In this document: piece after piece, positions 1-64,000 of the stretch | How the letters are laid out: the number at the start of each line of letters is the position of its first letter | Numbering within the stretch: the first letter of the stretch is position 1 | Origin: an uncultured Dehalococcoidia bacterium | Lineage (GTDB): Bacteria; Chloroflexota; Dehalococcoidia; Bin125 | Direction: 5' to 3' | Assembly (NCBI GenBank): GCA_964347635.1 | Contig: CAYFZI010000001.1 | Span: 29,322-93,321 of the forward strand | DNA: 64,000 nt | Made by a program: the position numbers and the translations under genes | The notes under the pieces: model-generated | The model's input: the letters and a program-made list of their open reading frames with translations, nothing else | What the model was told of the DNA's origin: nothing | Databases searched by the model: none

Positions 1-1488
<1,488 letters not shown>

Positions 1489-2901
1489 TTAGAGCCGCAG
1501 CCGCGAGCGGATGTCGGAGACGACGCGCTGGGTCTCGGCCTTCGGCGGTTTGCCGCGGCTGGGGTCGCCCTCGAGCTCGCCGAGAATTTTGCGGTAGCCG
1601 TGCAGGATCGTGGTGTGGTCGCGGTCGCCGAAGTGCGCGCCGATCTCCTTGTAGGAGAGGCCGGTGTGTTCGCGGGCCAGGTACATCGCCAGGTGCCGCG
1701 CGCGCGCCGCGCGCTGGTCCTTGCGCTTGGTTGTGAAGACTTCGGGCGGCACGCCGGCCGCCTCGCAGGTGGCGCTGATGATTTCGCCGATCGTCGGCGG
1801 AGCCCGCTCGGCGTCCTCGAAGCGGTAGCCCTCGAGCGAGCGCAGCGCCAGGGCGGACGTGACCGGTGCGCCTTCGATGTCGGCGAAGAGCTGCACGTGG
1901 CTGAGCACGCCTTCGAGCTCGCGCACGTTGTGCGAGGCGCGCTGTGCGAGCAGCCGCAGCACATCATCGCCGATCTGCAGGCCGCGCTCGATGCACTTCT
2001 GGCGCAGGATCGCGAGCCGCAGCTCAAGGTCGGGCTTGCTGATCTCGACGACCAGGCCCCACTCGAAGCGCGTCACAAGGCGTTCGGGCAGCCCGCGCAG
2101 CCGGCGCGGCGGCGTGTCGCTGCTCAACACGATCTGCTTGTCGGCCATATGCAGCGCGTTGAAGACGTTGAAGAACTCGTCCTGCGTGCGCTCTTTGCCG
2201 GCCAGCTCCTGGACGTCGTCCACGATCAGCACGTCGGCCTGCTCGTATTTGTTCTGGAAGTCGGTGCGGTTGCCGGTGCGCACCGCCTCGACATACTCGC
2301 GGACGTAGGCCTCGGTCGAGATGCAGTAGGTCTGTGCGCTGCGCAGCGTGATGTGCGCGACGCCCTGCAGCAGGTGCGTCTTGCCGAGGCCCGAATCGGC
2401 GTGGATGAAGAGCGGGTTGTGCGAACGCCCGGGGCGCTCGGCGACGGCCGAGGCTGCTGCATAAGCGATCTGATTGGAGGGGCCGACGACAAAGCTGTCG
2501 AGCGTGTAGGAACGTTTGAGCACGGGCCGGGTGCGGGCCGCACTGGGCAGCAGCGGCGCGTTTTCGCCGCCGACGCCCAGCGTGGCCTCGGGCGCTTCCC
2601 CGGTGTGCGGGCCGGGATCGACGATCACATTGACCTCGATCCGCCGCCCGGCCGCTTCTTCGACGGCGATCGCGATCGTCGAGTAGTAGTTCGAGAGCAG
2701 CGCTTCGCGCTTGTAGACGTTGTCCACGCTGACGATCAGCTTGCCGGAGCGCATCTCGACGGCGCGGGTGCGGGCGAACCAAGTGTCGTAGGTGTTGTTC
2801 GGCAGCGTGCTGCGCAGCTGCACGAGCGCGCGGCGCCAGATCTCTGCGGCGCCGGCCGGCTGCGGCGCGTTTTGAAACGACCGCGCCTCCCGTGAACTCA
2901 T
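1489..2901 (-). CDS. dnaA: Chromosomal replication initiator DnaA
   Basis: Carries the AAA+ Walker A (HADSGLGKTHLLQGV), VLIVDDVQELAGKERTQDEFFNVFN, and a C-terminal DNA-binding helix-turn-helix (KRKDQRAARARHLAMYLAREHTGLSYKEIGAHFGDRDHTTILHGYRKI). Start chosen at the internal ATG (MSSREARSF) preceded by GGAGGGG. An upstream ATG at 2943 is also possible. Confidence 0.93.
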   Translation of the reverse strand: MSSREARSFQNAPQPAGAAEIWRRALVQLRSTLPNNTYDTWFARTRAVEMRSGKLIVSVDNVYKREALLSNYYSTIAIAVEEAAGRRIEVNVIVDPGPHTGEAPEATLGVGGENAPLLPSAARTRPVLKRSYTLDSFVVGPSNQIAYAAASAVAERPGRSHNPLFIHADSGLGKTHLLQGVAHITLRSAQTYCISTEAYVREYVEAVRTGNRTDFQNKYEQADVLIVDDVQELAGKERTQDEFFNVFNALHMADKQIVLSSDTPPRRLRGLPERLVTRFEWGLVVEISKPDLELRLAILRQKCIERGLQIGDDVLRLLAQRASHNVRELEGVLSHVQLFADIEGAPVTSALALRSLEGYRFEDAERAPPTIGEIISATCEAAGVPPEVFTTKRKDQRAARARHLAMYLAREHTGLSYKEIGAHFGDRDHTTILHGYRKILGELEGDPSRGKPPKAETQRVVSDIRSRLRL

Positions 2902-3096
2902 CGCCCCTCCCCCCTCCCCGCGTTCCTGGCCAAGCGCTGGCACTGTGAGGGTCGACAGCGCGGCTGAGCGACCGTTGGATCAGTGCGAGGCGCCCCCTGA
3001 AGCGGGCGCGTTTGAACGTATCAATGCGCCTGGCGGGAGGCAACGCAAAGCGACAATAAGGCGCCTGACCAGATAGACATCCAATCTCTCCACGAG

Positions 3097-3105
3097 TTAT
3101 CCACT
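3097..3105. promoter_or_regulatory. DnaA box TTATCCACT (8/9 to the E. coli-type consensus) in the dnaA/coaX divergent promoter region, followed by TTGACA at 3111-3116
   Basis: Read directly. A box in this position is typical of dnaA autoregulation. Confidence 0.4.
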
Positions 3106-3170
3106 ACTTGTTGACACTGCGTGCGCTGCGCAGCGCGTGTAGCCTGCCGCTCTATGAAGGGCGGCCCGCC

Positions 3171-3947
3171 ATGCTGCTCGCGATCGACATCGGCAACACC
3201 ACGCTGCAAGTCGGCATCTATGCCGACCGCCGGCTCGGGCCCACCTGGCGGCTCGCCACCGACCACGGGCGGCTGGCCGACGAATACGGCATCCTGGTCG
3301 TCTCGCTGCTGCGCGCGGAGGGGATCAATCCGCGCGAGATCGACGGGGCGATCATCTCCAGCGTCGTGCCTGAGCTTTCGGGCGTCTTCCGTGATGTCGT
3401 GCGGCGCTTCCTCAAGGTCGATCCGCTCTTCGTCAGCAGCCACATGCGCAAGCCGCTGCGGATCGGCATCGAGCACGCCGAGGAGCTGGGCGCGGATCGC
3501 ATCGCCGACGCGGTCGGCGCGATGGCGCGCCACGCGCCGCCGCCGCTGATCGTGGTCGATTTCGGCACCGCGACGGTGTTCGACGCGATCAACGAGCGCG
3601 GCGTCTACGTGGGCGGCGCGATCAGCCCCGGGATCGGGATCTCCACCGATGCGCTGTTCGACCGCGCCTCGCGGCTGGCGCGGATCGATCTCGAGCGCCC
3701 CCCGAGCGCGATCGGCACGCGCACCGAGACGGCGGTGCAATCGGGCATCCTGTTCGGCTACGTGGGGCTTGTGGAGGGCATCATCGCGCGGTTTCAGGCG
3801 GAGCTGGGCGAGGCCAAAGTGGTGGCCACGGGCGGCTGGGCCAAGCGGATCGCGCGCGAGACGCCGGCGCTCGACACGGTCGATGAAGACCTGATCCTGC
3901 ACGGGCTGCGCGAGCTCTACTACCTCAACGCCGAAGGTACGCCGTGA
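3171..3947 (+). CDS. coaX: Type III pantothenate kinase
   Basis: N-terminus MLLAIDIGNTTLQVG and the overall CoaX/Bvg accessory factor fold (PLIVVDFGTATVFDAI, ISPGIGIS). ATG at 3171 is in frame with the track ORF. Confidence 0.9.
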   Translation: MLLAIDIGNTTLQVGIYADRRLGPTWRLATDHGRLADEYGILVVSLLRAEGINPREIDGAIISSVVPELSGVFRDVVRRFLKVDPLFVSSHMRKPLRIGIEHAEELGADRIADAVGAMARHAPPPLIVVDFGTATVFDAINERGVYVGGAISPGIGISTDALFDRASRLARIDLERPPSAIGTRTETAVQSGILFGYVGLVEGIIARFQAELGEAKVVATGGWAKRIARETPALDTVDEDLILHGLRELYYLNAEGTP

Positions 3948-5182
3948 GCGCCGCCGCACCGCGCCCGCTGGCCGGGCGGCGCGTCGTGCTCGGTGTGACA
4001 GGCTCGATTTCGGCCTACAAAGCGGTCGAGCTGGCCCGCCGGCTCGAGGACGCCGGCGCGATCGTCGATGTCGCGCTGACGCCGTCTGCGGCCCGCTTCA
4101 TCCCCGCGCTGACGTTCCGCAGCCTGGTGCAGGGCGAAGTCGCCGCGGATCTCTGGGACCCGGCGGCGCCCGCGGAGCAGCACGTCGCGATGGGCCGCCG
4201 CGCCGACGCGGTGGTTGTCGCGCCGGCCTCGGCCACGACGCTGGCCAAGCTGGCGCAAGGGATCGGCGACAACGCCGTCACGCTGACGGCGCTGGCCAGC
4301 GCTGCGCCGTTGATCGCCGCGCCGGCGATGGATCAGGTGATGTACGGCCAGCCTGCGGTGCAGGCCAATCTGGAGCAGCTCAAGGCGCGCGGCGTGCTGC
4401 TGGCCGGCCCGGCCGAGGGGCGGCTCGCCAGCGGCGCGCGCGGGCTGGGGCGGCTGCTGGAGCCGCCGGAGCTGGCCGGTGCGGTCCGCTCGGCGATCGG
4501 CCGCCGCAGCGGGCCGATGCGCGGCCGGCACGTGATCGTGACGGCCGGCGGCACCCGCGAGCCGATCGACCCAGTGCGCTTCGTGGGCAACCGCTCGAGC
4601 GGCAAGATGGGCTTCGCGCTGGCCGAGGCGGCGCGCGACCGCGGGGCCGTGGTCACGCTGGTGACCACGCAGCCGCCGCCGCCCGGTCTCTTCGGCGTCG
4701 TGCTGCGGCGCGTCGAGACGGCGGTCGAGATGCAGGCCGAGATCGTCAAGGCCGCGCCCGGCGCCGACGCGCTGGTGATGGCCGCGGCGGTCGCCGACTA
4801 CCGCCCCGCCGAAGCCGCCGCGGAGAAGCTCAAAAAGACCGCCGCCGGCGGCAGCACACGCTCGCTCGAGCTCGTCGAGAACCCCGATGTCGTGGCCGGC
4901 ATCGAGGGCTCGCTGCTGAAGATCGGCTTCGCTGCGGAAACTGAGGACCTGCTCGAAAACGCCGCCGCCAAGATCGAAAAGAAGGGCCTGCGCTTCATCG
5001 CCGCCAACGATGTCTCCCAAGCGGACGCCGGCTTCGCCGTCGACACCAACCGCGTCGTGCTGCTCGACGGCGCCGGCGGGATCGAGCGGCTGCCGCTGCT
5101 GCACAAGTACGACGTCGCGGCGGCGATCTACGACCGCCTGGTGCGCGAGCCGGGCTGGCGCCGCGCTGCGCCGCCGCTGTAA
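3944..5182 (+). CDS. coaBC: Bifunctional phosphopantothenoylcysteine decarboxylase / phosphopantothenate-cysteine ligase
   Basis: N-terminal flavoprotein domain (VVLGVTGSISAYKAVELARRL) and C-terminal DFP/CoaB domain (HVIVTAGGTREPIDPVRFVGNRSSGKMG). It overlaps the coaX stop in a GTGA arrangement, indicating translational coupling. Confidence 0.92.
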   Translation: MSAAAPRPLAGRRVVLGVTGSISAYKAVELARRLEDAGAIVDVALTPSAARFIPALTFRSLVQGEVAADLWDPAAPAEQHVAMGRRADAVVVAPASATTLAKLAQGIGDNAVTLTALASAAPLIAAPAMDQVMYGQPAVQANLEQLKARGVLLAGPAEGRLASGARGLGRLLEPPELAGAVRSAIGRRSGPMRGRHVIVTAGGTREPIDPVRFVGNRSSGKMGFALAEAARDRGAVVTLVTTQPPPPGLFGVVLRRVETAVEMQAEIVKAAPGADALVMAAAVADYRPAEAAAEKLKKTAAGGSTRSLELVENPDVVAGIEGSLLKIGFAAETEDLLENAAAKIEKKGLRFIAANDVSQADAGFAVDTNRVVLLDGAGGIERLPLLHKYDVAAAIYDRLVREPGWRRAAPPL

Positions 5183-5373
5183 CGCCGCGGGCCGCGCCTG
5201 GCGCTTGGGCCCGTTCGCATTCAGCCGAGCGGGCCGCAGCGGATGTCAGCGTTGCGGAGGCCCGTGCGAACGCCCCTCTGCCCCTCCCCGCTTGCGGGAG
5301 GAGCGGCCGCGCAACGGCTGAGGAGGTTCCGCCGCCCCTGCCCCGATCCTGCCCTGATGAGGCAGCCTGCCCG

Positions 5374-5715
5374 CTACAAGTCCGCCATCAAGTCCTCTTT
5401 GAGCGGCTTCTTGCCTTCGGGCAGCGTGAAGAAGTTGCAGAAGCAGGTGCCCTCGAAGTCGACCAGGCCGTTGATGACGGGCTCGCAGACGCAGATCGTG
5501 TCGTCGTTGTTGGCCGGCTGGCAGGGGCAGTAGAACTTGCCGAAGCGCAGCCGCATCGAGACGAAGTCCTCGATCGTCTGGTCCCCGTTCATCAGGATGT
5601 AGCCGCGCTCCTCGCAGAAGCGGTCGGCCAGCTCGCGCATCTCTGCGCGGTACCGGCCGCGCAGGCGCGCCTCTTCTTCGGGCGGCAGGTCCGTGATCTG
5701 CTCTTCGGCGCTCAT
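5374..5715 (-). CDS. Ferredoxin:thioredoxin reductase catalytic-subunit-like protein (variant CPC/CVC/CFC motif)
   Basis: Protein MSAEEQITDL...FYCPCQPANNDDTICVCEPVINGLVDFEGTCFCNFF has three CxC pairs with FtrC-like spacing, but CFC replaces the canonical CHC. ATG at 5713-5715 with GGAGG upstream. It overlaps the pepA start by 4 bp (ATGA). Confidence 0.65.
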   Translation of the reverse strand: MSAEEQITDLPPEEEARLRGRYRAEMRELADRFCEERGYILMNGDQTIEDFVSMRLRFGKFYCPCQPANNDDTICVCEPVINGLVDFEGTCFCNFFTLPEGKKPLKEDLMADL

Positions 5716-7223
5716 GCTCCATCCTCCTCTGCTCGAGCCTGTGCGAAGCGCACCAGCGAGCGCACGGGGATGCCCGTTGCGCCTTTGACAAACACGCCGC
5801 GCGTCTGGCTGGCGTCGTCGGTGCCGGCCATGTCGAGGTGCGCCCAAGGCGTGCCGCCGGCGAACTTGGCCAGGAACTTGGCCGCCGTGATCGCGCCGGC
5901 CAGGCGGCCGCCGGTGTTCTTGACATCGGCGACCTGGCTGCGGATCTGTTCGTCGTACTCGCTGAACATCGGCAGCTGCCAGAATTTTTCGCCCGCCGCT
6001 TTGCCCGCCTCGATCACCTCCTGCGCCAGGCCGTCGTCGTTGGCCATCACGCCGGTCGCGACGTCGCCGAGCGCGACGGCGCAGGCGCCGGTCAGCGTGG
6101 CCACATCGATTAGCGGCGAGAGGCCGAGGTGGTTGGCGTAGGAGAGCGCGTCGGCGAGCACGAGGCGGCCTTCGGCGTCGGTGTTGATCACCTCGATCGT
6201 GGTGCCGTTCATCGCCGTCAGAAGGTCGCCGGGCTTGATCGCGGCGCCGCCCGGCATGTTTTCGGTGCAGGGCGCGAGCGCGGTCACGTTGAGCGGCAGG
6301 TTGAGGTCGGCGATCGCGCCCATCGCGGCGACAACCGCGGCGGCGCCGCTCATGTCCTGCTTCATCGCCTCCATATTGGCGGCCGGCTTAATCGAGATCC
6401 CGCCGGTGTCGAAGGTGATGCCCTTGCCGCAGTAGCCGATGCCCGGCTGATCGCCGCCGCCGCGGTGGCGCAGCACGAGGAAGCGGGCCGGCTGGTGCGA
6501 GCCGGCGGCGACGCCGAGGAACGAGCCCATGCCCAGCTCGCGGGCGGCGGCCTCATCGAGGATTTCGATCTCGACGCCGTGCCCGCCGGCCCAGGCTTCG
6601 GCGCGGGCGGCCAGCTCCGTTGGCGTCAGCAGGTTGCTCGGTTCGTTGGCGAGATCGCGGGCGAAGTTGGCCGCTCCGGCCAACGCGCGCCCCTGCGCAA
6701 CGCCGCGCGCCAGCGCCGCCGGCTCGCTGCCGTAGAGCACCGCCGCGCTGAGGCTGTTCGGCGCCTTGTCCGGCGCTCCGCCCGGCGTCTTGTGCCGGTC
6801 GAAGCGGTAGAGGCCCAGCTCGAGGCCTTCGGCGATCGCCGAGCCGAGCTGTTCGCGGGTCCAGCCGCAGCCTTCGCCGTCGACCGCGACGCCGAGCGTG
6901 CCGCCGGCGATCGCGCGGGCGCGCCGCGCCGCCCGCGCCGCCGCGTTGCGCACGTCGTCGAGCTCTGCCTGCTCGGGCGCGCCGATCCCGGCGAGCACGA
7001 CGCGCCCGGCCGGGATTCGGCCGAACGTGTGCAGCAGCACGGTCTCGCTGCGCGCGCCGCTGAGCTCGCCGCAGTCGGCCAGCGGAGCCAGCCCGCCGTC
7101 CAGCGCGTCGTTCAGCGCGCCCGCCGTGCCGCTCGTGATCAGCTCGCCGCCCTTGGTAGTGAAGACGATGAGGTGATCGAGCTCGGCCTCAAGCGGCGCC
7201 GCGCCGCTGGTGGTGATGTCCAT
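5712..7223 (-). CDS. pepA: Leucyl aminopeptidase (M17 family)
   Basis: M17 signature NTDAEGRLVLADAL and the GKGITFDTGGISIKP and MKQDMSGAA motifs are present. Confidence 0.93.
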   Translation of the reverse strand: MDITTSGAAPLEAELDHLIVFTTKGGELITSGTAGALNDALDGGLAPLADCGELSGARSETVLLHTFGRIPAGRVVLAGIGAPEQAELDDVRNAAARAARRARAIAGGTLGVAVDGEGCGWTREQLGSAIAEGLELGLYRFDRHKTPGGAPDKAPNSLSAAVLYGSEPAALARGVAQGRALAGAANFARDLANEPSNLLTPTELAARAEAWAGGHGVEIEILDEAAARELGMGSFLGVAAGSHQPARFLVLRHRGGGDQPGIGYCGKGITFDTGGISIKPAANMEAMKQDMSGAAAVVAAMGAIADLNLPLNVTALAPCTENMPGGAAIKPGDLLTAMNGTTIEVINTDAEGRLVLADALSYANHLGLSPLIDVATLTGACAVALGDVATGVMANDDGLAQEVIEAGKAAGEKFWQLPMFSEYDEQIRSQVADVKNTGGRLAGAITAAKFLAKFAGGTPWAHLDMAGTDDASQTRGVFVKGATGIPVRSLVRFAQARAEEDGA

Positions 7224-7301
7224 ATCGTCCGTCTCGTTCTAGCGCCTGAGGCGTGAATGCGCTGACGATGGTACAGCGCGCGCGCTCGGTACTGTGCAGG
7301 G

Positions 7302-8177
7302 ATGATGCTGCGCCGGCTGTGCGCGAACCGTTGGGCGGCGCTGCCGGCCGGCCGCCGCGAGTTTCTGCGCGAGCTCGCCCTCGCGGCTGCGGCGGCGCTG
7401 CTCTATTTCCTCGTGCGCGGCGCGGTGCAGGGCCGCGCCGATGAGGCCTTCGCGCGCGCGCGCGGCCTGCTCGAGCTCGAGCAGGCGCTGGGGCTCGCCT
7501 GGGAAGCGGCGGTTCAGGAGGCGGCGCTGAGCGCCAACGCGCTGGTCGACCTGGCCAACGGCGTCTACTTCTGGGGCCACATGCCGCTGCTGATCGCGCT
7601 CGCGCTCTGGCTCTGGGTGCGCTCTCGGCCGGTCTGGCGCTGGCTGCGCGCGGCGGTGCTGGCCTCCGCGTTGATCGGGATCGCCTGCTACGCCCTCTGG
7701 CCGACCGCGCCGCCGCGGTTGATGCCCGAGCTGGGCTATATCGACACGCTGGCCTGGCGCGCGTCGGCCTCCTACCAGGCGCAGGAAGTCGGCCCGTTCG
7801 TCAATCCCTACGCGGCGCTGCCCAGCCTGCATGTCGGTTGGGCGCTGCTGGCCGGCTGCGCCTGCTGGCGCGCCGCGCCGTGGCGGCGCGGCGCCCCCCC
7901 CGCGGCCGGGCGGGTGCGGGCAGTGCTGGGTGCCCCCGCGCAAATCTGGGCGGTGCTGGCGACCGCCAACCACTGGCTGCTGGATGCGGCCGCCGGCGCC
8001 GCGGCGGCCGCGCTGGCGGCGCTGCTCGTTTGGCTGCTGCGGTCCGCGCCGCGCCTGCGGGCTACCATTGCCGCCCGCGCCGCCGGGCGGCCGCGCCCAA
8101 CCGTGCGCCGCTGGATGCTTGGAGATAGAGATGCAGATCGTCACGACGCAGTCGGTGCCGGGCCGCGAGATCGATGA
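7302..8177 (+). CDS. PAP2-family membrane phosphatase-like protein
   Basis: Several TM helices plus PAP2-like PSLHVGWAL and NHWLLD motifs. The C-terminal ~40 aa are Arg/Ala-rich and overlap the next gene, so the true end is uncertain. Confidence 0.55.
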   Translation: MMLRRLCANRWAALPAGRREFLRELALAAAAALLYFLVRGAVQGRADEAFARARGLLELEQALGLAWEAAVQEAALSANALVDLANGVYFWGHMPLLIALALWLWVRSRPVWRWLRAAVLASALIGIACYALWPTAPPRLMPELGYIDTLAWRASASYQAQEVGPFVNPYAALPSLHVGWALLAGCACWRAAPWRRGAPPAAGRVRAVLGAPAQIWAVLATANHWLLDAAAGAAAAALAALLVWLLRSAPRLRATIAARAAGRPRPTVRRWMLGDRDADRHDAVGAGPRDR

Positions 8178-8460
8178 GTCGCTCGGCCTGGTCGTCGCCA
8201 ACACCGTGCGGGCGCGGAATATCGGGCGCGATATTCTGGCCGGCCTCAAGGGACTGGTCGGCGGCGAGATCGGCGCCTACCGCCAGCTGATGATCGAGGC
8301 GCGCGAGCAGGCCCTAGCCGAGCTGGAGCAGGAAGCGGCCGCGCGTGGCGCGGACGCGGTCGTCGCCGCCCGCCTGATGACCTCCAACATCGCCGACTAC
8401 GTGGCCGAGGTCTACATCTACGGCACGGCCGTCACGCTCAAGGACAAGGCCGGCGACTAG
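8131..8460 (+). CDS. UPF0145/YbjQ-family protein
   Basis: MQIVTTQSVPGREIDESLGLVVANTVRARNIGRDILAGLKGLVGGEIGAYRQLMIEAREQALAELEQEAAARGADAVV... matches the YbjQ_1 domain. ATG at 8131 with GGAG upstream. Confidence 0.8.
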   Translation: MQIVTTQSVPGREIDESLGLVVANTVRARNIGRDILAGLKGLVGGEIGAYRQLMIEAREQALAELEQEAAARGADAVVAARLMTSNIADYVAEVYIYGTAVTLKDKAGD

Positions 8461-8508
8461 GGCCTATTCACGTTCGCGGGCAGCCCGGCGCTCAATCTCC
8501 GCCGCCGC

Positions 8509-8847
8509 TCAGTTGTGATGCTGGAAGATCGGCAGCGGCGCGAGCGGGGCGTAGATCTCCACGCTCAGTTCGTAGACCTGGTTGGCCCAGCTCTCCCAAT
8601 CGCGGCGCGCCAGCTGCGCCTCCTTGGACGACAGCGCGGGCTGCACGGCCGACTCGCTTTCGAATGTGTAGCCCATCAGATGGCTGCCTGCGATCGGGTC
8701 GCGGCCGCGCACCCGGAAGGCCGAGACGATGCCGGGGATTTCAAGCACATGCGGCAGATGCGTCTGGCGGTGCCAGGCTTCGAACTCGTCCAGCACGCCG
8801 GGGTCGAGGCGGGCGCGCACGATCATGATCGGGTGTGTCTGTATCAC
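8509..8847 (-). CDS. Hypothetical protein (112 aa; possibly an alpha+beta barrel stress-responsive fold)
   Basis: Clean ORF with non-artefactual composition. I recognise no confident family. Confidence 0.45.
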   Translation of the reverse strand: MIQTHPIMIVRARLDPGVLDEFEAWHRQTHLPHVLEIPGIVSAFRVRGRDPIAGSHLMGYTFESESAVQPALSSKEAQLARRDWESWANQVYELSVEIYAPLAPLPIFQHHN

Positions 8848-9038
8848 TGCGGCTCACCAGCTTCCGGCGCTTGATCCGTGCGCCGCTGCCGCCTCAGTGT
8901 CCCACGTTGCGCAAGATCGTTCGAGCCGCCCGCCCCTGTGCGGGCGGGCTGTGGTACATTCGCAGCGTTCAAGCGGCGCCGATAGGGTGAGTCAGGACGG
9001 CTCCCCGGCCACGGTGCAGCACTCGTAGAGACGCACGG

Positions 9039-9305
9039 ATGCTGAGCACGGAAGAAAAAGCCGCTCTCGCGCGCGAACACGGCCGCCACGAGCACGACAC
9101 CGGCTCGCCCGAGGTGCAAGTCGCACAGCTGACCGAGCGGATCACCAGGCTCACGGCGCATCTGCGGGAACACCGGCACGACTACGCCACGCGGCGGGCG
9201 CTGATGAAGCTGGTCGGCCGGCGCCGGCGCCAGCTCGCCTACCTGAACCGCGAGGACGTAGATCGCTACCGCGCGCTGATCGCCGCGCTGGGGCTGCGCC
9301 GCTAA
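9039..9305 (+). CDS. rpsO: 30S ribosomal protein S15
   Basis: [69 protein letters not shown] is a clear S15. Confidence 0.97.
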
Positions 9306-9489
9306 GCCGCGCGCCGCGGCCGCCGCACGGCCGCGCGGGCAGGGATGAGAGACATCGACCCCGACACAGCATTGGGTCGCAGACAGCGCCGCGGGTCTGC
9401 CCCGCCGCCGCGCAGGGTTCGCAGCATTGCGCAGCCAGGCGCGCCGGCGCGCCCCGCGCCGCGCGGCATGAAGAGCATGAGGAGCAGGA

Positions 9490-12303
9490 ATGACACACAA
9501 GGTTGAGGCGGAGATCGCGGGCCGCACGCTCACGATCGAGCAGGGGCGGCTGGCCCAGCAGGCCGGCGGGGCGGTCACGGTGCGCTACGGCGACACGATG
9601 ATGCTGGGCACGGCCACAGCTTCGAAGCCGCGCCCAGGGATCGACTTCTTCCCGCTCTCTGTCGAGTTCGAGGAGCGACTCTACGCCGCCGGCCGCATCC
9701 CCGGCTCGTTCTTCCGCCGCGAGGGCCGGCCGACGACCACCGCAGTGCTTTCGGCGCGGCTGACCGACCGCCCGATTCGCCCGCTCTTCCCCCAGGGCTA
9801 CAACGACGATACGCAGCTGATCATCACGATCTTCTCGGTCGATATGGAGAACCCGCCCGACACGCTGGGCACGATCGCCGCCAGCGCGGCGCTCTGCGTC
9901 TCCGATGTCCCCTTCGAAGGTCCGGTCGCCTCGGTGCGGATCGGCCGCGTCGACGGCGAGCTGGTCCTGCAGCCAACCTTCGCGCAGCTCGAACAGAGCG
10001 ACCTGAACCTGATCGTCGCCGGCACGCACGACGCGATCACGATGGTCGAGGCGGAGGCCGGCGAGGTGCCCGAGTCGCTGCTGGTCGACGCGCTGGCGCT
10101 CGGCCAGGAAGCGATCACGGTGATCTGCGGGCTGCAGCAGGAGCTGGCCGCCGCGGTCGGCGCGGCCAAGCGCGAATTCACGCCGGCCGTGATCGACGCC
10201 GGGGCGCTGGCCTTCGTGGACGAGCGCGGGCGCACGGACCTCGAGGCCGCCTTCGCGGCGCGGCTCAGCAAAGCCGAAACAGACGCGCGCCGCAAGGCCG
10301 TGCAGGCCGCCGTGCTCGAGGCTGCGCCCGAAGGCGAAGACGAGGAGCGGTATCGGGACGCGTTCGGCGAGCTCGAGAAGCAGATCGTGCGCGCCAACAT
10401 CCTGGAGCGCGGGGAGCGGCCCGACGGGCGCAGCACGACCGACCTGCGCGCGCTCAGCGCCGAGACCGGGCTGGTGCCGCGCACGCACGGCTCGGGGCTC
10501 TTCCAGCGCGGCGAAACGCAGGTGCTCTCCTTTACCACCTTGGCCGGCAGCGGCATGGCCCAGCGCCTCGACGACCTCACGCCCGAGGACAGCAAGCGCT
10601 TCATGCACCACTACAACTTCCCGCCGTTCTCGACCGGCGAGACCGGGCGGGTCGGCAATCCGAGCCGCCGCTCGATCGGCCACGGGATGCTCGGCGAACG
10701 CGCGATGCAGGCGATTCTGCCGCCCTTCGAGGAATTTCCCTACACAATTCGCGTCGTCTCCGAGGTGCTCGCCTCCAACGGCAGCACCTCGATGGCCAGC
10801 GTGTGCGCCTCGGTGCTTTCGATGATGGACGCCGGCGTCCCGATTCGCGCGCCGATCGCCGGCGTTGCGATGGGCCTGATCAAGGGCGAAGACAACGTCG
10901 CCGTCCTGACCGACATCGCCGGCCTCGAAGACCACCTCGGCGATATGGACTTCAAGGTCGCCGGCAGCCGCGCCGGCGTCACCGCGCTGCAGATGGATAT
11001 GAAGGTCAAGGGCATCGACCTCGAGATCCTGGCCCGCGCGCTGGAGCAGGCCCGCGAGGCGCGGCTCGAGATCATGGATGTGATGACGCAGTGCATCGCC
11101 GAACCGCGCGGCGAAATGTCGCCACACGCGCCGCGGATTCTGCGGATCGATGTGCCGGTCGAGAAGATCGGCCAGCTGATCGGCCCGGGCGGACGCTCGA
11201 TTCGCGCGCTCGAAGAGGAAACCGGCGCCGATATCAGCATCGAGGACGACGGCGTGGTCTTCATCACCGCCGTCGACGCCGCGTCGGGCCAGGCCGCCTT
11301 CGAGCGGATCGAAGGGCTGACCCGCGAGATCGAGCCGGGCCAGATCTACACCGGCAAGGTCGTGCGCATCCTGCCCTTCGGCGCGTTCGTCGAGATGGTG
11401 CCCGGCAAGGACGCGCTGGTGCACATCTCCGAGCTGGCCGACCACCACGTCGATCGCGTCGAGGATGTCGTCAACATGGGCGATGTGGTGACCATCATGG
11501 TCACCGAGATCGACAACCTGGGCCGAGTCAACGCCTCCTGCAAGGCGCTGCTCGACGGCGCGGAGGGCGGCGAGGGCCGCCCCCGCCCCCCGCGCGAACG
11601 CGGGCCGCGCGAGCGCGGAGCGCGCAGAGAGGGCGGCCGTGGCGGCGACGATCGCGGGGAGCGCCGCCCGCAGCGTGAACGCCGCCCGCGCCAGCGCCGC
11701 GGCGACGCTCCCGCCGAGCGCAGCGGCGGCGCCGACGAGCCGCCGCGCCAGCGCCGCGAAGCGCCGCGCGAAATCCAGCGCAGCACCCCGCCTGTGGTAC
11801 CCGCCAAGAGCATTGAGAGCGTCGAGAGCGTCGAAACGGCTGAGTCGGAAGCCGCGCCCGCGCTGGCTTCGGCTGAACCCGCTGAGCGCGGCGAACACGG
11901 AGAAGGCTCCGCCGCGCCGGCGATCGTGCAGCCGCGCGAGGCCGGCGCCCGGCCGCGCCGCCGCCGCCGCCGGCGGCGCCAGGGCGGGCCCGGCGGGCCG
12001 GACAGCCAAGCCAATCAAACCAATCAAGCCGATCAGTCTGAGCAGTCTGAGCAGGATGGTCCGCGTGAAGACGCGGAGAGCTCGGCGCGGCCGCAGCGCG
12101 AGGAGCGCGAGGACGACGACAAGCGCGGCAAGCGCGAGGAACGGGGGGAGCGCGAGGAACGGCAGCCCGACAGCAACGTTGGCAACCGCCGCACCGGGCG
12201 CGGCATTCTCTCCCGCGTCGGCCTGCGCCGCGAGGAGCGGAGCGACGGCCCGCCCCCGCCGCCGCCCCCGCCGCGCTCCGATTTCGGCGCGCCCCGCCGC
12301 TAG
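9490..12303 (+). CDS. pnp: Polyribonucleotide nucleotidyltransferase (PNPase) with a ~230-aa low-complexity C-terminal tail
   Basis: Two RNase PH domains, a KH domain ([27 protein letters not shown]) and an S1 domain ([20 protein letters not shown]) end near residue 705. The ORF continues for ~230 residues of R/E/G/P/Q-rich sequence to the stop at 12303. The standard rpsO-pnp arrangement is preserved. Confidence 0.93.
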
Positions 12304-12366
12304 CCGCGAAGCCGCTGCCGCTCGGCGCCGAGCGGCGGCCCTGCACGCTGTCGGAGGAGGTGCGCG

Positions 12367-13167
12367 ATGGCTGCGCGAGCCGCCACTCGAGTCGTAATGA
12401 GCGGTGCCGGCAACATGGGGCGACAGATCATGGCTGCGGTGGAAGCGGCCGATGATCTCGAGCTGGTCGGCGCGCTCGACGGCCTGGCCGGCGCCGAGGC
12501 GATCGCGATCGGCGCCCGCGAAGTGCCGCTCAGCCGCCGGCTTGATGCGCTCAGCGCCTGGTCGCCCGATGTCGTGGTCGACTTCAGCCACGTCGACTGG
12601 ACCAGCCGGCTGCTGCCCGCGGCGATCGCCGCGGGCATACATCCGGTGATTGGCACCTCCGGCCTGCCCGGCGAACTGATCGCCGCGGCGGAGCGCGCCT
12701 GCAGCGAGCGCGGGCTGGGCGGCGTGGCGGCGGCCAACTTCGCGCTCGGCGCGGTGATGATGATGCACCTCGCGCGCGTCGCCGCGCCCTTCTTCGATTC
12801 GGTCGAAATCATCGAGCAGCATCACGACGGCAAGGTCGATTCGCCCTCCGGCACGGCGATCGCGACAGCGCAGGGGATGCGCGAAGCGCGCGTCGCCGAT
12901 TTCGTCCGCCGCGCGTCGGAGCGCGAGACGCTCGCGGGCGGGCGCGGCGCCCAGCTCGGCGGCGCCAGCCTGCACTCCGTGCGCCTGCCCGGCCTCGTCG
13001 CCCACCAGAGCACGATCTTCGGCGGCGTCGGCGAAACGCTGACACTGCGCCACGATTCGATCAGCCGCGAGTCGTTTCTGCCCCAAATCCTGCGCGCCGT
13101 CCGCGCGGCGCCCGCGCTCGACCGCCTCGTGATCGGGCTCGATCGCCTGCTGGGGCTGCGCGAATAG
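12367..13167 (+). CDS. dapB: 4-hydroxy-tetrahydrodipicolinate reductase
   Basis: NAD-binding N-terminus (VMSGAGNMGRQIM) and DapB C-terminal domain (EIIEQHHDGKVDSPSGTA). GGAGG RBS upstream. Confidence 0.9.
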   Translation: MAARAATRVVMSGAGNMGRQIMAAVEAADDLELVGALDGLAGAEAIAIGAREVPLSRRLDALSAWSPDVVVDFSHVDWTSRLLPAAIAAGIHPVIGTSGLPGELIAAAERACSERGLGGVAAANFALGAVMMMHLARVAAPFFDSVEIIEQHHDGKVDSPSGTAIATAQGMREARVADFVRRASERETLAGGRGAQLGGASLHSVRLPGLVAHQSTIFGGVGETLTLRHDSISRESFLPQILRAVRAAPALDRLVIGLDRLLGLRE

Positions 13168-13301
13168 GCGCCGCGCCTATCTGCGGCCTGCGCAGCACGC
13201 CGCAGTGCCGCCGCCGCGCCGTCCGCGCCGCCCCCTGTCTACGCTGCTGAGTGAGCTGTGCACAGTGAGCAGTGACCGTGCATTGCCGTGAGGAGAGACG
13301 G

Positions 13302-14327
13302 ATGAGCCGCGAATCGCGCGAACTGACGGTGGCGCTGGTGGGGGCGACGGGCGTGGTGGGCGCTGAATTCCTCAAGTGCATGGAGGAGCGCCGCTTCCCC
13401 GTCGGCGAGCTGCGGCTGCTGGCGACCAAGCGCTCAGCGGGCCGCGGGCTGACCTTTCGCGGCGAAACGCTGACCGTCCGCGAGACGACTCACGACGCCT
13501 TCGAGGGCGCCGATATCGCCTTCATCTCCGCCTCCACCGCCGCCTCGAAGGAGCTCTGCCCGGTTGCCCGCGAGCGCGGAGCGATCGTCTTCGACGACTC
13601 CTCCGCATTTCGCCAGCAGCCCGATGTGCCGCTGGTCGTGCCGGAGATCAATCCCGAGGATCTGCGCGAACACCGCGGGATCATCGCGACCCCGAATTGC
13701 AGCACCGTGCCGCTGGTGCTGACGCTCGCGCCGCTGCTGCGGGCGCGCGGCCTGACCCGCGTGATCGCCGACACCTATCAATCGGCTTCCGGCGCGGGCG
13801 CTGCAGCGGCCGCCGAGCTGCACGCGCAGAACGCCGCCGTCGCCGCCGGCGCTGCGGTCGCCGTCGCCGAGCACCCGCGCCAGCTCGCCTTCAACGCGAT
13901 TCCGCAGATCGATGTCTTTCTCGAGGACGGCTACACCAAAGAAGAGTGGAAGATGCAGGTCGAGAGCCGTAAGATTCTGCACCAGCCGCAGCTGGCGCTG
14001 AGCGCGACCTGCGTGCGGATTCCGACCGAGATCTCGCACGCCGCCGCCGTGCACGCCGAGTTCGATCGCCCGCTTTCGACCGCCGAAGCCTGCGCGCTCT
14101 GGGAGCAGCAGGCCGGTCTGACGGTGTTCGACGGCCGCGCACCCGGCCAGTACCCCACGCCGCTCGACGCGGCCGGCGTCGACGACGTGTTCGTCGGCCG
14201 CCTGCGCCGAGACGCCTCGCACCCCAATGGCCTCGCCTGGTGGTGCGTCGCCGACAATCTCCGCAAAGGCGCCGCATTGAACATGATCCAGATGGTCGAG
14301 TGGATGCTGAAGGACGGCTGCCTGTAG
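13302..14327 (+). CDS. asd: Aspartate-semialdehyde dehydrogenase
   Basis: LTVALVGATGVVGAEFLK Rossmann motif, and the active-site region GIIATPNCSTVPLVLTLAPL. ATG at 13302 after AGGAGAG. Confidence 0.92.
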   Translation: MSRESRELTVALVGATGVVGAEFLKCMEERRFPVGELRLLATKRSAGRGLTFRGETLTVRETTHDAFEGADIAFISASTAASKELCPVARERGAIVFDDSSAFRQQPDVPLVVPEINPEDLREHRGIIATPNCSTVPLVLTLAPLLRARGLTRVIADTYQSASGAGAAAAAELHAQNAAVAAGAAVAVAEHPRQLAFNAIPQIDVFLEDGYTKEEWKMQVESRKILHQPQLALSATCVRIPTEISHAAAVHAEFDRPLSTAEACALWEQQAGLTVFDGRAPGQYPTPLDAAGVDDVFVGRLRRDASHPNGLAWWCVADNLRKGAALNMIQMVEWMLKDGCL

Positions 14328-14531
14328 GCAGCAGGGAGCAAGACCGCCGGGCGCGGCCCCGCCCGCGCTCGCAGCGGGTTCTCCTGCCAGCGAGGGCATG
14401 TGCAGCTTCCGTTCAGACAGGCCCCCGGCGGCGCGGACATTGCCGGCGCCGACGCTCCTCCGCGGGCAGGCTCTAGTAGCCTTGAGCAGCAGCTCGAGGC
14501 AGCAGCTCGAGACTGCGGGAAGGCTCGGATC

Positions 14532-15443
14532 ATGACCGACACGACCAATTGGGGGCGCCTCTACACCGCCATGGTCACACCGATGCGCGAAGACGGCTCG
14601 ATTGATGTCGAGCAGGCGCAGTCCCTGGCGGCCGCGCTGATCCAGAGCGGCTCCGACGGCGTCGTTGTCGCCGGCACGACCGGTGAATCGCCCACCCTGA
14701 CCCATGAGGAAGAGCGGATGCTCTTCCGCGAGCTGTTGCCCGTTGTCCACGCACTCGGCGCCACGCTGATCGCCGGGACCGGCTCGAACAGCACCGCCAC
14801 CGCCGTCGAAGCCTCGGAGCTCGCGGCCGCGCTCGGCGTCGACGGCCTGCTCCAAGTCGTCCCCTACTACAACAAGCCCTCGCAGGAAGGCCTCTACCAG
14901 CATTTCCGCGCCGTCGCCGAAGCGGTTGATGCGCCGATCATGCTCTACAACGTGCCCGGCCGCACCGGCGCCAACATGAGCGCCGCCACCACCGTCCGCC
15001 TGGCCGAAGACTGCCCGAACATCGCCGGCGTCAAGGAGGCCAGCGGCGACCTCGAGCAGATCGCCGAGATCATCCGCAGCGCGCCGCCCCGCTTCCGCGT
15101 CTGGAGCGGCAACGACGGCGATAACCTGGCGATCCTCTCGCTGGGCGGCTACGGCGCGGTCAGCGTGCTCTCGCACCTTGTCGGCGGCCAGATCAAAGCG
15201 ATGTACGAGGCCTGGGCGGCCGGCGACACAGCCAAGGCGGGCGAAATCCAAGTGCGCCTCGCGCCGCTCGTGAAGGCGATGTTCCTCGTCGGCAACCCCG
15301 TCCCGGTCAAGTGGGCGCTGAATGAAGTCGGCTTCCGCGTCGGCCCGCCGCGCGCGCCGCTGGTCGAGCCCGACGACGCGCTCCAGGAGCAGATCCGCGC
15401 CGTGCTCGCGAATACCGAGGTCGACCTGGTGCAGGGGAACTGA
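14532..15443 (+). CDS. dapA: 4-hydroxy-tetrahydrodipicolinate synthase
   Basis: TAMVTPMREDGSIDVEQ..., the GTTGESPTLTHEE motif, and YNVPGRTG. Sits in a lysine cluster with dapB and asd. Confidence 0.92.
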   Translation: MTDTTNWGRLYTAMVTPMREDGSIDVEQAQSLAAALIQSGSDGVVVAGTTGESPTLTHEEERMLFRELLPVVHALGATLIAGTGSNSTATAVEASELAAALGVDGLLQVVPYYNKPSQEGLYQHFRAVAEAVDAPIMLYNVPGRTGANMSAATTVRLAEDCPNIAGVKEASGDLEQIAEIIRSAPPRFRVWSGNDGDNLAILSLGGYGAVSVLSHLVGGQIKAMYEAWAAGDTAKAGEIQVRLAPLVKAMFLVGNPVPVKWALNEVGFRVGPPRAPLVEPDDALQEQIRAVLANTEVDLVQGN

Positions 15444-15450
15444 ACGCTCG

Positions 15451-16020
15451 GTGCCGGAGCCCGACGCCGAGGCCTACGGCTACGCGCTGCTGCTGACGCG
15501 GCGGCTGCTGACGCAGGCGCTGGCCGGCGCGCCGCCCGAGCTGCTCGCGCGCCGCCCGCCCGGAGTCACCGAGGTCAACGGCGGGCCCGCCACGCTGCGG
15601 GCCTGCGCCGAACGCTCCTGCAGCCGCGAGCGCTGGTGGATCTGGCCGCGCGAACTGCCGCCGCCCAATCTGCCCCCGCCCAACGGCCTGGCCGACCTGC
15701 TCTACGCGCTGGTGCGGCACCGCGCGGTGACCGAGGAGCTGCTGATGACGGCGGACGCAGACGATCTGGCCGCCGCCTGGCACACCGCCGCGCGCGGCGC
15801 TGTCACGCCAAGGCCGATCAGCTTCGCCGCCGCGCTGCGCGCACTGGCCGCGGAAGAGCTGCAGATCGGCGCGGCCGCGCTCGACCTGCGCGCCGCGCTG
15901 CAGCCCGGCTGGCGCGGGCCGCCCGATCTGCGCGAACGCGCCGCCGCCGCTGTCGCGAACGTCCAATCATCTGCGGCCGCCCACTCGAGGCAGCACCACC
16001 CGAGGCAGGCAGAACGATGA
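15451..16020 (+). CDS. Hypothetical protein (190 aa)
   Basis: In-frame GTG start 8 nt after the dapA stop. The composition is protein-like rather than Arg-artefact. Its stop overlaps the next gene's ATG (ATGA), which suggests coupling. No family recognised. Confidence 0.4.
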   Translation: MPEPDAEAYGYALLLTRRLLTQALAGAPPELLARRPPGVTEVNGGPATLRACAERSCSRERWWIWPRELPPPNLPPPNGLADLLYALVRHRAVTEELLMTADADDLAAAWHTAARGAVTPRPISFAAALRALAAEELQIGAAALDLRAALQPGWRGPPDLRERAAAAVANVQSSAAAHSRQHHPRQAER

Positions 16021-17579
16021 GCTGGGAACCGGAGCTGGAAGAGCTGAAACGCCGCCGCGAGCTGGCCAAGGGCCGCGGCGGCGCGGAGGGCGTCGCCCGC
16101 CAGCGGCGGCGCGGCAAGCTGCTCGTCAACGAGCGGATCGACGGCCTCGCCGACCCGGGCAGCTTCCGCGAGTTCATGGGCCTGGTCGGCAGCGCCGCCT
16201 ATGACGATCAGGGTGCGCTCGCTGCGTTCACGCCGAAAGGCTCGATGGAGGGCTTCTGCAAGGTCGAAGGCCGCAAGATCGTCGTCAGCGCCGGCGATTT
16301 CACTGTGCGCGGCGGCTCCGGCAGCGGCTCGGGCGGCGGCAACCTGGGCCGCGAACTGCACTCCAACGAACGCGCGCTCGAATGGCGCCTGCCCTATGTA
16401 CGCATGCTCGACGCCGCCGGCGGCAGCGTGCGCGGCTTCGAAGAGATCGGCCGCACCTACCTACCCGACGGCAACATCTGGTCCACCATCGATACCGACC
16501 TGCTGCGCGCCGTGCCGGTCGTCTCCGCTGTGATGGGCTCCGTCGCCGGGCTGCCCGCCGTCAACGCCTGCATGGCCCACTTCACGCTGATGGTCAAAGG
16601 CATCAGCCAGCTCTTCCCCGGCGGGCCGCCGGTCGTGCGCGCCGCGCTGGGCTACGAGATCAGCAAGGAAGACTTGGGCGACGAGCGCATCCACGTGCAC
16701 CAGAGCGGCTCTGTGGACAATCTGGCCGAAACCGAGGCCGACGCCTTCCGCCAAATTCGGCAGTGGCTCAGCTATCTGCCGTCGAATGTCTGGGAGCTGT
16801 CGCCGCGCGCCGAGCCGAGCGATGATCCCAACCGCCGCGACGAGCGCCTGCGGCGGCTCGTGCCGCGCGACCCGCGCCGCGCCTACAACGGCCGCAAGGC
16901 GATCGAGTCGGTCGTCGATCGAGGCTCGTTCTTCGAGATCGCGCCGTTCTACGGGCGCGCGCGAATCACCGGGCTGGCGCGCCTGAACGGCTATGCCGTC
17001 GGCGTGATGGCGAATAATCCGCTGCACGCGGGCGGCTCAACCGATGCCGCCGCCGGCGAGAAGGTGATCCGCCTGATTCAGCTCTGCGACACGTTCCACC
17101 TGCCGCTGATCTCGTTCGCCGACGAGCCCGGCTTCATGGTCGGCGTCGAATCCGAGAAGCGGGGGATCGAGCGCGCCGGCGCGCGGCTGGTGATCGCCAC
17201 CTGCGAGAGCCGCATGCCCTGGCTGACCGTGGTGATGGGCCGTGTCTTCGGCGTCGCCGGCCAGTGCCAGCACCGCCCCACAGGTATGTTCCAGCGCTAT
17301 GCCTGGCCGTCGGGCCGCTGGGGCTCGATGCCGATCGAGGGCGGCGCGTACGCCGCCTACCGGCGCGAGATCGACGCTGCTGCGGACCCGCAGGCGAAGC
17401 GCGCGGAGATCGAAACCCGCCTGCGCAGCCTTGCCTCGCCGTTCCGCACCGCCGAGGCGACCGGCCAGGACATCATCGATCCCGCCGACACCCGCCGCCT
17501 CGCCTGCGAGTTCGTCGAAGAGGCCCAACCAATCCTCGCCGCCCAGCTCGGCCCCAGCCCCAATCCGTACCACCCCTGA
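16017..17579 (+). CDS. Acyl-CoA carboxylase carboxyltransferase subunit (propionyl-CoA carboxylase beta / methylmalonyl-CoA carboxyltransferase family)
   Basis: Two crotonase-like carboxyltransferase domains. Typical motifs: GGSGSGSGGGNLGRELHSNE, MGSVAGLPA, LPLISFADEPGFMVG. Confidence 0.88.
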   Translation: MSWEPELEELKRRRELAKGRGGAEGVARQRRRGKLLVNERIDGLADPGSFREFMGLVGSAAYDDQGALAAFTPKGSMEGFCKVEGRKIVVSAGDFTVRGGSGSGSGGGNLGRELHSNERALEWRLPYVRMLDAAGGSVRGFEEIGRTYLPDGNIWSTIDTDLLRAVPVVSAVMGSVAGLPAVNACMAHFTLMVKGISQLFPGGPPVVRAALGYEISKEDLGDERIHVHQSGSVDNLAETEADAFRQIRQWLSYLPSNVWELSPRAEPSDDPNRRDERLRRLVPRDPRRAYNGRKAIESVVDRGSFFEIAPFYGRARITGLARLNGYAVGVMANNPLHAGGSTDAAAGEKVIRLIQLCDTFHLPLISFADEPGFMVGVESEKRGIERAGARLVIATCESRMPWLTVVMGRVFGVAGQCQHRPTGMFQRYAWPSGRWGSMPIEGGAYAAYRREIDAAADPQAKRAEIETRLRSLASPFRTAEATGQDIIDPADTRRLACEFVEEAQPILAAQLGPSPNPYHP

Positions 17580-17699
17580 ACCACTGCAAAGCCCGCTGCG
17601 CCAGTTTCGCGTTCCTCTCTCCCGCCTGCGGGAAGGAGCGCCTGCGGAATGCTCCGCCGCGCCTGCTGAGCAGGTGTACGGTGAAGATGCGGGGTAGGA

Positions 17700-18845
17700 G
17701 TGGGGTATGAGAGGAGGGTTGCGGTGCTGCAGTCTCGAGCGGCAGTTTGGATTGGCGCCTTGCTGGCAGCCTGCGCGCTGGCGGCTTGTTCGGACGATGC
17801 ACAGCAGGAGGCGCCGCAGCTGCAGGCGGCGGTCGAATCCGAGCCGCAAGCGGCAGCCGCAGCACAACCAGCCCAGGCAGCGCAGCAGCAGGCAGCTGCA
17901 GCGGGCCGGCAGAGCGGTTCGGCTGCACAAGCAGCTGAGCAGTCGGCGCAGTCTGCCGTGCAGCAGGCTGCACGTTCAGACGGAGCCGAGGGCGGGGCGC
18001 CGCCGGCGGACGCCGAGCAGGCGGCGCAGCTCAAAGCAGTGCAGGCGCTGTACGACGGCTGGGCGGCGGCGCTGACATCGTTCGTGGTGGAGTTTGATAT
18101 CGCGACCGAGGTGCATGGCCAGCGCATGCTCGAGCAATCCTTCATGATGCAAGCGCAACTTGAGCCCCTGGCGCTGCATTACCAGATTGAGCTGCCTCCT
18201 TTGCTTGCAGGCATGATGGACGACGGCAGCCAGGCAGACGCGGCGGACGCGCAGGCGGCGGGATCGCCGACAGCCCCGCTGACAGACTTCCTGTTGATCG
18301 ACAACAGCGTCTACATCTCGCTGCCCGAAGAAGGCGGCTGGTTTCAGGCCCCGCTTGACCAAAACTCCGATGCGGCGCTCACGGAGATCTTCGGCAGCGG
18401 CAGGGATAGTCTCGACAGCGCATTCTTGGGGCGGGCGGCGCTGCTCTGCGCTGAACTCACGGGCGCCGCCGTGATCGAAGGCGAGCGCGACGGCCGCGCG
18501 GTCTGGGTCGTCGTTTGCGAGGCGGACGGCGTCACCTTCGAGGCCGTGCTCGCCGCGCTGGCCGCTGCCGGCCAGACCTTGCCGCAGGTGCTGGGCGCCC
18601 CGCTCGGTGGAGAAGGCGTCTACATCGAGTCGATGGCCGCCACAGTCTGGATCGATCAGCAGGAGGGCGCCGCGTTGGGGTACGAATCGGCGATGATGGT
18701 CCGCGGAGACGCGTCGGCTGCGGGCAACAGCGCCGACGGATATACGCTCACCACCGTCGGCCGAACGCTCTCCTGGAATCAACCGCTCGACCTGCCCACC
18801 CCCGAGCCGCTGCTCGAGGATTTGGATTCTGGCGCCTACGAGTAG
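17700..18845 (+). CDS. Putative secreted lipoprotein with an Ala/Gln-rich low-complexity linker
   Basis: Signal peptide with lipobox (WIGALLAACALAAC), then an AQ-rich tract, then a globular C-terminal region of unknown family. Confidence 0.6.
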   Translation: MGYERRVAVLQSRAAVWIGALLAACALAACSDDAQQEAPQLQAAVESEPQAAAAAQPAQAAQQQAAAAGRQSGSAAQAAEQSAQSAVQQAARSDGAEGGAPPADAEQAAQLKAVQALYDGWAAALTSFVVEFDIATEVHGQRMLEQSFMMQAQLEPLALHYQIELPPLLAGMMDDGSQADAADAQAAGSPTAPLTDFLLIDNSVYISLPEEGGWFQAPLDQNSDAALTEIFGSGRDSLDSAFLGRAALLCAELTGAAVIEGERDGRAVWVVVCEADGVTFEAVLAALAAAGQTLPQVLGAPLGGEGVYIESMAATVWIDQQEGAALGYESAMMVRGDASAAGNSADGYTLTTVGRTLSWNQPLDLPTPEPLLEDLDSGAYE

Positions 18846-18865
18846 GGCAGTAGGGTGGGGATTCC

Positions 18866-20329
18866 TTACGCTCCGTTCGCTGCATGCTCCTGCGCGAGTG
18901 CGGCTGCGGCCGCGTCCTCAACGATGGTGCCGCTGAAAAAGTCGGGGTTGGGGCCGGCGTAGAGGCGCAGCTGGTTGGTGAAGGCGAAGTCGCGGAAGTC
19001 GCCGGGGCTGAGAATGCCGGCCTCGACCGGCGCGTAGGCCTCGGCGACGGCCTCGGCCATGTCGGGTACATCCCAGTGGCCCAGATCGGTGCTCATGATC
19101 GCGCGGATCTTCGCGCCGAAGGGGTTGACGCGGTCATTGAAAGCCCAGGCCGTGATCGGGTCGTCCGCCTCGCAGCCGAAATAGAACGAGGGCACGAAGC
19201 GGTCGTAGAAATCTTCGGCCTGCTGAATCTGCATGGCCGCGAAGTTGTCCTTGACCAGCGGGTCGATCTCCTGCCCGTTCATGAAGAGCGTGTTGGCCAG
19301 GTTGTCCAGCTTGCCCTCGGTCAGCGCGCCGCCGTAGCGGCTGAACAGGTCCTGGGCCAGCTCGATATCGATATTGGCTGGGTCGAGCCGTTCGATCTGT
19401 TCGAGGCTGCGCTTTTCCCAGCGGCCGATGATGTCAGCGTAGAGCCGCACGCCGTGCGCCGCGCCGCCCTCCAGCAGCGCCACCCGCAGGTCGGGGAAGC
19501 GGGCCGTCACGCCGCCCATCAGCAGCGACTTGCAGAGCACCTCGCCGGCCGCGGCGAAGTGGCCCATGTGGTTGTACATGTAGTTCGAAATCGAGGCGCG
19601 GTCCGTGAAGCCCATGCCGGAGGAATGCGAGGCCACCGCAAAGCCCAGCTCGACGCAGCGCTGCCAGAATGGGTCGTAATCGTGCTCGCTGTCGATCCCG
19701 AACGAATCGAGCCAGGTGACCCGCTGCGCCAGCTCCGGATACTGCTCGGCCACGGCCGCGACCGGGCGCCGCACGAAGGCCGGGATCTGGGCCGCCTTGA
19801 GGCCCAGCGCGTGGGCGTGTTCGAGCTCTGCGATGCCTTCCTCGGGCGTGTGCAGCGGGATCAGCGCCGCGACGGTCATGCGGTTGGCAAACTCGCCGTA
19901 ATGGTCGGCGGTGAACTGATTGAAGGCGCGGCAGGCGGCTTGGCGCAATTCGCCGTCCTGGATGTGCGGGAAGCCCAGCCCCACCGTGGGGTAGAGCACG
20001 ACGAAGTCCATCCCCACTTCGTCCATCCGCTCGTGCAGCAGGCGCGGCAGCATCGCTGTCGCGCGGTCCAGCGTGTTCTTGGTTGGCAGCGCCCACCAGG
20101 GCGGGATCGCCGCCCGCTCGGCGCGCCGCTCATCCCAGCTCATCCGCGCCCAGGCGCGGCTCACGCTCGAGGCGCGGTAACGCTCGACGATCGCTGCGCC
20201 GCCCGTGTCCTTGAGGTAATCGAAATAGGCGGGCATAAACTCGACGATGTGCGAGTCGCCGTCGATGATCGGGTGATCGAGGCGCGCGCGCACCGCCGCG
20301 GAGGGCGATTCGCTGCTAATGCGGGTCAT
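18866..20329 (-). CDS. Amidohydrolase-2 family metal-dependent hydrolase
   Basis: IIDGDSHIVEF..., a HxH-type metal-site region, and the overall ACMSD-like TIM barrel. ATG at 20329 with GGAGAT upstream. Confidence 0.8.
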   Translation of the reverse strand: MTRISSESPSAAVRARLDHPIIDGDSHIVEFMPAYFDYLKDTGGAAIVERYRASSVSRAWARMSWDERRAERAAIPPWWALPTKNTLDRATAMLPRLLHERMDEVGMDFVVLYPTVGLGFPHIQDGELRQAACRAFNQFTADHYGEFANRMTVAALIPLHTPEEGIAELEHAHALGLKAAQIPAFVRRPVAAVAEQYPELAQRVTWLDSFGIDSEHDYDPFWQRCVELGFAVASHSSGMGFTDRASISNYMYNHMGHFAAAGEVLCKSLLMGGVTARFPDLRVALLEGGAAHGVRLYADIIGRWEKRSLEQIERLDPANIDIELAQDLFSRYGGALTEGKLDNLANTLFMNGQEIDPLVKDNFAAMQIQQAEDFYDRFVPSFYFGCEADDPITAWAFNDRVNPFGAKIRAIMSTDLGHWDVPDMAEAVAEAYAPVEAGILSPGDFRDFAFTNQLRLYAGPNPDFFSGTIVEDAAAAALAQEHAANGA

Positions 20330-20504
20330 GGCGGGATCTCCAGATGGTGCAGCCAGACAGTGCAAATGGTGCAGATAGTGCTTGGGCGTCGGCTGGCTGA
20401 GGCTGAGGGTAGAGCGTTGCGCGGGCGCCCGTCGGCGCTGCGCCGCTGTCGGTTCTCTCCGCAGCCTGCGCCGCGCGCGTTAGGCTTGTTCGGTTAGCAG
20501 GCGT

Positions 20505-22262
20505 ATGCACCAGACCGCCGTCGAGCCAGCCCAAGACGCCGCTGCCGCCACCGCCGCGACAGTCGGCTTCGCGCTCCCGCACCGCACCAAGTTGCTGATT
20601 CTGAGCAGCGCCGTGGTGGCGATGTTTCTCTCCGCGGTGCAGCACTCGATCGTGGCCACAGCGACGCCGGTGCTCGCCGCCGACCTGGGCCGCATCGACC
20701 TGATCGCGTTCATGGAATCGGCCTTCATGGCCACCTCGGTGCCGGCCGTCGCGATCGCCGGGCGGCTCTCCGATGTCTACGGCCGCAAGCCGTTTCTGCT
20801 GGCCGGGTTGGTGATCTTCGCCGGCGCGACGGCGCTCTGCGGCTTCGCCAGCTCGATGGAGATGCTGATCGGCTTCCGCGCGCTGCAAGGGATCGGCGGC
20901 GGCATCCTGATGGGCAACGCCTTCTCCGTCACCGGCGACCTCTTTCCGCCCTCGGAGCGGGGCAAATACATGGGCATCTTCGCCGCCGTCTTCGGGATCG
21001 GCGGGTTGGTCGGCCCGCTGCTCGGCGGGCTGATCGTCGATGCGCTCAGCTGGCGCTGGGTCTTCTGGGCGATCCTCCCGCTGGCTCTGCTGGCGTTCGC
21101 CTCGATCGCGCTGATCATGCCCTGGCTGCGCCCCCCGCCGCGCCGCGTCGTGATCGACTGGCTGGGGATCGGCGCGATGCTGCTGGGCCTGATGCCGGCG
21201 ATGCTGGCGCTGGCGCTGGTCTCCACCGGCAGCGCCTGGCTCGACGCCAGAGTGCTGGGATTGTTCGGCGTCTCCGTGCTCGGCGTGCTGGCCTTTACCG
21301 CCGCCGAACGCCGCGCCCGCGAGCCGATCCTGCCCGGCGCGCTGTTCCGCAGCCACACCTTCCGCGTCGCGGCGCTGGTGATGGCCGTGATCGGCGGCGG
21401 ACTCTTCGGCGTCTCGTTCTTCCTCGCCTACTTCATGCAGGGCGTGCTGGGCTACACGCCGACCGCCTCCGGCCTGCTGCTCAGCACCGAGATCGTCTCG
21501 ATGGTGATCACCGCAACGGCCGCGGGCCAGATCATCTCGCGCACCGGCCGCTACAAGGCGGTCTCGCTCATCGCCGCCGTCGTGATCACCGTGGGCGGCT
21601 ACCTGATGACGCAGCTCAGCACTGAGACCGGCGCCGTCGACGTCATTTGGCGCCTGGTCGTGTTCGGCTGCGGGCTGGGGCTGCTCTACCCCTCGCTGAT
21701 GGTCGCCGCTCAGAACGCGCTGCCGCAGAGCATGCTGGGCACGATCTCGGGCGCGACCCAGTTCTTCCAGGAGATCGGCGGGATTATCGGCGTCACGCTG
21801 GTTGGCGCGCTGGTGACCGGCCGGCTGGCTGCCGAGCTGGCTGCGCGGCTGCCGGCCGACCTCGCCGCCCGCGCCGACCCCACCCAGCTGCTCAACGAGG
21901 AGGCCAGCGCCGGCCTGCTCGCCGAGGTCGGAGAGGACGGCTTCCTACAGATCATCGCCGCTTTGCCGGAGTCGCTCGCCGTTGCCATCACCAGCAACTT
22001 CTGGATCTCCGCTGCGGTCGGCCTGATCGCCGTCCTGGCCGTGCTCACGCTGCGCGAAAAACGACTCCGCACCGGCGAGCACGACGACTCGGAAGGGCAG
22101 TCGGGAGAACAGCCGCCGCCGCCCCGCACCACTGTCACCGCCCCCAACGGCGCTAGCAACTCAGCAGCAGCCGACGGCATGGCCTGGGTCGCGCGGACGC
22201 GTCCGCAGCGTTCGCTGCATAATCTGGAGCGCGGCTCCGAAGCGGGCCGCCGCCAGTTGTAG
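20505..22262 (+). CDS. MFS transporter, DHA2 (EmrB/QacA) drug-efflux family
   Basis: About 14 predicted TM segments, MFS motif A-like GRLSDVYGRKP, and an extended soluble C-terminus. Confidence 0.85.
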   Translation: MHQTAVEPAQDAAAATAATVGFALPHRTKLLILSSAVVAMFLSAVQHSIVATATPVLAADLGRIDLIAFMESAFMATSVPAVAIAGRLSDVYGRKPFLLAGLVIFAGATALCGFASSMEMLIGFRALQGIGGGILMGNAFSVTGDLFPPSERGKYMGIFAAVFGIGGLVGPLLGGLIVDALSWRWVFWAILPLALLAFASIALIMPWLRPPPRRVVIDWLGIGAMLLGLMPAMLALALVSTGSAWLDARVLGLFGVSVLGVLAFTAAERRAREPILPGALFRSHTFRVAALVMAVIGGGLFGVSFFLAYFMQGVLGYTPTASGLLLSTEIVSMVITATAAGQIISRTGRYKAVSLIAAVVITVGGYLMTQLSTETGAVDVIWRLVVFGCGLGLLYPSLMVAAQNALPQSMLGTISGATQFFQEIGGIIGVTLVGALVTGRLAAELAARLPADLAARADPTQLLNEEASAGLLAEVGEDGFLQIIAALPESLAVAITSNFWISAAVGLIAVLAVLTLREKRLRTGEHDDSEGQSGEQPPPPRTTVTAPNGASNSAAADGMAWVARTRPQRSLHNLERGSEAGRRQL

Positions 22263-22331
22263 CGCATTCAGCTGCCCTGCTAACTTCGCAGAATGCCCTG
22301 CACTAGGAGGCGGGCAAAGGAGAAGACCCGA

Positions 22332-24137
22332 ATGGCACGAGCGAACTATTGGAACCGCATGCGGCGTGCACGGATGAGCCGCCGCTCACTGCTTAGCGCG
22401 TCGGCGCGGGCCGGCGTCGGCGCCGCTGGGCTGGCGCTGGTCGGCTGCGGCGACGACGACGACGGTGAACAGCAGGCCGCTGCGCAGGCCGCCGTCCAGC
22501 AGCAGCAAGAACAGCCCGCGATGGAGCAGCAGGCCCAAACGCAGCAGGAGGAGCAGGCTGCCGTCGCCCAGGCGGCCCCCAGCGGGCCGGCGCTCGCGCC
22601 GGTCTGGAGGGCCGGCATCCACCTGAACACGACCTCGCTGGACCCCCACACCGGGACCAGCGGCACTGACGCCTACTTCTTCCAGCCGTTCCACGACTAC
22701 CTGGTCATGCATGATCGGGAGAACGTCCAGCGCAGCGACATCTCGCTGGCGGAGTCTTGGGAGTTCCCCGACAACACGACGATCAACTTCACGCTCCGCG
22801 AGGGCGTGAGCTTCCACAACGGCGAGCCGTTCAGCTCGGAGGATGTGCGGCTCAACCTAGAGCGTGTCACCTCGCACCCGGCCTCGACGCCGAAGGCGAA
22901 CTTCGAGGTCGTGCACACGGTCGACACGCCGGACGAGCGCACCGCCATCTACCGCCTCTCCGAGCCCTCGGCGGCGGTGATGCACCTGCTCGGCGACCGC
23001 GCCGGGGCGATGATCCACGTCCCCACCGCCGACGAGCTGGGCGACGAGTACGGCCTCAACCCGGTCGGGACGGGCCCCTACCGCTTCGTGGAGTGGGTCG
23101 ACCAGTCGCACGTGCTCGGTGCGCGCAACGGCGACCACTGGATGCACGGCCCTGAGGTCGGCTCCCAGACCGGCAGCCCGCTGCCCTACTTCGAGGAGCT
23201 GCGCTACGGCATCATCACCGAGAACTCGACCCTGATCGCGACCGGGCTCGCCGGGGACCTCGACACGATGTTCATCCCCGAGCCGCAGTTCATCCCGCAG
23301 GTCGAGGAGGACCCGAACTGGCGCATCGTCACGATGGAGGGCGCCTTCGTCTCGGAGATTCTGGTCTTCAACTCGAAGAAGCCGCCGCTTGACAACATGA
23401 GCCTGCGCCTCGCGCTGATGCATGCGCTCCACCCTGAAGCGGTCAACCAGGCGGTGCACGACAACCTGATGATCCAGGCCTTGGGCGGGCAGTGGCCGAA
23501 CGGCACGTTGGCCTACAGCGAGGTGCCCGGCAATCCGCAGGTCGCCTACCCCGCCATCGCCGACCGGCGCGCGCGCGCCAACGAGCTGCTCGCTGAGTCG
23601 GGCGTCGACGTCGACGCGCTCAACGCCGAGGGCGGGCTGACCCTGACCACGTACGTGAACCAGGTCAAGATCGACGCCGGCAACATCTACGTTCAGCAGG
23701 TCAAGGAAGTGCTCGGCATCGACGTGCGCTTCGAGCCGCTGGAGCTGGTCGAGTTCATCCCCGCGTTCTTCGAGAACGGGGAATACCACATGACCCTGAC
23801 GGGCTGGAGCCGCTACCCGGAGCCGGACTGGATCGCCTCGCTGGCCTACACCGAGACAGGCGTCTACAACCCCACCGCCGATCAGGAGACCGCCAGCCCG
23901 ATCCACCCCGACCTCGATCAGCTGGTGGCGGATGCCCGCTCGACCTTCGATGTCGAGGAGCGGCGCCAGCTCTACAGCCAGGTCAACGACATCATCGTCG
24001 GCGAAGGGCACTTCTACACGATGCTCTACGGCGTCAACTTCACCGGCGTCCGCAACGCGATCCAGAACGCCGAAGAGACGCTGTTCAACGGCGAGGGCAA
24101 GTGGCAGAGCCGCTGGCTGCACAGCGACGAAGCCTAG
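22332..24137 (+). CDS. ABC transporter substrate-binding protein, family 5 (peptide/nickel, DppA/OppA-like), Tat/lipoprotein signal
   Basis: Twin-arginine-like signal (RRSLLSASARAGVGAAGLALVGCG) and an SBP_bac_5 fold. AAGGAGAAG RBS. Confidence 0.88.
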   Translation: MARANYWNRMRRARMSRRSLLSASARAGVGAAGLALVGCGDDDDGEQQAAAQAAVQQQQEQPAMEQQAQTQQEEQAAVAQAAPSGPALAPVWRAGIHLNTTSLDPHTGTSGTDAYFFQPFHDYLVMHDRENVQRSDISLAESWEFPDNTTINFTLREGVSFHNGEPFSSEDVRLNLERVTSHPASTPKANFEVVHTVDTPDERTAIYRLSEPSAAVMHLLGDRAGAMIHVPTADELGDEYGLNPVGTGPYRFVEWVDQSHVLGARNGDHWMHGPEVGSQTGSPLPYFEELRYGIITENSTLIATGLAGDLDTMFIPEPQFIPQVEEDPNWRIVTMEGAFVSEILVFNSKKPPLDNMSLRLALMHALHPEAVNQAVHDNLMIQALGGQWPNGTLAYSEVPGNPQVAYPAIADRRARANELLAESGVDVDALNAEGGLTLTTYVNQVKIDAGNIYVQQVKEVLGIDVRFEPLELVEFIPAFFENGEYHMTLTGWSRYPEPDWIASLAYTETGVYNPTADQETASPIHPDLDQLVADARSTFDVEERRQLYSQVNDIIVGEGHFYTMLYGVNFTGVRNAIQNAEETLFNGEGKWQSRWLHSDEA

Positions 24138-24262
24138 CCGCGCTCAGCGCGCCGGACGGCGGCGCACCCCCGCACAGGCTCCGGACTCTCCGGCGCCTGT
24201 GCGGAGGACTGGGCGGGCCGGCCCGCAGCAACGAAGCACCGAGGGAGTAGCACGGGGCGCCC

Positions 24263-25216
24263 ATGTGGACGTACATGTCGGTGCGGGTGCTGCAGGCGCT
24301 GTTCGTGGTGGTGCTGGTCGCGCTGGCTTCGTTCGGCATCTTCCGCCTGCTGCCCGGCGACCCGGTCGCCGCGCTCTCGGGTGAAGGCGAGGCGATCTCC
24401 GCCGAGCGCCGCGCCCAGATCGAGGAGCGGCTGGGCTTGAACAGGTCGGTGCCCGAACAGCTCGGCAGCTGGCTGGGCGACATCCTCCTCCGCGGCGACT
24501 TCGGCCAGTCCACGCTCACCAACCGCGATATCGGCACCGAGCTGGTCCAGCGCTTGCAGAACACGCTGCATGTCGGCGTGCTGGGAATCGTGTTTGGGAT
24601 GTTGATCGGCGTACCGGCCGGGGTGGTGAGCTCGATGCGGCCCGGTTCGATGGGCGACCGCGGCGTCACCATCCTGAGCGTCGGCGGCGTCTCGATCCCC
24701 GACTATCTGATCGGGCTGATCTTGATCCTGATCTTCACGGTGACCTGGAACGTGCTGCCGGCGGCCGGCTTCGCCCGCATTTGGGACGATCCGCTGCAGA
24801 GCATCAAATCGCTGATCATGCCGACGCTGGTAGTCGGTTGGGTGCTTTCGGCGATCGTCGCGCGGCAGACCCGCTCCTCGATGCTCGAGGTGCTGCGGCA
24901 GGACTACGTGCGCACGGCGCGGGCCAAGGGCCTGCGCGAGCGGCGCGTGATCGTGCTGCACGCCCTGCGCAACGGGCTGCTGCCCGTCGTCACGATCGTC
25001 GGCCTGCTGCTGGCCCGCGTCTTCGCCGGCGCCGTGATTGTCGAGCAGATCTTCAACATCCCCGGGATGGGCCGCTGGCTCGTGCAGGCCGCCCTGCAGC
25101 GCGATCTGCTGATCGTGCAGGCGATGATCCTGATCATCGCGATCGCGATCGTCATCGCCAACCTGCTAACCGATATCTCCTACGGCATCCTTGATCCGAG
25201 GATCCGCTATGGCTGA
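24263..25216 (+). CDS. ABC transporter permease (DppB/OppB family)
   Basis: Six TM segments with the BPD_transp_1 EAA-like motif region (RTARAKGLRERRVIVLHALRN). Confidence 0.88.
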   Translation: MWTYMSVRVLQALFVVVLVALASFGIFRLLPGDPVAALSGEGEAISAERRAQIEERLGLNRSVPEQLGSWLGDILLRGDFGQSTLTNRDIGTELVQRLQNTLHVGVLGIVFGMLIGVPAGVVSSMRPGSMGDRGVTILSVGGVSIPDYLIGLILILIFTVTWNVLPAAGFARIWDDPLQSIKSLIMPTLVVGWVLSAIVARQTRSSMLEVLRQDYVRTARAKGLRERRVIVLHALRNGLLPVVTIVGLLLARVFAGAVIVEQIFNIPGMGRWLVQAALQRDLLIVQAMILIIAIAIVIANLLTDISYGILDPRIRYG

Positions 25217-26150
25217 GCCGGCGGCCGCACCCGCGGTGGACTCTCTGAGCAGCGCTGCGCAGGGCGGCGGCGCGCTGGAGGAGTTCCGCACCTTCATGCG
25301 CCGCTTCCTGCGCGTCCGCCTGGTCAAGCCGGCGCTGTTCATTCTGGTCGCGTTCGCGATCATCGCGATCTTCATCGACGTCTTCCCGCTGCCCGGCTAC
25401 GAAGAGCAGGCCACCGACGAAAACGGCCTCTATCTGTCCTGGAACAGCCCGAGCTGGGACCACCCCTTCGGCACCGACAAGATCGGGCGCGACACCTTCT
25501 CGCGCGTGCTTCACGCGACCCGCCTGGCGCTGGCGGTGGGCTTCGGTGCGTCGCTGTTCGGCGCGGTCTTCGGCCTGCCGATCGGGATCGCCGCCGGCTA
25601 CGCGCGCGGCGCGGTCGACGAAGTGCTGATGCGGATCATGGATGCCGTGCTGGCCTTTCCCGGCCTGATTCTGGCCTTGGCGCTCGTCTCCGTGCTGGGG
25701 CGCGATATCGGCAACATCATCGTCGCGGTTGGGATCGCCAATATCCCCTGGATCGCCCGCATTGCGCGGGCTATGGCGCTATCCGTGCGAGAGCAGGACT
25801 ATGTGCTGGCGGGGCGCACGATCGGGGCTGGGAATCTGCGAATCATGCTCCGCTACGTGCTGCCCAACTCATTCCAGCCGGTGATCGTGCAGGTCTCGCT
25901 CGGCGCCGGCTTCGCGATCATCGCCGAGGCCGGGCTGTCCTTCCTCGGCCTCGGGATCCGCCCGCCGGAGCCAACCTGGGGCGGGCTGGTCTCGGAGGGC
26001 CGCCAGGTCATCATCACCGGCAGCGGCTGGTGGCTCTGGGTCTTCCCCGGCGCCTGCATCGCGCTGCTGGTGTGGTCGCTGAACATCATCGGCGACGGCC
26101 TCCGCGACGTGCTCGACCCGCGCCTGCGCGGCGCGCTCGAAGGCGACTAA
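25209..26150 (+). CDS. ABC transporter permease (DppC/OppC family)
   Basis: BPD_transp_1 permease. An 8-bp overlap with the upstream permease indicates an operon. No ATPase gene follows. Confidence 0.85.
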   Translation: MAEPAAAPAVDSLSSAAQGGGALEEFRTFMRRFLRVRLVKPALFILVAFAIIAIFIDVFPLPGYEEQATDENGLYLSWNSPSWDHPFGTDKIGRDTFSRVLHATRLALAVGFGASLFGAVFGLPIGIAAGYARGAVDEVLMRIMDAVLAFPGLILALALVSVLGRDIGNIIVAVGIANIPWIARIARAMALSVREQDYVLAGRTIGAGNLRIMLRYVLPNSFQPVIVQVSLGAGFAIIAEAGLSFLGLGIRPPEPTWGGLVSEGRQVIITGSGWWLWVFPGACIALLVWSLNIIGDGLRDVLDPRLRGALEGD

Positions 26151-26298
26151 CCGCGCCCAACGGCGGCGCCTCTAGCTGTTCAGCTTTTCATGAGCGGTCC
26201 GCGCCCCCTGGTGGAGGCGTGGGTCGGCGTCGCAGTCCGCGCTGCGCGGTACCCTCTAGTCGGCGTGGAACTGCGTGAACGATTGGCGGGGAGCCGAC

Positions 26299-27105
26299 AT
26301 GACCAGCACACTCGAGACGACGGGCGGGACGCTCGTGTACGACGTCTTCGGCGAGGCCGAGGAGACGATCGTCTTCGTGCACGGCGGGGGCGGCAATCAC
26401 CTCAGCTGGTGGCAGCAGATCCCTCATTTCCGCGAACGCTTCCGCTGCGTCACCTATGAGGTGCGCGGCTGGGGGCAGAGCAAGGATCTGTCGGGCGAGG
26501 GGCGCAGCGCGTTTCGGCGCGATCTTGAGGAGCTGATCGACCATTTGCAGATCGCCGATGCTGTGCTCGTGGGCCAGTCGATGGGCGGCTTCTCGATCCT
26601 GCCCTACGCGGCGGCGCACCCCGCGCGCGTGCGCGGGCTGCTGATGGCCGACACATTCCTGGGCATCTACGAAGAGCAGCTCATGCGCGAGCTGGCTGAG
26701 GCGCTCGGGCGGGCGCAGGAGGCGCTGAACGACACCGCGGCCGGCGCCCGGCCGATGATGGTCGGCGCCGATTTCATCGAGCGGGATCCCAACGGCCTGT
26801 TTCTCTACCAGCAGGTGCGCGGCCTCAATCCGCCGCTTGAGAGCGGCGGGCCGCTGAGGTTCGGCCTCGAGGAAGGTGCGGTCGCCGTCGAGGATCTCGC
26901 GGCTCTGACCATGCCGACGGTCTTCCTGGCCGGCGAGTTCGACGCGATTCTCCCGCCGCGGCTGATCAAGGCTGCGAGCGGGTACATCCCCGGCGCCCGC
27001 TACATCGAAGTTCCAAAGGGCGGGCACTCGGTCTACTGGGAGCTGCCCGACGAGTTCAATGCCATCCTCGATGAGCTGCTCGCGGAGGCCTATCCGGGCA
27101 AGTGA
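26299..27105 (+). CDS. Alpha/beta-fold hydrolase
   Basis: Oxyanion HGGGGN and nucleophile elbow GQSMGG. Confidence 0.8.
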   Translation: MTSTLETTGGTLVYDVFGEAEETIVFVHGGGGNHLSWWQQIPHFRERFRCVTYEVRGWGQSKDLSGEGRSAFRRDLEELIDHLQIADAVLVGQSMGGFSILPYAAAHPARVRGLLMADTFLGIYEEQLMRELAEALGRAQEALNDTAAGARPMMVGADFIERDPNGLFLYQQVRGLNPPLESGGPLRFGLEEGAVAVEDLAALTMPTVFLAGEFDAILPPRLIKAASGYIPGARYIEVPKGGHSVYWELPDEFNAILDELLAEAYPGK

Positions 27106-27203
27106 GTGCGCAACAATGAGTTCGCAAAGGGCTGCGGCGTCTTCCGCCGTAAGTGAGTGAGAGGGAAGCGCCTGCGGGCCGTTGCTGTGGGGAAGTGCTG
27201 CGC

Positions 27204-27806
27204 TCAGTTGGCGGCGAACTGGCCGATGTTTTCGTGCCCCAGCGCGTCGTTGTTGGGGTCGATCAGCTCATCCGGCAGCGGCAGTGTTTGCAGCCAGGCC
27301 CAGACGTCGGCGATGTCTTCGACCGGGATCTGCTCAGCGGTGAAGCGCTGCATGACACCGCGCGGACGGCGGTATTGGCTGAGTACGCCGTGGATGTCGA
27401 GCCCCGTTTGGGCGATGGTCGGCCCGACGATCCCTTCGCCGACGTCGCCGTGGCAGACCTGACAGCCGTTTGCGATAAAGAGCTCGGCGCCGCGCACCGG
27501 GTTGGCGCCGGCCCGCATCGCTTCCTCATCGATCTCCTCGATTGGCAGCGGTGCGGCCTCGGCGCAGGTTTCCGGCGAGCGGTCGACCAGTTCGAGCGAC
27601 GGGTCGGCCTCCTGGCCGGCCTCGATGCAGAAGAGGCCGGTGGCCCACAGCTCGGCGGTCGCCGCGTTGGACTCGACTCGCCCGCCCAGCTCGTGCCGGT
27701 CGGCGCCTTTGGCGATCGCATAGCCGACCAGCGCGAAGATGCCGGCGATCAGCAGCCCGAAGACCATCAACAGCCCGAACGATTGAGGAATTCCCTGGGT
27801 TGGCAT
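27204..27806 (-). CDS. Membrane-anchored c-type cytochrome
   Basis: N-terminal TM helix and a single haem-binding CQVCH motif. Confidence 0.75.
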   Translation of the reverse strand: MPTQGIPQSFGLLMVFGLLIAGIFALVGYAIAKGADRHELGGRVESNAATAELWATGLFCIEAGQEADPSLELVDRSPETCAEAAPLPIEEIDEEAMRAGANPVRGAELFIANGCQVCHGDVGEGIVGPTIAQTGLDIHGVLSQYRRPRGVMQRFTAEQIPVEDIADVWAWLQTLPLPDELIDPNNDALGHENIGQFAAN

Positions 27807-27894
27807 CTCGGCTCACCTCGGCCCGGCGCGGCGCACCTGGCCGCGCAGCCCGCACACATGGTAAGCGCGCTCCGCGTTAGGGGGAAACGCCGCG

Positions 27895-28782
27895 CTACTG
27901 CTTCGGGGCGCTGGGGCGGGTCTTCGCAGCGCCGTAATCCTGGAATGGACCGTCGCGCCAGTCGAGCGCTGCCTTGAGCCCCTTTTCGCGGGCGATCATG
28001 CCGAACTCGCCGGCGCTGCCGCGGTAGGTCGAAAGCGCCTGAATGTCGGCGCCCACCGCCAGTGCAGTGCGGATCCCCATCACTTCGTAGGCGCGGTTGA
28101 TCCCGCGCTTGCTCATTTGCACCATATCCGGCGCGATGTTCGCGATCCGCTCCGCGAAGGCCTCCGTCTCGGCGGCCAGATCATCGACGGGGAAGCAGCG
28201 GTTGGCCCAGCCCAGCTCGACCGCTTCGGCGCCCGTAACCGAGTCGCCGGTGTAGGTCAGCTCGCGCGCCTTGCGCATCGACATGTGCCAGGGGTGATAG
28301 AGCACATCGACGGTCGTCATCGCGCGCACCGGCGGGTAGCCGATGATCGCATCGTCGGCGACAAACATCATGTCGCACATGCTGGCCAGCTCCGAGCCGC
28401 CGGCCAGACAGTAGCCGTGCACCTGGGCGATGACCGGCTTGGTCAGCTCCCAGATTTGCCAGTAGCCGCTGAGCAGATGCTGCGGCCACTGCCCCTGGCC
28501 GGGATGAATCGGGCCGACGCTGGGCAGGCCCGAGCGCAGGTCGAGGTAGTCCGACTCGGAGAGGTTGGGTACGGGGGTGATGTCGTAGCCGGCCGAGAAG
28601 GTGCGGCCCGCGCCGCGGATGATCACGACGCGCACGTTGGCATCGGCCTCCGCGTCCTTCAGCGCGCTGAACATCTCGGCGCGCAGCCGGTGGCTGAGCG
28701 CGTTCATCTTCTCCGGCCGATTGAGCGTGACGATCGCCAAGCGGCCCTTGGTTTCGTAGAGGATGTCTTCAAAATCGGTCAT
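27895..28782 (-). CDS. Enoyl-CoA hydratase/isomerase (crotonase) family protein
   Basis: LAIVTLNRPEKMNAL..., RVVIIRGAGRTFSAGYDI and HGYCLAGGSELA motifs. ATG at 28782 with GGGAGA RBS. Confidence 0.85.
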   Translation of the reverse strand: MTDFEDILYETKGRLAIVTLNRPEKMNALSHRLRAEMFSALKDAEADANVRVVIIRGAGRTFSAGYDITPVPNLSESDYLDLRSGLPSVGPIHPGQGQWPQHLLSGYWQIWELTKPVIAQVHGYCLAGGSELASMCDMMFVADDAIIGYPPVRAMTTVDVLYHPWHMSMRKARELTYTGDSVTGAEAVELGWANRCFPVDDLAAETEAFAERIANIAPDMVQMSKRGINRAYEVMGIRTALAVGADIQALSTYRGSAGEFGMIAREKGLKAALDWRDGPFQDYGAAKTRPSAPKQ

Positions 28783-28822
28783 CAGCGGTCTCCCTGATTG
28801 AGCGGGTCGGAACGAGGGCAGT

Positions 28823-29734
28823 TTACGGTACGGCTCCGCGTGTGCGGGCGACGGCGGCGGCGAGCGCCGCTGCATCCGCCGCGCCCGTCAGCCGTTCGCG
28901 GTAGACGCCGCTGCGGTCGATCAGCAGCAGCTCCGGCAGGCCGTCGATGCGGTAGTGGACGGCCGCGGCCGCCTCGCGGTCGATCACGCTGGGGATGCCC
29001 AACGCGGCTTCGACAAAGGCCCGCGCGGCTGCGCCCGGTGCGTCGTAGACGTTGATCGCCAGCACGGCCAGATCGCCCTCGGCGCCGCCAAGGCGGCGCC
29101 ATAGCTCGTCGAGCTGCCGCAGCAGCTCGAGATCACCCGTGTTCCAGGAGGCCCAGAAGACCAGCACGACCGTCTTGCCCCGGAAGTCGGAGAGCGCCGC
29201 GCTCCCTTCGCCTTCCAACCGCGGCAGCGTGAAGTTGGGCGCCGGCTGGCCGCGCTGCAGCCGCGCCGCGCCCGCTTCGATGCTGGGCGGGATCTGGTCC
29301 GCTGCAGCCCGAATCGAGGCCGGCGAGCTGCGCAGCCAGCGATCGACGGCCGCCGCCTGCCAGCTGAAGAAGCGGCGCTCCGGCATGATCGTGCGCACCG
29401 CGCCGCCCAGCTGCACGGACAGCGCGACTTCGACTCGGCCGTCGGCGTTGCGCCGCACCCGCACCCGCAGCGAGGCTGCGCCGTGCTCCACCGCCGAGGA
29501 CTGCAGCCAGCGGTCAACGGGCGCCTGCGCGTAGGGGAAGAAGCGGGCGCGGGGGCAGCGCCGCTGCGACTCTTCGGTCAGCTCGAGGCAGAGCTCGACA
29601 CGGCCGTCCTGCGCTTTGCGGGCAGCGATGCGCACCTCGACGGTATCGCCCTGCGCGTCGACTGCGGCGCCGCCGAGCAGCGCGGCCAGCAGGCCGAGCA
29701 GCGCCGCCGCCAGCGCCAGCCGCGCCATGCTCAA
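28823..29734 (-). CDS. Secreted protein: 2x novel N-repeat + redox-inactive TlpA-like thioredoxin-fold domain
   Basis: Signal peptide, then two copies of the EVRIAARKAQDGRVELCLEL...FFPYAQAPVDRWLQSS repeat, homologous to the N-terminal domain of the 38683-42984 array. The C-terminal domain aligns to TlpA/ResA (PAPNFTLP...GKTVVLVFWASWNTGD...GLPELLLIDRSG), but the WCxxC active site is replaced by WNTGD. Confidence 0.7.
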   Translation of the reverse strand: MSMARLALAAALLGLLAALLGGAAVDAQGDTVEVRIAARKAQDGRVELCLELTEESQRRCPRARFFPYAQAPVDRWLQSSAVEHGAASLRVRVRRNADGRVEVALSVQLGGAVRTIMPERRFFSWQAAAVDRWLRSSPASIRAAADQIPPSIEAGAARLQRGQPAPNFTLPRLEGEGSAALSDFRGKTVVLVFWASWNTGDLELLRQLDELWRRLGGAEGDLAVLAINVYDAPGAAARAFVEAALGIPSVIDREAAAAVHYRIDGLPELLLIDRSGVYRERLTGAADAAALAAAVARTRGAVP

Positions 29735-30264
29735 GCGGGGTTCATCGAGAAGTTGTGGTTGCCCAGGAATGCGCCGGCCCCGGCCACCGCGATGGTCAGC
29801 AGCAGCCCCGTGATCGAGAGCACGATCGTCAGCCGCCGCACTCGGACCAACTCAGTGCTGTCATCGGCCGCGGCCGCGGCTTGCCGCGCCAGCTCGAGCT
29901 GGCGCGGGCCGAACACGAACTGGTGCAGCCCGATCGCCGCGATCATCGCCGCCCACAGCGCCATCTTCACGACAAAGATGATGCCCCAGCGGGCATCGTA
30001 GATCGATGCGCCGAAATTCTCCGCCTGGTCGAGCCGCGGGTCGACCATCGCGCCCCCGCTGACCACGATGATGATCATCGCTGCGATCCCGAGCCGGCCG
30101 AAGCGCCGCGTGAAACCCTCCATCACATGGAGCCAAAACTCGCGGTCGCCCGCGGCGCGCAGCGCGGGAACCACCGCCGCGGCGGTCAGCACCTGGCCGC
30201 CCAGCCAGACCGCGACAGCGATCACGTGCAGCCAGATCAGGATCGAAAGCACTGACTCCGACAT
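29731..30264 (-). CDS. CopD-like / DUF2269-like integral membrane protein
   Basis: Four TM helices. The stop overlaps the downstream start (ATGA). Start is ambiguous between ATG 30264 (GGAG 9 nt upstream) and GTG 30273. Confidence 0.55.
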   Translation of the reverse strand: MSESVLSILIWLHVIAVAVWLGGQVLTAAAVVPALRAAGDREFWLHVMEGFTRRFGRLGIAAMIIIVVSGGAMVDPRLDQAENFGASIYDARWGIIFVVKMALWAAMIAAIGLHQFVFGPRQLELARQAAAAADDSTELVRVRRLTIVLSITGLLLTIAVAGAGAFLGNHNFSMNPA

Positions 30265-30314
30265 CGCCAACACTCCGCTCGAGAAGGCCCTGAGAAGGTT
30301 ATCCGAGCGCCGCG

Positions 30315-32316
<2,002 letters not shown>

Positions 32317-32325
32317 ACTGCCGCA

Positions 32326-33279
32326 ATGGCGAAGCCGTTCCTCAAGTGGGCGGGCGGCAAGACGCAGCTGCTCCCGCAGCTGCTGGCGGCTGCGCCGGCC
32401 CAGATCAGCACCTACTACGAACCGTTCCTCGGCGGCGGCGCACTCTTCTTCGCGCTCGATCGTCAGAATCGCTTTGAACGCGCAGTGCTCTCCGATCTGA
32501 ATGCAGATCTGATCAATGCATTCGTCCAGGTCCGTGACGCTGTCGACGACGTGATCGTGGCGCTCCGGACGCATGAGGCACAATACGTCGGAAAGACAGT
32601 GCGACGTGCTGACTATTTCTACAACGTGCGGGGGCAGACATACATGTTTGCTCCTGAGCAGGCAGCCCGGATGATTTTTCTCAACAAAACCTGCTTCAAT
32701 GGCCTATATCGCGTCAATAGCCGCGGCGAGTTCAACGTCCCTCACGGCCGCTATGCCAACCCTACTATCTGCGACGAGGACGGCTTGCGCGCCGTTTCCG
32801 AAGCCCTGCAAGGCGTCGAGATCCGCCTGTCAGATTTCGAAGATGCGGTCCGCGACGTCAACCGTGGGGACTTCGTCTATTTCGATCCGCCATATATCCC
32901 CGTAAGCGACACGTCTAGTTTCACGGCGTACACGGCAGACTCTTTTGGTCTCGACGAGCAGCATCGGCTCGCAGACATCGCAATGGAATTGACCGCGCGT
33001 GGTGTCAGCGTTTTGCTTTCAAACTCCAACCACCCTGATGTGCAAGCTCTCTACCATGCACGGGGAATGTCAACGAAGGCTGTTGCCGCTGGGCGGGCGA
33101 TCAACTCTGTAGGCACAGCTCGTGGCTCGATCACTGAATATCTCATTCGCCCCAAACAAGCCTCGCGCTCACGACGAACACCAGCGTCTATTCGAGATCG
33201 CGCCCGAAAAACGACCGAAGCCAGACGTCCAATTCGCCAATTTCAATGGCGAAGCCGGTTGCGCGCAAGAAGCCTTTGA
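32326..33279 (+). CDS. dam: DNA adenine methyltransferase, Dam family (GATC-type N6-adenine MTase)
   Basis: MAKPFLKWAGGKTQLLPQLL..., EPFLGGGALFF (motif I) and DPPY (motif IV). The gene lies in a ~55% GC island. The last ~35 aa are Arg-rich and overlap a convergent ORF, so the true stop may be earlier. Confidence 0.88.
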   Translation: MAKPFLKWAGGKTQLLPQLLAAAPAQISTYYEPFLGGGALFFALDRQNRFERAVLSDLNADLINAFVQVRDAVDDVIVALRTHEAQYVGKTVRRADYFYNVRGQTYMFAPEQAARMIFLNKTCFNGLYRVNSRGEFNVPHGRYANPTICDEDGLRAVSEALQGVEIRLSDFEDAVRDVNRGDFVYFDPPYIPVSDTSSFTAYTADSFGLDEQHRLADIAMELTARGVSVLLSNSNHPDVQALYHARGMSTKAVAAGRAINSVGTARGSITEYLIRPKQASRSRRTPASIRDRARKTTEARRPIRQFQWRSRLRARSL

Positions 33280-33570
33280 ACTCGATAGTGAATTTATCGC
33301 CGGCAAGCACGACGATCCCGCGGATTGGCCAAGTGCGCATGTCTTCGATCTGCGCTGGAATCTTCTCATACGTCGTCCCACTGGTTCCCTGATACCGACA
33401 CAGAATGCCGAGGCGTTCGCCAGTCTCGGGATCAGAGGCGACCACATCAATGACCCGATTGCTTCCCCAGACGGTCTTCCCAACAGGCACTTTGCGTTGC
33501 GCGAGCAGCTGAAGGCTCTCTACCGTTTCAGCGACCGTTTTCACGAGTTCGTTGTGTGACTTGACCATCA
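32450..33570. mobile_element. Low-GC (~55%) island carrying a Dam-family MTase and a small coupled ORF; putative horizontally acquired module
   Basis: Composition drops from ~70% to ~55% GC across the 3' two-thirds of dam and the whole 33188-33568 ORF. No integrase or inverted repeats were seen. Confidence 0.4.
33188..33568 (-). CDS. Hypothetical small protein (127 aa) within the low-GC island
   Basis: ATG at 33568 sits immediately after the maoC-like stop, with a GGAGGAG RBS inside the upstream gene's last codons (ccGGAGGAGtgaGTGATG). About 55% GC. No family recognised. Confidence 0.5.
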   Translation of the reverse strand: MVKSHNELVKTVAETVESLQLLAQRKVPVGKTVWGSNRVIDVVASDPETGERLGILCRYQGTSGTTYEKIPAQIEDMRTWPIRGIVVLAGDKFTIEFKGFLRATGFAIEIGELDVWLRSFFGRDLE

Positions 33571-33571
33571 C

Positions 33572-34039
33572 TCACTCCTCCGGCCGCTTCGGGATCATCA
33601 CCGCGCGGGTGAATTCCAGCACCGTCTCGCCGCGCTGATTGTGCCCGGTTGTGTGCACCGTGACGATCCCGCGGTCGGGCTGGGAGCGCGATTCGCGTAT
33701 CTGCGTCACTTCTGTCCGCGCGCTCAGCGTGTCGCCGTGGAAGACCGGCGCCGTGTGGCGCAGGTCCGTCGTGGCCAGATTGGCGATCGCTTTGCCGCTC
33801 ACGATCGGCACGGTCATCCCGAAGACCAGCGAATAGACGAACGGCCCCGAAACGATCCGCCGCCCGAACTGCGTGTCCTCCGCATACTCCCGGTTCGTGT
33901 GCAGCGGGTGGTGATTCATCGTCAGCATGCAGAACATCAGGTCATCGGCTTCGGTCACGGTGCGGGCCGGCCAGTGCTCGATGATCTCGCCCGGTTCGAA
34001 CTCGTCGAGATAGCGGCCAAACAGTTCTTTGGTCGGCAT
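33572..34039 (-). CDS. MaoC-like (R)-specific enoyl-CoA hydratase, hotdog fold
   Basis: Hotdog-fold hydratase motifs (NHHPLHTNREYA...GRRIVSGPF). Confidence 0.85.
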   Translation of the reverse strand: MPTKELFGRYLDEFEPGEIIEHWPARTVTEADDLMFCMLTMNHHPLHTNREYAEDTQFGRRIVSGPFVYSLVFGMTVPIVSGKAIANLATTDLRHTAPVFHGDTLSARTEVTQIRESRSQPDRGIVTVHTTGHNQRGETVLEFTRAVMIPKRPEE

Positions 34040-34056
34040 CTGCGTCCTCCCTGCGC

Positions 34057-35244
34057 CTAATCGACGCGGTACAGCTCGAGCAGTCGGCGTGCGATCACGA
34101 GCCGCTGAATCTCGTTTGTGCCTTCGGCCACCGCCATCAGCGGGGCGTCGCGGTAGTAACGCTCAATCGGCAGCTCTTTCGTGTACCCGACGCCGCCGTG
34201 GACGCGCATCGACTCCAACGTGCACTCCAGCGCCACTTCGGTGGCGAAGAGCTTGGCCATACCCACATCGAGGTCGGAGCGCTGGCCGCTGTCCTTTTTG
34301 CGGGCCGCGTCGCGCGTGAGCAGCCGTGCCGCCCGAATCTTCGTCGCCATCTCCGCCAGCTTGAGCTGAATCGCCTGATGCTGGGCGATCGGGCGGCCCA
34401 TCGTTTCGCGCTGCTGCGCATAGACGATCGCGTGGTCGAACGCGGCCTGGGCGACGCCGGTCGCACGCGAGGCGACGTTGATCCGCCCGATCTCCAGCCC
34501 GCTGATCATCTGCTGGAAGCCGCGCCCTTCGCGGCCCCCGAGCAGGTTTGCCGCCGGTACCCGAGCGTCCTCCAGGAACAGCTCCGCCGTCTCCGGCCCT
34601 TTGTAGCCGAGTTTGTCGATCGTCCGCGCAATCGAGAAGCCGGGCGTGCTGCGCTCGACCAGGAAGGCCGAAATCCCGCGGTGGCGCGGGTTCGCCTCGG
34701 GGTCTGTCTTGGTCATCGCTAGGTAGACGTCGCCGCGATCGCCGTTCGTCACGAACAGTTTGTTGCCGTTGAGCAGGTAGTCGTCTCCGTCGCGCGCAGC
34801 GGTGGTGCGGATCGCCTGCGCGTCGGAGCCGGCGTTGGGCTCGGTGATCGTGAAGCAGCCCTGCAGCTCGCCCGAAGCGAGGCCGGGCAGAAAGCGGCCG
34901 CGCTGCTCATCGGTGCCGTGCTGCTCGATGATCCAGCCGTCGATCACGTTGGTGTTGATGATTCCCGCCAGCCCCATCCAGCCGCGCGAAATTTCCTCGA
35001 TCACCGCCGAGTAGGTTTCGAACGAAAGCCCCAGCCCGCCGTAGGCCTCGGGAAAGGTGATCGCGAAGAGCCCCATCTCGCACATGGCGCGGTGGATCGC
35101 GGTCGGAAACTCGCCGGCCTGTTCGAGCGCGTTGGCCTGGGGGATGACCTGTTCATCGACCCAGCGGCGCACATTGCGAACGATCTCGATGCCCGCCTCG
35201 CCGTCGCCGCTGATGATCTCCCGTACATCGCTCGCCGCGGCCAT
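34057..35244 (-). CDS. Acyl-CoA dehydrogenase
   Basis: Classical ACAD: GCFTITEPNAGSDA, QHQAIQLKLAEM and the C-terminal GGVGYTKELPIERYYRDAPL. Confidence 0.92.
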   Translation of the reverse strand: MAAASDVREIISGDGEAGIEIVRNVRRWVDEQVIPQANALEQAGEFPTAIHRAMCEMGLFAITFPEAYGGLGLSFETYSAVIEEISRGWMGLAGIINTNVIDGWIIEQHGTDEQRGRFLPGLASGELQGCFTITEPNAGSDAQAIRTTAARDGDDYLLNGNKLFVTNGDRGDVYLAMTKTDPEANPRHRGISAFLVERSTPGFSIARTIDKLGYKGPETAELFLEDARVPAANLLGGREGRGFQQMISGLEIGRINVASRATGVAQAAFDHAIVYAQQRETMGRPIAQHQAIQLKLAEMATKIRAARLLTRDAARKKDSGQRSDLDVGMAKLFATEVALECTLESMRVHGGVGYTKELPIERYYRDAPLMAVAEGTNEIQRLVIARRLLELYRVD

Positions 35245-35320
35245 ATGCGCTCCTCCCAGCTTTGGTCCGCCTCAGTGTACGCACGAGTAGGCTGAACGCT
35301 CCGAGGAAGGAGGCGCAGCG

Positions 35321-36520
35321 ATGAGTCGAACCCCGGTGCCCCACAGCGAGTGGCTCGAGGCCGCGGAAGCAGTTGGGCCGACCCTGCGCGGGCATGCCGA
35401 GCAGAACGAGCAGCTGCGCCGCCTGGCCCCGCCCGTGGTCGAGGCGCTGCGTGCTGCGCGGTTGTTCTCGATCTTCGCGCCGACCGAGGTTGGCGGCGGC
35501 AACCTCGATCCCGCTGGGCACCTCGAGGTCATCGCGGCGCTGACAGCGCACGACGGCTCGGCCGGCTGGTGCGCGATGATCGGCGCGCACGAATCGGCCT
35601 GGCTCGGCGCGCGTCTGCCCGAGTCCGGCATCGAGCGCGTCTTTGGCGCCGCGCAGTGGCCGATCACAGCAGGGCAGCCCTTTCCCGGCGGCGAAGCGCG
35701 GCCCGCGCCGGGCGGCTGGCGGCTCAGCGGACGCTGGGGCTGGGGCTCCGGCATCCACCACGCCGATTGGGTGATAGCGCAGGCGCGGATCGTCGATGGA
35801 CCTGGCGCAGAGCCAGGTGCAGAAACAGGCGCGGCCGAGAGCGAGGCGGGGCCGCCTGAACTGCTCACCGCCGTTGTCCCGCGCGCGCAGGTCGAAATCG
35901 AGGACACCTGGCATGTCGCCGGGATGCAGGGCACAGGCAGCAGCCACTACCGGCTCGAAGACGAATTCGTCAGCGCGGATTTTCGCCTGCAGCCCTTTGA
36001 GCAGCCGCCCCTGCGCGGCTCCGGCTGGGTCGCGCGGCCGACCCTCACCTTCCTCTGCCCGGCAGCCTTCGGGATCGCGCTGGGGCTGGCGGAGCGCGCG
36101 ATCGAGGAAGCGGCGGCGCTCGCCGCGACGCGTGTGCGGCTCGGCGCGCGCGCGCCGCTGGCCGAGCGCGAGCTCTTCCAGCGCGAGCTGGGCGAGCTGG
36201 CCGCAACCGCGCGCGCGATCCGCGGGCACGGCCTCGAGCTCTTCCGCGGGCTGGCTGAGGCGCCCGTGCGCAGCGTCTCCGACGCCGTGCAGATGGACGA
36301 CACCGCACGCAGCGCCGCCGCCTGGGCGACGCGCAGCGCCGAGTCGGTCGTGCGCACCGCCCACCGCGCCGCCGGCGGCGACGCCGTCTTCCTCGATCAC
36401 CCCCTCCAGCGCCTGCTGCGCGATGTGCAGACCGCCTCCCAGCATGTGGTCGTTTCCGACAACGCCTTCCAGCGCCTCGGCCGCCACACGCTCGGCCTGC
36501 CGGTGCGGCCCGGCCTGTGA
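35321..36520 (+). CDS. Acyl-CoA-dehydrogenase-like flavin-dependent monooxygenase/hydroxylase (group D), paralog 1
   Basis: ACAD type-2 fold without the CoA-thioester catalytic base pattern. TWHVAGMQGTGSSHYRLEDEFV is typical of HsaA/DszC/HpaB-like two-component monooxygenase oxygenases. Confidence 0.7.
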   Translation: MSRTPVPHSEWLEAAEAVGPTLRGHAEQNEQLRRLAPPVVEALRAARLFSIFAPTEVGGGNLDPAGHLEVIAALTAHDGSAGWCAMIGAHESAWLGARLPESGIERVFGAAQWPITAGQPFPGGEARPAPGGWRLSGRWGWGSGIHHADWVIAQARIVDGPGAEPGAETGAAESEAGPPELLTAVVPRAQVEIEDTWHVAGMQGTGSSHYRLEDEFVSADFRLQPFEQPPLRGSGWVARPTLTFLCPAAFGIALGLAERAIEEAAALAATRVRLGARAPLAERELFQRELGELAATARAIRGHGLELFRGLAEAPVRSVSDAVQMDDTARSAAAWATRSAESVVRTAHRAAGGDAVFLDHPLQRLLRDVQTASQHVVVSDNAFQRLGRHTLGLPVRPGL

Positions 36521-36582
36521 CCCGCCGAAGAGCGTGCGGATCGCTATGCTGGGTACCTGCTGAGAACCGAGGAGTGCTGGCG

Positions 36583-37116
36583 ATGCGCACTGCACTCGAG
36601 GTCGCTAAGTACTTTCTCAGCCTCGCCGCTGAACAGGGCGACGAGCTGAGTCAGCTGAAGCTGCAGAAACTCTGTTACTACGCGCAGGGCTACAACCTGG
36701 CGATGCGCGGCCAGCCGCTGTTCGACGACCCGATTGAGGCATGGGAGAAAGGCCCGGTCGTGCGGGGCCTGCGGCGTCATTTCGGGCCTCACGGTGAGAA
36801 CCCCATCCCTGCCGATCCGACGTTTGACCGAGAGGAGGCCTGCGGCGTTCGGGAAAGCGCGCTGCTGCACGCCGTCTACCGCGAGTTCCGCGCTGCGAGC
36901 GGCTCCGATCTCGTGACCGCGACTCACGGCGAACGGCCGTGGCAAGAGGCGCGCCAGAATGATGCGAACCTCTGCACCAATACCATGCGCGACCACTTCC
37001 TGCAGCGGCTTGAGTGCTCCGAGCGGCCCGCGCCGGTCTACCGATACTCACTGGAAGAGTCCTTGGCGCGCTCTGCAGCCGATATCGCCGCAGGCCGCTA
37101 CCGGCCGCTTCGGTGA
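36583..37116 (+). CDS. Panacea (DUF4065) domain protein, SocA/PanA antitoxin-like
   Basis: MRTALEVAKYFLSLAAEQGDELSQLKLQKLCYYAQGYNLAMRGQPLFDDPIEAWEKGPVV matches the Panacea domain signature. GAGGAG RBS. Sits between the two monooxygenase paralogs. Confidence 0.7.
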   Translation: MRTALEVAKYFLSLAAEQGDELSQLKLQKLCYYAQGYNLAMRGQPLFDDPIEAWEKGPVVRGLRRHFGPHGENPIPADPTFDREEACGVRESALLHAVYREFRAASGSDLVTATHGERPWQEARQNDANLCTNTMRDHFLQRLECSERPAPVYRYSLEESLARSAADIAAGRYRPLR

Positions 37117-37453
37117 CATCGCCGCCGCGCGGCTACGACTACGTCATCACCGATAAAGAGCTTAAAGAGCTGGATCTATACCACTGCTGCCGCGTACTGA
37201 CATGCGCGCTCAACGCGCCCTGGACGACTTGCCCGCTGATCCCACACTGAGGCGCCCAACCATTTCCAGGCGGTCAGGGGGAGAGTCGTCGAGCTTTGTG
37301 CTCAACGTTGGTGGCGTCGCGGTCTATTTCGACATGCTGAACGCGTACACCGCGGCCGTGCGTGCAATCCGTGTCGAGCGTTGATGCTCACATCGCCCGG
37401 CGCACCGCGGTACCCTGTGCGGGATCTCGGGGCCATGCGGCTGGGGGTGCGCC

Positions 37454-38641
37454 GTGAGCCGAACGACTCCGCAGCGCCGGCGCGAGCGCAGCGACTGGCT
37501 CGGCCGCGCTGAGGCGATCCATTCGACCCTGCGCGGGCACGCCGCCGAATCGATTCAGCTGCGCACCCTCGCGCCCGCCTCGGTCGATGCGCTGGAGGCG
37601 AGCGGCATCTTCGCCGTCTCCGGCCCCGAGGAAGTGAACGGCTTCGCCGTTCATCCGACAACGCAGCTGGAGCTGTTCGCCGAGCTTGCGCGCGCCGATG
37701 TCTCAGCCGCCTGGTGCGCGATGATTCAGGCGCAAACGACCGGCCTGGCCGCAGCCCACTTGCAGGACGGTGAACCACTCGACACCGTTTTCGGACCGTC
37801 CTACCCGCGCACCGCCGGCACCGCGAATCCGGAGGGCGAAGGGCTGCCCTGCGCGGGCGGGCATCGGCTCTCGGGGCGCTGGTCGTTCGCCAGCGGGATC
37901 CGCCACTGCGGTTGGGTGCTGGCCAATGTGCGCCTGCTCGACGCCGACGGCCAGCCGCGCCGGCTGGAGAGCGGGGCGCCGCGCATCACAGCGGTCGCCG
38001 TGCCGACCAGCGAGCTGGATATTGAAGACAGCTGGCACGTGATGGGGCTCGAAGGCACCGGCAGCTCGCATTACCGCATGCACGATCTGTTCGTGCCCAG
38101 CGAGTTCGAGCTGCCCTTCGGCGGGCCCAACCCGCGGCGCGGCAGCGCCTGGTTTGATGTGCCCACGATCACCTTCCTCAGCCCCGGCCACGCCACGATC
38201 CCGCTCGGCGCGGCGGAGCGCGCGCTCGAGCTGCTGCGCGAGGCTGCGACGCGGGTGCGCTTCGGGACCAGCACCTCGATCGGCGCGCGCGGCGCCTTTC
38301 AGCGCGATTTCGGGGTCGCCTCGCACCGCTGCGAAGCGGCCCGCGCCCACGCGGTCGACGTGCTCGACGGCGCTATGGCGCAGCGCGAGCGCGGCGAACC
38401 GATCACGCCGGCCGACGACGCCCGCATCCGCGGCATGGTCGCTTGGGTCACCGACACCTGCCTCGAGGTGGTGCGGTTCGCCCACCACAGCCTCGGCGGC
38501 GCGGCCGCCTTCCGCGAACACCCGCTGCAGCAGATCCTGCGCGATCTCAGCGCCGCCGCGCAGCACATGTTCGTCGCCGACACCGCCTACGAGCGCAGCG
38601 GCGCGCTGCGCCTCGGCCAGCGCCCGCCCGGCGCGCTCTAG
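37454..38641 (+). CDS. Acyl-CoA-dehydrogenase-like flavin-dependent monooxygenase/hydroxylase, paralog 2
   Basis: Homologous to 35321-36520 from the N-terminus (VSRTTPQRRRERSDWL vs MSRTPVPHSEWL; SWHVMGLEGTGSSHYRMHDLFV). GTG start. Confidence 0.7.
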   Translation: MSRTTPQRRRERSDWLGRAEAIHSTLRGHAAESIQLRTLAPASVDALEASGIFAVSGPEEVNGFAVHPTTQLELFAELARADVSAAWCAMIQAQTTGLAAAHLQDGEPLDTVFGPSYPRTAGTANPEGEGLPCAGGHRLSGRWSFASGIRHCGWVLANVRLLDADGQPRRLESGAPRITAVAVPTSELDIEDSWHVMGLEGTGSSHYRMHDLFVPSEFELPFGGPNPRRGSAWFDVPTITFLSPGHATIPLGAAERALELLREAATRVRFGTSTSIGARGAFQRDFGVASHRCEAARAHAVDVLDGAMAQRERGEPITPADDARIRGMVAWVTDTCLEVVRFAHHSLGGAAAFREHPLQQILRDLSAAAQHMFVADTAYERSGALRLGQRPPGAL

Positions 38642-38682
38642 GGCGCCGCGCCTGCCCCGCGCTGCGGCGGCAGCGCAGCAGC

Positions 38683-39678
38683 TCAGTAGTGGCCGCAGCG
38701 CGCGATGTTCTGCTGCAGCGGCGAGTCGAACAGCCCCAAGATCTCGAAGAACACTGTGAACCGCTCGCCGCGGATCTCGACGTGCATCCGCACATCCGAA
38801 GCGCCGCGCAGCTGTCCTGCGAATGCGCGCGGCGCGTCAGAGCTCACCGCGCCGCGGGGTTCCTCGGGGCCGCCGTGGATGTGCCATTTCGCTGAGCTGA
38901 GCGCTCCGCCGTCCACCGCCCAGAACACGGACGCCTCCGGAAACTCGACCTCGCCCAGCGGCGGCAGCCAGTACAGCTGCGCTATGAACTCCCGGTTGCT
39001 GCAGATCAAGGCCAGCCGGGCCCGCTCGTGCCCCTCGACGCCGGTCTTCTCGGAGATCACAGCGACGATCGTTGTCAGGTCCCTCTGCCCTCCGTCGTAG
39101 ACGGTGCCGTAGAGGATGCCGTCGGCCGTGGCGTCGCTGTCGACCGCGATCGGCTTGAACGCCGGGTCGACGGTCGTCGCCCACCAGGATTCCGCTGCTG
39201 CTGCGGCGGGGTCGAACTGCAGCGCGATCGGCGACGTCCGCAGCCAGCGGAAGTGCCTCGTATTGGAGGGGAAGTAGCGCCTGGGGGGCAGCATCAGCGC
39301 GCTCCACCAACCGTCGTTCCGGAGCTGCTGGAGGCCGAATTCCACGCGCCCGCCGCCGTCCCGCCGCATCGCGATTCGCACCTCGGTGATCGAGACGCTG
39401 CCGCCGCTCTCGATCCGCAGCTGGATCGGCGTGCCCTTATACCAGCGCGCGTGCGCCGCGTCTGCCCCAAACAGCCAGGTGCCGTGCTCCTCGTAGCTGC
39501 CCCAGGCGCCCCCGGCGCCGCGCCGCTGCAACCCCAATTCATAGCCGCCGCCAATGTGGTTGCGTGCGGCGACCCGAACCTCCAGCTCCAGCGGTGCGGC
39601 CGCCGCGCGCTCCGCAAGCGCCGCCGCAGCAAGCGCCGACAGCAGCACAAACACGGCCAGCAGTACGGCCTGCCCCAT
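38683..39678 (-). CDS. Novel secreted paralog A: signal peptide + 2x N-repeat + C-domain ending CGHY
   Basis: Signal peptide MGQAVLLAVFVLLSALAAAALA. Two N-repeats: EVRVAARNHIGGGYELGLQRRGAGGAWG... and EVRIAMRRDGGGRVEFGLQQLRNDGWW...RRYFPSNTRHFRWLRTSPIAL. The C-terminal domain (LTTIVAVIS...LICSNRE...FEILGLFDSPLQQNIARCGHY) is shared with the three upstream genes. Confidence 0.75.
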   Translation of the reverse strand: MGQAVLLAVFVLLSALAAAALAERAAAAPLELEVRVAARNHIGGGYELGLQRRGAGGAWGSYEEHGTWLFGADAAHARWYKGTPIQLRIESGGSVSITEVRIAMRRDGGGRVEFGLQQLRNDGWWSALMLPPRRYFPSNTRHFRWLRTSPIALQFDPAAAAAESWWATTVDPAFKPIAVDSDATADGILYGTVYDGGQRDLTTIVAVISEKTGVEGHERARLALICSNREFIAQLYWLPPLGEVEFPEASVFWAVDGGALSSAKWHIHGGPEEPRGAVSSDAPRAFAGQLRGASDVRMHVEIRGERFTVFFEILGLFDSPLQQNIARCGHY

Positions 39679-39806
39679 CCGCAGTACAGCTCCAACAGCC
39701 CTAGGCCTGCACGCACGCATCGGCGCACTCCTATTCAAGCTCACAGCCAGGCAGCGCCCTACCCTACCGCGCCTGCGCAGCGCGGCGGCGCGCCTATTTC
39801 CTGTCG

Positions 39807-40829
39807 TCAGTACTCGCCGCAGCGATCGAGGTTGGGCTGTATGGGGGTGTCGAAGAGGCGGGCGACCGCGAACTCGAATGTTTCGAGGTCGCCGTCGTTG
39901 TCGCGGCCGCGGATCACGACCGTTTCAGCGTTGCGCAGCTGTTCCGCAAAACCGCGGTCATCGGGCGGGCTGGCCGCGGTGCTGAGGTTGCCGTCATCGA
40001 CGATCTCCCATTTCGCCGCGACCGCGTCTGCTTGGTTAATCCGATACTCCATGTCGAGTTCCCGCTCCAAAAACGTGAACGGCATGCCGGTCACGACGAC
40101 CTGAAAATCACCCTCGAAACAACCGAGCAGGAGCATTGCGGGCTCGATTTCGAACGAACTGGCCTCAGTGTGCCGGACGCTGATCAGGCTGGTCAGAGCG
40201 TCGTCGATCGGGTCGCGGGTGGTTGTGTAGAAGACATACTCGCCGAGTTGTGTAACGCTCTCGTCCTCGTAGGGGGCGAACGCTTCGTCCTCCTCGGATC
40301 CCGCCGCATCTTCTGCATCCTGAGCCGCTGCTGCTTCGTCTTGCTCCCCATCCTGCTCATCGGCCCCCGGCAGCGGGTCGCCGGCGGCCCAGTCTGCAGG
40401 CGGTATCAGAATCTCGCGGCCGATATTGAGGATAGTGTCGAGCTCCAGATCCTCATTGAAGGCGAGCAGATTGTTGATGTCGACGCTGTACCGCCGGGCG
40501 AGCCGATAGAGCGTGTCGCCGGCGCTGACGGTGTGCACGGCGGCGGGCTGTATCGGTTCGGGCTGGGGCTGTTCCTGCTGAACGGCCGCGTCCGCCTGCC
40601 CGCCCGCATCCTCGGCAGCAGGCTGCGGCTGCTCCTCCGCGGGTTGAGCCTGTTCCTGCGGTTCGGGCTGCGGCTCCGGCGCGGGGCGCTGCGACTCGAT
40701 CCGCGTCTGCTCAGCGCCGTTCTGCTCCTCATCGTCGCCGCTCCTGCCGACGATCACCACCAGAGCAACAAAGCCGACCAGCAAGAGCAGCCCGATCGCC
40801 GCGATGATGCCGAGGCAGCCCTGCGCCAT
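39807..40829 (-). CDS. Novel paralog B: TM anchor + Pro/Gln/Glu-rich linker + LysM domain + C-domain ending CGEY
   Basis: N-terminal TM helix (IIAAIGLLLLVGFVALVVIV). LysM (HTVSAGDTLYRLARRYSVDINNLLAFNEDLELDTILNIGREILIPP). C-domain (LTSLISVRHTE...LLLGCFEG...FAVARLFDTPIQPNLDRCGEY). Its ATG overlaps the upstream gene's stop as TGATG. Confidence 0.78.
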   Translation of the reverse strand: MAQGCLGIIAAIGLLLLVGFVALVVIVGRSGDDEEQNGAEQTRIESQRPAPEPQPEPQEQAQPAEEQPQPAAEDAGGQADAAVQQEQPQPEPIQPAAVHTVSAGDTLYRLARRYSVDINNLLAFNEDLELDTILNIGREILIPPADWAAGDPLPGADEQDGEQDEAAAAQDAEDAAGSEEDEAFAPYEDESVTQLGEYVFYTTTRDPIDDALTSLISVRHTEASSFEIEPAMLLLGCFEGDFQVVVTGMPFTFLERELDMEYRINQADAVAAKWEIVDDGNLSTAASPPDDRGFAEQLRNAETVVIRGRDNDGDLETFEFAVARLFDTPIQPNLDRCGEY

Positions 40830-42040
40830 CAGTACTGCCCGCAGTAGTCCAAATTGGCCTGAACCGGCGTCTCAAACAGGCCCGCCAGCGGCAACTGTAT
40901 GTGCTGGCTGCCGCTGCCTGGGTTGATGTGGAATTCGAGCACGCGCGCTTGGCGCAGCTGCGCGATGAACGCAGCGTCGTCATCCGGGCTGATCCCTGAC
41001 TCTACCGAGAAGACAAACATCCAACGATGCGTGGTCGCTGCTCGACCGTCAAGTCGAACACTCGTAACTGGCGTACTTTCTATCTCGGTGATCCAGAGCC
41101 AGAGCGCGCTGTCATTGAGAATGATATCAAGCCGATCGACGTCACAGATCATGTGCAGTGTGCCACTGCCTCTTCTGAGAGTGACGCCTGTGGTCAGGGC
41201 TGTTGGATCCAGATGCGGGCTCACCCAGTATTCGATATCGATGAAGACGAGACCGTTTGTCTCGCCCAAGAGGGCAACCCCTCCAGGTGTGGAACGTCCG
41301 CAGTAGTCGATGTTCGGCTGGGCCGGCGTAGTGAAAAGCCCGGCCAAATCTATCGTCGCACCGCCAGAGCTCCCTCCTCCGAATTGAACGGTCAGCGTCT
41401 GTGAACGCTTGAGCCGTTCCACAAACGTCGCATCGTCGTCGGGGCTGTACCCAGAGGTGGCACCGCGGTAGGAGCGCCAATTGACAGTTTCGATTTCGCC
41501 CCCGTCGAAGCGCAGCAAGATCACTTCACCGTCGCCGTAGAAAAACCGATAGTCCCAGTCAACCAATACATCAAACTTGCCTTGGGCGCAGACCAGTTCA
41601 ATCGAAAAATCGTTGGCATGCGTGCGGACGATGGTGGTGAGCGTGTCGCTCAGGGGGTCGCGCTCGACTTCGTACCAGAGATCCGCTTCGCCCGTGCCGA
41701 TCGTCTCTCTGGCGGGTTTCCAGCCCGCCGGCGGATTCGGCCCCGGCTGCGGGCGCGCCGCAACAGGCGCCGGCGCCGGCGCGCCGACTGTGAGCGGCGA
41801 GCTGTTCAGCCAGCGATCATGGTCGATTTCGGCGGGGAGGTAGCGGGCTTGCGGGAGTTGGCGCTCGCCCCAGTCGCCGCCGCCGTGGCGCTGCTGCAGG
41901 CCGAACTCAGTGCGACCGTCGTCGAGGCGCCGGACGCTGATCCGAACCTCGGTGTCCCCCTCCACAGCGCGGACTGTGAGCGTCGCGATGCCGGCGATCA
42001 GCGCCAGCACCACCAAGCCGATGACGCTGTTCCTGGCCAT
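40829..42040 (-). CDS. Novel paralog C: signal/anchor + N-repeat + Pro-rich linker + 2x C-domain (ending YCGRS / YCGQY)
   Basis: MARNSVIGLVVLALIAGIATLTVRAVEGDTEVRISVRRLDDGRTEFGLQQRHGGGDWGERQLPQARYLPAEIDHDRWLNSSPLTV. Two tandem C-domains: ...LTTIVRTHANDFSIELVCAQG...DLAGLFTTPAQPNIDYCGRS and ...HMICDVDRL...LPLAGLFETPVQANLDYCGQY. Confidence 0.78.
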   Translation of the reverse strand: MARNSVIGLVVLALIAGIATLTVRAVEGDTEVRISVRRLDDGRTEFGLQQRHGGGDWGERQLPQARYLPAEIDHDRWLNSSPLTVGAPAPAPVAARPQPGPNPPAGWKPARETIGTGEADLWYEVERDPLSDTLTTIVRTHANDFSIELVCAQGKFDVLVDWDYRFFYGDGEVILLRFDGGEIETVNWRSYRGATSGYSPDDDATFVERLKRSQTLTVQFGGGSSGGATIDLAGLFTTPAQPNIDYCGRSTPGGVALLGETNGLVFIDIEYWVSPHLDPTALTTGVTLRRGSGTLHMICDVDRLDIILNDSALWLWITEIESTPVTSVRLDGRAATTHRWMFVFSVESGISPDDDAAFIAQLRQARVLEFHINPGSGSQHIQLPLAGLFETPVQANLDYCGQY

Positions 42041-42174
42041 AGCCCGCGCCTTTCCAGCAGCTCACTCGCCGAATGGAGGAGGCAAGCGGGAAAGCTACAG
42101 CCCGAAAGCTGCGCGATCAACCGCCGCCGTGCTCTGCATTGCCGCCGCCCGGATGAACGCGGGGCGGCCTTGGC

Positions 42175-42984
42175 TCAATTGGCGCCCGCAGTGCTCTGCC
42201 CGCAGTTAAGAAGGTTGCGGTGCACCGGAGTCTCAAGCAGGCCTTCAATGTCCAGCGTGATTGGGCTGGGAGATCTCGACCACAATCTGATCGTGAGTGT
42301 GGAGCGGCCCCGCAAGCTGTTCAGAAATGGCCCGGCATCGCTTGGCCCATAACCTGCAGTGCCTATGGCCGGCCATGTGCTCTGCTGCAACGGGCCGTCG
42401 TCAATGCGCCACTCAACCTCTTGGGTGCCGCTGACGTAGTACCAGTCGTCATCGGCTACATACACACGCAGTCGGTCGCTGCACAAGATTATCAACTCGA
42501 GCGGATCCTCCAGAAATCCAGGGCCAGGGTCTTCCTCACTAGTCCGAACTATGGTGCTCACCGTGCCATCAAACGGATCTCGGGATACGAAGAATCGAAT
42601 ATTCTCGCTGGTCTCTCCACCGGCCCACACCAGCCCTTCCGTCGGCAGTAGGGAGATGCCCCCTTCCAGCAAATGGCCGTGGATCGCGGAGGCCGCGCTG
42701 TCGGCCGTCAGCTCATCCTCGGCGGGGCCCAGCGTGAGCGGTGAGCTGTTCAGCCAGCGATCGTGGTTGACTTCGGCGGGGAGGTAGCGGGCTCGCGGGA
42801 ATTGGCGCTCGCCCCAGTCGCCGCCGCCGTAGCGCTGCTGCAGGCCGAACTCGGTGCGGCCGTCGTCGAGGCGCCGGACGGTGATCCGAACCTCGGTGTC
42901 CCCCTCCACAGCGTGGACTGTGATCGTCGCGATGCTGGCGATCAGCGCCAGCGCGAGCAAACCGATGACGCTGTTCTTAACCAT
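42175..42984 (-). CDS. Novel paralog D: signal/anchor + N-repeat + C-domain (ending NCGQS)
   Basis: MVKNSVIGLLALALIASIATITVHAVEGDTEVRITVRRLDDGRTEFGLQQRYGGGDWGERQFPRARYLPAEVNHDRWLNSSPLTL is ~90% identical to the N-terminus of C. The C-domain is ...VSTIVRTSEED...LIILCSDRL...DIEGLLETPVHRNLLNCGQSTAGAN. ATG at 42984. Confidence 0.75.
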   Translation of the reverse strand: MVKNSVIGLLALALIASIATITVHAVEGDTEVRITVRRLDDGRTEFGLQQRYGGGDWGERQFPRARYLPAEVNHDRWLNSSPLTLGPAEDELTADSAASAIHGHLLEGGISLLPTEGLVWAGGETSENIRFFVSRDPFDGTVSTIVRTSEEDPGPGFLEDPLELIILCSDRLRVYVADDDWYYVSGTQEVEWRIDDGPLQQSTWPAIGTAGYGPSDAGPFLNSLRGRSTLTIRLWSRSPSPITLDIEGLLETPVHRNLLNCGQSTAGAN

Positions 42985-43119
42985 ATTTTGTGTTCTCTCA
43001 ACCGTTCGCACGCCGAATCGCAGGCGGCAAGCGGGAAAGCTACAGCCCGAAAGTTGCGCGATCAACCGCCGCCGGCGCAGCGAGCAGGAGGGGCGCTGGG
43101 GCGCGGCGCGCCTGCGCTG

Positions 43120-44688
43120 TTACTCGTTTTTGGCTTCCCCGTGCGTTTTGCGCAGGTCGTTCTTCAGCACTTTGCCCATGTGGTTGCGGGGCAGGCTTTC
43201 GACTACAGCCAGGTAGGTCGGCGCTTTGTAGCTGGCCAGCTGCGCTTTGGTGTAGGCGACGGCGTCGTCGAGCGTGAAGCTGCGGCCTTCATGCAGGATT
43301 ACAACGGCCTTGACAACTTCGCCCCACTCGAGGTCGGGCGCGCCGATCACCGCGGCCTCCGCCACCGCCGGGTGGCCCTCCAGCACCTGCTCGATTTCGC
43401 CCGGCGCGATGTTCTCGCCGCCGCGGATGATCAGATCTTTGGTGCGGCCGGTGATGAATAGGTAGCCCGCGTCGTCGAGGTAGCCGACATCGCCGGTGTG
43501 CAGGATGCCGTTGCGGATCGCTGAGGCGGTTTCCTCTTCCTGCTTGTAGTAGCCGGCCATGATGCGGTCGCCGCGGACGCAGATTTCGCCCTCTTCGCCT
43601 GGCCCAACGGGGTTATCGGCGGGGTCCAGGATCAGCACCTCGATATCGGGCATGACCTTGCCGACAGAGCGCAGGCGGTGCTCTTTGAGCGCGATCTCCT
43701 CGGCCGAGCCTTCGAGCCGGTGGTCGTCGGGGCCGAGGAAGGAGATGGAGCTGGTCGACTCGGTCTGGCCGTAGGCGTTCATAAAGCCGACGTTGGCGGG
43801 GAAGAGATCGACGGCGGCGCGGATCACGTCGTAGGGCATCGGCGCCGCGCCGTAGGTCAGCAGCTCGAGCGTTTCACCGTTGAACTTGGCGAAGTCCTCG
43901 TGCTCCATGGTGCGCTTGAGCATCGTGGGCACGATCATCGAGTGGGTGATCCCGTGCCCGTCGACGGCGTCGATCCAGGCGGTAGGCGAGAACTGGGGCA
44001 GAATCACGAGCGTGCGCCCGCCCCAGATCGAGGAGATCATCGTGGTCGCGCCGGCGATGTGGAAGAGCGGGACGCTCAGCAGCGTCTTCTGGTGCGGCGC
44101 TTCGGGATCCGCCGGCGACATCGTGTTGGTCACGTAGACGGTTAGATCCTGGTAGGTGACCTGAACGCCTTTGGGCATCGCGGTGGTGCCGGAGGTGTAG
44201 ATGATCACGGTCGGGTCTTTATCGTCGACCTCCGCCCAGACGAAGTCTTCGGAGCCCATCGCCATCAGGTCGTTGTAATGCTTCTGGGTGAGGTGCTGCG
44301 ATTCGAGCGAGATGTAGTGCTCGACGCTGGGGCAGCGCTCGGCGATCGCGTCGACCAGCGGCTGATAGCGGTCGGAGACGAAGATCAGCTTCGTCTCGGC
44401 AGTGTTGATCATGTACGTGAGCTCTTCGCGCTTGGCGCGGTAGTTGAGCGGTACGAACGTGATCCCGAGCTTGGCGCAGGCGTAGTAGATGATCACATAC
44501 TCGGCAGAGTTGACAGACATCACGCCGACATGGTCGCCGCGGCTCAGCCCGAGCCCCTGCAGCGCGTTGGCCAGGCGGGTCACCTCGGCGGAGAGCTCGG
44601 TGTAGGTCTTGACCGTGCCCCCGCAGATCAGCGCTGCTCTATCGGGCACCATGGCGGAGCTGAGTTCGAGGAAGTCGGCGGTATTCAT
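43120..44688 (-). CDS. Long-chain-fatty-acid--CoA ligase (AMP-dependent synthetase)
   Basis: AMP-binding motif IIYTSGTTAMPKGV, YGQTE, and the C-terminal GEI/GK region (ASYKAPTYLAVVESLPRNHMGKVLK). Confidence 0.92.
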   Translation of the reverse strand: MNTADFLELSSAMVPDRAALICGGTVKTYTELSAEVTRLANALQGLGLSRGDHVGVMSVNSAEYVIIYYACAKLGITFVPLNYRAKREELTYMINTAETKLIFVSDRYQPLVDAIAERCPSVEHYISLESQHLTQKHYNDLMAMGSEDFVWAEVDDKDPTVIIYTSGTTAMPKGVQVTYQDLTVYVTNTMSPADPEAPHQKTLLSVPLFHIAGATTMISSIWGGRTLVILPQFSPTAWIDAVDGHGITHSMIVPTMLKRTMEHEDFAKFNGETLELLTYGAAPMPYDVIRAAVDLFPANVGFMNAYGQTESTSSISFLGPDDHRLEGSAEEIALKEHRLRSVGKVMPDIEVLILDPADNPVGPGEEGEICVRGDRIMAGYYKQEEETASAIRNGILHTGDVGYLDDAGYLFITGRTKDLIIRGGENIAPGEIEQVLEGHPAVAEAAVIGAPDLEWGEVVKAVVILHEGRSFTLDDAVAYTKAQLASYKAPTYLAVVESLPRNHMGKVLKNDLRKTHGEAKNE

Positions 44689-44740
44689 CTGGGCATCCTC
44701 CGCGTGGACGTGGTTGGTGCGGCCGGGGTGGTCGGCGTGG

Positions 44741-45483
44741 TCATGGTGAACAATCAGTGAGTTTAGAACGGAGCCGCCGTGCGGTCTGCGCGTCGCGCTC
44801 GACAGCCGCGGCGAGGGGCAGCTCGAGGCCGCGGCGGATGCTCCGCTTGACGGCGGCGGTGACGGCCGGGTCGGCGGCGGCGATCCGCGCGGCGGCGCGG
44901 TTCACGGCCGCCTCGAGCTGTTCAGAGGCGCAGACGCGGTGCACGATCCCCCAGGCGAGCGCCCGCTCGGCATCGATCGGCAGCCCGCTCAGCACCAGGC
45001 CGGCCGCGCCGCCGGCCGCGCCGATGCGCGGCATCAGCTGCGTGCCGCCGGCCGAAGGGATGTAGCCCAGCGTGACCTCCGGCAGCGCGATCCGAGTGTC
45101 GGCGGCGGCGATCCGCAGGTCGCAGTAGAGCGGCAGCTCGATGCCGGCGCCGAAGCAGAATCCGTGCAGCGCGGCGATCGTCGCGATCGGCAGCGCTTCG
45201 AGCAGCGCCCAGAGGTCGCGCCGGCGGCGCGCCTCGCGCGCCTCGTGCAGCGAGGGTGCGCTGCCGAACTCCGTGATATCGGCGCCGGCCGAAAAGGCGC
45301 GCGGCCCGGCTCCGGCGAAGATCAGCACGCGCACATCGGGGTCAAGCTGCGCGGCCTGGATGTAGGTCCACAGCTCATCGCGCATCGCCAGGTTGATCGC
45401 GTTCAACGCCTCCGGGCGCTGCAGCGTGATCCGCGCCACCCCGGGCGCCGGCTTGGCGTAATCGACGAGCGCCGCAGCGCTCA
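44741..45483 (-). CDS. Enoyl-CoA hydratase/isomerase family protein
   Basis: ARITLQRPEALNAI, RVLIFAGAGPRAFSAGADI and HGFCFGAGIELPLYCD. GTG start at 45483 chosen so the N-terminus matches the crotonase fold. Confidence 0.8.
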
Positions 45484-45638
45484 CCGGCGCATCCCCGCGC
45501 TGCACAGCTGCGGGCCGGCCCGCAGCCGTCCCCCGCCTGCGGCATCTCCCTCCGCAAGCGGAGGGCGAGCGGACGGAGGCCGCTGCAGCGCCGCCTTCGC
45601 AGGCGGGCAGCAGATCGGCGGGAGAGCGGGCACGGCGC

Positions 45639-45881
45639 TTAGCGCCAGTCGGGGCGGCGGATCTCGCTCTTGCGGCGCACTTCCCACAGCCGTTCGATGT
45701 CTGCGTTGATCTTCTCGTGCAGCGCATCCATCTCTTCGCGGCCGGGGCGCATCTCGTTGGATTTCCAGCGGCGCACGGCAGCGCGATCGGACTTTTCCAG
45801 CTCGGTTTCGTCCAGCATGCGGCTGATGATGCGGTTCATCACCGCCCACGCCTCTTCGATATCAAGCTCGACTTTGACCAT
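45639..45881 (-). CDS. Small hypothetical protein (80 aa), paralog of 45893-46141
   Basis: MVKVELDIEEAWAVMNRIISRMLDETELEKSDRAAVRRWK... shares EEAW..M.......LD..EL......A.R.W......GR with the adjacent ORF. Confidence 0.5.
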   Translation of the reverse strand: MVKVELDIEEAWAVMNRIISRMLDETELEKSDRAAVRRWKSNEMRPGREEMDALHEKINADIERLWEVRRKSEIRRPDWR

Positions 45882-45892
45882 GGCGGGCGCTC

Positions 45893-46141
45893 CTAGCGAA
45901 CGGTGCGGTAGTAGTCGCGGCGGCGGATCGTGCGGGTCAGTTCAGCGTCGATCGTGTTGCCGAGCGCTTCGTTGACGGCGGCGGCGAATTCGACCATCGC
46001 CGGGCGGCCCTCTTCGAGCCCGGCGCGCCACTCGCGGATCGCTTTGACGCCCGCGTCGCTCAGCTCGACTTGGTCGAGCACTTGCGCGGTGACCAAGGTC
46101 ATCAGCGACCAGGCCTCTTCTTCGTCGAGCATTAGGCGCAT
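45893..46141 (-). CDS. Small hypothetical protein (82 aa), paralog of 45639-45881
   Basis: MRLMLDEEEAWSLMTLVTAQVLDQVELSDAGVKAIREWRAGLEEGRPAMVEF... is a tandem paralog of 45639-45881 in the same orientation, inside the crotonase gene train. Confidence 0.5.
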   Translation of the reverse strand: MRLMLDEEEAWSLMTLVTAQVLDQVELSDAGVKAIREWRAGLEEGRPAMVEFAAAVNEALGNTIDAELTRTIRRRDYYRTVR

Positions 46142-46198
46142 CGTGTGTCCTCCGTGTCCCCTGCTGCTGTGCGGGGCCTCGTGCTGAGCGCAGCTTAG

Positions 46199-46954
46199 CT
46201 ACGCGCCGCGGAAGCGCGGTTCGCGCTTGGCCGCAAAGGCTTCGACGCCCTCGGCGCGGTCTGCCGTCTGCTGCAGCAGGATGGTGAGTTCGGTCTCGTA
46301 GTGCAGCGCCTGGCTGAGCGGCATCTCGGCGCCGTGGCGAAGCGCGTCTTTGGCGTAGCGCACGGCGATCGGGCCGCGCTGTGCGATCGCTGCGGCGAGC
46401 GCCCGCGCGGCGGCGGCGGGGTCCGCGGCGGCGGCGTTGAGCAGCCCCCAATCGAGCGCGCGCGCGGCGGGGATGGACTGCTCGAGCAGGGCCAGCTGGC
46501 TGGCGCGCGCGCGCCCGACCGCGCGGCTGAGGCGCTGCAGCCCGCCGGCGCGGCAAAACTCGCCCTTGGGGTCGAGCAGGTTGGGCAGCCCGAGCCGAAT
46601 CTCGGCGCCGCCGACGCGGATGTCGGCGGCCAGCGCCAGCTCAAAGCCGCCGCCGAAGCAGGGGCCGCGAATGACGGCGATGCATGGCTGCGGCAGCTCG
46701 GCCAGCGGGCGGAAGAGGTCGCCGGGCGCGGGCGCACCGCGCTGCGCCCAGCCGCTCCAGAGGCTCGGCTCAGGGTCGAACAGCAGCACGCGCACAGCGG
46801 GCGTTTCGGCGACCGCTTCGCAGATCGAGGCGAGGTCGTCGATCAGCGCCGCGTCGAGCCGCTCAGCGCCCGCGGCGGCGGCAATGGGGCCGTCGATCGA
46901 AAGCGTCAGTCGGGCGTTGGTCTGCGTCGCAGTGCTCACTCGCGGCTCACTCAC
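46199..46954 (-). CDS. Enoyl-CoA hydratase/isomerase family protein
   Basis: VRVLLFDPEPSLWSGWA..., the oxyanion region IAVIRGPCFGGGFELALAADIRVG, and a typical C-terminal helix. Confidence 0.85.
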   Translation of the reverse strand: MSEPRVSTATQTNARLTLSIDGPIAAAAGAERLDAALIDDLASICEAVAETPAVRVLLFDPEPSLWSGWAQRGAPAPGDLFRPLAELPQPCIAVIRGPCFGGGFELALAADIRVGGAEIRLGLPNLLDPKGEFCRAGGLQRLSRAVGRARASQLALLEQSIPAARALDWGLLNAAAADPAAAARALAAAIAQRGPIAVRYAKDALRHGAEMPLSQALHYETELTILLQQTADRAEGVEAFAAKREPRFRGA

Positions 46955-49461
46955 GCGCCGGTCGACGGGTCGGCTGACGGGTTGGCGGATGCGTCTGCGG
47001 CGCTGGCGTCCGCGCCGCCCAGTCTAGCCGCGGGGCGCGGTTGGTCGGACCAGCGCGGCTGCAGCTGCAGGCGGCGGGGGCGTTCGCGCTGAATCGCGCC
47101 GCGATCGCGCAGCAGCGGCAGGCGGCGGCCCTGCAGCCAGGCGTCGGTCATCGCGCCGGCCGGGTGCAGCGCGTCGCTCGCCTGCTCGCCGGCGAGTACA
47201 AACTCTGCTTGGGGCGGATCGGTCAGTTCGACGATCAGCCGCAGGGCGGGGATCGCAGTCGCCGGTTGGGCGGGGTCGAAGCCCAGCACACCCGATTGCG
47301 CGATGCTGTCCGCGTCGCCGCCGAAGGGCCACGGCCCGGCGCTGAGCAGCGCGCCGATGAAAGGCGCTTCGGCGAGCGCGTGGGGCAGCAGCAGCGGACG
47401 GCAGGCGCCCCACGTCCAGGCGCCGCTGTCGGGCCCGAAGCGGCTCTGCAGCTGGCTGAGCGCCTCTCCGAATGCGCTTGCCAGATCGGCGCCGGCGCGA
47501 TCGCGGTGCGCTGCCAGGCGCTGCAGCACCCACGAGCCGGCGCGCGCACCGAACAGGTCAAGCGTTGGAATCGCTAGCAGGCCGCCCAGCAGCTTGCCCG
47601 CATCGGCGCCCAGAATCTCGCGCAGCGCCGCGCGGCGGTAGGCGGCGAAGCTCAGCGCGGCGAGCGCGGCGGGGCGCGAACGCGGCGCCATCGCGCCGTC
47701 CCAGGCCGCGATCTCCGCAATCAGCGGCGAGATGCGTGCGCGGTCTGCGCCGCTGCCGAGATCGGCCTCGAGCAGCTGCGCGGCGAAGGCATGGAGCGGG
47801 CCGGAGTATTGATCGAGCTGCATTGCGGCAGAGCGTTCGCGGGTCTGCGGCGTCTGATCATCATCGAGCAGCGCGCCGATCCGCTGCGCGCGCCAGGCGT
47901 CCAAAAACTCCGCGCCGAAATTCATCGCGCCGGCCGGCGTGAGCGGATTGTTGGCGCTGACGACGATTCCGCCGGCTCCGTTGGCCGGCTCAAGCGTGTG
48001 GGGCAGATCGTCGCCGCGCAGCACCGCGCGGGGCGCGCCGCCCTCGGCGGGCGGCAGCCAGCCGGGCACCGGCAGCCGCAGCGCCTGCGGCTCGCCGGCG
48101 GGCACGGCGCCGGAAACGCGCAGGCCGATCGCGCCGCTGCGATCGGCGTAGGCGAAGGCGAGGTTGAAGTCTTCGATCTGCTTTGCTGCGGCCGAAAAGC
48201 TCTGCCAATCGGCCGCCTGCATCAGCTCGACGATCGCCGCGCCGCTCTGCGTCGGCTCGAGCACCGTGGAGTACAGGCTGATCGCGCGGTTGGGCTCGAA
48301 GCGCGGCGCGCGGTCGGCGGCGAGCAGCGCGGAAACAATTGGCCCGTGCACGCTGCGGCGCAGCTCCAGCGTCTCGGACGGGTGGCCGCGCACGTCGATC
48401 CGTTCGCTGCTGCATTCGAGCGGGGCCCAGCCCTCGGGCGTGCGCGCGGCATCGCCGTCTGCGTTGAGCTGCTCGACCACGGCGATCTGCATCGCCTGCA
48501 TCGCGGCGGTGGGGCCCCAGGCGATCTGGTCGTTGCAGCCCCACACGATGCCCGGGAGGCCGGGAATGGTGGCGCCCGCGGCGTCGAATTCGGGGCAGTG
48601 CAGATGCGCGAAGTAGGCGTGCGGCGGCGTGACCGGGTTGAGGTGCGGATCGCAGGCGAGGATCGGCCGGCCGCTTGCGGTGCGGCGGCCGGCGATCGCC
48701 CAGTTGTTGCTGGCCGCGCCGTGCAGCCCGAGCAGCTTGCTGAGGCCCTGCAGCGCCTCGTCGAGCGGCTCCGCGAGCCGGCCGTAGGCGGCCTGCGGCG
48801 GCGTCGCCGCGGCAGCGTCGCTGGGCAGAGGCGGATCGAGCGCCTGCAGCGCTTCGGGGCCGGCCTGCTCATAGATGCGCGCACGCAGCAGCTGCTGCTC
48901 CCAGGCCGGCGCGAGCAGAAACGACAGCAGCTTGCCCCAGGCGATCGAGTCCGTTGCCTGCCAGGGCTGCATCCGATCCTCGAGCATCACCGCTTCGAAG
49001 GGTGTCGGCGTCCGCGCGGCGCCCGCGTTGATCCCGGCGATATAGGGCGTCAGCTCGCCGCGCTGATGCTGGCCAGTCGCGTCCCAGGCCTCGCGGGCGA
49101 CTCGGCCGAAGCCGAGCGTGCGGGTCAGCCGGTCGGCGGGCAGCGCCGCCGGGCCGGCGATCCCGGCCAGCCGTCCCAGCGCCGCGCGGCGGTTCCAGCG
49201 CAGCTGCCAGAGCCGATCCTGCGCGTGCACGTACCCGAGCGCGAAGAGCGCATCGGGGACTGAACCGGCGAAACAGTGCGGCACCCCCCAGCGGTCGCGG
49301 ATGATCTCCAGCGGTGCATTGATCCCGGAGACGGTTTCGCGCCCGCGCCGCTTCGCCCGCGCGCGCCAGGGCGCGGCCTCAACCGCCAGCGCGCGGAGCA
49401 GCCCCGCCCCCCGCCGCAGCGCCAAGGCGGGGGCGCGCCAGACATCGTTCATCAGCTGCAT
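46951..49461 (-). CDS. Penicillin amidase / acylase family (Ntn hydrolase, S45) protein
   Basis: GINAPLEIIRDRWGVPHCFAGSVPDALFALGYVHAQDRLWQL (alpha subunit). The SNNWAIAGRRTASGRPILACDPHL site is the catalytic N-terminal Ser of the beta subunit. Start at the internal ATG (MQLMNDVW). The stop overlaps the downstream crotonase start by 4 bp. Confidence 0.85.
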   Translation of the reverse strand: MQLMNDVWRAPALALRRGAGLLRALAVEAAPWRARAKRRGRETVSGINAPLEIIRDRWGVPHCFAGSVPDALFALGYVHAQDRLWQLRWNRRAALGRLAGIAGPAALPADRLTRTLGFGRVAREAWDATGQHQRGELTPYIAGINAGAARTPTPFEAVMLEDRMQPWQATDSIAWGKLLSFLLAPAWEQQLLRARIYEQAGPEALQALDPPLPSDAAAATPPQAAYGRLAEPLDEALQGLSKLLGLHGAASNNWAIAGRRTASGRPILACDPHLNPVTPPHAYFAHLHCPEFDAAGATIPGLPGIVWGCNDQIAWGPTAAMQAMQIAVVEQLNADGDAARTPEGWAPLECSSERIDVRGHPSETLELRRSVHGPIVSALLAADRAPRFEPNRAISLYSTVLEPTQSGAAIVELMQAADWQSFSAAAKQIEDFNLAFAYADRSGAIGLRVSGAVPAGEPQALRLPVPGWLPPAEGGAPRAVLRGDDLPHTLEPANGAGGIVVSANNPLTPAGAMNFGAEFLDAWRAQRIGALLDDDQTPQTRERSAAMQLDQYSGPLHAFAAQLLEADLGSGADRARISPLIAEIAAWDGAMAPRSRPAALAALSFAAYRRAALREILGADAGKLLGGLLAIPTLDLFGARAGSWVLQRLAAHRDRAGADLASAFGEALSQLQSRFGPDSGAWTWGACRPLLLPHALAEAPFIGALLSAGPWPFGGDADSIAQSGVLGFDPAQPATAIPALRLIVELTDPPQAEFVLAGEQASDALHPAGAMTDAWLQGRRLPLLRDRGAIQRERPRRLQLQPRWSDQPRPAARLGGADASAADASANPSADPSTGA

Positions 49462-49608
49462 CCGCTGATCGTACGCGCTGCGCCGCTCCCGCCCGATCAC
49501 CGCCTGATATCTGCAGCCCTGCACCTGCGGCTCTGTATCTGCAGCTCGAGTCGCCCCATACACTGGCGCCCGCCGAGCACCAGCAGCCGAGCGGGCGGGA
49601 GATGCGCA

Positions 49609-50388
49609 ATGGACCTGGGATTGAGCGGCAAAGCGGCCCTGATCACGGGCGCCTCAGAGGGCATCGGTCTGTACTGCGCCCTCGCTCTCGCTGCCGAAGG
49701 CGCCGACGTGGCCGTCTGCGCGCGCCGCCCCGATGTGCTGGCCGCGGCGGTCGAAGCGATCGGCGCCGCGGGCGGCGGCCGCGTGTACAGCGCGGCGGCC
49801 GACCTGGGCGAGGCCGACGCCGCTGAGCGGGTGGTGGCCGGCACCGTGCGCGCGTTTGGCCGCCTGCAGATCATCGTCAACAACATGGGCGTCTCGCTGC
49901 GCGGCGAAGGCGATGACGTCTGGCAGCAGATGTTCGAGCTCAATCTGATGGCCGCGGTGCGCACCACGCGCGCGGCGCTGCCGCATCTGACCGCCGCGGC
50001 GGCCGGCACGGGCGCGGACAGCAGCAGCGTGATTCACATCGGCTCGATCTTCGGGCGCGAGGCGGGCGGCTCGGCGCAGTACAACGCGGTGAAGGCCGCC
50101 GTGCACAGCCACGCCAAAGCGCTGGCGCTGGAGCTCGCGCCGCGCAACATCCGCGCCAACGCCGTTGCGCCCGGCTCGATCGCCTGGCCCGGCAGCCGCT
50201 GGCAGCAGCGCTACGACGCCGATCCCGAAGGCATCCAGCGCAGCGTGCTGGATGGAATCGCCTTCAACCGCTTTGGGCGGCCCGAAGAGGTCGCCGATGT
50301 GGTCGCGTTTCTGGCCTCGCCGCGCGCGTCCTGGGTGACGGGCGCCTGCCTCAACGTCGACGGCGGCCAAACGCGCTCTAACATTTAG
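49609..50388 (+). CDS. SDR-family oxidoreductase
   Basis: Rossmann TGASEGIG, NNMG, and the catalytic YNAVKAA (YxxxK). Confidence 0.88.
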   Translation: MDLGLSGKAALITGASEGIGLYCALALAAEGADVAVCARRPDVLAAAVEAIGAAGGGRVYSAAADLGEADAAERVVAGTVRAFGRLQIIVNNMGVSLRGEGDDVWQQMFELNLMAAVRTTRAALPHLTAAAAGTGADSSSVIHIGSIFGREAGGSAQYNAVKAAVHSHAKALALELAPRNIRANAVAPGSIAWPGSRWQQRYDADPEGIQRSVLDGIAFNRFGRPEEVADVVAFLASPRASWVTGACLNVDGGQTRSNI

Positions 50389-50414
50389 CCCGCAGCCCGG
50401 CGGGAGGCGCAGCA

Positions 50415-50894
50415 ATGGCAGACGAACAGGCTCGCGAGCACGCGCGGCGGCAGCTGGGTGCGGCCCCGGTGCGCGCCTTCGAGACGATCGGGCCGCGCCT
50501 GTTCCGCCCCCTCGCGGGCGGCGCGGTCGGCGCCGCGATCGTGGTGCTCTTCCTCAGCCTGCGCGGCGGCGCGCCGCTCGAAGCCGTCGACGAGCTGACC
50601 GGCACCCAGCGCGGCGGCTGGAATCGGCTCGAAGATGTGCACCTGCTGATCGTGGTCAACGCCGCTGTGGTGGTTGCAATCGCGGTCAACTTCGCCGCCG
50701 AATGGATCCATCACTGGCTCGCCGTCGCCCTCGCCGGCCTGACCGCCGGCATTCTGCTGGCCGTGCGCCAATTGGGGGATGTGGGCGGTACCGGTTCGGC
50801 GGTGCTGCTGGTGCTGATCATCATCAGCGTCGCAGCGATCGCCACAATTGCAGCCTGGGATGTGCTGCGCGTGGGCAGGCGCAGCGGGTATTAG
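50415..50894 (+). CDS. Hypothetical integral membrane protein
   Basis: Three to four hydrophobic helices. No family recognised. Confidence 0.5.
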   Translation: MADEQAREHARRQLGAAPVRAFETIGPRLFRPLAGGAVGAAIVVLFLSLRGGAPLEAVDELTGTQRGGWNRLEDVHLLIVVNAAVVVAIAVNFAAEWIHHWLAVALAGLTAGILLAVRQLGDVGGTGSAVLLVLIIISVAAIATIAAWDVLRVGRRSGY

Positions 50895-50988
50895 GCGTCG
50901 AGAGCTGCACGCCCTTGCGTGCAGCTGAGCCGCAGCGTTGGATTTCGGGCCTCAGCCGCAGCAGCGCCGGCCGCGCTGCGCTCGGCCG

Positions 50989-51375
50989 TTAGTCCTCCGT
51001 CAGCTCCGTCACGCTGTCGCGGCGCGTGATCGCGAGGTGCGACATTGGCGAGCCGGTGTCGCCCGCGCCGTGCCAGTGATCCTCGCCGGCCGGGATGATC
51101 ACGAAATCGCCGACGCTGATCGTGTGCTCGCCCTCGGCGTTGCCGACCTTGCCGATCCCGGAGACCACGTACAGCATCTGCTCCGATGAGTGCGTATGCC
51201 TTTTGGTGCGGGCGCCGGCGCCGAATTGCACTACGGCAAGGTTGAAGTCGGCGTCGTCGCCGCCCTGCTGGCCGCCGATCGCGCCGGCCAGAGCGCGCAC
51301 CCACACGTCGCCGCCGCTGAAGATCGGCGCCTGGGCCTGGTTCGTCTCGCCGTCCGATGCGTGAGTCACGCGCAT
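50989..51375 (-). CDS. Cupin-domain protein
   Basis: Cupin motifs (HTHSSEQMLYVVSGIG...GDFVIIPAGEDHWHG). ATG at 51375. Confidence 0.75.
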   Translation of the reverse strand: MRVTHASDGETNQAQAPIFSGGDVWVRALAGAIGGQQGGDDADFNLAVVQFGAGARTKRHTHSSEQMLYVVSGIGKVGNAEGEHTISVGDFVIIPAGEDHWHGAGDTGSPMSHLAITRRDSVTELTED

Positions 51376-51406
51376 GCCGCTGCTCCTCCCGGTTGTCTGG
51401 CTGTGC

Positions 51407-52072
51407 TTAGCTGTTGGCGGAAATGAACGCTTGCACGCGCGTCCAAGCGTCGGCGCAGGCTTCCTGGTGGTCGTCGTAGCTGCGGTCAAAGAACGAGTGC
51501 GGCGCGCCCTCGTAGGTGATGAACTCGTTGGCGGTGCCGCGCGCGTCGAGCGCCGCGGCGAACTTGTCGACCTCAGAGCGCGGGATGCCGTCGTCGGCCC
51601 CGCCCATCAGGCCGAGCAGCGGCGCCGAGACGTCGTCCACCCGCCCCAGCGGCGAGGCACCGCCGTTGAGGCCTTCGCGCGTGGGGTGGCCGTAGAACCC
51701 AATCGCCCCGCTGAGCCCGTGCCCGGCCGCGGCCACATCGGCGGCGATCCCCTCCGGCGAGGTGCTGCGCACGTGCGGCCAGAAGTCGAACTCGGCATCG
51801 CGCTTGCCGACTCCGTCGGTGCGGCCGAAATAGTCGATCGCGACCGCTTCGACGCCCGCCTCGGCGAAGCGCACCGCCAGCTCTTCGTAGAAGTGGAACA
51901 ACCCGCGCACATCGGGCAGTACGACGATGGCGGGGCCGCCGGCCGTTTCGGCGCGCGCGCGGAAGGCGGCGAACTCAACGCCGTCGGAGGCGGTCAGGGT
52001 GAGATCCTCAACATCAACCGCCGCTCCCGCAATCGGCGGGACGGCGGGCAGGGCTTCGTAACGGTGGCACAT
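51407..52072 (-). CDS. Dienelactone hydrolase family protein
   Basis: The DLH fold with IGFYGHP and the C-terminal ...GAPHSF region. Confidence 0.75.
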   Translation of the reverse strand: MCHRYEALPAVPPIAGAAVDVEDLTLTASDGVEFAAFRARAETAGGPAIVVLPDVRGLFHFYEELAVRFAEAGVEAVAIDYFGRTDGVGKRDAEFDFWPHVRSTSPEGIAADVAAAGHGLSGAIGFYGHPTREGLNGGASPLGRVDDVSAPLLGLMGGADDGIPRSEVDKFAAALDARGTANEFITYEGAPHSFFDRSYDDHQEACADAWTRVQAFISANS

Positions 52073-52269
52073 ACTGCGTCCTCTCTGAGCACGGTGCAGG
52101 ATACGGCCTTGCCGGCTCGGTGTACCGCCTCGCCCTTCGTGTCAATAGGACACGAAGGGGCATCTTGGCCCGCAGGCGGGGAGGGGGGGCGTGCGTACAG
52201 GTTCCCGCTGCGCCGGCTTCTGTTCTGAGCCGCCCGACTGCTGGCGGCTGGCTGCATGCGAGGCAGTCC

Positions 52270-53511
52270 CTAGATCACGCCTTCCGCGCGCAGAGCGGCG
52301 CGTTCTGCGCTGCTCAGGCCGAGCAGTTCGCCGAAGATGTAGTCGTCGTGCTCGCCGCGGTTCGGCGTCGGGGCGCGCAGCGCCGCGGGTGTGCGCTCCA
52401 TCTTCCAAGGCGCACCGACGTAGAGCGCGCCGCCGCGCGCGGGCGCGGCAGCCTCCGCCGATAGGTCGATCGCGGCCGCCGTCAGCGCGGCGAAATCGGG
52501 GTCGACCAGCAGGTCGATCGGGCTCATCAGCGGAAACGCGGGGATGCCTTCGCTCTGCAGCAGTTCGGCCAGTTCGGCGGCGGCGTGTTGGCGCGTCCAC
52601 TCGCCCAGCGCGGCGTCGAGCGCGTCCTGGCTGTGCAGCCGATTGAGCGCGCGATCCCAGCGCGGGTCGTCGAGCGCCGGCTGCGCGAGCCCGCGCAGGC
52701 GCGCCCACTCGGCGTCGCTGCGCACCACAATCGCCAGCCAGGCGTCCTCGCCGCGCGCGGGGTAGACGCCGTGCGGCGCCAGCCCGGCTGAGCGGTTGCC
52801 CTGCGGCCCGGCGTCGCGCTGGTTGAGCAGATAGTCCATCAGCGGCTCGGCGGCGCGCTGCAGCGTCGCCTCGCCCTGCGCGAGGTCGATGAACTGCCCC
52901 TCTCCGCTGCGCTCGCGGTACTCGAGCGCTGCCAGCACCGCCGTAAAGGCGTGCCCGGCCGCGGTCGGGTCGAGGTCGGCGGTGTCCTCGCGCGGCTGCG
53001 GATCGTCCGGGTAGCCGAGCAGGCTCTTCAGCCCGTACAGCGCGGCCAGCGACGGCCCGTAGGTGACGAGGTCGCGCCAGGGGCCGTCGGTCGCGCCCGC
53101 GGCCGAGAGCGAGGCCATGATCAGCCGCGGGTTGACGGCGCGCAGCGTCTCCCAGTCGAGTCCGAGCGCAGGCATCACGCGCGGCGCGAAGTTGTCGAAC
53201 ACGATGTCCGACACGGCGATCAGACGCAGGTAGAGCTCGACCCCGCGCGGGTCGCCCAGGTGCAGCGCGATGCTCATCTTGCCGCGGTCGAGCCCGTGAA
53301 ACGCGCGCGGATCGTCGATCGCCGTCGTGCCGCGGTCGCCGCCCAGCGATCCGACCGGCGACTGCCGCCCGCCCATCGAAATCCCCGACTGCCGGTGCGG
53401 CGGCCCCACCTTGATCACCTCCGCCCCCAAGTCGGCCATCATCATTCCCAGCAGCGGCCCGGCCCACACATGGCCGTGATCGATGACCCGAATACCCTCG
53501 AGCGGCGGCAT
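52270..53511 (-). CDS. CoA-transferase family III (CaiB/BaiF) protein
   Basis: MPPLEGIRVIDHGHVWAGPLLGMMMADLGAEVIKV N-terminus plus the overall CaiB fold. The track ORF carries a 93-aa Arg-rich artefactual extension. Confidence 0.85.
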   Translation of the reverse strand: MPPLEGIRVIDHGHVWAGPLLGMMMADLGAEVIKVGPPHRQSGISMGGRQSPVGSLGGDRGTTAIDDPRAFHGLDRGKMSIALHLGDPRGVELYLRLIAVSDIVFDNFAPRVMPALGLDWETLRAVNPRLIMASLSAAGATDGPWRDLVTYGPSLAALYGLKSLLGYPDDPQPREDTADLDPTAAGHAFTAVLAALEYRERSGEGQFIDLAQGEATLQRAAEPLMDYLLNQRDAGPQGNRSAGLAPHGVYPARGEDAWLAIVVRSDAEWARLRGLAQPALDDPRWDRALNRLHSQDALDAALGEWTRQHAAAELAELLQSEGIPAFPLMSPIDLLVDPDFAALTAAAIDLSAEAAAPARGGALYVGAPWKMERTPAALRAPTPNRGEHDDYIFGELLGLSSAERAALRAEGVI

Positions 53512-53659
53512 GGGGCAGATGCTAGCGGCCGGCTTCACCGTTCCACTCCCCTTGCCCTCTTGTATGCGGAGGGGGGCTGAGTGCGGGCGTTGTGCGCCAG
53601 CTGTCGGCCGCCGAGCAGCTGCGGTTGATTCAGGTACCCTCAGCAGGCGGGAGCGCGCG

Positions 53660-54490
53660 ATGCAGGTCACATTCTGCGGCACCGGTGCGGGCGGATCGAT
53701 CTCCCGCCGGCGGGCCAACGCTTCGATCCACCTGGCGCACGGGGAGGCGCGGCTGCTGCTCGATTGCGGGCCGGGCTTTCTGGAGCGCATGGTCGAGGCG
53801 GGGCTGAACCCCGACAGCGTCGGCAGCGTCGTCTACTCGCATCTCCACTTCGACCACGCGATGGGCATCGTCGATCTGTTCTGCCGCTTGCTGGTGCGCA
53901 GCGGCCCCCCGGTCACGGTCTACGGACCGCGCGGCAGCGACGCCTACATCGAGGCCGCCCTCGGCTTCGCGCGCCAGAACGTGACGCGTCCGTCGATGCA
54001 GGAATGGCTCGACGGCGTGCGCGTCGAACTGACGCGGCCCGGCGACGAGCGCGAGATCGGCCCCTTCGCGGTGCGCTCCCTGGAAGTGCCCCATGCGCCC
54101 TACCTCGAATGTCTCGCCCGCCGCTTTGAGCTGGGCGGGCGCTCGCTCGTCTACAGCGGCGACACCCGCTACGCACCCGACGTGCTCGTTCCCCTCGCCG
54201 ACGGCGCAGACCTGCTGATCCACGAGGCCTACACCGACCGCGCGATCGACCGCGCCGCGCAGCAGGCGGGTATGAGCGAGGCCGCGCGCGAGCGGATGCG
54301 CGCCGCGATCGCCGCCACCCACTCGCAGGCCGAGGAGGCAGGCTGCATCGCCCGGGCCGCGGGCGTGAGGCGCCTCGTGCTCACCCATCTGCTCAGCAGC
54401 GAAACCGAGCAAGAGCTGCTCGCCGCGGCCGGCCGGGAGTTCGACGGTGAAATCAGCGTTGCCGCCGATGGATTGGCCTTCGAGGTCTGA
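53660..54490 (+). CDS. MBL-fold metallo-hydrolase
   Basis: HLHFDHAMG metal-binding motif (HxHxDH). GGGAG RBS. Confidence 0.8.
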   Translation: MQVTFCGTGAGGSISRRRANASIHLAHGEARLLLDCGPGFLERMVEAGLNPDSVGSVVYSHLHFDHAMGIVDLFCRLLVRSGPPVTVYGPRGSDAYIEAALGFARQNVTRPSMQEWLDGVRVELTRPGDEREIGPFAVRSLEVPHAPYLECLARRFELGGRSLVYSGDTRYAPDVLVPLADGADLLIHEAYTDRAIDRAAQQAGMSEAARERMRAAIAATHSQAEEAGCIARAAGVRRLVLTHLLSSETEQELLAAAGREFDGEISVAADGLAFEV

Positions 54491-54494
54491 TCCC

Positions 54495-54854
54495 GTGCAG
54501 GTACGCGAACTGACGCTGATGATCGGCACCGAGCAGCCCGCCGCGCTGGCCCGCTTCTACGGTGATCTGCTCGGCCTGCCGCGCGTCGAGCGCTTCGCCG
54601 ACCCGGTCTTCGAGGCTGCCGGCGGCTTCATCCGCATCCTCGGGCATTCGGAGATCGCAGGGCCGACGCGGGAGCCGGCGCGCCTGCAGATCAACCTGTT
54701 CGTGGATAATGTAGCGGCGGAGTTCGCCAGAGTGCTGGCAGCGGACGGTTCGATCGATGTGCATCGCGCCCCCGCACGTGAGTCGTGGGGCGGCCAGGTC
54801 GCGACCCTGCGCGACCCCGACGGCAACTTCGTGCAGCTGCTGGAGATGCTGTAG
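54495..54854 (+). CDS. Glyoxalase/bleomycin-resistance/VOC-family protein
   Basis: VOC-fold motifs. GTG start immediately after the upstream stop. Confidence 0.65.
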   Translation: MQVRELTLMIGTEQPAALARFYGDLLGLPRVERFADPVFEAAGGFIRILGHSEIAGPTREPARLQINLFVDNVAAEFARVLAADGSIDVHRAPARESWGGQVATLRDPDGNFVQLLEML

Positions 54855-54972
54855 GCAGACTGTAGTCAGAGGGGTGCGCCGCCCGCATTCGGCGGCCGCC
54901 GCGCAGCCGCTGCACGGCGGCCCGCTCCGCCAGCGGGCAGGCGGTCAGCGCGGGCGGCGGGCATCCTGCTGC

Positions 54973-55785
54973 CTAACTGTCGTCGGCCGCGATCATCTCC
55001 ATGTCTTCAGCGCCGAGCGCGTCTAGCTCGCCGCGGCGGTAGGCGTTGTAGAGCTGGAACAGCTCGCGCTTGTGCGGGCGCTTGCGCCCGATCGGGCAGG
55101 CCTCCCAGTCCTCGTAGGTCTCATCGCAGTAGCCCATGCGCCGCTCGCCGCACTTCGGCTGCAGCGCGCGGCCCAGCTCGGGCGCGGCCTTGACCACCGC
55201 GGCGCGCATCAGCGAGACGACCTTGCGGAACTCCCACTGCGCGCGCATGCAGAGCCGCAGATCGGCGATGTGCAGCAGCGAAGCGAAGTTGACCGTGATT
55301 TTGAAGTTGGTGCTGGTCGCGTTGGGCAGCAGAAAGCGCGCGTCTTCAGCGGGCACGCCGGCCGCGACCATCTTCTCGTAGAGCGCTCCGGCCTCCGCGA
55401 ACAGCGCCGCCATCTCACCGCCCAGCCCGGCCCGCTCGACGGTGCGCGGAACCGTGTAGGGAAACTCGCCGCTCTTATACGTCACGTAGCGCTGCGACTG
55501 CTGCTCGAAGGAGATGCCGATCCGGTGCCGCACAAACTGGTGCGAGAAGGCGCGCGAGACGCCGCTGATCCCGAACTCGAAGACAACCTGTTCAAGCGGC
55601 GAGATATGCCCCGTGAGCAGCCGCGCCTCGACGAATTCGAGCATCTTGGCCGGCGGGATGCGTTCATCAGCGATCCGCGCGAGCACCTGCTCAGGGGTGA
55701 GCGCCGAGTAGCAGACGCGGTACGCCATGTAGAGCGCCCGAATCGGGTCTTTGGTGTGGTCGATCAGTGTGACCCGGATCGCCAT
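54973..55785 (-). CDS. thyX: FAD-dependent thymidylate synthase
   Basis: ThyX motif HQFVRHRIGISFEQQSQRY (RHRxxxxxQxSxRY). Confidence 0.93.
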   Translation of the reverse strand: MAIRVTLIDHTKDPIRALYMAYRVCYSALTPEQVLARIADERIPPAKMLEFVEARLLTGHISPLEQVVFEFGISGVSRAFSHQFVRHRIGISFEQQSQRYVTYKSGEFPYTVPRTVERAGLGGEMAALFAEAGALYEKMVAAGVPAEDARFLLPNATSTNFKITVNFASLLHIADLRLCMRAQWEFRKVVSLMRAAVVKAAPELGRALQPKCGERRMGYCDETYEDWEACPIGRKRPHKRELFQLYNAYRRGELDALGAEDMEMIAADDS

Positions 55786-55964
55786 CGGGTGCCCCCTCGC
55801 ACTATGCGGTCAGTTTGCCTCCTAACTACTCTGCGAGCCGGGCGACAAATAGAGGTCAGACGGGAGACAAAAAATCGAAGGGAAACACAGCCGAGAGCGT
55901 GCCCCGCTCTCCACTGTCCCTGGTGCCGCCGATCCGCCGCGTTCGCCCGAGCCGCGGGGCGGCC

Positions 55965-56390
55965 CTAGTTGAACGTGGTTTCGATCCGTGCGCTGGCGTC
56001 GAAGAAGTCCTGCAGGGTCTGATTGAAGCGGTAGAACAGGTCGCGCCGCGTGTAGTCCTCGCCTTTGGCCAGTTCTTCGGGGCTTTCCAGGTCGATCGTG
56101 TTGAGCGTGTGGTGCAGGTCGGCGTGGCCGTTGGTCTGGATGTTCTCCAGCATCTCCCGCCAGCGCTCCGGGGCCATCACCAGCGTGAAGTCCAGATCGG
56201 CGTCGTTCGGGTTGTCGGAGATGTCGGCGATTTCGGGGATCTCGTAGCCGTCGAAGACGACTTTGATCGTGCGCTCTCCGACATTCACGCCCATCGCGCA
56301 GTCCATCATTCCGAAGTCGTGCCAGTGCGGATCGTCGAGCACCTGGTCGCGCAGCGCTTCGAACCAGTCGACTGTGGGAAACGCGGGCAT
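55965..56390 (-). CDS. Hypothetical protein (141 aa; possibly SCP2-like)
   Basis: Internal ATG (MPAFPTVDWFEALRDQVL...). The track ORF has a 105-aa Arg-rich extension. Family assignment is weak. Confidence 0.45.
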   Translation of the reverse strand: MPAFPTVDWFEALRDQVLDDPHWHDFGMMDCAMGVNVGERTIKVVFDGYEIPEIADISDNPNDADLDFTLVMAPERWREMLENIQTNGHADLHHTLNTIDLESPEELAKGEDYTRRDLFYRFNQTLQDFFDASARIETTFN

Positions 56391-56503
56391 CGTGGCTGTC
56401 CCCTCATCATGCGGCGCACCGGACCCGACTGCGGCGTGCGCCAAGGCAGTGCTGACGTAATGGTAAAACAGGCCGCGCCTAATCGCGCCTACCGCCGGCG
56501 CGC

Positions 56504-57442
56504 TCAGGATTGGGCCTCGCGCGGGTCGAACAAGCGGTGCCAGATGGACGGGTCGGCGCTCCAGCTGTTGGCGCGGCGCTGCGGCCCGAGCAGCTCGACC
56601 GCAGCGATCGCCAGCGCGGTCGCCGCGGCGAGCACCCCGAGTGTGCGGAGCGCCAGGCGGGCGGCGCGGCGCAGGTCGCTGCGGTCGGGCGGCGGGCGCT
56701 GCCAACCGCTGATCCGGCCGTTCCAGACCATTCGGCGGTCAAGCGCGACGGCCATCGCGGTCACCGCCAGCGGCGTCTCGGCCGAATCGACGATGTCGTC
56801 GAGGTGCAGCGAGAGCGATTCACCGCCGCGCCCGGCGACCAGCGTTGCGCCGCCCGCGATCGCGTCGCGCGCCTGCTGCACGGCGGCCAGCTGGCCCGAA
56901 GATTCGAGCACAGCGGCGAGCGGGCCGTCGGCGCCGCCGCCGATCCCACCGATGCTCTCGGCGGCGGCCCAGGCGACGGCGCCCGGCAGGTCGGCCACGG
57001 CGTAGGCCGCCCAGGGGCCGATGACGCTCTCACTGGCGCCCTGCGCGAGCCGCCCCAGCTCGAGTTCGACGGTGCCGGTGACGGCGGCCGAATCGTGTGC
57101 GGAGGCCAGCTGGCGTTCAGCTAGGCGGGCCGCGCGCAGGCTGCGCCAGGCGTCGAAGGTGGTGGACAGCAGCAGCGCCTGCGCAGTGATCCAGGGCCAG
57201 CGCCGGCTGCGCCCGCCGGCAGCGCGGCTGAGCAGCGCCGCGCCGCGCGTTGCAGCGACAGCCAGCAGCAGCGGCGCGGCCGCACGCAGCCGCGCCGCCG
57301 CGGCGCGCGCCGAGAGGCGCTCAAGCGCCCAGGCAAACCAGGTCGCGTGCGGGGCCGGCGGCGGGCCGATGAGCGCCTGCAGGGCGGCATCGATCAGCAG
57401 CGCGAGCGCAAAGACGGCGATTCGATCGGCGATCCGGCGCAT
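56504..57442 (-). CDS. CobD/CbiB-like membrane protein (adenosylcobinamide-phosphate synthase family, tentative)
   Basis: Multi-TM protein with an N-terminal LLIDAALQALIGPPPAPHATWFAWALERL segment, resembling CobD LLLD...GEP..HP. Only moderate confidence in the family call. Confidence 0.5.
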   Translation of the reverse strand: MRRIADRIAVFALALLIDAALQALIGPPPAPHATWFAWALERLSARAAAARLRAAAPLLLAVAATRGAALLSRAAGGRSRRWPWITAQALLLSTTFDAWRSLRAARLAERQLASAHDSAAVTGTVELELGRLAQGASESVIGPWAAYAVADLPGAVAWAAAESIGGIGGGADGPLAAVLESSGQLAAVQQARDAIAGGATLVAGRGGESLSLHLDDIVDSAETPLAVTAMAVALDRRMVWNGRISGWQRPPPDRSDLRRAARLALRTLGVLAAATALAIAAVELLGPQRRANSWSADPSIWHRLFDPREAQS

Positions 57443-57678
57443 GGCACCTCGCATGCCCATACGGTGCGGCCAGATTAGGCGCGCAGCCGCCGAACCGCCT
57501 CTGTAATGCGAGATACAGAAGCGGTTCGGCGGGCTTGGGGGCAGTTGCGCGTGCTTGACAAGGTGCAGGGCGCTCCCCACAATGTGCAAGGTTTCACAAA
57601 CGAAACAGCGTGCTGGAATTCACAAACCCCCGCCAGCCATCCACAGGGCGTACACCGGGCGCCCAGGAGGAGCACGAG

Positions 57679-57888
57679 ATGCCAGTCACTCCGCCGTCGA
57701 AATGCCCCCGCTGCAGCGGCTCGATGTTGGTTGAGTCCGATGCCCACAGCGTCTATTCGAGCTGCCTGGCCTGCGGCTACGTCTATGAGAGCAGCATCAT
57801 CTCGGTCTTCGAGCTGGAGCGCGAGCAGGCCGTCGAAGAGGGCCGCCAGCGCCGCCGCCAGCCCTCCCACGGCAAGCTGCGCCTCTAG
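57679..57888 (+). CDS. Small zinc-ribbon protein (69 aa)
   Basis: CPRCSGSMLVE...CLACGY gives a CxxC-x17-CxxC pattern. Strong AGGAGG RBS. An upstream TTGACA-N17-CACAAT promoter-like element lies at ~57566-57594. Confidence 0.6.
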   Translation: MPVTPPSKCPRCSGSMLVESDAHSVYSSCLACGYVYESSIISVFELEREQAVEEGRQRRRQPSHGKLRL

Positions 57889-58151
57889 CAGCCCGCACCC
57901 AACCCGTCTGCTTACGCTTACGCACTCTGCACCCAGCCCCGCTTGCCCGAAGCGCCGCCGCGCAGCGGCCGGCGGATCCCCGCTCCCGTCTCGCTTGCAG
58001 GGGAAGATGGGGATCGCGGGGTTTCTCCTCCCTACAAGCAACTGGGTAAGGGGAAGCGGCGCAGTGGGTCTTGCCCGCCGGCGCGGCGGATAAGCGCTGA
58101 CGCGCCTGTCTCGCGCCGAGTTCGCCTGCTGCCGCCAGCTGGCTATTGCTG

Positions 58152-58652
58152 CTAGGGCAGCCGGACGTCGCCCGAGCGGCCGCCGCGCTTTTCGCGCAGG
58201 CGGATGTCTGTAATCCGCATCCCGCGGTCAACCGCTTTGGCCATGTCGTAGACCGTGAGCGCGGCGGCGCTGACCGCGGTCAGCGCTTCCATCTCGACTC
58301 CGGTCCGCCCCTCGCAGCGGACGCTGGCGCGGATTTCGATGCGCGGCGGGTCGGCGTGCGGCGTCAGCGCCAGATCGATGTGCGAGAGGGCGAGCGGGTG
58401 GCAGAACGGGATCAGCTCGTGGGTGCGTTTGGCGGCCATCACGCCGGCGATCTGGGCGGTGGTCAGCACGTCGCCCTTTTTCAGCTGCGCGCTTTCGATC
58501 AGGCGCAGCGTTTCGGCCTGCATCCGTACGCAGCCTTCGGCCGCGGCGCTGCGCTCGGTGATCGCTTTGCCGCCGACGTCGACCATGCGGGCGCGGCCGG
58601 CCGCGTCGACGTGGCTGAGGCCTTCGGGCGCTGCCTCGGGCGGGTCGGGCAA
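58152..58652 (-). CDS. moaC: Cyclic pyranopterin monophosphate synthase accessory protein
   Basis: ...LSHVDAAGRARMVDVGGKAITERSAAAEG...TGVEMEALTAVSAAALTVYDMAKA. Start is ambiguous: the TTG at 58652 gives a canonical-length N-terminus (LPDPPEAAPEGLSHVD...). The first ATG at 58586 would truncate it. The track ORF runs 158 bp into moaA. Confidence 0.8.
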   Translation of the reverse strand: MPDPPEAAPEGLSHVDAAGRARMVDVGGKAITERSAAAEGCVRMQAETLRLIESAQLKKGDVLTTAQIAGVMAAKRTHELIPFCHPLALSHIDLALTPHADPPRIEIRASVRCEGRTGVEMEALTAVSAAALTVYDMAKAVDRGMRITDIRLREKRGGRSGDVRLP

Positions 58653-58668
58653 GTCCGCTGCCAAGGTG

Positions 58669-59718
58669 TCAGCCGCCAATGTGGGACATCTCGATTTTGG
58701 GCAGGCCGCTGGTGGCGGCGCTGCGGAGCTCGGAGTAGCGATCGGTGCGGCGCCGCCAGATGCTGCTGATCCGCTCGGCGAGCTGCTGATCGGTCTGGCC
58801 GCTGCGCAGCGGTGCGCGCAGATCATGCCCCGCAGCGGCGAACAGGCAGGTGTAGAGCTTGCCTTCGGCGGAGATGCGCGCGCGTGTGCAGTCGCCGCAG
58901 AAGGGCTGCGTGACCGAAGTGATCACGCCGAGCTCGCCGGAGCCGTCGCGCCAGCGCCAGCGCCGCGCCACCTCGCCACGGTAAGCCGGCTCGATCGGCT
59001 CCAGCGGCAGCGCCGACTGCAGACGCTCGATGATCTCGGCGGCGGGCACGACGTCGTCGAGCTTCCAGCCGTTCGATGCGCCGACATCCATGTACTCGAT
59101 GAAGCGCACGATCTGGCCCGTGCCGCGGAAATGCTCGGCCAGGCGGGTGATTTCGCTCTCGTTGACCCCGCGCTGAATCACCGCGTTGATCTTGACCGGG
59201 GCCAGGCCGGCCTGCGCGGCCGCCTCGATCCCTTCCAGCACGCGCTGGAGGGGAAAATCGACGCCGTTCATCTGGCGGCTCACGCCGGAATCGATCGCAT
59301 CGAGGCTGACGGTGACGCGGTCGAGCCCGGCTGCGGCCAACGGCTGCGCCAGCGAGGCCAGCCGCGAGCCGTTGGTCGTGAGCGCCAGGTCGACGCCCGG
59401 CAGCGCGCGGCGCAGCATGCCGACCAGCGTCGGCAGCTCGGCGCGGACGGTCGGCTCGCCGCCGGTCAGGCGCAGCTTGCGCAGCCCCAGGCGGGCGAAG
59501 ACTGCGGCCAGGCGGACGATCTCCTCGAAGCTCAGAATGTCGGCGCGGGGCAGGAACTGATAGCCGGCTCCGAACACCTCTTTGGGCATGCAGTAGGGGC
59601 AGCGGAAGTTGCAGCGGTCGGTGATGGAGACGCGCAGGTCATGCAAGACGCGGCCGAACTGATCGCTCGCGGGCGCGGCGGCCGGCTGCAGCGTGCGGCG
59701 CTCGGCGGGGGCGGTCAC
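58669..59718 (-). CDS. moaA: GTP 3',8-cyclase (radical SAM)
   Basis: Radical SAM CNFRCPYCMP motif, a C-terminal CGDC cluster, and the typical ...KIEMSHIGG ending. Confidence 0.93.
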   Translation of the reverse strand: MTAPAERRTLQPAAAPASDQFGRVLHDLRVSITDRCNFRCPYCMPKEVFGAGYQFLPRADILSFEEIVRLAAVFARLGLRKLRLTGGEPTVRAELPTLVGMLRRALPGVDLALTTNGSRLASLAQPLAAAGLDRVTVSLDAIDSGVSRQMNGVDFPLQRVLEGIEAAAQAGLAPVKINAVIQRGVNESEITRLAEHFRGTGQIVRFIEYMDVGASNGWKLDDVVPAAEIIERLQSALPLEPIEPAYRGEVARRWRWRDGSGELGVITSVTQPFCGDCTRARISAEGKLYTCLFAAAGHDLRAPLRSGQTDQQLAERISSIWRRRTDRYSELRSAATSGLPKIEMSHIGG

Positions 59719-59726
59719 GGCGGCGC

Positions 59727-60362
59727 TCAGCGTTTCACGGTGAGCGCCGCGTGCAGCGCCGCGAGCGCCCAGTGCGCATGCTCGAGCGCATGCGCGCGGT
59801 GGCTGATTCGATTCTTCTCGTCCATACTCAACTCCGCCATGCGGCGGCCGTCCGGCAGCTCGAAGATTGGGTCGTAGCCGAAGCCGAGGCTGCCGCGCTC
59901 GTCCACAGCGATTCGACCTTCAACGGCGCCTTCACCCACGCGCACGTTGGTCGTGAAGGGGAAGGCGAGCGCGACGACGCAGCGGAAGCGGGCGCCGCGC
60001 TCGGCGGCTGGAACCCCGTCCAGCGCGGCGAGCAGTTTGGCTCGGTTGGCTGCGTCGTCGGCCTGAGCGCCAGCATACCGCGCGCTGTAGATGCCGGGCG
60101 CGCCGTCGAGCGCGTCCACCTCCAGCCCCGAGTCGTCGGCCAGCGCAGGCAGTGCGGCCGCGTTGGCGTAGGCGCGCGCCTTGCGCGCCGCGTTGGCTTG
60201 GTATGTGCCGCCGTCCTCAACGACCTCGAAATCGGCCAGGCCGACATCGGCCGGCGCAGCCAGCCGCCACTCGCCCGCGCTGCTCGGGAGCTGCTCGAAG
60301 AGGTGCGCAAACTCGCGCAGCTTGGCGCGGTTGCCGCTGGCGATCAGCAGGCGTTGGGGCAT
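59727..60362 (-). CDS. rdgB: dITP/XTP pyrophosphatase (RdgB/HAM1 family)
   Basis: LLIASGNRAKLREF... and FGYDPIFELPDGRRMAELSMDEKNRISHRAHAL. Confidence 0.9.
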   Translation of the reverse strand: MPQRLLIASGNRAKLREFAHLFEQLPSSAGEWRLAAPADVGLADFEVVEDGGTYQANAARKARAYANAAALPALADDSGLEVDALDGAPGIYSARYAGAQADDAANRAKLLAALDGVPAAERGARFRCVVALAFPFTTNVRVGEGAVEGRIAVDERGSLGFGYDPIFELPDGRRMAELSMDEKNRISHRAHALEHAHWALAALHAALTVKR

Positions 60363-60372
60363 CGGCGCGGCG

Positions 60373-61413
60373 TTAGACGGCCCCGCCCTCTTGCTCGAGG
60401 GAGGGCGAATATTCGCCGCGCCGCGCGGCGCTGGTCAGGCGGGCGCGCTGCTGGAACGCGGCCTGCGCGGCCGCCGCGTTGCCGGCTTCACCGCTCCAGA
60501 CGGCCAACGGCGTCGCTTGCAGGCCGCGCCCGTAGGAGAAGCTCAGCTCCCAGGGCGCGCCGCCTTCGGCGGCGGCCAGGCGGTTGATCGCGTCGAGGTT
60601 GATCGTCGCTTCAGCGTCGCTCTGCCCGCCGGAGAGGAAGACGCAGCCGGGCACCGCGGCCGGCACCGTATTGCGGAAGACGCGCAGCGTCTCGGCGGCG
60701 ACCGTCTCGGCCGGCGCGCGGTTGGCGGCGCTTTTGCCCGAGAGCACCATGTTCGGCTTCAGCAGCGCGCCGGCGAGGTCGACGTGCTGCGCGGCGCAGG
60801 CCGCGAAGGTTGTGCGCAGCGCTGCTTCTGTGGCCGCCGCGCAGGCCGCGATGCCGTGCCCGCCGTCCATCAGCACTTCGGGCTCAATAATCGGCACCAG
60901 CCCCGCTTCCTGCGAGAGCGCCGCCATGCGCGCCAGCGCGTGCGCGTTGACATCGAGGCAGTACTCGGTCGGAATGCCTTCGCCGATCGCGATCACGGCC
61001 CGCCACTTGGTGAAGCGTGCGCCCAGATCGCGGTACTCATTGAGCCGCTCGCGCAGCCCGTCGAGCCCTTCAGTGACTTTCTCCTGGGGCGAGCCGGCCA
61101 AATCTTTCGCGCCCTTATCGATCTTGATGCCGGGAATCACGCCGGCTGCGGCCAGCACTTCCACGAGCGTGCGTCCGTCGGAGGCTTGCTGGCGCAGCGT
61201 CTCATCGAATAGGATCACGCCGGAAATGTAGTCGCCGATCCCATCGGCGGTGAAGAGCAGCTGGCGCCAGTCGCGGCGGTTGGTTTCGGTCGATTCGACT
61301 CCGATCCCGTCGAAGCGGCGTTTAATCGTCGGCGCCGATTCGTCGGCGGCGAGAATGCCCTTGCCGGGCGCAACGAGGGCGCGGGCGGTGGCGTGCAGGT
61401 CGGCGCTGGTCAT
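60373..61413 (-). CDS. fba: Fructose-bisphosphate aldolase, class I
   Basis: GKGILAADESAPTIKRRF and the overall class I aldolase TIM barrel. ATG at 61413 with AAGGAAG RBS. Confidence 0.88.
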   Translation of the reverse strand: MTSADLHATARALVAPGKGILAADESAPTIKRRFDGIGVESTETNRRDWRQLLFTADGIGDYISGVILFDETLRQQASDGRTLVEVLAAAGVIPGIKIDKGAKDLAGSPQEKVTEGLDGLRERLNEYRDLGARFTKWRAVIAIGEGIPTEYCLDVNAHALARMAALSQEAGLVPIIEPEVLMDGGHGIAACAAATEAALRTTFAACAAQHVDLAGALLKPNMVLSGKSAANRAPAETVAAETLRVFRNTVPAAVPGCVFLSGGQSDAEATINLDAINRLAAAEGGAPWELSFSYGRGLQATPLAVWSGEAGNAAAAQAAFQQRARLTSAARRGEYSPSLEQEGGAV

Positions 61414-61459
61414 ACGGCTGCTTCCTTCATTCGGTTGCGCGGCGGCGCCGCGCGCGGCG

Positions 61460-62422
61460 TCAGCCGCTGTTGAGGCGCTGGACGACGGACTGGACGACAT
61501 CGGCGTTGCCGACGATCAGCGGGGTGCGTTGGTGCAGCCGCTCGGGGGGCAGATCGAGGATCCGCTGCAGGCCGTCGCTGCCCGCACCGCCGGCCTGTTC
61601 GGCGATGTAGCAGAGCGGGTTCGCCTCGTAGCCGAGGCGCAGCTTGCCCTGCGGGCTCTTGCGGTCGCCGGGGTAGAGAAAGATGCCGCCTTTGAGCAGG
61701 CCGCGGTGAAAGTCGGCGACCAGCGAGCCGACGTAGCGCAGCCCGTAGGCCCCGCGCAGCTGTGCGACCGCCGCCTGCATCGGCGCTTCCCAGTTGCCTG
61801 CGTTGCCTTCGTTGACGCTGTACGCCGCGCACTTCGCGGGAATCGTGATCTCCGCATGGCTGTGCACGAACTCGCCCGAGTCAGGGTCCAGCGTGAAGCC
61901 GTCGACGCGGCCGGCAACCGCCGCGACGAGCACGGTGCAGGAGCCGTAGCCCACAAAGGCCGCTGCGATCTGCTCCCGCCCGCTGCGCAGCAGCGACTGC
62001 TCGCTCACGGGGCTGCCGCCGCTGCGCCGGTAGATCGCGAAAATCGAGCCGATCGTCACCGCAACATCGATGTTGCTGGAGCCGTCGACGGGGTCGAAGA
62101 GTGCGAGGTACGGGTGGCTGGGCGCGTCGCTGACGAAGACCGCCTCCTCAAGCTCCTCGCAGGCGAGCGCTGCGACGCGCCCGCACCCGCTCAGCACCTC
62201 GACGAAGGTGTCGGTGCCGGCCGCGTCGAGCCGCTGCACGATCTCGCCCTGCACGTTGACCTCGCCGGTATCCCCGGTCAGATCGAGCAGCGCGGCGCGG
62301 CGGGTCAGCGCGTCGACCCGCTTCGCGCCGTCGGCGATGGCCTCGATCACTTCGATCAGGCCGTCGACGCCGCTGCGGCCGGCCAGCGCCGCTTCGAGCA
62401 CGCTCCGCAGGGATCCGTCCAT
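61460..62422 (-). CDS. fbp: Fructose-1,6-bisphosphatase, class 1
   Basis: FBPase motifs (DPVDGSSNID, GYEANPLCYIAEQAGG). Forms a gluconeogenic pair with fba. Confidence 0.9.
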   Translation of the reverse strand: MDGSLRSVLEAALAGRSGVDGLIEVIEAIADGAKRVDALTRRAALLDLTGDTGEVNVQGEIVQRLDAAGTDTFVEVLSGCGRVAALACEELEEAVFVSDAPSHPYLALFDPVDGSSNIDVAVTIGSIFAIYRRSGGSPVSEQSLLRSGREQIAAAFVGYGSCTVLVAAVAGRVDGFTLDPDSGEFVHSHAEITIPAKCAAYSVNEGNAGNWEAPMQAAVAQLRGAYGLRYVGSLVADFHRGLLKGGIFLYPGDRKSPQGKLRLGYEANPLCYIAEQAGGAGSDGLQRILDLPPERLHQRTPLIVGNADVVQSVVQRLNSG

Positions 62423-62580
62423 CGGCGGCTCCTCTCGCTCGATAGGGTAGCTGTTGGGCGATCGTTGCAGCGGCGCCGAGCGCGATCAAGCCGCTGGCCG
62501 TGAACAACACTGCGGCTGCGCAGCGGCATGGCAGGGCGTACGATGATTGGGGAGACGCTGATGCGGCGGAGCGCGCTGGC

Positions 62581-64000
62581 ATGACCTACGACGACGCAAT
62601 CGCCTGGCTAATGAGCTTCGCCGATTTCGAGCGCGGCTCGCTGCCGCGCCGCTCGCGCCCCCAATTCGCGCTCGAGCGGATCCGTTCGCTGCTGCGCCGC
62701 CTCGGCGATCCGCAGTTGGGGCGGCGCACCGTGCACATCGCCGGGTCGAAAGGCAAGGGCTCGACCGCGGCCATGATCGAATCGGTGCTGCGCGCCGGCG
62801 GACAGCGGACCGGCCTGTTCACCAGCCCCCACCTGCACTCGTTCTGCGAGCGCATCCGGATCAACAGCGCACCGCTGCCCGAAGAGCACTTCGCCGACCT
62901 CGCCGCCCAGCTCCGGCCGCACGTGGAAGCCGAGCTGGCCGAACAGCCCGGCCACATCAGCACCTTCGAGCTGCTCACCGCCCTCGCCTTCTACGCTTTC
63001 CGCCTGCACGAAGTGGACACGCAAGTCGTCGAGGTCGGACTCGGCGGGCGGCTCGACTGCACCAACGTCTTCGCCGAAAAAGACGTTGCCGTGATCACTT
63101 CGCTGTCGCACGAGCACACCGAGATTCTGGGCGAGCGGATCGAGCAGATCGCGGCTGAAAAGGCGGGCATTCTGACCGCCGGCACGCACGCCGCCGTGCT
63201 TGGCCCGCAGCGCGCGCCCGAAGCGGCCGCCGTTGTCCGCAACGCTGCCGACGACGTGCCGACGCCGCTGGTTGATACGGCCGCGTCCTACAGCTGGGAG
63301 CCGGCCGGCGTCGAACCCTGGGGGCAGTGGTTTCGGATCATGCGCCGCGCGCCGCGGCCGGGCGAGTCGGCTCAGTTGCTGCTGCTCATGCCGCTCTTGG
63401 GGCAGTTCCAGATCGAAAACGCCGCCGCCGCGCTGGCCGCTGTGGACCTGCTGCGCGCGCAAGGCTTCGAGCTGTCGGACAGTGCGCTGCACACTGGCTT
63501 GGCCACGGTGCGGTGGCCGGGGCGGCTCGAAGAGCTGCAGTGGCCGTCCGCGTTCGGCGGCGGCCGCGCGGCGCCGCGGCTGGTCATCGATGGGGCGCAC
63601 AACGGCGAATCAGTGCGCCGCGCGCTGGACGCGCTCGACCAGTATTTCCCCCACGAGCGGTTGATCGCCGTGCTGGGCGTGCTGGGCGATAAGGCGCTCG
63701 ATTCGATCGCGGCGGCGCTGATGGAGCGGGCCGATGCGCTGGTGCTGACCGCTTCGGACCACCCCCGCTCGCGGCCCGCCGATGATCTCAGCTCGGCCTT
63801 TGCCGCCTGGGAAGGGCCGCTCACCGTTGCCGCGTCCGTGCCGGCGGCGCTGGCGGCGGCGCGCGGGCTGGCCGGCCGCGATGCGGACTTGGTCGCCGTG
63901 CTCGGTTCGCTCTCGCTGGCGGCGGAAGCGCGCGCGGCTATCCGCGCCGCCGCGGCCGAGCCGGCCGCAGAGGCAGGGGCGGCCGGCGATCTCGATCCGC
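62581..64000 (+). CDS. folC: Folylpolyglutamate synthase / dihydrofolate synthase (partial; continues beyond the window end)
   Basis: MTYDDAIAWL..., the HIAGSKGKGSTAAM P-loop, and the Mur-ligase middle and C-terminal domains. Not in the ORF track because no stop lies in the window. Confidence 0.85.
   Translation, partial: MTYDDAIAWLMSFADFERGSLPRRSRPQFALERIRSLLRRLGDPQLGRRTVHIAGSKGKGSTAAMIESVLRAGGQRTGLFTSPHLHSFCERIRINSAPLPEEHFADLAAQLRPHVEAELAEQPGHISTFELLTALAFYAFRLHEVDTQVVEVGLGGRLDCTNVFAEKDVAVITSLSHEHTEILGERIEQIAAEKAGILTAGTHAAVLGPQRAPEAAAVVRNAADDVPTPLVDTAASYSWEPAGVEPWGQWFRIMRRAPRPGESAQLLLLMPLLGQFQIENAAAALAAVDLLRAQGFELSDSALHTGLATVRWPGRLEELQWPSAFGGGRAAPRLVIDGAHNGESVRRALDALDQYFPHERLIAVLGVLGDKALDSIAAALMERADALVLTASDHPRSRPADDLSSAFAAWEGPLTVAASVPAALAAARGLAGRDADLVAVLGSLSLAAEARAAIRAAAAEPAAEAGAAGDLDP

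Follow-up and report, generated by a model that had tools for sequence, protein, structure and literature searches.

The window, i.e., the whole 64,000-nt stretch of DNA analysed, contains on its reverse strand an open reading frame for a protein of 303 amino acids, in which a signal peptide is followed by two repeats of about 55 residues each (N-repeats) and a thioredoxin fold of the TlpA/ResA class (Table 1). The GC3 value of the gene (0.89) is like that of the other genuine genes in the window. An equivalent N-terminal signal segment is found in all orthologues, and the 303-residue product can be read with confidence as carrying an export signal. The gene directly upstream encodes a CopD-like membrane protein. 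According to the original prediction the two genes overlap in an ATGA motif; they do abut and overlap, but the junction reads TTGA, with the TTG start codon of the thioredoxin-like gene overlapping the TGA stop codon of its neighbour. The first ATG lies 2 nt past this stop, and it is the start that a gene caller chose in the closest relative. The CopD-like protein is fragment-sized in comparison with full-length CopD, which has about eight transmembrane helices, and it scored 30.4 bits where the NCBIfam CopD model has a cutoff of 195; of this model only positions 152-287 out of 295 were matched. His13, His114, His170 and four Met residues are invariant in this protein. Downstream, a gene for a cytoplasmic enoyl-CoA hydratase is followed by one for a cytochrome c. 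The latter had been placed about 1 kb away, which agrees with the actual distance of 1,017 nt, with the proviso that the hydratase gene intervenes.

Table 1 Features of the thioredoxin-like gene, its neighbours and further repeat-containing genes in the window.
Feature	Position	Strand	Remarks
Whole ORF, Cys-less TlpA/ResA-like protein with two N-repeats	28823..29734	-	TTG start 29734; alternative ATG 29728
Predicted Sec-type signal peptide, aa 1-27 (...AAVDA/QG)	29654..29734	-	Hydrophobic core, then A-x-A-like site; read from sequence
N-repeat copy 1, aa 32-83	29486..29641	-	63.2 bits vs canonical-only profile; pLDDT above 90
N-repeat copy 2, aa 87-141	29312..29476	-	47.5 bits vs canonical-only profile; net charge +6
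Linker between repeat pair and thioredoxin fold, aa 142-160	29255..29311	-	pLDDT 58-76, low model confidence
TlpA/ResA-class thioredoxin-fold domain, aa 161-296	28847..29254	-	Pfam, PDB profile, Foldseek
W197-N-T-G-D201 replacing W-C-x-x-C	29132..29146	-	Codons TGG AAC ACG GGT GAT
Invariant Pro267, aligned with TlpA/ResA cis-proline of substrate-binding loop	28934..28936	-	Family alignment and PDB profile
CopD-domain membrane protein (upstream)	29731..30273	-	180 aa, 4 predicted TM helices; Pfam CopD 43.8 bits
Membrane-anchored monohaem cytochrome c (two genes downstream)	27204..27806	-	Functional link doubtful
Paralogue, two N-repeats and ~135-aa two-Cys C-terminal domain	38683..39744	-	
Neighbour with same C-terminal domain, TM anchor and LysM where paralogues carry N-repeat	39807..40829	-	
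Paralogue, one N-repeat and two copies of two-Cys C-terminal domain	40829..42040	-	
Paralogue, one N-repeat and one two-Cys C-terminal domain	42175..43065	-	

The assignment of the C-terminal domain to the TlpA/ResA type, already part of the original prediction, was borne out by profile searches and modelling. Over residues 161-283 two Pfam models score above their cutoffs, AhpC-TSA with 43.7 bits (cutoff 26) and Redoxin with 38.5 bits (cutoff 26.6). A profile of the family matched TlpA/ResA-type PDB chains (3hdc with 4e-21, 3kcm, ResA 4nmu/1su9), aligning the family segment FWssWdaag with FWaSWCpyC. The AF2 model (pLDDT 82) was superposed by Foldseek on ResA with a TMt of 0.86-0.91 and an rmsd of about 1.9 Å. 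TlpA, ResA and DsbE (CcmG), represented for example by Bacillus subtilis ResA 1su9, Geobacter 3hdc/3kcm and Bradyrhizobium japonicum TlpA 4txo, thus share with the protein the thioredoxin-fold class, at the same TMt range and 22-29% identity, together with the N-terminal AP.F hairpin, the FW.SW segment, the cis-Pro loop and predicted export to the outer side of the membrane. The curated NCBIfam cutoffs were not reached for ResA (51.1 of 170 bits), TlpA (32 of 230), DsbE (26.7 of 123) or StoA (18.7 of 210). In contrast to the established proteins, the whole family is devoid of the catalytic cysteines, the equivalent of ResA Glu80 is an invariant Leu, and where those proteins have a plain membrane anchor or lipobox, the family carries the two-repeat N-terminal module. 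Invariant columns number 68 and include W194, S196, W197, N228, Y230, D231, D252, Y261, R262, P267 and E268. Pro267 aligns with the LP(T/D/E)T proline of 3hdc, 3kcm and 4nmu, a sequence correspondence that does not reveal the cis state. The alignment holds no invariant Cys, His or Met in the thioredoxin domain. Its conserved residues belong largely to the generic core of the TlpA family and prove that the fold has been kept, but not that a binding site has.

As originally noted, both active-site cysteines are absent, WNTGD standing at the site of WCxxC. The same holds for each of the 24 orthologue clusters, at 51-94% identity (with the protein itself, for 25 of 25 family members), and for three more distant syntenic orthologues with about 30-35% identity; the Cys-less state is thus conserved, no orthologue retaining CxxC, and the Redoxin score is good. 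Since WCxPC is retained by the nearest matches outside the family, the loss of the cysteines is old and fixed rather than a lesion. A sequencing error or strain-specific lesion is also at odds with the codons, as a return to Cys would take two base changes at the Asn codon and one at the Asp codon. The four positions of the former motif vary (N/D/S, any residue, G/A, D/G/A/S), and no new catalytic residue has become fixed. Several known classes were considered and rejected. A ResA-like WAxxUGC selenoprotein does not apply because the frame is uninterrupted, contains no in-frame TGA and reaches 37 bits against an NCBIfam cutoff of 300. The peroxiredoxins (AhpC/TSA, BCP) are excluded by the missing PxxxT/SxxC cysteine, the thioredoxin domain being free of Cys altogether, and their NCBIfam matches were marginal (E 0.03-0.07). 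For Sco/SenC, no SCO1-SenC match was found at E<=1 and no invariant Cys or His is available for a CxxxC plus distal His site. Nor does the window contain a second, redox-active paralogue close by. Without cysteines, a disulfide reductase activity of the domain would be chemically excluded, and automatic annotation as 'TlpA family disulfide reductase' or 'peroxiredoxin' should be viewed with caution. Searches of the literature brought up no account of a TlpA-like family without cysteines.

The tandem pair of N-repeats sits directly after the signal. Judged by a canonical-only profile built exclusively from unrelated proteins, the scores of both copies (Table 1) are far beyond chance. Copy 1 holds the family-invariant residues Cys49 (29588-29590) and Cys60 (29555-29557), which probably form a structural disulfide. 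Most of the near-invariant residues of the repeat (R4, A7, G13, E16, F17, W26, P32, R35, P38, W46, L47, S49) are present, with F17 exchanged for Leu or Val. Trp26, conserved in 94% of canonical repeats, is missing from both copies. By these sequence criteria the repeats are best described as a divergent subtype, and in view of the missing Trp26 the target of the canonical module may not be bound here. The AF2 model of the pair has a pLDDT of 93 and a pTM of 0.85 and presents the two copies as one unit.

A HMMER search with the repeat profile yielded 1,541 protein clusters at 50% identity; a word-index search with the repeat alignment had given no matches, and it was the full HMMER search that recovered the family. 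Among the best 148 of the 1,541 clusters, 129 have exactly two copies and 14 have four, the repeat is N-terminal in 131 and C-terminal in 14, and 126 have a hydrophobic segment at the N-terminus. In 116 of the 131 N-terminal family members a signal or hydrophobic segment precedes a tandem pair. The passengers fused to the repeat comprise RCC1, LRR, trypsin-like, Ank, SLH, fn3 and cadherin domains (SLH in 3 of 94 proteins), and the single name retrieved for the clusters was 'RCC1 domain-containing protein [bacterium]'. The repeat itself is basic and rich in Arg and Trp. It resembles SLH, LysM and SH3b-type modules in being short, in occurring in tandem, either after a signal peptide or at the very C-terminal end, and in combining with many unrelated passengers. 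Unlike these, it matches no Pfam or NCBIfam model; the profile search of PDB sequences returned noise only, Foldseek gave no structural match, and literature searches retrieved no description. A tblastn search of 72,556 plasmids with the canonical repeat pair found no match. The repeat had been called novel, which is correct insofar as it is uncatalogued but not in the sense of being private to this genome, as 1,541 clusters carry it. The suggestion that it serves for targeting or for binding a partner is compatible with its promiscuous use as an extracytoplasmic module in more than 1,500 clusters, and its distribution is that of a mobile, modular extracytoplasmic unit.

With regard to selection, dN/dS of the thioredoxin-like gene is 0.31 in the comparison with the closest relative (CI 0.17-0.60) and 0.43-0.54 in those with five further relatives. 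The neighbours in the syntenic block range from 0.01 to 0.33, with 0.01-0.23 for CopD, cytochrome c, enoyl-CoA hydratase, purA and ACAD; the thioredoxin-like gene is the fastest of those compared and evolves at 3-10 times the rate of its neighbours. Values are 0.38-0.65 for the repeat region and 0.33-0.40 for the thioredoxin domain, with omega significantly below 1 in both. The gene is under purifying but relaxed selection. It is missing from one related lineage (L028/L029) in which the CopD-like, hydratase and cytochrome c genes are kept, and in L031 it is split by a 1-nt indel. The latter was left aside as evidence for a pseudogene, as the indel lies in a long-read contig of 7x coverage and may be an assembly error. 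The lineage without the gene, along with the split gene, indicates that the CopD-like gene does not need its thioredoxin-like neighbour. The tight spacing of the two is preserved in most lineages, and it is this spacing, and no other feature, that suggests a tie between them; the tie to cytochrome c is weak. The proposed envelope module, in which the protein would work with CopD and cytochrome c, is not upheld: it rests on a gene order shared by closely related genomes (dS below 1; 94-96% identity of the flanking housekeeping genes), which says little about function, and the order CopD-hydratase-cytochrome c persists where the thioredoxin-like gene is lacking.

The explanation we favour, to which we give slightly less than an even chance, is a non-catalytic binding domain with a thioredoxin fold, displayed extracellularly on a generic anchoring or targeting module. 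After cleavage of the signal peptide, the repeat pair would fold as one compact beta unit and act as a generic extracytoplasmic handle, which elsewhere would carry RCC1, LRR, ankyrin, protease and other passengers. The passenger in the present case would be derived from a TlpA/ResA-type reductase and would have retained, besides the fold itself, its FWxSW segment and cis-proline loop, features that in the TlpA/ResA family hold a substrate polypeptide. Having lost both cysteines, it could still bind a partner but not exchange disulfides. Given the overlapping or abutting start and stop, the protein is proposed to be made together with the small CopD-domain membrane protein, which would be its most likely partner or working site. 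The protein would then be an accessory, fast-evolving surface component rather than a core enzyme. We infer binding function, anchoring function and CopD partnership alike, and the same applies to the binding or chaperone-like role of the original prediction. PDI b/b' domains and the SxxC chaperedoxin CnoX/YbbN are polypeptide-binding thioredoxin folds that have lost one or both redox cysteines. The same working model may apply here, with binding inferred, although these proteins differ in compartment and lineage and share no sequence relationship beyond the fold. The family offers a clean natural case of an extracytoplasmic TlpA/ResA-type oxidoreductase that is redox-dead and yet long retained, and such cases help to tell what the thioredoxin fold does by binding from what it does by redox chemistry. 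A more specific version, tentative and on balance rather doubtful, holds the repeat pair to be an undescribed surface-anchoring or host-matrix-binding domain used by uncultured Chloroflexota-type bacteria for varied passengers, and the thioredoxin-like protein to be a surface pseudo-oxidoreductase that captures its partner at the CopD-like protein. Some uncultured Chloroflexota-type lineages are reported to be without peptidoglycan genes.

A fast rate would also be expected from drift towards loss. The gene could be a decaying relic, i.e., a former TlpA-type reductase without its cysteines, weakly constrained, functionless and retained by linkage or simply not yet deleted. The highest dN/dS among the compared neighbours, absence from L028/L029, the possible frameshift in L031 and the variable residues at the former CxxC all point in this direction. 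We nevertheless consider decay unlikely, because at least 28 distinct lineages, with identities as low as about 30%, have kept the frame intact, omega stays below 1 in both domains, and the invariant columns extend to the Cys pair of repeat 1 and the cis-Pro; the GC3 typical of expressed genes also counts against it, as does the doubt about the L031 assembly.

Elevated dN/dS, higher in the repeats than in the thioredoxin domain, could instead reflect diversifying pressure on a surface-exposed protein whose repeat pair or thioredoxin fold binds a molecule of a host or the environment, for instance a host protein or an anionic polysaccharide. On this reading the adjacent CopD-like gene would have no relevance. 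The basic, Arg- and Trp-rich composition would suit this role, and so would the association of the repeat with interaction domains of eukaryotic-like type (RCC1, LRR, ankyrin, cadherin, fn3). Repeat proteins of this eukaryotic-like kind have been noted as characteristic of Chloroflexi that live with sponges (PMC6306507). The tight CopD coupling conserved in most lineages speaks against it, and we judge such a role to be decidedly unlikely.

Improbable in our view is an accessory function in copper handling, in which the protein, a remnant of CopD/TlpA/Sco-type copper loading of an oxidase, would receive metal or apoprotein outside the cytoplasm together with the CopD-like protein. TlpA reduces CoxB and Sco, and the CopD domain has been implicated in copper supply to the oxidase (PMC9145763). 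As in CopC-CopD/CtiP and Sco-TlpA systems, a CopD-domain membrane protein, here with invariant His and Met, adjoins an extracytoplasmic TlpA-like protein, and a membrane c-type cytochrome is encoded close by. Unlike in those systems, the window region holds no CopC domain and no Sco or PCuAC gene, and metal-ligand residues (invariant Cys, His or Met) are lacking from the thioredoxin domain. Moreover, the window contains no genes for an oxidase or cytochrome c maturation, and a lineage that keeps CopD and cytochrome c can do without the thioredoxin-like gene. Thiol-independent catalysis newly gained by the fold is very improbable: S196, N228, Y230, D231, D252, R262 and E268 are invariant polar residues near the former active site, but most are generic TlpA-family positions, the CxxC replacements vary freely and dN/dS is high for an enzyme.

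The repeat, a by-product of this analysis, may outweigh the thioredoxin domain in importance. Its predicted fold is confident and apparently without match, it is attached to secreted proteins of the RCC1, LRR, ankyrin and protease kinds in uncultured bacteria, and its ligand would show how such bacteria hold proteins at their surface. In the window it recurs in a cluster of paralogues (Table 1), in which the slot ahead of a shared C-terminal domain is filled either by N-repeats or by a transmembrane segment with LysM, so that LysM replaces the N-repeat in the same position within one paralogue set.

Both its fold and its sequence place the C-terminal domain of the Trx-like protein in the TlpA-like superfamily. 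The original prediction of a TlpA/ResA-class thioredoxin fold was borne out by Pfam, by profile matches to PDB chains and by superposition of a structural model. Over residues 161-283, bit scores of 43.7 for AhpC-TSA and 38.5 for Redoxin exceeded the gathering scores of both models. In the PDB, a family profile matched 3hdc (4e-21), 3kcm, 4nmu and the B. subtilis ResA series, and in the alignments the family sequence FWssWdaag falls exactly on FWaSWCpyC, FWATWCPPC or FWGTWCKPC. An AlphaFold2 model built from 25 sequences (mean pLDDT 82) superimposed on ResA-type structures with target-normalised TM scores of 0.86-0.91 and an rmsd of about 1.9 A. None of the best NCBIfam matches came near its curated cutoff; these were ResA (51 bits against 170), TlpA, DsbE and a family of ResA-like selenoproteins. 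In contrast to TlpA, ResA and DsbE, the domain lacks their defining catalytic feature and stays below the family cutoffs, and the protein should therefore not be filed as an oxidoreductase of any of these types. A peroxiredoxin label was likewise rejected, on absence of the defining catalytic feature and missed curated cutoffs. In concept, the protein may be likened to the non-catalytic thioredoxin-fold domains of PDI and also to CnoX. No description of a cysteine-less TlpA-like family was found in the searchable literature.

The gene runs through 303 codons without interruption and has a GC3 of 0.89, as in other genuine genes of this window of about 70% GC, and its product carries an export signal. 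It abuts the CopD-like gene, as had been claimed, but not through an ATGA: a TTG start at 29734 would produce a TTGA overlap with the TGA stop of the CopD-like gene, and the alternative ATG, two codons after the TTG, lies 2 nt past that stop. The ATG was picked by the gene caller for the orthologue of the closest relative.

Features of the Trx-like protein (aa) and of the window (nt)
Feature	Position	Strand	Remarks
Trx-like gene	28823-29734	-	
Signal-like hydrophobic segment	aa 1-27		ends AAVDA/QG; read from sequence
N-repeat copies, about 55 aa each	aa 32-83 and aa 87-141		
Linker between N-repeat pair and thioredoxin fold			short, low model confidence
Thioredoxin-fold domain	aa 161-296		
CopD-like gene	29731-30273	-	
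Dam-type N6-adenine methyltransferase gene and small PDDEXK_11 nuclease-like gene	32326-33571		the two genes are convergent; the methyltransferase is MethyltransfD12 in relatives
SocA/Panacea-domain (antitoxin-like) gene	36517-37116	+	between acyl-CoA dehydrogenase paralogues
Four adjacent paralogous genes	38683-43065	-	common C-terminal domain of about 135 aa

The active-site motif reads W197-N-T-G-D201 (codons TGG AAC ACG GGT GAT) and holds neither a cysteine nor an in-frame TGA. A search among 5.8 billion proteins yielded 24 full-length clusters of orthologues (51-94% identity). None has kept CxxC: cysteine is absent from either active-site position throughout their alignment, which shows the pattern FW[AS]SW[NDS]x[GA][DGAS], so that the originally predicted cysteine-less state extends to the orthologues. 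Three remoter orthologues, about 30-35% identical and located via synteny with the CopD-like gene, carry FWASWAPFV (L030), FWSSWAPYV (L032) and FWSSWSPND (L033), while all next-best matches outside the family (P0025-P0027) have WCxPC. The loss is thus an old, derived and fixed character of the family. Invariant are F193, W194, S196, W197, N228, Y230, D231, D252, Y261, R262, P267, E268, D273, G276, R279 and R281, which are largely the generic TlpA-family core; P267 aligns with the cis-proline of TlpA/ResA-type proteins, and an invariant Leu occupies the position of ResA Glu80. Two extra cysteines, always co-occurring, are found in nine of the 25 orthologues aligned (P0010, P0011, P0013, P0016 and P0019-P0023), one in the linker (..DGCAL or GGCAG) and the other where the Trx domain begins (E/G/T/A-C-AVSL); the pair suggests a disulfide peculiar to this subgroup that ties the linker to the thioredoxin fold.

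More novel than the cysteine-less protein itself is the N-repeat family, of which the searchable literature yielded no description. The two copies in the Trx-like protein are alike, and similar segments occur in three further ORFs, between 38.7 and 43.1 kb of the window. Full HMMER with a profile of 57 positions against 1.84 billion cluster representatives matched 1,541 proteins at E<=1e-3, of which 1,024 reached E<=1e-10. Of the best 148 of the 1,541 matches, 129 contain exactly two repeat copies and 14 contain four; 131 carry the repeats N-terminally, 14 carry them at the extreme C-terminus, and 126 possess an N-terminal hydrophobic segment. Passenger domains, from a Pfam scan of 94 of these 148 proteins, were RCC1 (20), LRR (10), trypsin-like peptidase (4), ankyrin (3) and SLH (3), besides fn3, PD40 and cadherin; no Pfam family covered the repeat itself in the 94 proteins, and no NCBIfam model was found for it. 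The strongly conserved canonical repeat (EVRIvARrLaDGRvEFaLQqR..D.WGeR.LP..RFFP...A.vgRWL.SSPLt) has R4, A7, G13, E16, F17, W26, P32, R35, P38, W46, L47 and S49 conserved at 94-100%. A canonical profile made only from unrelated proteins gave 63 and 47 bits on the repeats of the Trx-like protein, so their membership is not circular. W26 is missing from both of these copies, and repeat 1 has a family-invariant Cys49/Cys60 pair instead. The pair is predicted with very high confidence to be all-beta and to form one folding unit (AlphaFold2, pLDDT 93, pTM 0.85). Foldseek of this model against the PDB returned nothing at E<=1e-3 (best TM 0.33), a PDB sequence search gave noise only, and 72,556 plasmids contained no match.

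In the cluster of four paralogues, the common C-terminal domain has two invariant cysteines, ends in ...P.Q.NLD.CG.Y, is duplicated in the 403-aa protein of the cluster and found no match in Pfam or NCBIfam. The N-terminal slot is filled by one or two N-repeats in three of the genes and by a TM anchor, an acidic linker and LysM in the fourth. Copy number, position, passengers and this LysM slot point to the N-repeat pair as a putative general extracytoplasmic anchoring or targeting module. SAR202-type sponge Chloroflexi, which may not be the group of the source organism, have been reported without peptidoglycan synthesis genes (PMC6306507). GC (0.63-0.64) and GC3 (0.73-0.79) of the cluster are both below those of the rest of the window.

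When one genome per species was scanned, Trx-like orthologues turned up in five Dehalococcoidia MAGs (about 3.2-3.4 Mb), all with the order ACAD - MaoC - Dam methylase - purA - CopD-like - Trx-like - enoyl-CoA hydratase (ECH) - cytochrome c - alpha/beta hydrolase. Flanking housekeeping proteins are 94-96% identical (dS 0.3-0.9) among genomes sharing this order; with genomes so closely related, the order says little in favour of a functional unit. The CopD-domain protein (180 aa; 43.8 bits, above the Pfam threshold) is a 4-TM mini-version with four predicted helices, invariant His13, His114, His170 and Met63/73/101/107 and the TM1 motif LHxxxxxxWxGG. With 58 orthologue clusters it is spread more widely than its Trx-like partner. 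In the L028/L029 lineage (CopD-like protein 68% identical), hydratase and cytochrome c genes directly follow the CopD-like gene, and the Trx-like gene is missing between CopD-like and hydratase genes. The same lineage has a 393-412-aa protein between purA and the CopD-like gene (L028 4728-5966, L029 382-1563), with an acidic Pro/Ala-rich middle, an RGG/RDD-rich low-complexity stretch, a Cys-rich C-terminus (CNCGCKC...CQLCECGRADCGC) and no Pfam match on record. At L031 6534-7503, on a 7x long-read contig, a 1-nt indel relative to L030 splits the Trx-like gene into ORFs of 97 and 231 aa, either a pseudogene or an assembly error; we regard it as possibly the latter. Elsewhere the window holds genes of acyl-CoA metabolism and of peptide ABC and MFS transport, together with a penicillin amidase gene and a small island resembling restriction-modification; oxidase genes, cytochrome c maturation genes and a second thioredoxin-like gene are absent from the window.

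Among the neighbouring genes compared, the Trx-like gene is the fastest-evolving, and it is clearly under purifying selection. Against five genomes, with similar dS for all genes, dN/dS (Nei-Gojobori) was 0.43-0.54 for the whole gene, 0.38-0.65 for the repeat region and 0.33-0.40 for the Trx domain, compared with 0.11-0.21 for CopD-like, 0.14-0.23 for cytochrome c and 0.01-0.10 for ECH, purA and ACAD. In the comparison with the closest relative, at 95% identity and a dS of about 0.08, the Trx-like gene had an omega of 0.31 (bootstrap 95% interval 0.17-0.60), versus 0.03 for purA, 0.04 for ECH, 0.06 for CopD-like and 0.08 for cytochrome c; the 0.33 of the Dam methylase stems from six substitutions only (interval 0-1.88).

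Taken as a whole, the reading that we prefer, tentatively and with somewhat less than even confidence, is an exported, redox-dead TlpA-type binder held by its repeats beside the CopD-like protein. Fold, export signal, loss of the cysteines, selection regime and modularity are established by the data above. As regards binding, anchoring and partner, we infer that the N-repeat pair would hold or direct the exported protein, that the redox-dead fold would offer a binding surface via the retained cis-Pro loop region, and that the probable working site is beside the CopD-like membrane protein with which it is co-translated, the Trx-like protein being a putative accessory, fast-evolving surface component. 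Although the high rate, the absence from one lineage and the variable former active site would suit a relic that is being lost, ORFs that are intact across deep divergence and an omega below 1 make this unlikely. More doubtful still is a host- or matrix-interaction factor unrelated to CopD; sponge symbionts have been reported to typically possess eukaryotic-like repeat proteins (PMC6306507). An accessory role in copper-centre assembly would recall the documented roles of TlpA and CopD in oxidase copper-centre biogenesis (PMC9145763), but none of the invariant residues of the Trx domain is a Cys, His or Met, neither Sco nor CopC is present, and we consider such a role improbable. The four positions replacing CxxC vary freely among orthologues and thus hold no newly acquired catalytic residue, and a cryptic thiol-independent enzyme is very improbable.

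The stretch with the Dam methylase and PDDEXK_11 genes has a lower GC of 0.616. Between genomes with 90-96% identity in the flanking genes, the methylase is only about 63% identical; the stretch looks like a fast-evolving restriction-modification-like island. The SocA/Panacea gene is present in the closest relative (L034) as well.

What the first reader, a model, noticed from the sequence alone, without database searches (positions are those of the whole stretch)
38683..42984. Tandem array of four paralogous secreted/anchored proteins built on an unrecognised two-cysteine C-terminal domain ending ...GLF.TP.Q.N.D.CG[QEH]Y
Four consecutive minus-strand genes (D 42984-42175, C 42040-40829, B 40829-39807, A 39678-38683) each start with a signal peptide or TM anchor. 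They share a ~140-aa domain present five times in total, because C has two copies. The domain has a conserved internal Cys (LVCAQG / MICDVD / ILCSDR / LLGCFEG / LICSNRE). It carries an (S/D)DDxxF(I/V)xxLR motif. It ends with a C-terminal block GLF(E/D/T)TP(V/I/A)QxN(I/L)DxCG(Q/E/H/R)(Y/S), usually as the last residues of the protein. Two invariant cysteines per domain suggest an extracytoplasmic disulfide. I cannot place this domain in any family I know, and this array is my best candidate for a novel system in the window. It sits inside a fatty-acid/acyl-CoA gene train: acyl-CoA ligase, crotonases and a penicillin-acylase-family hydrolase lie directly upstream on the same strand.
Basis: seen in the sequence. 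Interest (0 to 1): 0.9.

Follow-up and report, generated by a model that had tools for sequence, protein, structure and literature searches.

The report
Chloroflexota surface proteins with IalB/VasI-like domain
Four neighbouring genes encode membrane-tethered, secreted proteins built from a two-cysteine domain that no domain database recognises directly. It proves to be a distant Chloroflexota-specific relative of the bacterial IalB and VasI/TagO envelope proteins, so this is a real and unnamed family but not a new kind of system.

Summary
There are four minus-strand genes (A-D) carrying five copies of a ~140-aa domain, each with exactly two cysteines and the C-terminal TPxQxN(L/I)DxCG block.

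The domain gets no direct Pfam or NCBIfam hit, but it is not an orphan.
- An exhaustive HMMER search found 748 representative proteins, some with up to six copies.
- The weaker tail of that hit list consists of bona fide Pfam VasI/TagO (PF11319) proteins.
- A profile-profile comparison gives 99.5% probability (E 3e-23).

All 22 genomic loci carrying the motif are Dehalococcoidia or other Chloroflexota MAGs.

A, C and D also carry an undescribed ~60-aa N-terminal repeat that is fused elsewhere to RCC1-repeat, DUF1524 and redoxin domains. B carries LysM.

In other genomes the domain follows a putative SprT-like zinc peptidase module, which fits a non-catalytic accessory or binding role.

The link to the neighbouring acyl-CoA genes appears positional only. 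C and D have their own duplicated upstream element, and the C-B pair sits in different surroundings in another genome.

Verdict: a paralogous family of cell-surface binding or scaffold proteins. It is a new variant of a known but functionally unsolved fold, not a novel multi-component system.

The parts
42175..42984 (-). Gene D (269 aa). It has an N-terminal hydrophobic signal/anchor, one N-repeat, a disordered linker and one C-domain. Its terminal motif is degenerate (TPVHRNLLNCGQSTAGAN).
   Evidence: ORF. Start supported. AF2 model (helix 5-19, N-repeat 30-88, C-domain 120-265). dN/dS 0.45 against L027.
42196..42609 (-). C-domain of D (aa 126-263)
42724..42903 (-). N-repeat of D (aa 28-87)
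   Evidence: Alignment A2. HMM hit at 117.6 bits.
40829..42040 (-). Gene C (403 aa). It has a signal/anchor, one N-repeat and two C-domains. Its stop codon overlaps the start codon of B by one base.
   Evidence: ORF. Near-identical public gene products (P0002, P0152). dN/dS 0.22.
41780..41959 (-). N-repeat of C (aa 28-87)
41294..41686 (-). C-domain 1 of C (aa 119-249), ending ...TPAQPNIDYCGRS inside the protein
   Evidence: 118.5 bits with the independent profile
40832..41239 (-). C-domain 2 of C (aa 268-403), ending ...TPVQANLDYCGQY at the C-terminus
39807..40829 (-). Gene B (340 aa). It has an N-terminal TM anchor, a Pro/Glu/Gln-rich linker, LysM, an acidic linker and one C-domain.
   Evidence: dN/dS 0.08. 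B-like orthologues without LysM follow a C-like gene in L001 and L005.
40401..40535 (-). LysM domain of B (aa 99-143)
   Evidence: Pfam PF01476, 39.2 bits against a cut-off of 20.9
39810..40235 (-). C-domain of B (aa 199-340)
   Evidence: 120.1 bits. Weak hit to phrog_1848.
38683..39720 (-). Gene A (345 aa). It has a signal peptide (hydrophobic core aa 18-36, A-L-A before E37), two N-repeats and one C-domain.
   Evidence: dN/dS 0.20.
39214..39591 (-). Two N-repeats of A (aa 44-103 and 110-169)
38686..39123 (-). C-domain of A (aa 200-345)
   Evidence: 82.8 bits
43028..43067 (-). 40-nt conserved upstream element before D (GGTTGATCGCGCAACTTTCGGGCTGTAGCTTTCCCGCTTG). It reads as a possible promoter, TTGATC-17-TAGCTT.
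   Evidence: It has two exact-pattern copies in the window and none in shuffles, and it is conserved in L027.
42083..42122 (-). Second copy of the 40-nt upstream element, before C. Together with the first 259 nt of the coding sequence (91% identical between C and D), it forms a duplicated 'head' module.
   Evidence: Not a stable RNA fold (z 0.6).

Best explanation
A-D are a locally duplicated cluster from a large, Chloroflexota-specific family of cell-surface proteins.

Each protein is exported and held at the outer face of the cytoplasmic membrane by an N-terminal signal or anchor. The anchor is followed by a lineage-specific ~60-aa N-repeat (A, C, D) or a peptidoglycan-binding LysM domain (B), which serves as stalk or envelope attachment. 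A flexible linker then leads to one or two copies of a ~140-aa beta-rich domain.

That domain is a remote homologue of the VasI/TagO (Pfam PF11319) and IalB families of periplasmic envelope proteins. Its C-terminal tail (TPxQxN(L/I)DxCG) folds back onto the third beta-strand and is most likely pinned there by the invariant Cys-Cys disulfide.

The domain most likely acts as a non-catalytic binding or scaffolding module, recognising an envelope polymer, a partner protein or an external surface. It is probably not an enzyme, and the four genes do not form a multi-component 'system'.

Shown: the genes are real and under purifying selection; the domain architecture; homology to VasI/TagO; fold similarity to IalB; restriction of the sampled loci to Chloroflexota; and modular reuse of both domains.

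Inferred: export topology, the disulfide, and the binding function.
For: Real genes and real family:
- dN/dS is 0.08-0.45 against L027.
- There are 748 representative homologues, 119 of them at E<=1e-10, with 1-6 domain copies per protein.

Homology:
- Proteins at E 1e-9 to 1e-11 in the hit list pass Pfam's VasI gathering score, for example 56.4, 43 and 41.3 bits against a cut-off of 26.5.
- hhalign of 61 C-domains against 10 VasI/TagO proteins gives probability 99.5% and E 3.4e-23 over 131 columns. The C-terminal Cys columns and the RxD and W motifs are aligned. The VasI/TagO set has its own invariant Cys pair in the equivalent positions.

Fold:
- Foldseek gives IalB only (probability 1.0, TM 0.55-0.63).

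No catalytic signature:
- Only the two Cys are invariant, and W, T, N and G are nearly so.

Accessory-module behaviour:
- In nine related large proteins, two C-domains follow a ~265-aa region with invariant HExxH...H and six Cys. Eight of the nine give sub-threshold SprT-like hits.
- The N-repeat is also fused to RCC1-repeat, DUF1524 and redoxin domains.

Envelope location:
- Hydrophobic N-termini and LysM in B.

Surface-protein-like evolution:
- C and D diverge faster than their neighbours: 89% and 83% identity against 98.7% for the ligase, and dN/dS 0.22 and 0.45 against 0.06.
- The C and D head is 91-96% identical while their C-domains are about 27% identical.

Literature:
- IalB-domain and VasI/TagO proteins are periplasmic or envelope proteins of unknown molecular function (PMC7327166; PMC13584744; PMC6299047).
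Against: No ligand or partner is identified, so 'binding module' rests on the absence of catalytic motifs and on domain architecture alone.

The related families (IalB, VasI/TagO) have no known mechanism, so homology transfers location but not function.

None of the window proteins reaches any Pfam or NCBIfam threshold for VasI or IalB.

Signal peptides, membrane topology and the disulfide were not tested with dedicated predictors or model coordinates.

The strongly conserved T-P-x-Q-x-N-x-D motif could be a metal or catalytic site, which I cannot exclude.
Confidence: 0.55

Rival explanations
1. Host- or particle-adhesion (or invasion-type) factors. The variable C-domains would bind external surfaces, for example tissues of a host such as a sponge or organic particles, in analogy to IalB's role in erythrocyte invasion. 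This is a special case of the binding-module idea with an external target.
For: The fold is IalB-like, and IalB promotes erythrocyte invasion (PMC6299047). The family is paralogue-rich, with several loci per genome and up to six diverged copies per protein. C and D evolve fast. At least one locus comes from the SB0664 MAG series, which also contains sponge-symbiotic Entoporibacteria bins.
Against: The source environment of the window is unknown. IalB's own mechanism is unknown. The fold relation is remote (7-12% identity). B is highly conserved (dN/dS 0.08) and carries LysM, which points to the cell's own wall.
Confidence: 0.15
2. Extracytoplasmic capture or handling proteins for the substrate of the neighbouring pathway (penicillin-amidase-type hydrolase, acyl-CoA ligase, enoyl-CoA hydratases, acyl-CoA dehydrogenases). 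The beta-rich domain would bind an acylated or lipidic compound that is then deacylated and oxidised.
For: The genes share a strand with the ligase and lie a short distance downstream of it (55-136 nt). The whole arrangement is conserved in L027. No minus-strand terminator-like site lies between the ligase gene and D.
Against: L027 is nearly the same genome (ligase 98.7% identical), so its synteny is uninformative. The C-B pair in L005 and L001 sits beside a short-chain dehydrogenase and a luciferase-like monooxygenase instead. Larger paralogues lie beside an M1 peptidase and hydrolases. C and D each have their own duplicated upstream element. These Dehalococcoidia genomes are dense in such metabolic genes everywhere.
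Confidence: 0.1
3. Protective inhibitor or immunity proteins. These would be disulfide-stabilised periplasm-type beta domains held at the wall (LysM, membrane anchor) that neutralise incoming envelope-degrading enzymes, in the way lysozyme inhibitors do. That could also explain why VasI/TagO sits in T6SS clusters.
For: VasI/TagO is T6SS-associated with unknown role. The domains are small, secreted, disulfide-containing and diversifying. LysM is present in B.
Against: There is no hit to any known inhibitor family (MliC, PliC and others) in Pfam and no defence-system hit in PADLOC beyond a low-complexity match. No toxin or effector genes lie nearby. Multi-copy proteins of about 1150 aa and fusions to a putative peptidase are not typical of immunity proteins.
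Confidence: 0.08
4. A previously unknown enzyme or metal-binding domain whose active site is the conserved D...T-P-x-Q-x-N-x-D-x-C-G cluster. In that case the array would be a set of isoenzymes.
For: The C-terminal motif is very strongly conserved: T, N and G at 90% or more, and C invariant. The motif is absent from VasI/TagO, so it is a derived feature that needs explaining.
Against: No His, Ser or Glu-type catalytic residue is conserved. The fold relatives are non-enzymatic. Gene D has lost Q and D of the motif yet is still under purifying selection.
Confidence: 0.07
5. Spurious ORFs or an assembly artefact in high-GC DNA.
For: High-GC sequence produces many long ORFs.
Against: dN/dS is below 1 for all four genes. 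The same proteins occur in independent assemblies. There are hundreds of homologues, high-confidence fold predictions and a coding-type GC3 bias.
Confidence: 0.01

Closest known systems
VasI / TagO, T6SS-associated protein (Pfam PF11319; V. cholerae VCA0118)
   Same: Homologous core domain: hhalign probability 99.5%, E 3.4e-23. It shares the order of motifs (DPxxD loop, Cys in an early strand, W, (Y)R(I)D-G, W, F..L helix, FDL-G, C-terminal Cys) and the exported location.
   Different: The window proteins do not reach the PF11319 threshold. They lack VasI's N-terminal Cys-containing extension. They add the TPxQxN(L/I)DxCG tail, occur as tandem repeats of up to six copies and combine with the N-repeat, LysM or a putative peptidase. 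They are found in Chloroflexota with no T6SS genes nearby. VasI/TagO itself has no known function (PMC13584744).
IalB, invasion-associated locus B (Pfam PF06776; PDB 3DTD), including RgsG of Sinorhizobium
   Different: Sequence identity is only 7-12%. There is no Pfam hit and no PDB hit by sequence profile. IalB proteins are single-domain proteins of diderm Proteobacteria, and their mechanism is unknown.
Component of the Vibrio sodium-driven polar flagellar motor in the LPHT-ring structure (PDB 8z5n chain A; probably MotY, from my own knowledge)
   Different: The similarity is at fold level only (6-13% identity). No flagellar genes are nearby, and homology is not shown.
Accessory binding modules of secreted bacterial proteins (for example CBM56, and PKD/PPC-type domains after proteases)

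Membership tests
Pfam PF11319 VasI/TagO | Match to the family HMM at or above the gathering score (26.5 bits) | tested here: not met
   No PF11319 hit for A-D even at E<=1. No TagO model hit in NCBIfam.
Pfam PF11319 VasI/TagO | Homology of the core domain to bona fide members | tested here: met
   Profile hits P0120, P0140 and P0148 pass the PF11319 threshold. hhalign A3 against A5 gives 99.5%, E 3.4e-23.
Pfam PF11319 VasI/TagO | Encoded within or next to a type VI secretion gene cluster | tested here: not met
   Genes within about 10 kb on both sides are acyl-CoA metabolism, SocA_Panacea, a methyltransferase and similar; no Tss genes. All related loci are from Chloroflexota MAGs.
Pfam PF11319 VasI/TagO | Conserved pair of cysteines bracketing the domain | tested here: met
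   Invariant in 61 C-domains and in 10 VasI/TagO proteins. The C-terminal Cys columns are aligned to each other, and the early-strand Cys lies in the equivalent aligned strand.
Pfam PF06776 IalB | Match to the family HMM | tested here: not met
   No hit for A-D. Only weak hits (E 0.03 and 0.2) in the intermediates P0122 and P0136.
Pfam PF06776 IalB | IalB fold (PDB 3DTD) | tested here: met
Pfam PF06776 IalB | Role in host-cell invasion or polar growth | not testable with these tools
   Needs genetics or cell biology. Literature only.
LysM (PF01476), gene B only | Match to the family HMM above threshold | tested here: met
   39.2 bits against 20.9, residues 99-143
C-terminal protein-sorting signals (LPXTG, PEP-CTERM and similar) | Motif followed by a hydrophobic helix and a basic tail at the extreme C-terminus only | tested here: not met
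   The proteins end 1-2 residues after CG with no hydrophobic stretch. The same motif also occurs internally between tandem copies.
Anti-phage defence systems (PADLOC) and phage proteins (PHROGs) | Match to a defence or phage family model | tested here: inconclusive
   PADLOC gives only a 17.5-bit match in B's low-complexity linker. PHROGs gives weak hits of the C-domain to phrog_1848, of unknown function (E 1.2e-5 and 2.6e-4). No relatives in viral contigs carry the motif.

The most novel reading that the evidence does not exclude
Monoderm Chloroflexota would use a modular surface-display system of their own, not yet described. A lineage-specific N-repeat would act as a new cell-envelope anchoring or stalk module carrying interchangeable cargo: IalB/VasI-like domains, RCC1 propellers, nucleases, redoxins and peptidases. 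The disulfide-stapled C-domains, with their invariant TPxQxN(L/I)DxCG site, would form a diversifying ligand-recognition repertoire. That repertoire would be reshuffled by gene conversion of a shared promoter-plus-head cassette, as seen between C and D, and used for attachment to hosts (for example sponges) or to particles. This would also imply that the ancestral role of T6SS-associated VasI/TagO and of IalB is envelope or ligand binding independent of secretion systems.
Probability: 0.2. Interest if true: 0.6.

Novelty: new variant of a known kind. Interest (0 to 1): 0.4.

Why it matters
IalB (a Bartonella virulence factor), IalB-domain proteins essential for polar growth in Rhizobiales, and the T6SS accessory protein VasI/TagO are all envelope proteins whose molecular function is still unknown.

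This work shows that the same fold has expanded in a clade with hundreds of members in Chloroflexota. There it occurs without T6SS genes nearby, in tandem arrays, and fused to LysM and to putative peptidases. That argues for a generic binding or scaffold role for the whole superfamily, independent of any secretion system. It also supplies many diverged sequences for structure-function work.

Two modules remain unannotated in current domain libraries, the C-domain clade and the N-repeat. They probably account for many 'hypothetical proteins' in Dehalococcoidia and SAR202-type MAGs.

This is not a new biological system, and no mechanism is revealed.

Tried and rejected
Searches that found nothing or could not run:
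- A word-indexed protein search with the five window domains found only one relative, P0001. With the four N-repeats it found nothing. Sensitivity was limited, and the exhaustive HMMER search solved this.
A scan with protein C alone found nothing, so the source genome is not among the species representatives.
- An exact look-up of protein C was not on record.
- PDB sequence-profile searches with the C-domain and with the VasI profile found no hits.
- The AFDB Foldseek library was unavailable.
- Viral contigs hold no relatives with the motif.
- Rfam found nothing in the whole window.
- The 95-nt region upstream of C is not a stable RNA (z 0.6).
- The sigma-70 consensus scan found no promoter, and there are no convincing minus-strand terminators between the genes.

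Ideas rejected:
- A C-terminal sorting signal, because no hydrophobic tail follows the motif and the motif also occurs internally.
- A defence system.
- An operon-level functional link to acyl-CoA metabolism, because the context is not conserved outside a near-identical genome.
- The conserved neighbourhood of the large paralogues (M1 peptidase, alpha/beta hydrolases, luciferase-like monooxygenase, MBL, CoA-transferases). It appears to reflect synteny among related genomes rather than envelope partners.

Not achieved: I could not isolate the N-repeat fold.
Full report
**1. What is in the sequence.**

Four consecutive minus-strand ORFs are present:
- A: 38683-39744
- B: 39807-40829
- C: 40829-42040
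- D: 42175-43065

Public gene calls and ribosome-binding-site context place the start of A at 39720 (AGGAG 8 nt upstream) and the start of D at 42984. The stop codon of C and the start codon of B share base 40829.

The five copies of the ~140-aa C-domain align with D, C, W, D, F, L, L, P, N, C and G invariant. A profile built only from 53 relatives less than 50% identical to the window proteins finds all five copies at 83-120 bits, so the repeat is not a chance resemblance.

Apart from one Cys in each of the N-terminal hydrophobic segments of A and B, the proteins contain exactly two Cys per C-domain and no others.

- A second conserved module of about 60 aa (consensus EVRIxARRLxDGRxEFGLQQR..G.WGER.LP..R.FP.....RWL.SSP). 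It occurs twice in A and once each in C and D.
- A bona fide LysM domain in B (39.2 bits).

Each protein starts with a strongly hydrophobic segment. The AF2 model of D shows an N-terminal helix, the N-repeat, a disordered linker and the C-domain.

**2. The genes are real.**

The same proteins occur in independent assemblies. One of these is a 282-kb contig (L027) with the identical gene order: penicillin amidase, ECH, two small ORFs, ECH, AMP-ligase, D, C, B(LysM), A, then divergent acyl-CoA dehydrogenases.

| Gene | Identity to the L027 orthologue | dN/dS |
|---|---|---|
| D | 82.6% | 0.45 |
| C | 89.4% | 0.22 |
| B | 97.9% | 0.08 |
| A | 97.1% | 0.20 |
| Neighbouring acyl-CoA ligase | 98.7% | 0.06 |
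| Neighbouring acyl-CoA dehydrogenase | not computed | 0.056 |

All four genes are therefore under purifying selection. C and D evolve several-fold faster than their neighbours.

**3. The family.**

No direct hit to the C-domain or the N-repeat exists in Pfam or NCBIfam. The word-indexed search found a single relative.

The exhaustive HMMER search found 748 representative proteins at E<=1e-3, of which 119 are at E<=1e-10. They carry one to six domain copies.
- 113 of the best 151 proteins carry TPxQxNxxxC.
- 88 of 89 full-length domain instances have exactly two Cys.
- Both Cys are the only invariant columns in a 61-sequence alignment. W, T, N and G are conserved at 90% or more.
- 74 of the 151 proteins also carry the N-repeat, usually as a pair directly after the signal sequence.

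A scan of one genome per prokaryotic species with the motif [LA]F[DES]TP[VI]QPN returned 22 confirmed loci. All are from Dehalococcoidia or Chloroflexi MAGs, several with two loci per genome. The named proteins are also Chloroflexota. The window itself, at about 70% GC, is therefore most probably from a Dehalococcoidia-class Chloroflexota MAG. This is an inference.

**4. What the C-domain is.**

The lower part of the exhaustive hit list (E 1e-9 to 1e-11) consists of proteins that pass Pfam's gathering threshold for PF11319 (VasI/EvfG/VC_A0118). Some add weak IalB hits, and their sources name them VasI or TagO.

An alignment of 61 C-domains that contains none of these proteins was compared with an alignment of ten VasI/TagO proteins. 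It gives hhalign probability 99.5% and E 3.4e-23 over 131 columns. The C-terminal cysteines, the RxD-G motif, the Trp and the FDL-G strand are in register.

AlphaFold2 gives a confident all-beta model with two to three short helices for C domain 2 (pLDDT 93.6). For full-length D the C-domain is again confident.
- Foldseek finds only IalB (probability 1.0, TM 0.55-0.63).
- Sequence profiles do not reach any PDB entry.

The domain is thus a divergent, unannotated clade of the VasI/TagO-IalB-like fold. Its derived hallmark is the C-terminal TPxQxN(L/I)DxCG tail, which VasI/TagO lacks.

In the model the first Cys lies in strand 3 and the second follows the last short helix. The inferred disulfide would staple the tail to the sheet. 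I could not measure this in coordinates.

**5. What is known about the relatives.**

- A 2026 review lists TagO/VasI function as 'Unknown' (PMC13584744).
- IalB promotes erythrocyte invasion by an unknown mechanism, and its localisation is disputed (PMC6299047).
- The IalB-domain protein RgsG is a periplasmic, essential, pole-localised protein of unknown molecular function (PMC7327166).

Homology therefore transfers 'exported envelope protein' but not a mechanism.

**6. Clues to function from architecture.**

(a) The only strictly conserved residues are the two Cys, and no catalytic-type residue is conserved.

(b) The domain is repeated up to six times, and copies within one protein are strongly diverged.

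(c) In nine related proteins of about 800 aa (signal, two N-repeats, middle region, two C-domains), the middle region has invariant HExxH plus a fourth His and six Cys. It gives sub-threshold SprT-like hits in eight of the nine. There the C-domain behaves as an accessory module behind a putative secreted zinc peptidase.

(d) The N-repeat is a general N-terminal module of secreted Chloroflexota proteins.
- It precedes RCC1-repeat propellers (PF13540/PF00415) and DUF1524 (PF07510).
- In this very window it precedes a redoxin-fold protein at 28823-29734.

(e) B replaces the N-repeat with LysM, a peptidoglycan-binding module. B-like orthologues elsewhere lack LysM.

(f) C and D share a duplicated head.
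- A 53-nt upstream element is 96% identical between them. Its 40-nt core occurs exactly twice in the window and never in shuffles.
- The first 259 nt of coding sequence are 91% identical, while their C-domains are only about 27% identical.
- At some sites the paralogues within a genome share variants against their orthologues, which suggests gene conversion.
- The element reads TTGATC-17-TAGCTT and is not a stable RNA. It is most simply a duplicated promoter. This is an inference.

**7. Relation to the surrounding genes.**

The acyl-CoA ligase, the two enoyl-CoA hydratases and the penicillin amidase upstream, and the acyl-CoA dehydrogenases downstream on the other strand, are confirmed. This arrangement is seen only in a near-identical genome.

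In a Dehalococcoidia chromosome that encodes B and C homologues (56% identity to B), only the C-B pair is present. It lies between a short-chain dehydrogenase and luciferase-like monooxygenase genes. The larger paralogues lie beside an M1 aminopeptidase, hydrolases, a luciferase-like monooxygenase and CoA-transferases.

No conserved partner gene emerges, and no secretion-system, defence or phage genes are nearby. The conserved unit is the translationally coupled or adjacent C-B pair, not a 'system'.

**8. Best explanation and rivals.**

The most likely explanation (about 0.55) is that A-D are paralogous, membrane-tethered cell-surface proteins. Their IalB/VasI-like, disulfide-stapled domains would serve as non-catalytic binding or scaffold modules, displayed on an N-repeat or LysM stalk.

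The rivals are:
- external adhesion or host interaction (0.15), which is really a sub-case;
- substrate capture for the adjacent acyl-compound pathway (0.10);
- inhibitor or immunity proteins (0.08);
- an unrecognised enzyme or metal site at the conserved tail (0.07);
- artefact (0.01 or less).

**9. Novelty and score.**

It is nonetheless a new clade of a known fold family whose members are themselves functionally unsolved. That makes it a new variant of a known kind rather than categorically new.

A specialist would find two things mildly surprising: that TagO/IalB-like domains are so expanded in monoderm Chloroflexota with no T6SS genes nearby, and that two undescribed modules explain many 'hypothetical' surface proteins there. 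No long-standing question becomes directly testable. Interest: 0.4.

Noticed in passing
window 28823-29734 (-): A 303-aa protein with a signal peptide and two copies of the same N-repeat, followed by an AhpC-TSA/Redoxin fold. The usual CxxC site reads WASWNTGD, so the catalytic cysteines are lost. It lies next to a CopD/DUF4149 membrane protein at 29731-30273. A redox-inactive thioredoxin-fold surface protein would be unusual.
   Followed up: partly
window 41783-42129 and 42727-43074 (-): Genes C and D share a duplicated 'head'. A 53-nt upstream element is 96% identical and the first 259 coding nt are 91% identical, while the rest of the two genes has diverged to about 27% amino-acid identity. 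Some variants are shared by the paralogues within a genome rather than by orthologues, which suggests gene conversion. The 40-nt core is found only in this lineage (window and L027).
   Followed up: yes
loci L007-L025, e.g. L007 6381-8756 (+); proteins P0040, P0041, P0047, P0049, P0056, P0065, P0067, P0079, P0118: A subfamily of about 800-aa proteins with a signal, two N-repeats, a ~265-aa region and two C-domains. The middle region has invariant HExxH...H and six Cys. It gives sub-threshold SprT-like hits and looks like a putative secreted zinc peptidase family with no Pfam model. It sits in a conserved neighbourhood with an M1 aminopeptidase and an alpha/beta hydrolase.
   Followed up: partly
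proteins P0167-P0186; L005 67-1140 and 2755-4545: The N-repeat is fused to RCC1-repeat propeller proteins (PF13540, PF00415, PF25390) and to DUF1524 (PF07510) proteins in Chloroflexota. Secreted RCC1-repeat proteins also lie just upstream of the C-B pair in L005.
   Followed up: partly
window 45639-45881 (-) and 45893-46141 (-): Two small paralogous ORFs (80 and 82 aa, both with an E-E-A-W...M motif near the N-terminus) lie between the two enoyl-CoA hydratase genes. They are conserved in L027 and have no Pfam hit.
   Followed up: no
window 36517-37116 (+): A SocA_Panacea (antitoxin-type, PF13274) gene is wedged between two acyl-CoA-dehydrogenase-like genes (35321-36520 and 37454-38641). No obvious toxin partner was seen.
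   Followed up: no
window about 32000-34000: GC content dips to 0.616 against about 0.70 in the flanks. According to the syntenic locus L003, this stretch holds a PDDEXK_11 nuclease-fold gene overlapping a D12-class adenine methyltransferase gene, a possible restriction-modification or mobile remnant. The B-C-D-ligase region (40-44 kb) is also lower in GC (0.63-0.64).
   Followed up: no
B aa 202-323 and C aa 141-222 (window 39861-40226 and 41375-41620, minus strand): The C-domain gives weak but repeated hits to phrog_1848, a phage protein family of unknown function (E 2.6e-4 and 1.2e-5). Some phages may therefore encode a related domain. No viral contig with the TPxQPN motif was found.
   Followed up: partly
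L021 (VXQT01000012.1, Chloroflexi bacterium SB0664_bin_15): The SB0664 MAG series also contains sponge-symbiotic Entoporibacteria bins (PMC7883664). At least part of the family therefore comes from sponge-associated Chloroflexota. The environment of the window's own samples (ERZ21848999, ERZ25070760) could not be determined.
   Followed up: partly

Follow-up and report, generated by a model that had tools for sequence, protein, structure and literature searches.

A predicted membrane-anchored LysM protein with a VasI/IalB-like domain in a tandem paralogue array of an uncultured Dehalococcoidia bacterium

We analyzed a 64,000-nucleotide stretch of DNA from an uncultured Dehalococcoidia bacterium, referred to below as the window. 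Four tandem paralogues lie on its minus strand in the order D, C, B and A, and the open reading frame list in combination with domain HMMs was used to define their parts. Gene D (42175..42984; P0001) encodes a 269-residue protein with a signal, one N-repeat and one copy of a domain of ~155 residues that is common to all four paralogues (the C-domain). Gene C (40829..42040) encodes 403 residues with an export signal, one N-repeat (~41783-41953) and two C-domains (41291-41722 and 40832-41290). Gene B (39807..40829) encodes 340 residues from an ATG start to a stop codon at 39807-39809. Gene A (38683..39720; P0022) lies 86 nt downstream of B, has AGGAG ahead of its ATG, and encodes 345 residues with a signal peptide, two N-repeats and one C-domain. 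The domain HMM found no N-repeat in B, in agreement with the initial annotation of this DNA. A further protein of the window also carries the N-repeat (~57 residues), placed ahead of an AhpC/TSA-redoxin domain. Neighbours of the array include acyl-CoA dehydrogenases, an AMP-ligase, enoyl-CoA hydratases and a Panacea-domain gene, and no Rfam family was identified in 38400-43300.

Gene B is a real, conserved gene under strong purifying selection in its minus-strand frame. Comparison with its orthologue in a related metagenomic genome (L006), which retains the full D-C-B-A array, revealed 26.5 synonymous and 7.5 non-synonymous differences (dN/dS 0.08). The start ATG is the earliest possible, with an in-frame stop 14 codons upstream, and orthologues of B share the N-terminus M[AL]QGCL. 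The protein is identical to public-collection entry P0162, which has a precomputed LysM match; an exact search for B in the contig index gave no match. Long antisense open reading frames exist opposite B, as is usual for DNA of 70% GC, and either of two on the plus strand (39028..40104 or 40032..40847) could in principle be the true gene, with B a spurious frame. The dN/dS of 0.08 in the minus frame, the significant LysM match, the confidently predicted fold and the hundreds of homologues described below leave this reading with practically no credence. The initial annotation had placed B at 39807-40831; the boundary at 39807 is as given, but 40831 takes in the stop codon of C, and the start codon of B ends at 40829.

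The protein encoded by B is composed of an anchor, an acidic linker, a LysM domain, a second acidic linker and the C-domain, so that every element of the architecture originally described (anchor, long acidic and Pro-rich linker, LysM and shared C-domain) is present. Kyte-Doolittle analysis located a signal-anchor or transmembrane helix at ~residues 6-28 (40746..40814), with the 19-residue maximum at residues 8-26 (mean 3.22); there was no second hydrophobic segment by this measure (next best window 1.33), and no small-residue -3/-1 cleavage site was seen. Linker 1 (residues 29-97; 40539..40745) is rich in Gln, Glu, Ala and Pro (Q 22%, E 17%, A 17%, P 17%) and carries a net charge of -13. Linker 2 (~residues 144-183; 40281..40400) is rich in Ala, Asp and Glu (A 31%, D 21%, E 18% over residues 145-183) and carries a net charge of -15. 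B also matched PD-T4-6 in PADLOC (E 5.8e-4), but the match covers the anchor and the low-complexity linker and was set aside as compositional. The flank on the C-terminal side of the anchor is acidic, and from the flank charges and the domain content we infer a bitopic protein oriented N-in/C-out. The single N-terminal helix would thus anchor B in the cytoplasmic membrane with the remainder outside, where a long acidic and probably extended spacer would lead to one LysM, followed by the second acidic spacer and a beta-sandwich of ~155 residues.

A location outside the cytoplasm is well supported by sequence features for the family as a whole. N-terminal hydrophobic export signals were identified in A, C and D, and the combination of an export signal with a pair of conserved Cys in every paralogue points to an extracytoplasmic, wall-zone location. 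The LysM fusions within the family and the N-repeat ahead of a redoxin domain fit such a location. The predicted layout of B resembles that of known bitopic LysM envelope proteins (NF042931 SAG1386/EF1546 and YneA-type), in which an N-terminal anchor is followed by a low-complexity spacer and one external LysM. NF042931 gave a weak partial match to B (residues 6-139, E 1.6e-5), and B is not a member of that family because its score of 25 bits falls short of the cut-off of 80. Furthermore, proteins of the NF042931 and YneA types end after the LysM or bear other effector domains, whereas B adds a VasI/IalB-like domain after its second spacer.

The LysM domain of B (residues 99-143; 40401..40535) was identified with Pfam PF01476 at E 6.7e-10, far above chance, and the match spans the full model (positions 1-43 of 43). 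Its score of 39.2 bits exceeds the gathering cut-off of 20.9, and the LysM call of the initial annotation therefore holds by the HMM comparison that the annotation itself had proposed. An NCBIfam scan of B returned only sub-threshold matches, all to LysM or low-complexity segments. PHROGs endolysin matches of B reflect the LysM alone, and a phage endolysin was rejected because B has no lytic domain. The distribution of the domain across the family was uneven. Among the matches listed, the LysM is missing from the seven B-type orthologue clusters nearest to B, which keep its anchor, linker and C-domain and are 50-62% identical to it over the C-domain. LysM was present in 9 of the 128 family members scanned. 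A second, separate clade of the family has LysM fused ahead of the same C-domain. At one related locus (L008) a LysM-type paralogue lies directly upstream of the C-B pair, and its LysM is 46% identical to that of B; across the LysM-type paralogues identity ranges from 29 to 47%, values that are compatible with an origin of the B LysM by exchange with such a paralogue but not diagnostic of it. As its closest orthologues have none, the LysM of B is probably a lineage-specific addition, gained in the lineage of the window, and not a family trait. Wall binding via LysM is on the same grounds not essential to the B-type protein. The original proposal that LysM indicates a cell-wall function for the whole family is accordingly supported only in part; the separate LysM clade speaks in its favour, and the export signals and Cys pairs support a wall-zone location of the family.

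Both chitin and peptidoglycan are bound by LysM domains, and an alternative reading is that the LysM of B binds foreign GlcNAc polymers, either chitin or the peptidoglycan of other cells, with the family acting as adhesins or sensors for environmental polymers. We regard this as improbable. It agrees with the B-type orthologues that lack LysM, next to which the domain resembles an accessory specificity module, and with the lack of peptidoglycan in some Dehalococcoidia: synthesis is ancestral in the class and has been lost in some orders (PMC10284905). A PDB fold search with a model of the N-repeat had as its top match a teichuronic-acid-bound UmbA4 lectin complex, which would also fit polymer binding, but this match is weak (TMq 0.33) and the search as a whole gave nothing convincing (Kelch blades ~0.2). 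The two spacers of B are just ~70 and ~40 residues long, a reach that suits the wall layer over the exterior of an S-layer, and the conserved neighbourhood contains no glycoside hydrolase or transporter genes. The envelope of the cultured, high-GC Tepidiforma comprises a membrane, a periplasm of ~40 nm in which a peptidoglycan layer lies, and an S-layer (PMC10284905).

The C-domain of B (residues 184-340; 39810..40280) is shared with its paralogues, as had been claimed. BLASTP of residues 184-340 against C matched the first copy at E 3e-14 (30% identity over 142 residues) and the second at 4e-11, and the four paralogues have in common two invariant Cys, a Trp and a C-terminal GLFxTPxQxNLDxCG motif. 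The shared domain has no Pfam match of its own, and neither Pfam nor NCBIfam assigned A, C or D to a family. An exhaustive profile search with the C-domain identified 742 cluster representatives at E <= 1e-3, of which 137 were found at E <= 1e-10; a first, word-indexed search had given 5 clusters only, and a second, limited to 8000 candidates, contributed B-type orthologues alone. A narrow alignment used to look for related loci identified one GTDB locus. The family shows extreme copy-number variation, with up to six C-domains per protein, and the two Cys are nearly invariant across it. The profile matches included P0147 (E 3.4e-10), a protein whose match to Pfam VasI is full-length (46.9 bits against a cut-off of 26.5) and that also has the two Cys, and hhalign of the domain alignment against this protein gave a probability of 97.2% (E 3.5e-11, 96 columns). 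The Pfam VasI model PF11319 (gathering threshold 26.5 bits) was absent from A, B, C and D even at E <= 1, and was detected at E <= 1e-3 in 3 of 128 family members.

An AF2 model of the C-domain of B was obtained with high confidence (pLDDT 93.5, pTM 0.88) and predicts a beta-sandwich. In a Foldseek comparison with the PDB the top six matches were all to 3DTD (IalB), with TM 0.54-0.63, probability 0.99-1.0 and E of only 1.4e-2 to 7.7e-2; the best target other than IalB reached TM 0.31 or less. A PDB sequence search with the domain profile returned nothing at E <= 10, and the Pfam scan gave no match to the IalB family (PF06776). On this combined profile and model evidence the C-domain is a remote VasI/TagO homologue with a predicted IalB-like fold, and belongs to a large unnamed superfamily branch that the initial annotation had not recognised. 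The two conserved cysteines probably form a disulfide, and the conserved Cys, Trp, Asp, Thr-Pro, Asn and Cys-Gly positions look structural or binding-related, not catalytic. The C-domain fold also occurs in uncharacterised phage proteins, represented by phrog_1848 and by BFVD matches with TM ~0.6, all of which are uncharacterised phage proteins.

The C-domain is similar to VasI/TagO (PF11319, 'Type VI secretion system VasI, EvfG, VC_A0118') in size, in exported location and in the positions of its two Cys, one mid-strand and one near the C-terminus. It lacks the N-terminal C...RLxCYD segment of the proteobacterial members P0147 and P0140. Unlike VasI/TagO, the C-domain occurs in fusions with LysM or N-repeats, or in as many as six copies, and its host is probably monoderm; no type VI secretion genes were found near the array in the window or at five related loci (L001 and L005-L008). 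IalB (3DTD; COG5342) is the best and sole convincing structural match, extending over the whole domain with a sequence identity of just 5-8%, and IalB proteins are also exported envelope proteins. They are single-domain, alphaproteobacterial and without LysM. RgsG, an IalB-domain protein of Sinorhizobium meliloti, is essential, periplasmic and localised at the growing pole, and the molecular function of IalB proteins is given as unknown (PMC7327166), as is the function of VasI/TagO itself (PMC13584744). Since neither VasI/TagO nor IalB has a known molecular function, a binding or scaffold role for the C-domain is a guess.

A conserved block recurs ahead of both C and D, in the window as well as in L006. 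It holds the promoter-like element TTGATC-N17-TAGCTT, which lies at 42091..42120 on the minus strand upstream of C and in a second minus-strand copy at 43036-43065 upstream of D. The array has clearly grown by duplication, as D and C share this duplicated upstream block. The element at 42091..42120 is a candidate start of a C-B transcript; a strict sigma-70 consensus scan found no promoter and did not detect this element. No terminator-like site was found between C and B. Three minus-strand terminator-like matches all fell inside coding sequence and were taken as chance. C and B would most likely be transcribed together from the element ahead of C.

At the junction of the two genes (40827..40831, minus strand) the TGA that ends C (40831-40829) and the ATG that begins B (40829-40827) form TGATG with one shared base; the plus strand reads cat at 40827-40829 and tca at 40829-40831, and the minus strand ...TAC TGATG GCG. 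The one-base overlap reported initially is therefore correct, and the same junction occurs in L006. No Shine-Dalgarno or GGAG-like motif was present in the 20 nt upstream of the B ATG, and from this together with the overlapping start we infer that B would be translated by ribosomes finishing C, an arrangement that would fix the ratio of the C and B products. The UGAUG junctions of trpE-trpD and trpB-trpA in Escherichia coli are translationally coupled, as determined by experiment. The C/B junction has the identical geometry, with one shared base, both genes in the same orientation and no ribosome site evident for the downstream gene alone, but in contrast with the trp case its coupling is read from sequence alone, and C-B orthologues outside the lineage of the window are without the overlap. 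Coupling of C and B, which the initial annotation had argued from the overlap, is plausible.

A different explanation is that the overlap reflects genome compaction, with B initiated independently from a weak or non-canonical site and C and B being mere tandem-duplicate neighbours that have no stoichiometric or physical relation. The one-base overlap was found only in the window, L004 and L006, whose D to B proteins are 83-98% identical. In other lineages the orthologous C and B genes are separated by 29-66 nt, with GGAG/GAGAGGA-like motifs before the B-type start, which favours compaction. Overlaps of 1, 4 and 8 nt were also observed between unrelated neighbours at related loci; such short overlaps are common in these genomes, and the overlap alone therefore says little. 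Folding of the C/B junction RNA was not unusual compared with shuffled sequences (z = +1.0) and gave no sign of a sequestered start enforcing coupling. The B-A spacer RNA was no more stable than its shuffles either, and a regulatory hairpin is not supported at either site. Growth of the array by duplication is likewise in line with simple tandem neighbours. On the other side stand the lack of an SD-like motif ahead of B in the window and gene order: at all six loci retrieved (the window, L006, L001, L005, L007 and L008), the gene directly preceding the B-type gene is a C-type gene in the same orientation. Conservation of this order and orientation across lineages only ~50-60% identical argues for selection on the pair, and we consider compaction without any relation between C and B possible but rather unlikely.

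We favour a joint proposal in which a bitopic B, co-transcribed and translationally coupled with C, acts together with C at the wall zone via its LysM, and assign it a probability of roughly 0.55. Under this proposal the exported C, with its one N-repeat and two C-domains, and B would act jointly in the space that separates the membrane from the wall or S-layer. The membrane-anchored partner would be B, with its LysM holding the distal domain at the peptidoglycan layer, the presumptive ligand. Co-function of C and B is plausible. The array could instead represent a fast-diversifying surface family, S-layer-associated or serving as phage receptors or decoys, in which B is one structural variant and no defined C-B complex exists. 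Four tandem paralogues, the extreme variation in domain number, the occurrence of the fold in phage proteins and the faster evolution of D (dN/dS 0.45 compared with L006) would all suit such a family. Against it, purifying selection is clear on C (0.22) and A (0.20) as well as on B, and the clades of B-type and C-type proteins are of long standing and stable; we judge it very improbable.

The following wider reading is tentative and, taken as a whole, unlikely. The C-B pair and its paralogues may constitute an undescribed envelope module of peptidoglycan-containing Chloroflexota, a membrane-to-wall assembly of VasI/IalB-like domains in which B would keep the secreted, multi-domain C within the wall zone. 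The repeated, independent LysM fusions would then point to peptidoglycan as the place where the assembly acts, and the N-repeat would represent a new module for targeting to the wall or S-layer that is also used on an exported redoxin. If this envelope-module reading is true, it would offer a first way into the function of the orphan VasI/TagO-IalB superfamily.

Apart from that reading, the locus reveals a large unannotated superfamily branch, comprising the 742 cluster representatives, in probably monoderm, Chloroflexota-type genomes, and both this C-domain branch and the N-repeat are candidates for new families of the Pfam type. Among the widespread envelope proteins of the VasI/TagO and IalB-like kind are a Bartonella invasion factor and the growth-essential RgsG of S. 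meliloti. The LysM fusions in two clades, together with the consistent pairing of an anchored and a secreted, multi-domain protein, lead to the hypothesis that the domain acts at the peptidoglycan layer in a two-component assembly. Otherwise the analysis amounts to a routine improvement of annotation, as a LysM and an overlapping start are ordinary features.

Gene B was located on the minus strand at 39807..40829 (340 aa, ATG start), with its paralogue C directly upstream at 40829..42040 (minus strand, 403 aa). Direct reading of the plus strand identified 'cat' at 40827-40829 and 'tca' at 40829-40831; the minus-strand junction is ...CAG TAC TGATG GCG CAG..., with one base common to the TGA of C and the ATG of B, as proposed in the initial annotation. 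An in-frame stop lies 14 codons upstream of this ATG with no earlier possible start, and the same M[AL]QGCL N-terminus was present in B orthologues. The domain order claimed for B from sequence alone was also borne out. LysM (PF01476) was the only Pfam match in B, spanning residues 99-143 and the complete 43-position model (E 6.7e-10; 39.2 bits versus a Pfam cut-off of 20.9), and the proposed membrane anchor corresponded to the sole hydrophobic stretch of the protein, residues 8-26 (mean Kyte-Doolittle 3.22; next best window 1.33). The acidic, Pro-rich linker occupied residues 29-97 (Q/E/A/P-rich, net charge -13), and a second spacer at residues 145-183 was A/D/E-rich (net charge -15). The last 157 residues, comprising the shared C-domain, aligned with the paralogues (BLASTP 3e-14 and 4e-11 against the two copies in C), and A, B, C and D had in common two invariant cysteines, a tryptophan and a C-terminal GLFxTPxQxNLDxCG. 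B is probably a bitopic envelope protein.

One protein of the public collection (P0162) was identical to B, and the D-C-B-A array recurred, with matching surrounding genes and an identical TGATG junction, in a second, related genome (locus L006; ENA contig_16, 282 kb). Comparison of B with its L006 orthologue revealed 26.5 synonymous and 7.5 non-synonymous differences (dN/dS 0.08); the corresponding dN/dS values were 0.22 for C, 0.20 for A and 0.45 for D, the highest in the array. B is thus a genuine gene under selection, and given the dN/dS of 0.08 in its frame, the long plus-strand ORFs overlapping it were rejected as the usual high-GC artefacts. The mechanically called D ORF (42175-43065, minus strand) begins at a TTG at 43065 and spans a promoter-like block, whereas an ATG at 42984 is the start codon in the orthologue and in database proteins (MVKNS..., 269 aa).

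We also examined the arrangement of C and B across six loci: the window, L006, L001 (GCA_022823685.1), L005 (Dehalococcoidia MAG, OZ241849.1), L007 and L008. In all six, a B-type gene was immediately preceded, on the same strand, by a C-type gene consisting of an export signal, one N-repeat and two C-domains (403-415 aa); the genes around the pair varied between loci. C and B overlapped by one base (-1 nt) in the window and in L006 and were separated by 29, 29, 60 and 66 nt in the other four loci; the spacers of these four carried GGAG/GAGAGGA-like motifs, and no such motif was found in the 20 nt before the ATG of B in the window. Two almost identical copies of a block of some 40 nt, GGTTGATCGCGCA[G/A]CTTTCGGGCTGTAGCTTTCCCGCTTGCC, lay upstream of C and D, at 42081-42120 and 43026-43065 (minus strand). 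Within it, TTGATC-N17-TAGCTT (42091-42120 and 43036-43065, minus strand), also found in L006, was too weak to register in a strict consensus promoter scan. No terminator-like site was identified between C and B, with all minus-strand matches lying within coding sequence; no Rfam family was detected in the region, duplicated block included, and the junction RNA displayed no unusual structure (z +1.0). The C-then-B order, the duplicated upstream element and the lack of an intervening terminator make co-transcription of C and B likely. In classical trp junctions, termination-reinitiation takes place at a stop/start overlap, and by analogy the same process can reasonably be inferred at TGATG; unrelated adjacent genes often overlap by a few bases in these genomes, which limits the weight of this junction.

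No Pfam or NCBIfam match was found for A, C or D, and the C-domain profile matched no PDB sequence. While a word-indexed homologue search returned five clusters only, an exhaustive profile search of 1.84 billion representatives identified 742 matches at E <= 1e-3, 137 at E <= 1e-10 and 35 at E <= 1e-30. A Pfam scan of 128 family members detected LysM in 9 and VasI (PF11319, E <= 1e-3) in 3. One of the latter, P0147, is a full-length VasI (46.9 bits versus 26.5) that was matched by the C-domain profile (E 3.4e-10) and by hhalign with a 49-sequence C-domain alignment (97.2% probability, E 3.5e-11, 96 columns). In addition to a beta-sandwich, the confident AlphaFold2 model of the B C-domain (pLDDT 93.5, pTM 0.88) contained a helix spanning residues 108-115 and a short helix at the C-terminus. 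The best six Foldseek matches in the PDB were all chains of 3DTD (IalB, Bartonella henselae; TM 0.54-0.63, probability 0.99-1.0, E only about 1e-2), and the next target reached a TM of 0.31 or less. BFVD matches were uncharacterised phage proteins (TM about 0.6), and the PHROGs match, phrog_1848, has no function assigned there. Together, the VasI profile and hhalign matches and the IalB fold match argue that the C-domain represents a distant branch, so far unannotated, of the VasI/TagO and IalB-like group. The function of VasI/TagO is given as 'Unknown' in a 2026 review (PMC13584744), and IalB acts 'by an unknown mechanism'; RgsG, an IalB-domain protein of S. meliloti, is essential, periplasmic and situated at the growing pole, its molecular function being unknown (PMC7327166). 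Homology locates the C-domain in the envelope and does not indicate its activity. Among other family members, giant proteins of about 1150 aa (P0007-P0010, P0012 and P0018) had five or six C-domains in tandem downstream of two N-repeats, and P0030, P0040, P0044 and P0104 included several hundred residues without any Pfam match.

The closest B-type proteins (P0003, P0004, P0011, P0159-P0161 and P0163; 50-62% C-domain identity to B) had the same anchor, acidic linker and C-domain and no LysM, and B was nested within their clade in a neighbour-joining tree of C-domains. LysM was found immediately ahead of the C-domain in all members of a separate LysM-type clade (P0107, P0114, P0130, P0141, P0116, P0134 and one L008 paralogue), with an additional N-repeat in P0116 and P0134. 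Parsimony favours one acquisition of LysM by the lineage of the window over two or more losses. Identity between the LysM of B and those of this clade was 29-47%, the same range as inside the clade, and exchange between paralogues may therefore have occurred. The initial annotation had extended a cell-wall function to the whole family on the strength of the LysM; LysM is not a family-wide trait, whereas its fusion in two clades provides the best argument that the C-domain works at the LysM ligand, most likely peptidoglycan. The L008 paralogue (988-1968, 326 aa), which lies between a PIN-domain gene and the C-B pair, directly upstream of the latter, comprised an anchor, acidic linker, LysM and a divergent C-domain without the terminal TPVQxNLDxCG.

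An HMM of the N-repeat (roughly 57 residues) matched 89 of 169 family proteins; C and D carried one copy each and A two. Two copies also preceded an AhpC/TSA-redoxin (thioredoxin-like) domain in an unrelated 303-aa ORF without a C-domain (28823..29734, minus strand), which suggests that exported proteins use the N-repeat as a portable module. The model of the tandem repeats of A was all-beta and fairly confident (pLDDT 88.4), with no convincing PDB match. In L005, a 596-aa protein (4755-6545, minus strand) consisted of repeats of SAG..H(S/T)CGLRE(S/T)GE(I/L/V)ECWG, and its C-terminal ...GRLADGRTELG... resembled the N-repeat start.

The window is about 70% GC and rich in acyl-CoA metabolism genes. 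At 40001-44000, where B, C, D and an AMP-ligase gene lie, GC fell to 0.63-0.64 compared with about 0.70 elsewhere, which may reflect horizontal transfer or acidic-linker composition. The position of a SocA/Panacea antitoxin-domain gene (36517-37116, plus strand), between two acyl-CoA dehydrogenase-like genes, was conserved in L006. No Pfam family matched two small paralogous ORFs in tandem (45639-45881 and 45893-46141, minus strand; 80 and 82 aa), and L006 had genes of these two lengths in the equivalent position (6842-7344).

In Dehalococcoidia, the capacity to make peptidoglycan is ancestral and has been kept in orders 1-9, and cultured Tepidiforma possesses a membrane, an S-layer and, within a periplasm of roughly 40 nm, a peptidoglycan layer of roughly 20 nm (PMC10284905). 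The anatomy of B (anchor, 70-residue acidic spacer, LysM, 40-residue spacer and globular domain) would fit such an envelope. We infer a mechanism in which C and B would be transcribed together, translation of B would be coupled to that of C, and a membrane-to-wall assembly would form, with LysM placing the distal domain of B at the putative peptidoglycan. Taken together, these data newly point to conservation of the C-B pair as a unit rather than of the whole four-gene array, to a VasI/TagO- and IalB-like C-domain belonging to a large unannotated family, and to a probable lineage-specific acquisition of LysM by B, paralleled by a separate LysM fusion in another part of that family.

What the first reader, a model, noticed from the sequence alone, without database searches (positions are those of the whole stretch)
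41800..42040. Novel ~55-aa N-terminal repeat EVRI..RRLDDGR.EFGLQQR..GG.WG...P.ARY.P....DRWL.SSP, present in three array genes and at a distant fifth locus
Paralogs C and D each begin, after the signal peptide, with one copy of this motif. Paralog A has two diverged copies (EVRVAARNHIGGGYELGLQRRGAGGAWG... and EVRIAMRRDGGGRVEFGLQQLRNDGWW...RRYFPSNTRHFRWLRTSPIAL). The protein at 28823-29734, ~9 kb away, has two more (EVRIAARKAQDGRVELCLEL...RARFFPYAQAPVDRWLQSS and RVRVRRNADGRVEVALSVQL...RRFFSWQAAAVDRWLRSSP). The conserved Arg/Asp/Trp positions and the invariant DRWL.SSP end indicate a real folded module. It is combined with the C-domain, with LysM (in B, in place of the N-repeat) or with a thioredoxin fold. 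This is classic domain shuffling in a cell-envelope protein family. I do not recognise the motif.
Basis: seen in the sequence. Interest (0 to 1): 0.8.

Follow-up and report, generated by a model that had tools for sequence, protein, structure and literature searches.

The report
Undescribed surface module of sponge-symbiont proteins
The repeat is a real, previously uncatalogued ~58-residue all-beta protein module that sits just after the signal peptide of hundreds of secreted proteins in sponge-associated Chloroflexota and Actinomycetota, probably to hold varied "eukaryotic-like" domains at the cell surface.

Summary
Six copies (not seven) of a ~58-aa module occur in four minus-strand genes: A (2), C (1), D (1) and the distant E (2). 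An HMM built only from non-window proteins scores them at 38-99 bits; the next best window hit has E=1.5. The module is not confined to this genome: an exhaustive profile search found 1,628 cluster representatives (50% identity). It usually occurs as an adjacent tandem pair right after a signal peptide. Partners include RCC1 propellers, LRR, trypsin-like proteases, ankyrin, fn3, cadherin, SLH and thioredoxin folds. Genome hits are all MAGs of Dehalococcoidia and Acidimicrobiia; every MAG whose origin I could trace comes from marine sponges. No Pfam or NCBIfam model matches. A high-confidence AlphaFold2 pair model (pLDDT 95) has no significant solved structural relative. The module is under stronger purifying selection than the domains it carries. 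In relatives, the window's C-terminal domain is instead attached by a transmembrane helix, a lipoprotein signal or LysM. I therefore infer a surface-retention or binding module; the ligand is unknown. Binding to the sponge host is the main rival. This is a new domain family within a familiar logic, modular anchoring of secreted proteins.

The parts
41780..41959 (-). N-module copy in gene C (the finding's own copy): GDTEVRISVRRLDDGRTEFGLQQRHGGGDWGERQLPQARYLPAEIDHDRWLNSSPLTVGA
   Evidence: 99.1 bits, E=4.9e-30 with an HMM built from non-window proteins; aligned.
41960..42040 (-). Signal peptide of gene C (MARNSVIGLVVLALIAGIATLTVRAVE), ending 1-3 residues before the module
   Evidence: Read directly from the sequence. 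120 of 130 N-terminal architectures in homologs have a hydrophobic segment ending a median of 8.5 aa before the module. No signal-peptide predictor was run.
42724..42903 (-). N-module copy in gene D
   Evidence: 96.7 bits, E=2.8e-29.
39214..39393 (-). N-module copy 2 of gene A
   Evidence: 69.5 bits, E=8.8e-21.
39412..39591 (-). N-module copy 1 of gene A (diverged; lacks the LP..R.FP motif)
   Evidence: 37.6 bits, E=8.3e-11.
29477..29650 (-). N-module copy 1 of gene E
   Evidence: 61.1 bits, E=3.7e-18; part of the AlphaFold2 pair model with pLDDT 95.
29306..29482 (-). N-module copy 2 of gene E
   Evidence: 45.0 bits, E=4e-13; part of the pair model.
38683..39744 (-). Gene A: signal peptide + 2 modules + C-domain ending CGHY (databases call it from 39720, 345 aa = P0019)
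39807..40829 (-). Gene B: N-terminal transmembrane helix + acidic/Pro-rich linker + LysM (about 40401-40535) + C-domain ending CGEY; no N-module
   Evidence: Pfam LysM E=6.7e-10; C-domain HMM hit.
40829..42040 (-). Gene C: signal peptide + 1 module + two C-domains (about 41306-41725 and 40832-41305)
42175..42984 (-). Gene D: signal peptide + 1 module + one C-domain (about 42193-42648)
   Evidence: (P0154, 100% identical). AlphaFold2 gives the C-domain pLDDT >=90.
28823..29734 (-). Gene E: signal peptide + 2 modules + TlpA/ResA-like thioredoxin fold (about 28886-29254) lacking both active-site cysteines
41783..42041 (-). 259-nt cassette (signal peptide + module) shared with 42727-42985 at 91% identity; similarity ends at the last module codon
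42727..42985 (-). Second copy of the 259-nt cassette (gene D)
42077..42129 (-). 53-nt conserved element upstream of gene C (96% identical to 43022-43074 upstream of gene D); presumed shared regulatory or 5'-UTR element
   Evidence: function not tested.
43022..43074 (-). Second copy of the 53-nt upstream element (gene D)

Best explanation
The repeat is a genuine, undescribed ~58-residue all-beta extracytoplasmic protein module.

Shown:
- It is exported. It lies immediately after an N-terminal signal peptide, or less often at the C-terminus.
- It normally occurs as two directly adjacent copies, which AlphaFold2 predicts to pack into one compact unit.
- It is fused to very diverse passenger domains.
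- It is more strongly conserved than its passengers.
- It moves between genes as a DNA cassette.
- It is abundant in MAGs of Dehalococcoidia and Acidimicrobiia, including MAGs from marine sponges.

Inferred: it acts as a surface-retention or anchoring module. The pair (or a dimer of single-copy proteins such as C and D) would bind a component of the bacterium's own envelope, probably a glycopolymer or S-layer-type structure, through its conserved Arg, Trp and aromatic positions. This would keep the passenger domain displayed at the cell surface. In the window it displays an IalB-like, disulfide-containing C-domain (genes A, C, D) and a redox-dead thioredoxin fold (gene E). Paralog B reaches the same end with a transmembrane helix plus LysM. 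The ligand is unknown.
For: Real and widespread:
- 1,628 representatives at E<=1e-3 and 1,202 at <=1e-10.
- Independent HMM scores of 38-99 bits in the window.
- 101 confirmed loci in GTDB species-representative genomes, all Dehalococcoidia, Acidimicrobiia or unclassified MAGs.

Fold: pair model pLDDT 95, pTM 0.86.

Exported: 120 of 130 N-terminal architectures have a hydrophobic leader ending a median of 8.5 aa before the module.

Pair as the unit:
- 130 of the top 150 proteins have 2 copies and 15 have 4, mostly -2 to 13 aa apart.
- Within-protein copy identity has a median of 0.80, against 0.53 between proteins, with no distinct first-copy and second-copy classes.
- In the full-length D model the lone copy is only partly confident: its second half has pLDDT <50.

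Anchor logic: the same C-domain occurs behind four alternative N-termini:
- TM helix + linker (P0186-P0194).
- A lipobox-like signal, LALSAC (P0197, P0198, P0201).
- TM + LysM (window B).
- Signal peptide + module (window A, C, D; P0199-P0203).

Constraint, window vs syntenic ortholog L082:
- D module: 5 synonymous and 0 nonsynonymous changes, against omega 0.52 for the rest of D.
- C module: omega 0.055, against 0.26 for the rest of C.

Cassette behaviour: a 259-nt block at 91% identity between C and D ends exactly at the module boundary.

Passengers are surface or adhesion types: RCC1 in 23 of 106, LRR in 9, trypsin in 7, plus Ank, fn3, cadherin, Calx-beta and Big domains.
Against: - No binding data and no identified ligand; the anchoring role rests on architectural analogy only.
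- The two host phyla have different envelopes, and a module shared by both fits a common external (host) ligand as well as, or better than, a lineage-specific wall polymer.
- Two of 106 proteins also carry SLH domains, and some proteins have pairs at both ends. This would be redundant for a pure anchor.
- Short proteins consisting of a signal peptide plus the module alone exist (P0002; 29 'short' among the top 150), although many may be gene fragments.
- The low confidence of the lone copy in the D model may only reflect a shallower alignment (32 rows against 61).
- The top-150 list is biased towards multi-copy proteins, because scores add up over copies.
Confidence: 0.5

Rival explanations
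1. Host-directed binding module. The pair is a lectin- or adhesin-like unit that binds a sponge component (matrix glycan, collagen/spongin or a cell-surface receptor). It targets or tethers 'eukaryotic-like' passenger domains to host structures, as part of a symbiosis toolkit exchanged horizontally among sponge symbionts.
For: - All genome hits are in two unrelated phyla. Every MAG whose provenance could be traced is from sponges: the APA_bin and SB06xx_bin naming schemes (Aplysina aerophoba and Ircinia ramosa; PMC11706023) and jk18x bins (Caribbean Ircinia; PMC9531527). These account for 16 of 75 loci.
- Cross-phylum identity to the window copy (60-64% in Acidimicrobiales) is close to within-phylum identity (68%).
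- Partners are the classes described as enriched in sponge symbionts: ANK, LRR, fn3 and cadherin.
- Stand-alone module proteins exist.
Against: - The module is interchangeable with a TM helix, a lipoprotein signal and LysM on the same passenger, which points to attachment to the producer cell rather than to the host.
- The provenance of most MAGs (the chromosome-level isolates with UUID names) could not be verified.
- Absence from free-living relatives was not tested.
- The genome scan used a single sub-family pattern.
Confidence: 0.3
2. Self-association or scaffold module. The copies mediate dimerisation or lattice formation, for example incorporation into an S-layer-like surface array, rather than binding a non-protein ligand.
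For: - Pairs predominate, and the copies within a protein are kept similar to each other.
- The lone copy is modelled with low confidence.
Against: - Foldseek finds nothing.
- The invariant Arg and Trp positions are not typical of a purely hydrophobic dimer interface (inference).
- No multimer prediction could be run.
Confidence: 0.12
3. Sorting or secretion tag recognised by a dedicated export, processing or covalent-attachment system.
For: The module starts within a few residues of the predicted signal-peptidase site in most proteins.
Against: - Fourteen of 150 proteins carry it at the C-terminus or internally.
- No conserved secretion or sortase-type neighbour was seen in the window, L001, L002 or L082, but this was not tested systematically.
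- A 58-aa tandem folded domain is unlike known sorting signals.
Confidence: 0.05
4. Chance similarity, or recent duplicates confined to this genome.
For: C and D share a 91%-identical DNA cassette, so part of the within-window similarity is indeed recent.
Against: - 1,628 representatives elsewhere, in two phyla.
- The independent HMM gives E down to 5e-30, against 0.1 for the reversed control.
- The orthologous array is conserved in a second genome under purifying selection.
Confidence: 0.01

Closest known systems
LysM (PF01476) and other non-covalent cell-wall-binding modules used in tandem (SLH triplets, CWB2 triplets)
   Same: - A small extracytoplasmic module placed next to the signal peptide or at a terminus.
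- Used in tandem copies and fused to many unrelated passenger domains.
- In the window it occupies the architectural slot that LysM fills in paralog B.
   Different: - No sequence match to any of these families.
- All-beta and ~58 aa, whereas LysM is a ~44-aa beta-alpha-alpha-beta fold and SLH is helical (established knowledge).
- The unit is a pair rather than a triplet.
- The ligand is unknown.
Eukaryotic-like proteins (ELPs) of sponge symbionts (ANK, LRR, fn3, cadherin, WD40 classes; PMC11706023, PMC9531527)
   Same: - The module is fused to these same repeat classes, plus RCC1 propellers.
- It is found in sponge-derived MAGs.
   Different: - The module itself is not one of the described ELP domains and has no eukaryotic match in Pfam.
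- It would be the bacterial delivery or display part of such proteins, which the papers I read do not describe.
[not shown]
   Same: All-beta; 93-96 of the pair's 115 residues can be superposed.
   Different: - Foldseek gives no hit at E<=1e-3 and a best TM-score of 0.33.
- This is not evidence of homology.
IalB (invasion-associated locus B; Bartonella henselae 3dtd), relevant to the partner C-domain and not to the module
   Different: 7% identity; no Pfam IalB hit on any window protein; the two invariant cysteines and the C-terminal TPVQPN.D.CG.Y motif are specific to this family.

Membership tests
Any Pfam-A / NCBIfam family (the module) | Sequence match above the curated threshold | tested here: not met
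   No hit on the module in the five window proteins, in 106 homologous proteins, or in 61 tandem pairs at E<=10. The most frequent family there was DUF1214, in 3 of 61, which I treat as noise.
Any solved structure (the module) | Significant sequence or fold similarity to a PDB chain | tested here: not met
   [not shown]
LysM | PF01476 match; ~44-aa beta-alpha-alpha-beta fold | tested here: not met
   The module has no LysM hit and is predicted to be all-beta. Only paralog B carries a true LysM (E=6.7e-10).
SLH domain | PF00395 match, usually three tandem copies | tested here: not met
   No SLH hit on the module. SLH occurs as a separate domain in 2 of 106 module proteins.
Cell-surface anchoring module (functional class) | Binds a component of the producer's envelope | not testable with these tools
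   Only architectural evidence is available: interchange with a TM helix, a lipobox and LysM on the same passenger.
Cell-surface anchoring module (functional class) | Extracytoplasmic location | tested here: met
   Hydrophobic leaders in 120 of 130 N-terminal architectures. The partner C-domain has two invariant cysteines. This rests on a heuristic, not on a signal-peptide predictor.
Sponge-symbiont-specific gene family | Present in sponge-associated genomes and absent from free-living relatives | tested here: inconclusive
   Presence in sponge MAGs is shown: 16 of 75 loci are from MAG series tied to sponges by papers. The provenance of the other MAGs could not be verified, and absence from free-living relatives was not tested.
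TlpA/ResA thiol-disulfide oxidoreductases (gene E's C-terminal domain) | Thioredoxin fold with a WCxxC active site | tested here: not met
   The fold matches (ResA NF002854 E=1.4e-13; 3hdc E=1.7e-16), but the active-site position reads WNTGD against WCPYC in 3hdc. Both cysteines are replaced.
IalB family (partner C-domain) | PF06776 sequence match | tested here: not met
   [not shown]

The most novel reading that the evidence does not exclude
The module is a habitat-specific, horizontally exchanged symbiosis device. It would be a previously unrecognised fold that sponge-associated Chloroflexota and Actinomycetota use to display or deliver their eukaryotic-like proteins (RCC1, LRR, ANK, cadherin, fn3) to the sponge host. 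It would do so by binding a host matrix or cell-surface ligand, and it would be absent from free-living relatives. That would make it a sequence marker for the host-interaction surface proteome of sponge symbionts.
Probability: 0.3. Interest if true: 0.8.

Novelty: new variant of a known kind. Interest (0 to 1): 0.62.

Why it matters
Sponge symbionts are uncultured. How their many "eukaryotic-like" repeat proteins are exported, displayed and brought into contact with the host is not explained in the papers I read.

A conserved module that precedes these domains in hundreds of protein clusters from two phyla offers several things:
- A concrete handle: a profile HMM that picks out the surface or secreted interaction proteome of these bacteria.
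- A small, confidently modelled domain that can be expressed and tested for binding.
- A candidate new fold for structure determination.

It would also fill a gap in domain databases, since about 1,600 protein clusters currently carry no annotation over this region.

Tried and rejected
- The word-indexed homolog search with the six copies returned only 3 short proteins. The exhaustive profile search was needed.
A narrower alignment, A5, worked, but it samples only the [DNS]GR[VTI]EFGLQ sub-family.
- The exact look-up of protein C failed. The grounds are that the closest full-length relative with a name is a Chloroflexota MAG protein (MDE2892685.1), and that single-copy module + C-domain architectures are typical of the Dehalococcoidia loci.
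- The AFDB50 fold library was unavailable.
- Searching papers for the motif strings found nothing.
- Searches for the accession numbers of the chromosome-level MAGs, and for the sample IDs SAMN12291591, PANK22, SRP338948 and ERZ21848999, also found nothing.
- Ongoing gene conversion between C and D was rejected: informative sites favour orthology with L082 by 16 to 2, so the shared cassette predates the split of the two genomes.

Full report
**1. What is in the window**

Four minus-strand genes form an array:
- A: 38683-39744
- B: 39807-40829
- C: 40829-42040
- D: 42175-42984

A fifth gene, E (28823-29734), lies about 9 kb away. The finding's coordinates (41800-42040) cover the signal peptide and the first domain of gene C.

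A regular-expression scan of all six frames, and later HMM scans, find exactly six copies of the motif. There is one each in C and D and two each in A and E, and none elsewhere.

An HMM built only from 302 copies in non-window proteins scores the six at 37.6-99.1 bits (E 8e-11 to 5e-30). The next best window hit has E=1.5, and the best hit on reversed sequences has E=0.1. Only R6, R10, G15, E18, L21, R49 and W50 are invariant among the six, so "DRWL.SSP" is common but not invariant.

Paralog B has a transmembrane helix, a long acidic/Pro-rich linker and a LysM domain (PF01476, E=6.7e-10) in place of the module. E carries a ResA/TlpA-like thioredoxin fold.

**2. It is a large family, not a local duplication**

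A word-indexed search found only three short metagenomic proteins. Their contigs already showed the module in other contexts. L002 has three adjacent genes: module pair + M23-like peptidase, module pair + RCC1-like repeats, and a stand-alone copy.

The exhaustive HMMER search of 1.84 billion cluster representatives gave 1,628 proteins at E<=1e-3, 1,202 at <=1e-10 and 306 at <=1e-30.

Among the top 150 proteins:
- 130 have two copies, 15 have four, 4 have three and 1 has five.
- Copies are directly adjacent, mostly -2 to 13 residues apart.
- The module is N-terminal in 107, C-terminal in 12 and internal in 2; 29 proteins are short.

This list is biased towards multi-copy proteins, because scores add up over copies. 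In genome loci found through a single copy, ORFs with one near-complete copy are common in Dehalococcoidia (11 with one, 5 with two). Pairs dominate in Acidimicrobiia (17 with one, 62 with two, 1 with three).

A hydrophobic signal-type segment precedes the module in 120 of 130 N-terminal architectures, ending a median of 8.5 residues before it.

**3. Not a known domain**

No Pfam-A or NCBIfam model matches the module in any of these:
- the window proteins;
- 106 full-length homologs;
- 61 isolated pairs at E<=10.

A profile search of all PDB sequences gives nothing better than E=1.2. The motif strings occur in no paper of the searchable library.

**4. Predicted structure**

AlphaFold2 on the tandem pair of gene E, with 61 aligned pairs, gives pLDDT 95 and pTM 0.86. 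The model is all-beta: each copy is a long hairpin plus short strands. The high pTM implies a defined packing of the two copies.
- Foldseek finds no hit at E<=1e-3, and the best query TM-score is 0.33.
- AFDB50 could not be searched.

In a full-length model of gene D, the C-domain is confident (pLDDT about 90-98). The lone module is only partly so: its first hairpin scores 77-79 and its second half scores below 50. This is consistent with a need for a second copy, but a shallower alignment could also explain it.

**5. Partners and architecture logic**

Pfam partners in 106 homologs:
- RCC1-type propellers: 23
- LRR: 9
- trypsin-like proteases: 7
- ankyrin: 3
- SLH, PD40, fn3, cadherin and Big_9 domains: 2 each
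- Big_5, thioredoxin and CAP: 1 each

Large examples include the following:
- four modules + LRR
- Calx-beta + cadherin + four C-terminal modules
- pair + RCC1 propeller + pair
- three fn3 + pair

The window's own C-terminal domain has two invariant cysteines and ends in TPVQPN.D.CG.Y. It recurs in other Dehalococcoidia and Acidimicrobiales loci and in multi-copy proteins.

In different proteins, that same C-domain follows four alternative N-termini:
- a transmembrane helix plus linker (P0186-P0194);
- a lipobox-like signal, LALSAC (P0197, P0198, P0201);
- a transmembrane helix plus LysM (window B);
- a signal peptide plus the module (window A, C, D; P0199-P0203).

This interchange with membrane, lipid and peptidoglycan anchors is the main basis for inferring a surface-retention role.

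**6. Evolutionary behaviour**

A second genome (L082, a 282-kb contig) carries the same four-gene array in the same order with the same neighbours.

Between the two genomes:
- The module of D has 5 synonymous and 0 nonsynonymous changes, against omega=0.52 for the rest of D.
- The module of C has omega=0.055, against 0.26 for the rest of C.

Within proteins, the two copies are much more alike (median 80%) than copies from different proteins (53%). In 50 of 119 proteins the partner copy is the closest relative of all, and there are no distinct first-copy and second-copy classes. Pairs are therefore generated or homogenised repeatedly.

In the window, C and D share a 259-nt block (41783-42041 and 42727-42985, 91% identity) covering the signal peptide and module, plus a 53-nt upstream element (96%). 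Similarity collapses at the last module codon: 72 of 86 residues are identical before it and 49 of 152 after it. Informative sites favour orthology with L082 by 16 to 2, so this cassette sharing predates the split of the two genomes. About 30 of 78 loci carry two or more adjacent module genes.

**7. Who has it**

A pattern scan of one genome per GTDB species confirmed 101 stretches, of which 75 distinct loci are held. All are in MAGs labelled Dehalococcoidia (13 loci), Acidimicrobiia/-ales (56) or unclassified "bacterium" (6). There are many loci per genome, for example at least 12 in CBDCPC01 and at least 9 in OZ220687.

Sixteen loci come from MAG series that papers tie to sponges:
- APA_bin (Aplysina aerophoba) and SB06xx_bin (Ircinia ramosa) (PMC11706023);
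- jk18x bins (Caribbean Ircinia) (PMC9531527).

This link rests on the naming scheme; the individual bins are not named in those texts. The provenance of the remaining chromosome-level MAGs could not be verified, and absence from free-living relatives was not tested.

A Chloroflexota/Dehalococcoidia origin is inferred.

**8. Interpretation**

Shown: a real, exported, strongly constrained, promiscuous beta module. It usually works as a pair, it is absent from curated domain libraries, and it has no solved structural relative.

Inferred, at about 0.5: it retains passenger domains at the producer's surface by binding an envelope component.

The main rival, at about 0.3, is binding to a sponge host ligand. 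That rival is favoured by the distribution across two phyla, the shared habitat and the eukaryotic-like partners. The two readings are not mutually exclusive.

Self-association or a scaffold role (0.12) and a sorting tag (0.05) are less supported. Chance or local duplication is refuted.

**9. Verdict**

The module is a new domain family operating within the familiar logic of modular anchoring and binding domains. It is noteworthy for its abundance, its apparently novel fold and its association with sponge-symbiont eukaryotic-like proteins.

Noticed in passing
window 28886-29254 (gene E, minus strand): The TlpA/ResA-like thioredoxin domain of E has WNTGD where homologs have the catalytic WCxxC (aligned to WCPYC of 3hdc). 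Both active-site cysteines are lost, so the fold is probably redox-inactive. E's start overlaps the stop of a CopD-family membrane protein gene (29731-30273), and a membrane-anchored cytochrome c gene lies nearby (27204-27806).
   Followed up: partly
window 42077-42129 and 43022-43074: A 53-nt element lies upstream of genes C and D. The two copies are 96% identical, which is more conserved than the adjacent coding cassette (91%). Each sits about 35-90 nt before the start codon. It could be a shared promoter, 5'-UTR or regulatory element; it has no copies upstream of A, B or E.
   Followed up: partly
[not shown]
   Followed up: partly
window 36583-37116 (+): A SocA/Panacea-domain protein (PF13274, E=2.5e-14; an antitoxin-type domain) lies between two Acyl-CoA_dh_2-type dehydrogenase paralogs (35321-36520 and 37454-38641). 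The arrangement is conserved in the syntenic locus L082. No toxin partner was looked for.
   Followed up: no
L002 657-3900: Three consecutive module-bearing genes in a metagenomic contig: pair + M23-like peptidase, pair + RCC1-like repeats, and an 84-aa signal peptide + single module. The last one overlaps the start of a 563-aa secreted protein, which may indicate a frameshift or a genuine stand-alone module.
   Followed up: partly
L001 5556-6168: In this long-read metagenome contig the module copies sit in different frames of overlapping ORFs. This suggests assembly indels or a pseudogene at the C-terminal end of a large secreted protein.
   Followed up: no
window 39807-40829 (gene B): Gene B has an unusually long acidic, Pro/Gln/Glu-rich low-complexity linker on both sides of LysM (about residues 30-95 and 150-185). 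C-domain relatives anchored only by a transmembrane helix (P0186-P0194) have similar linkers.
   Followed up: no
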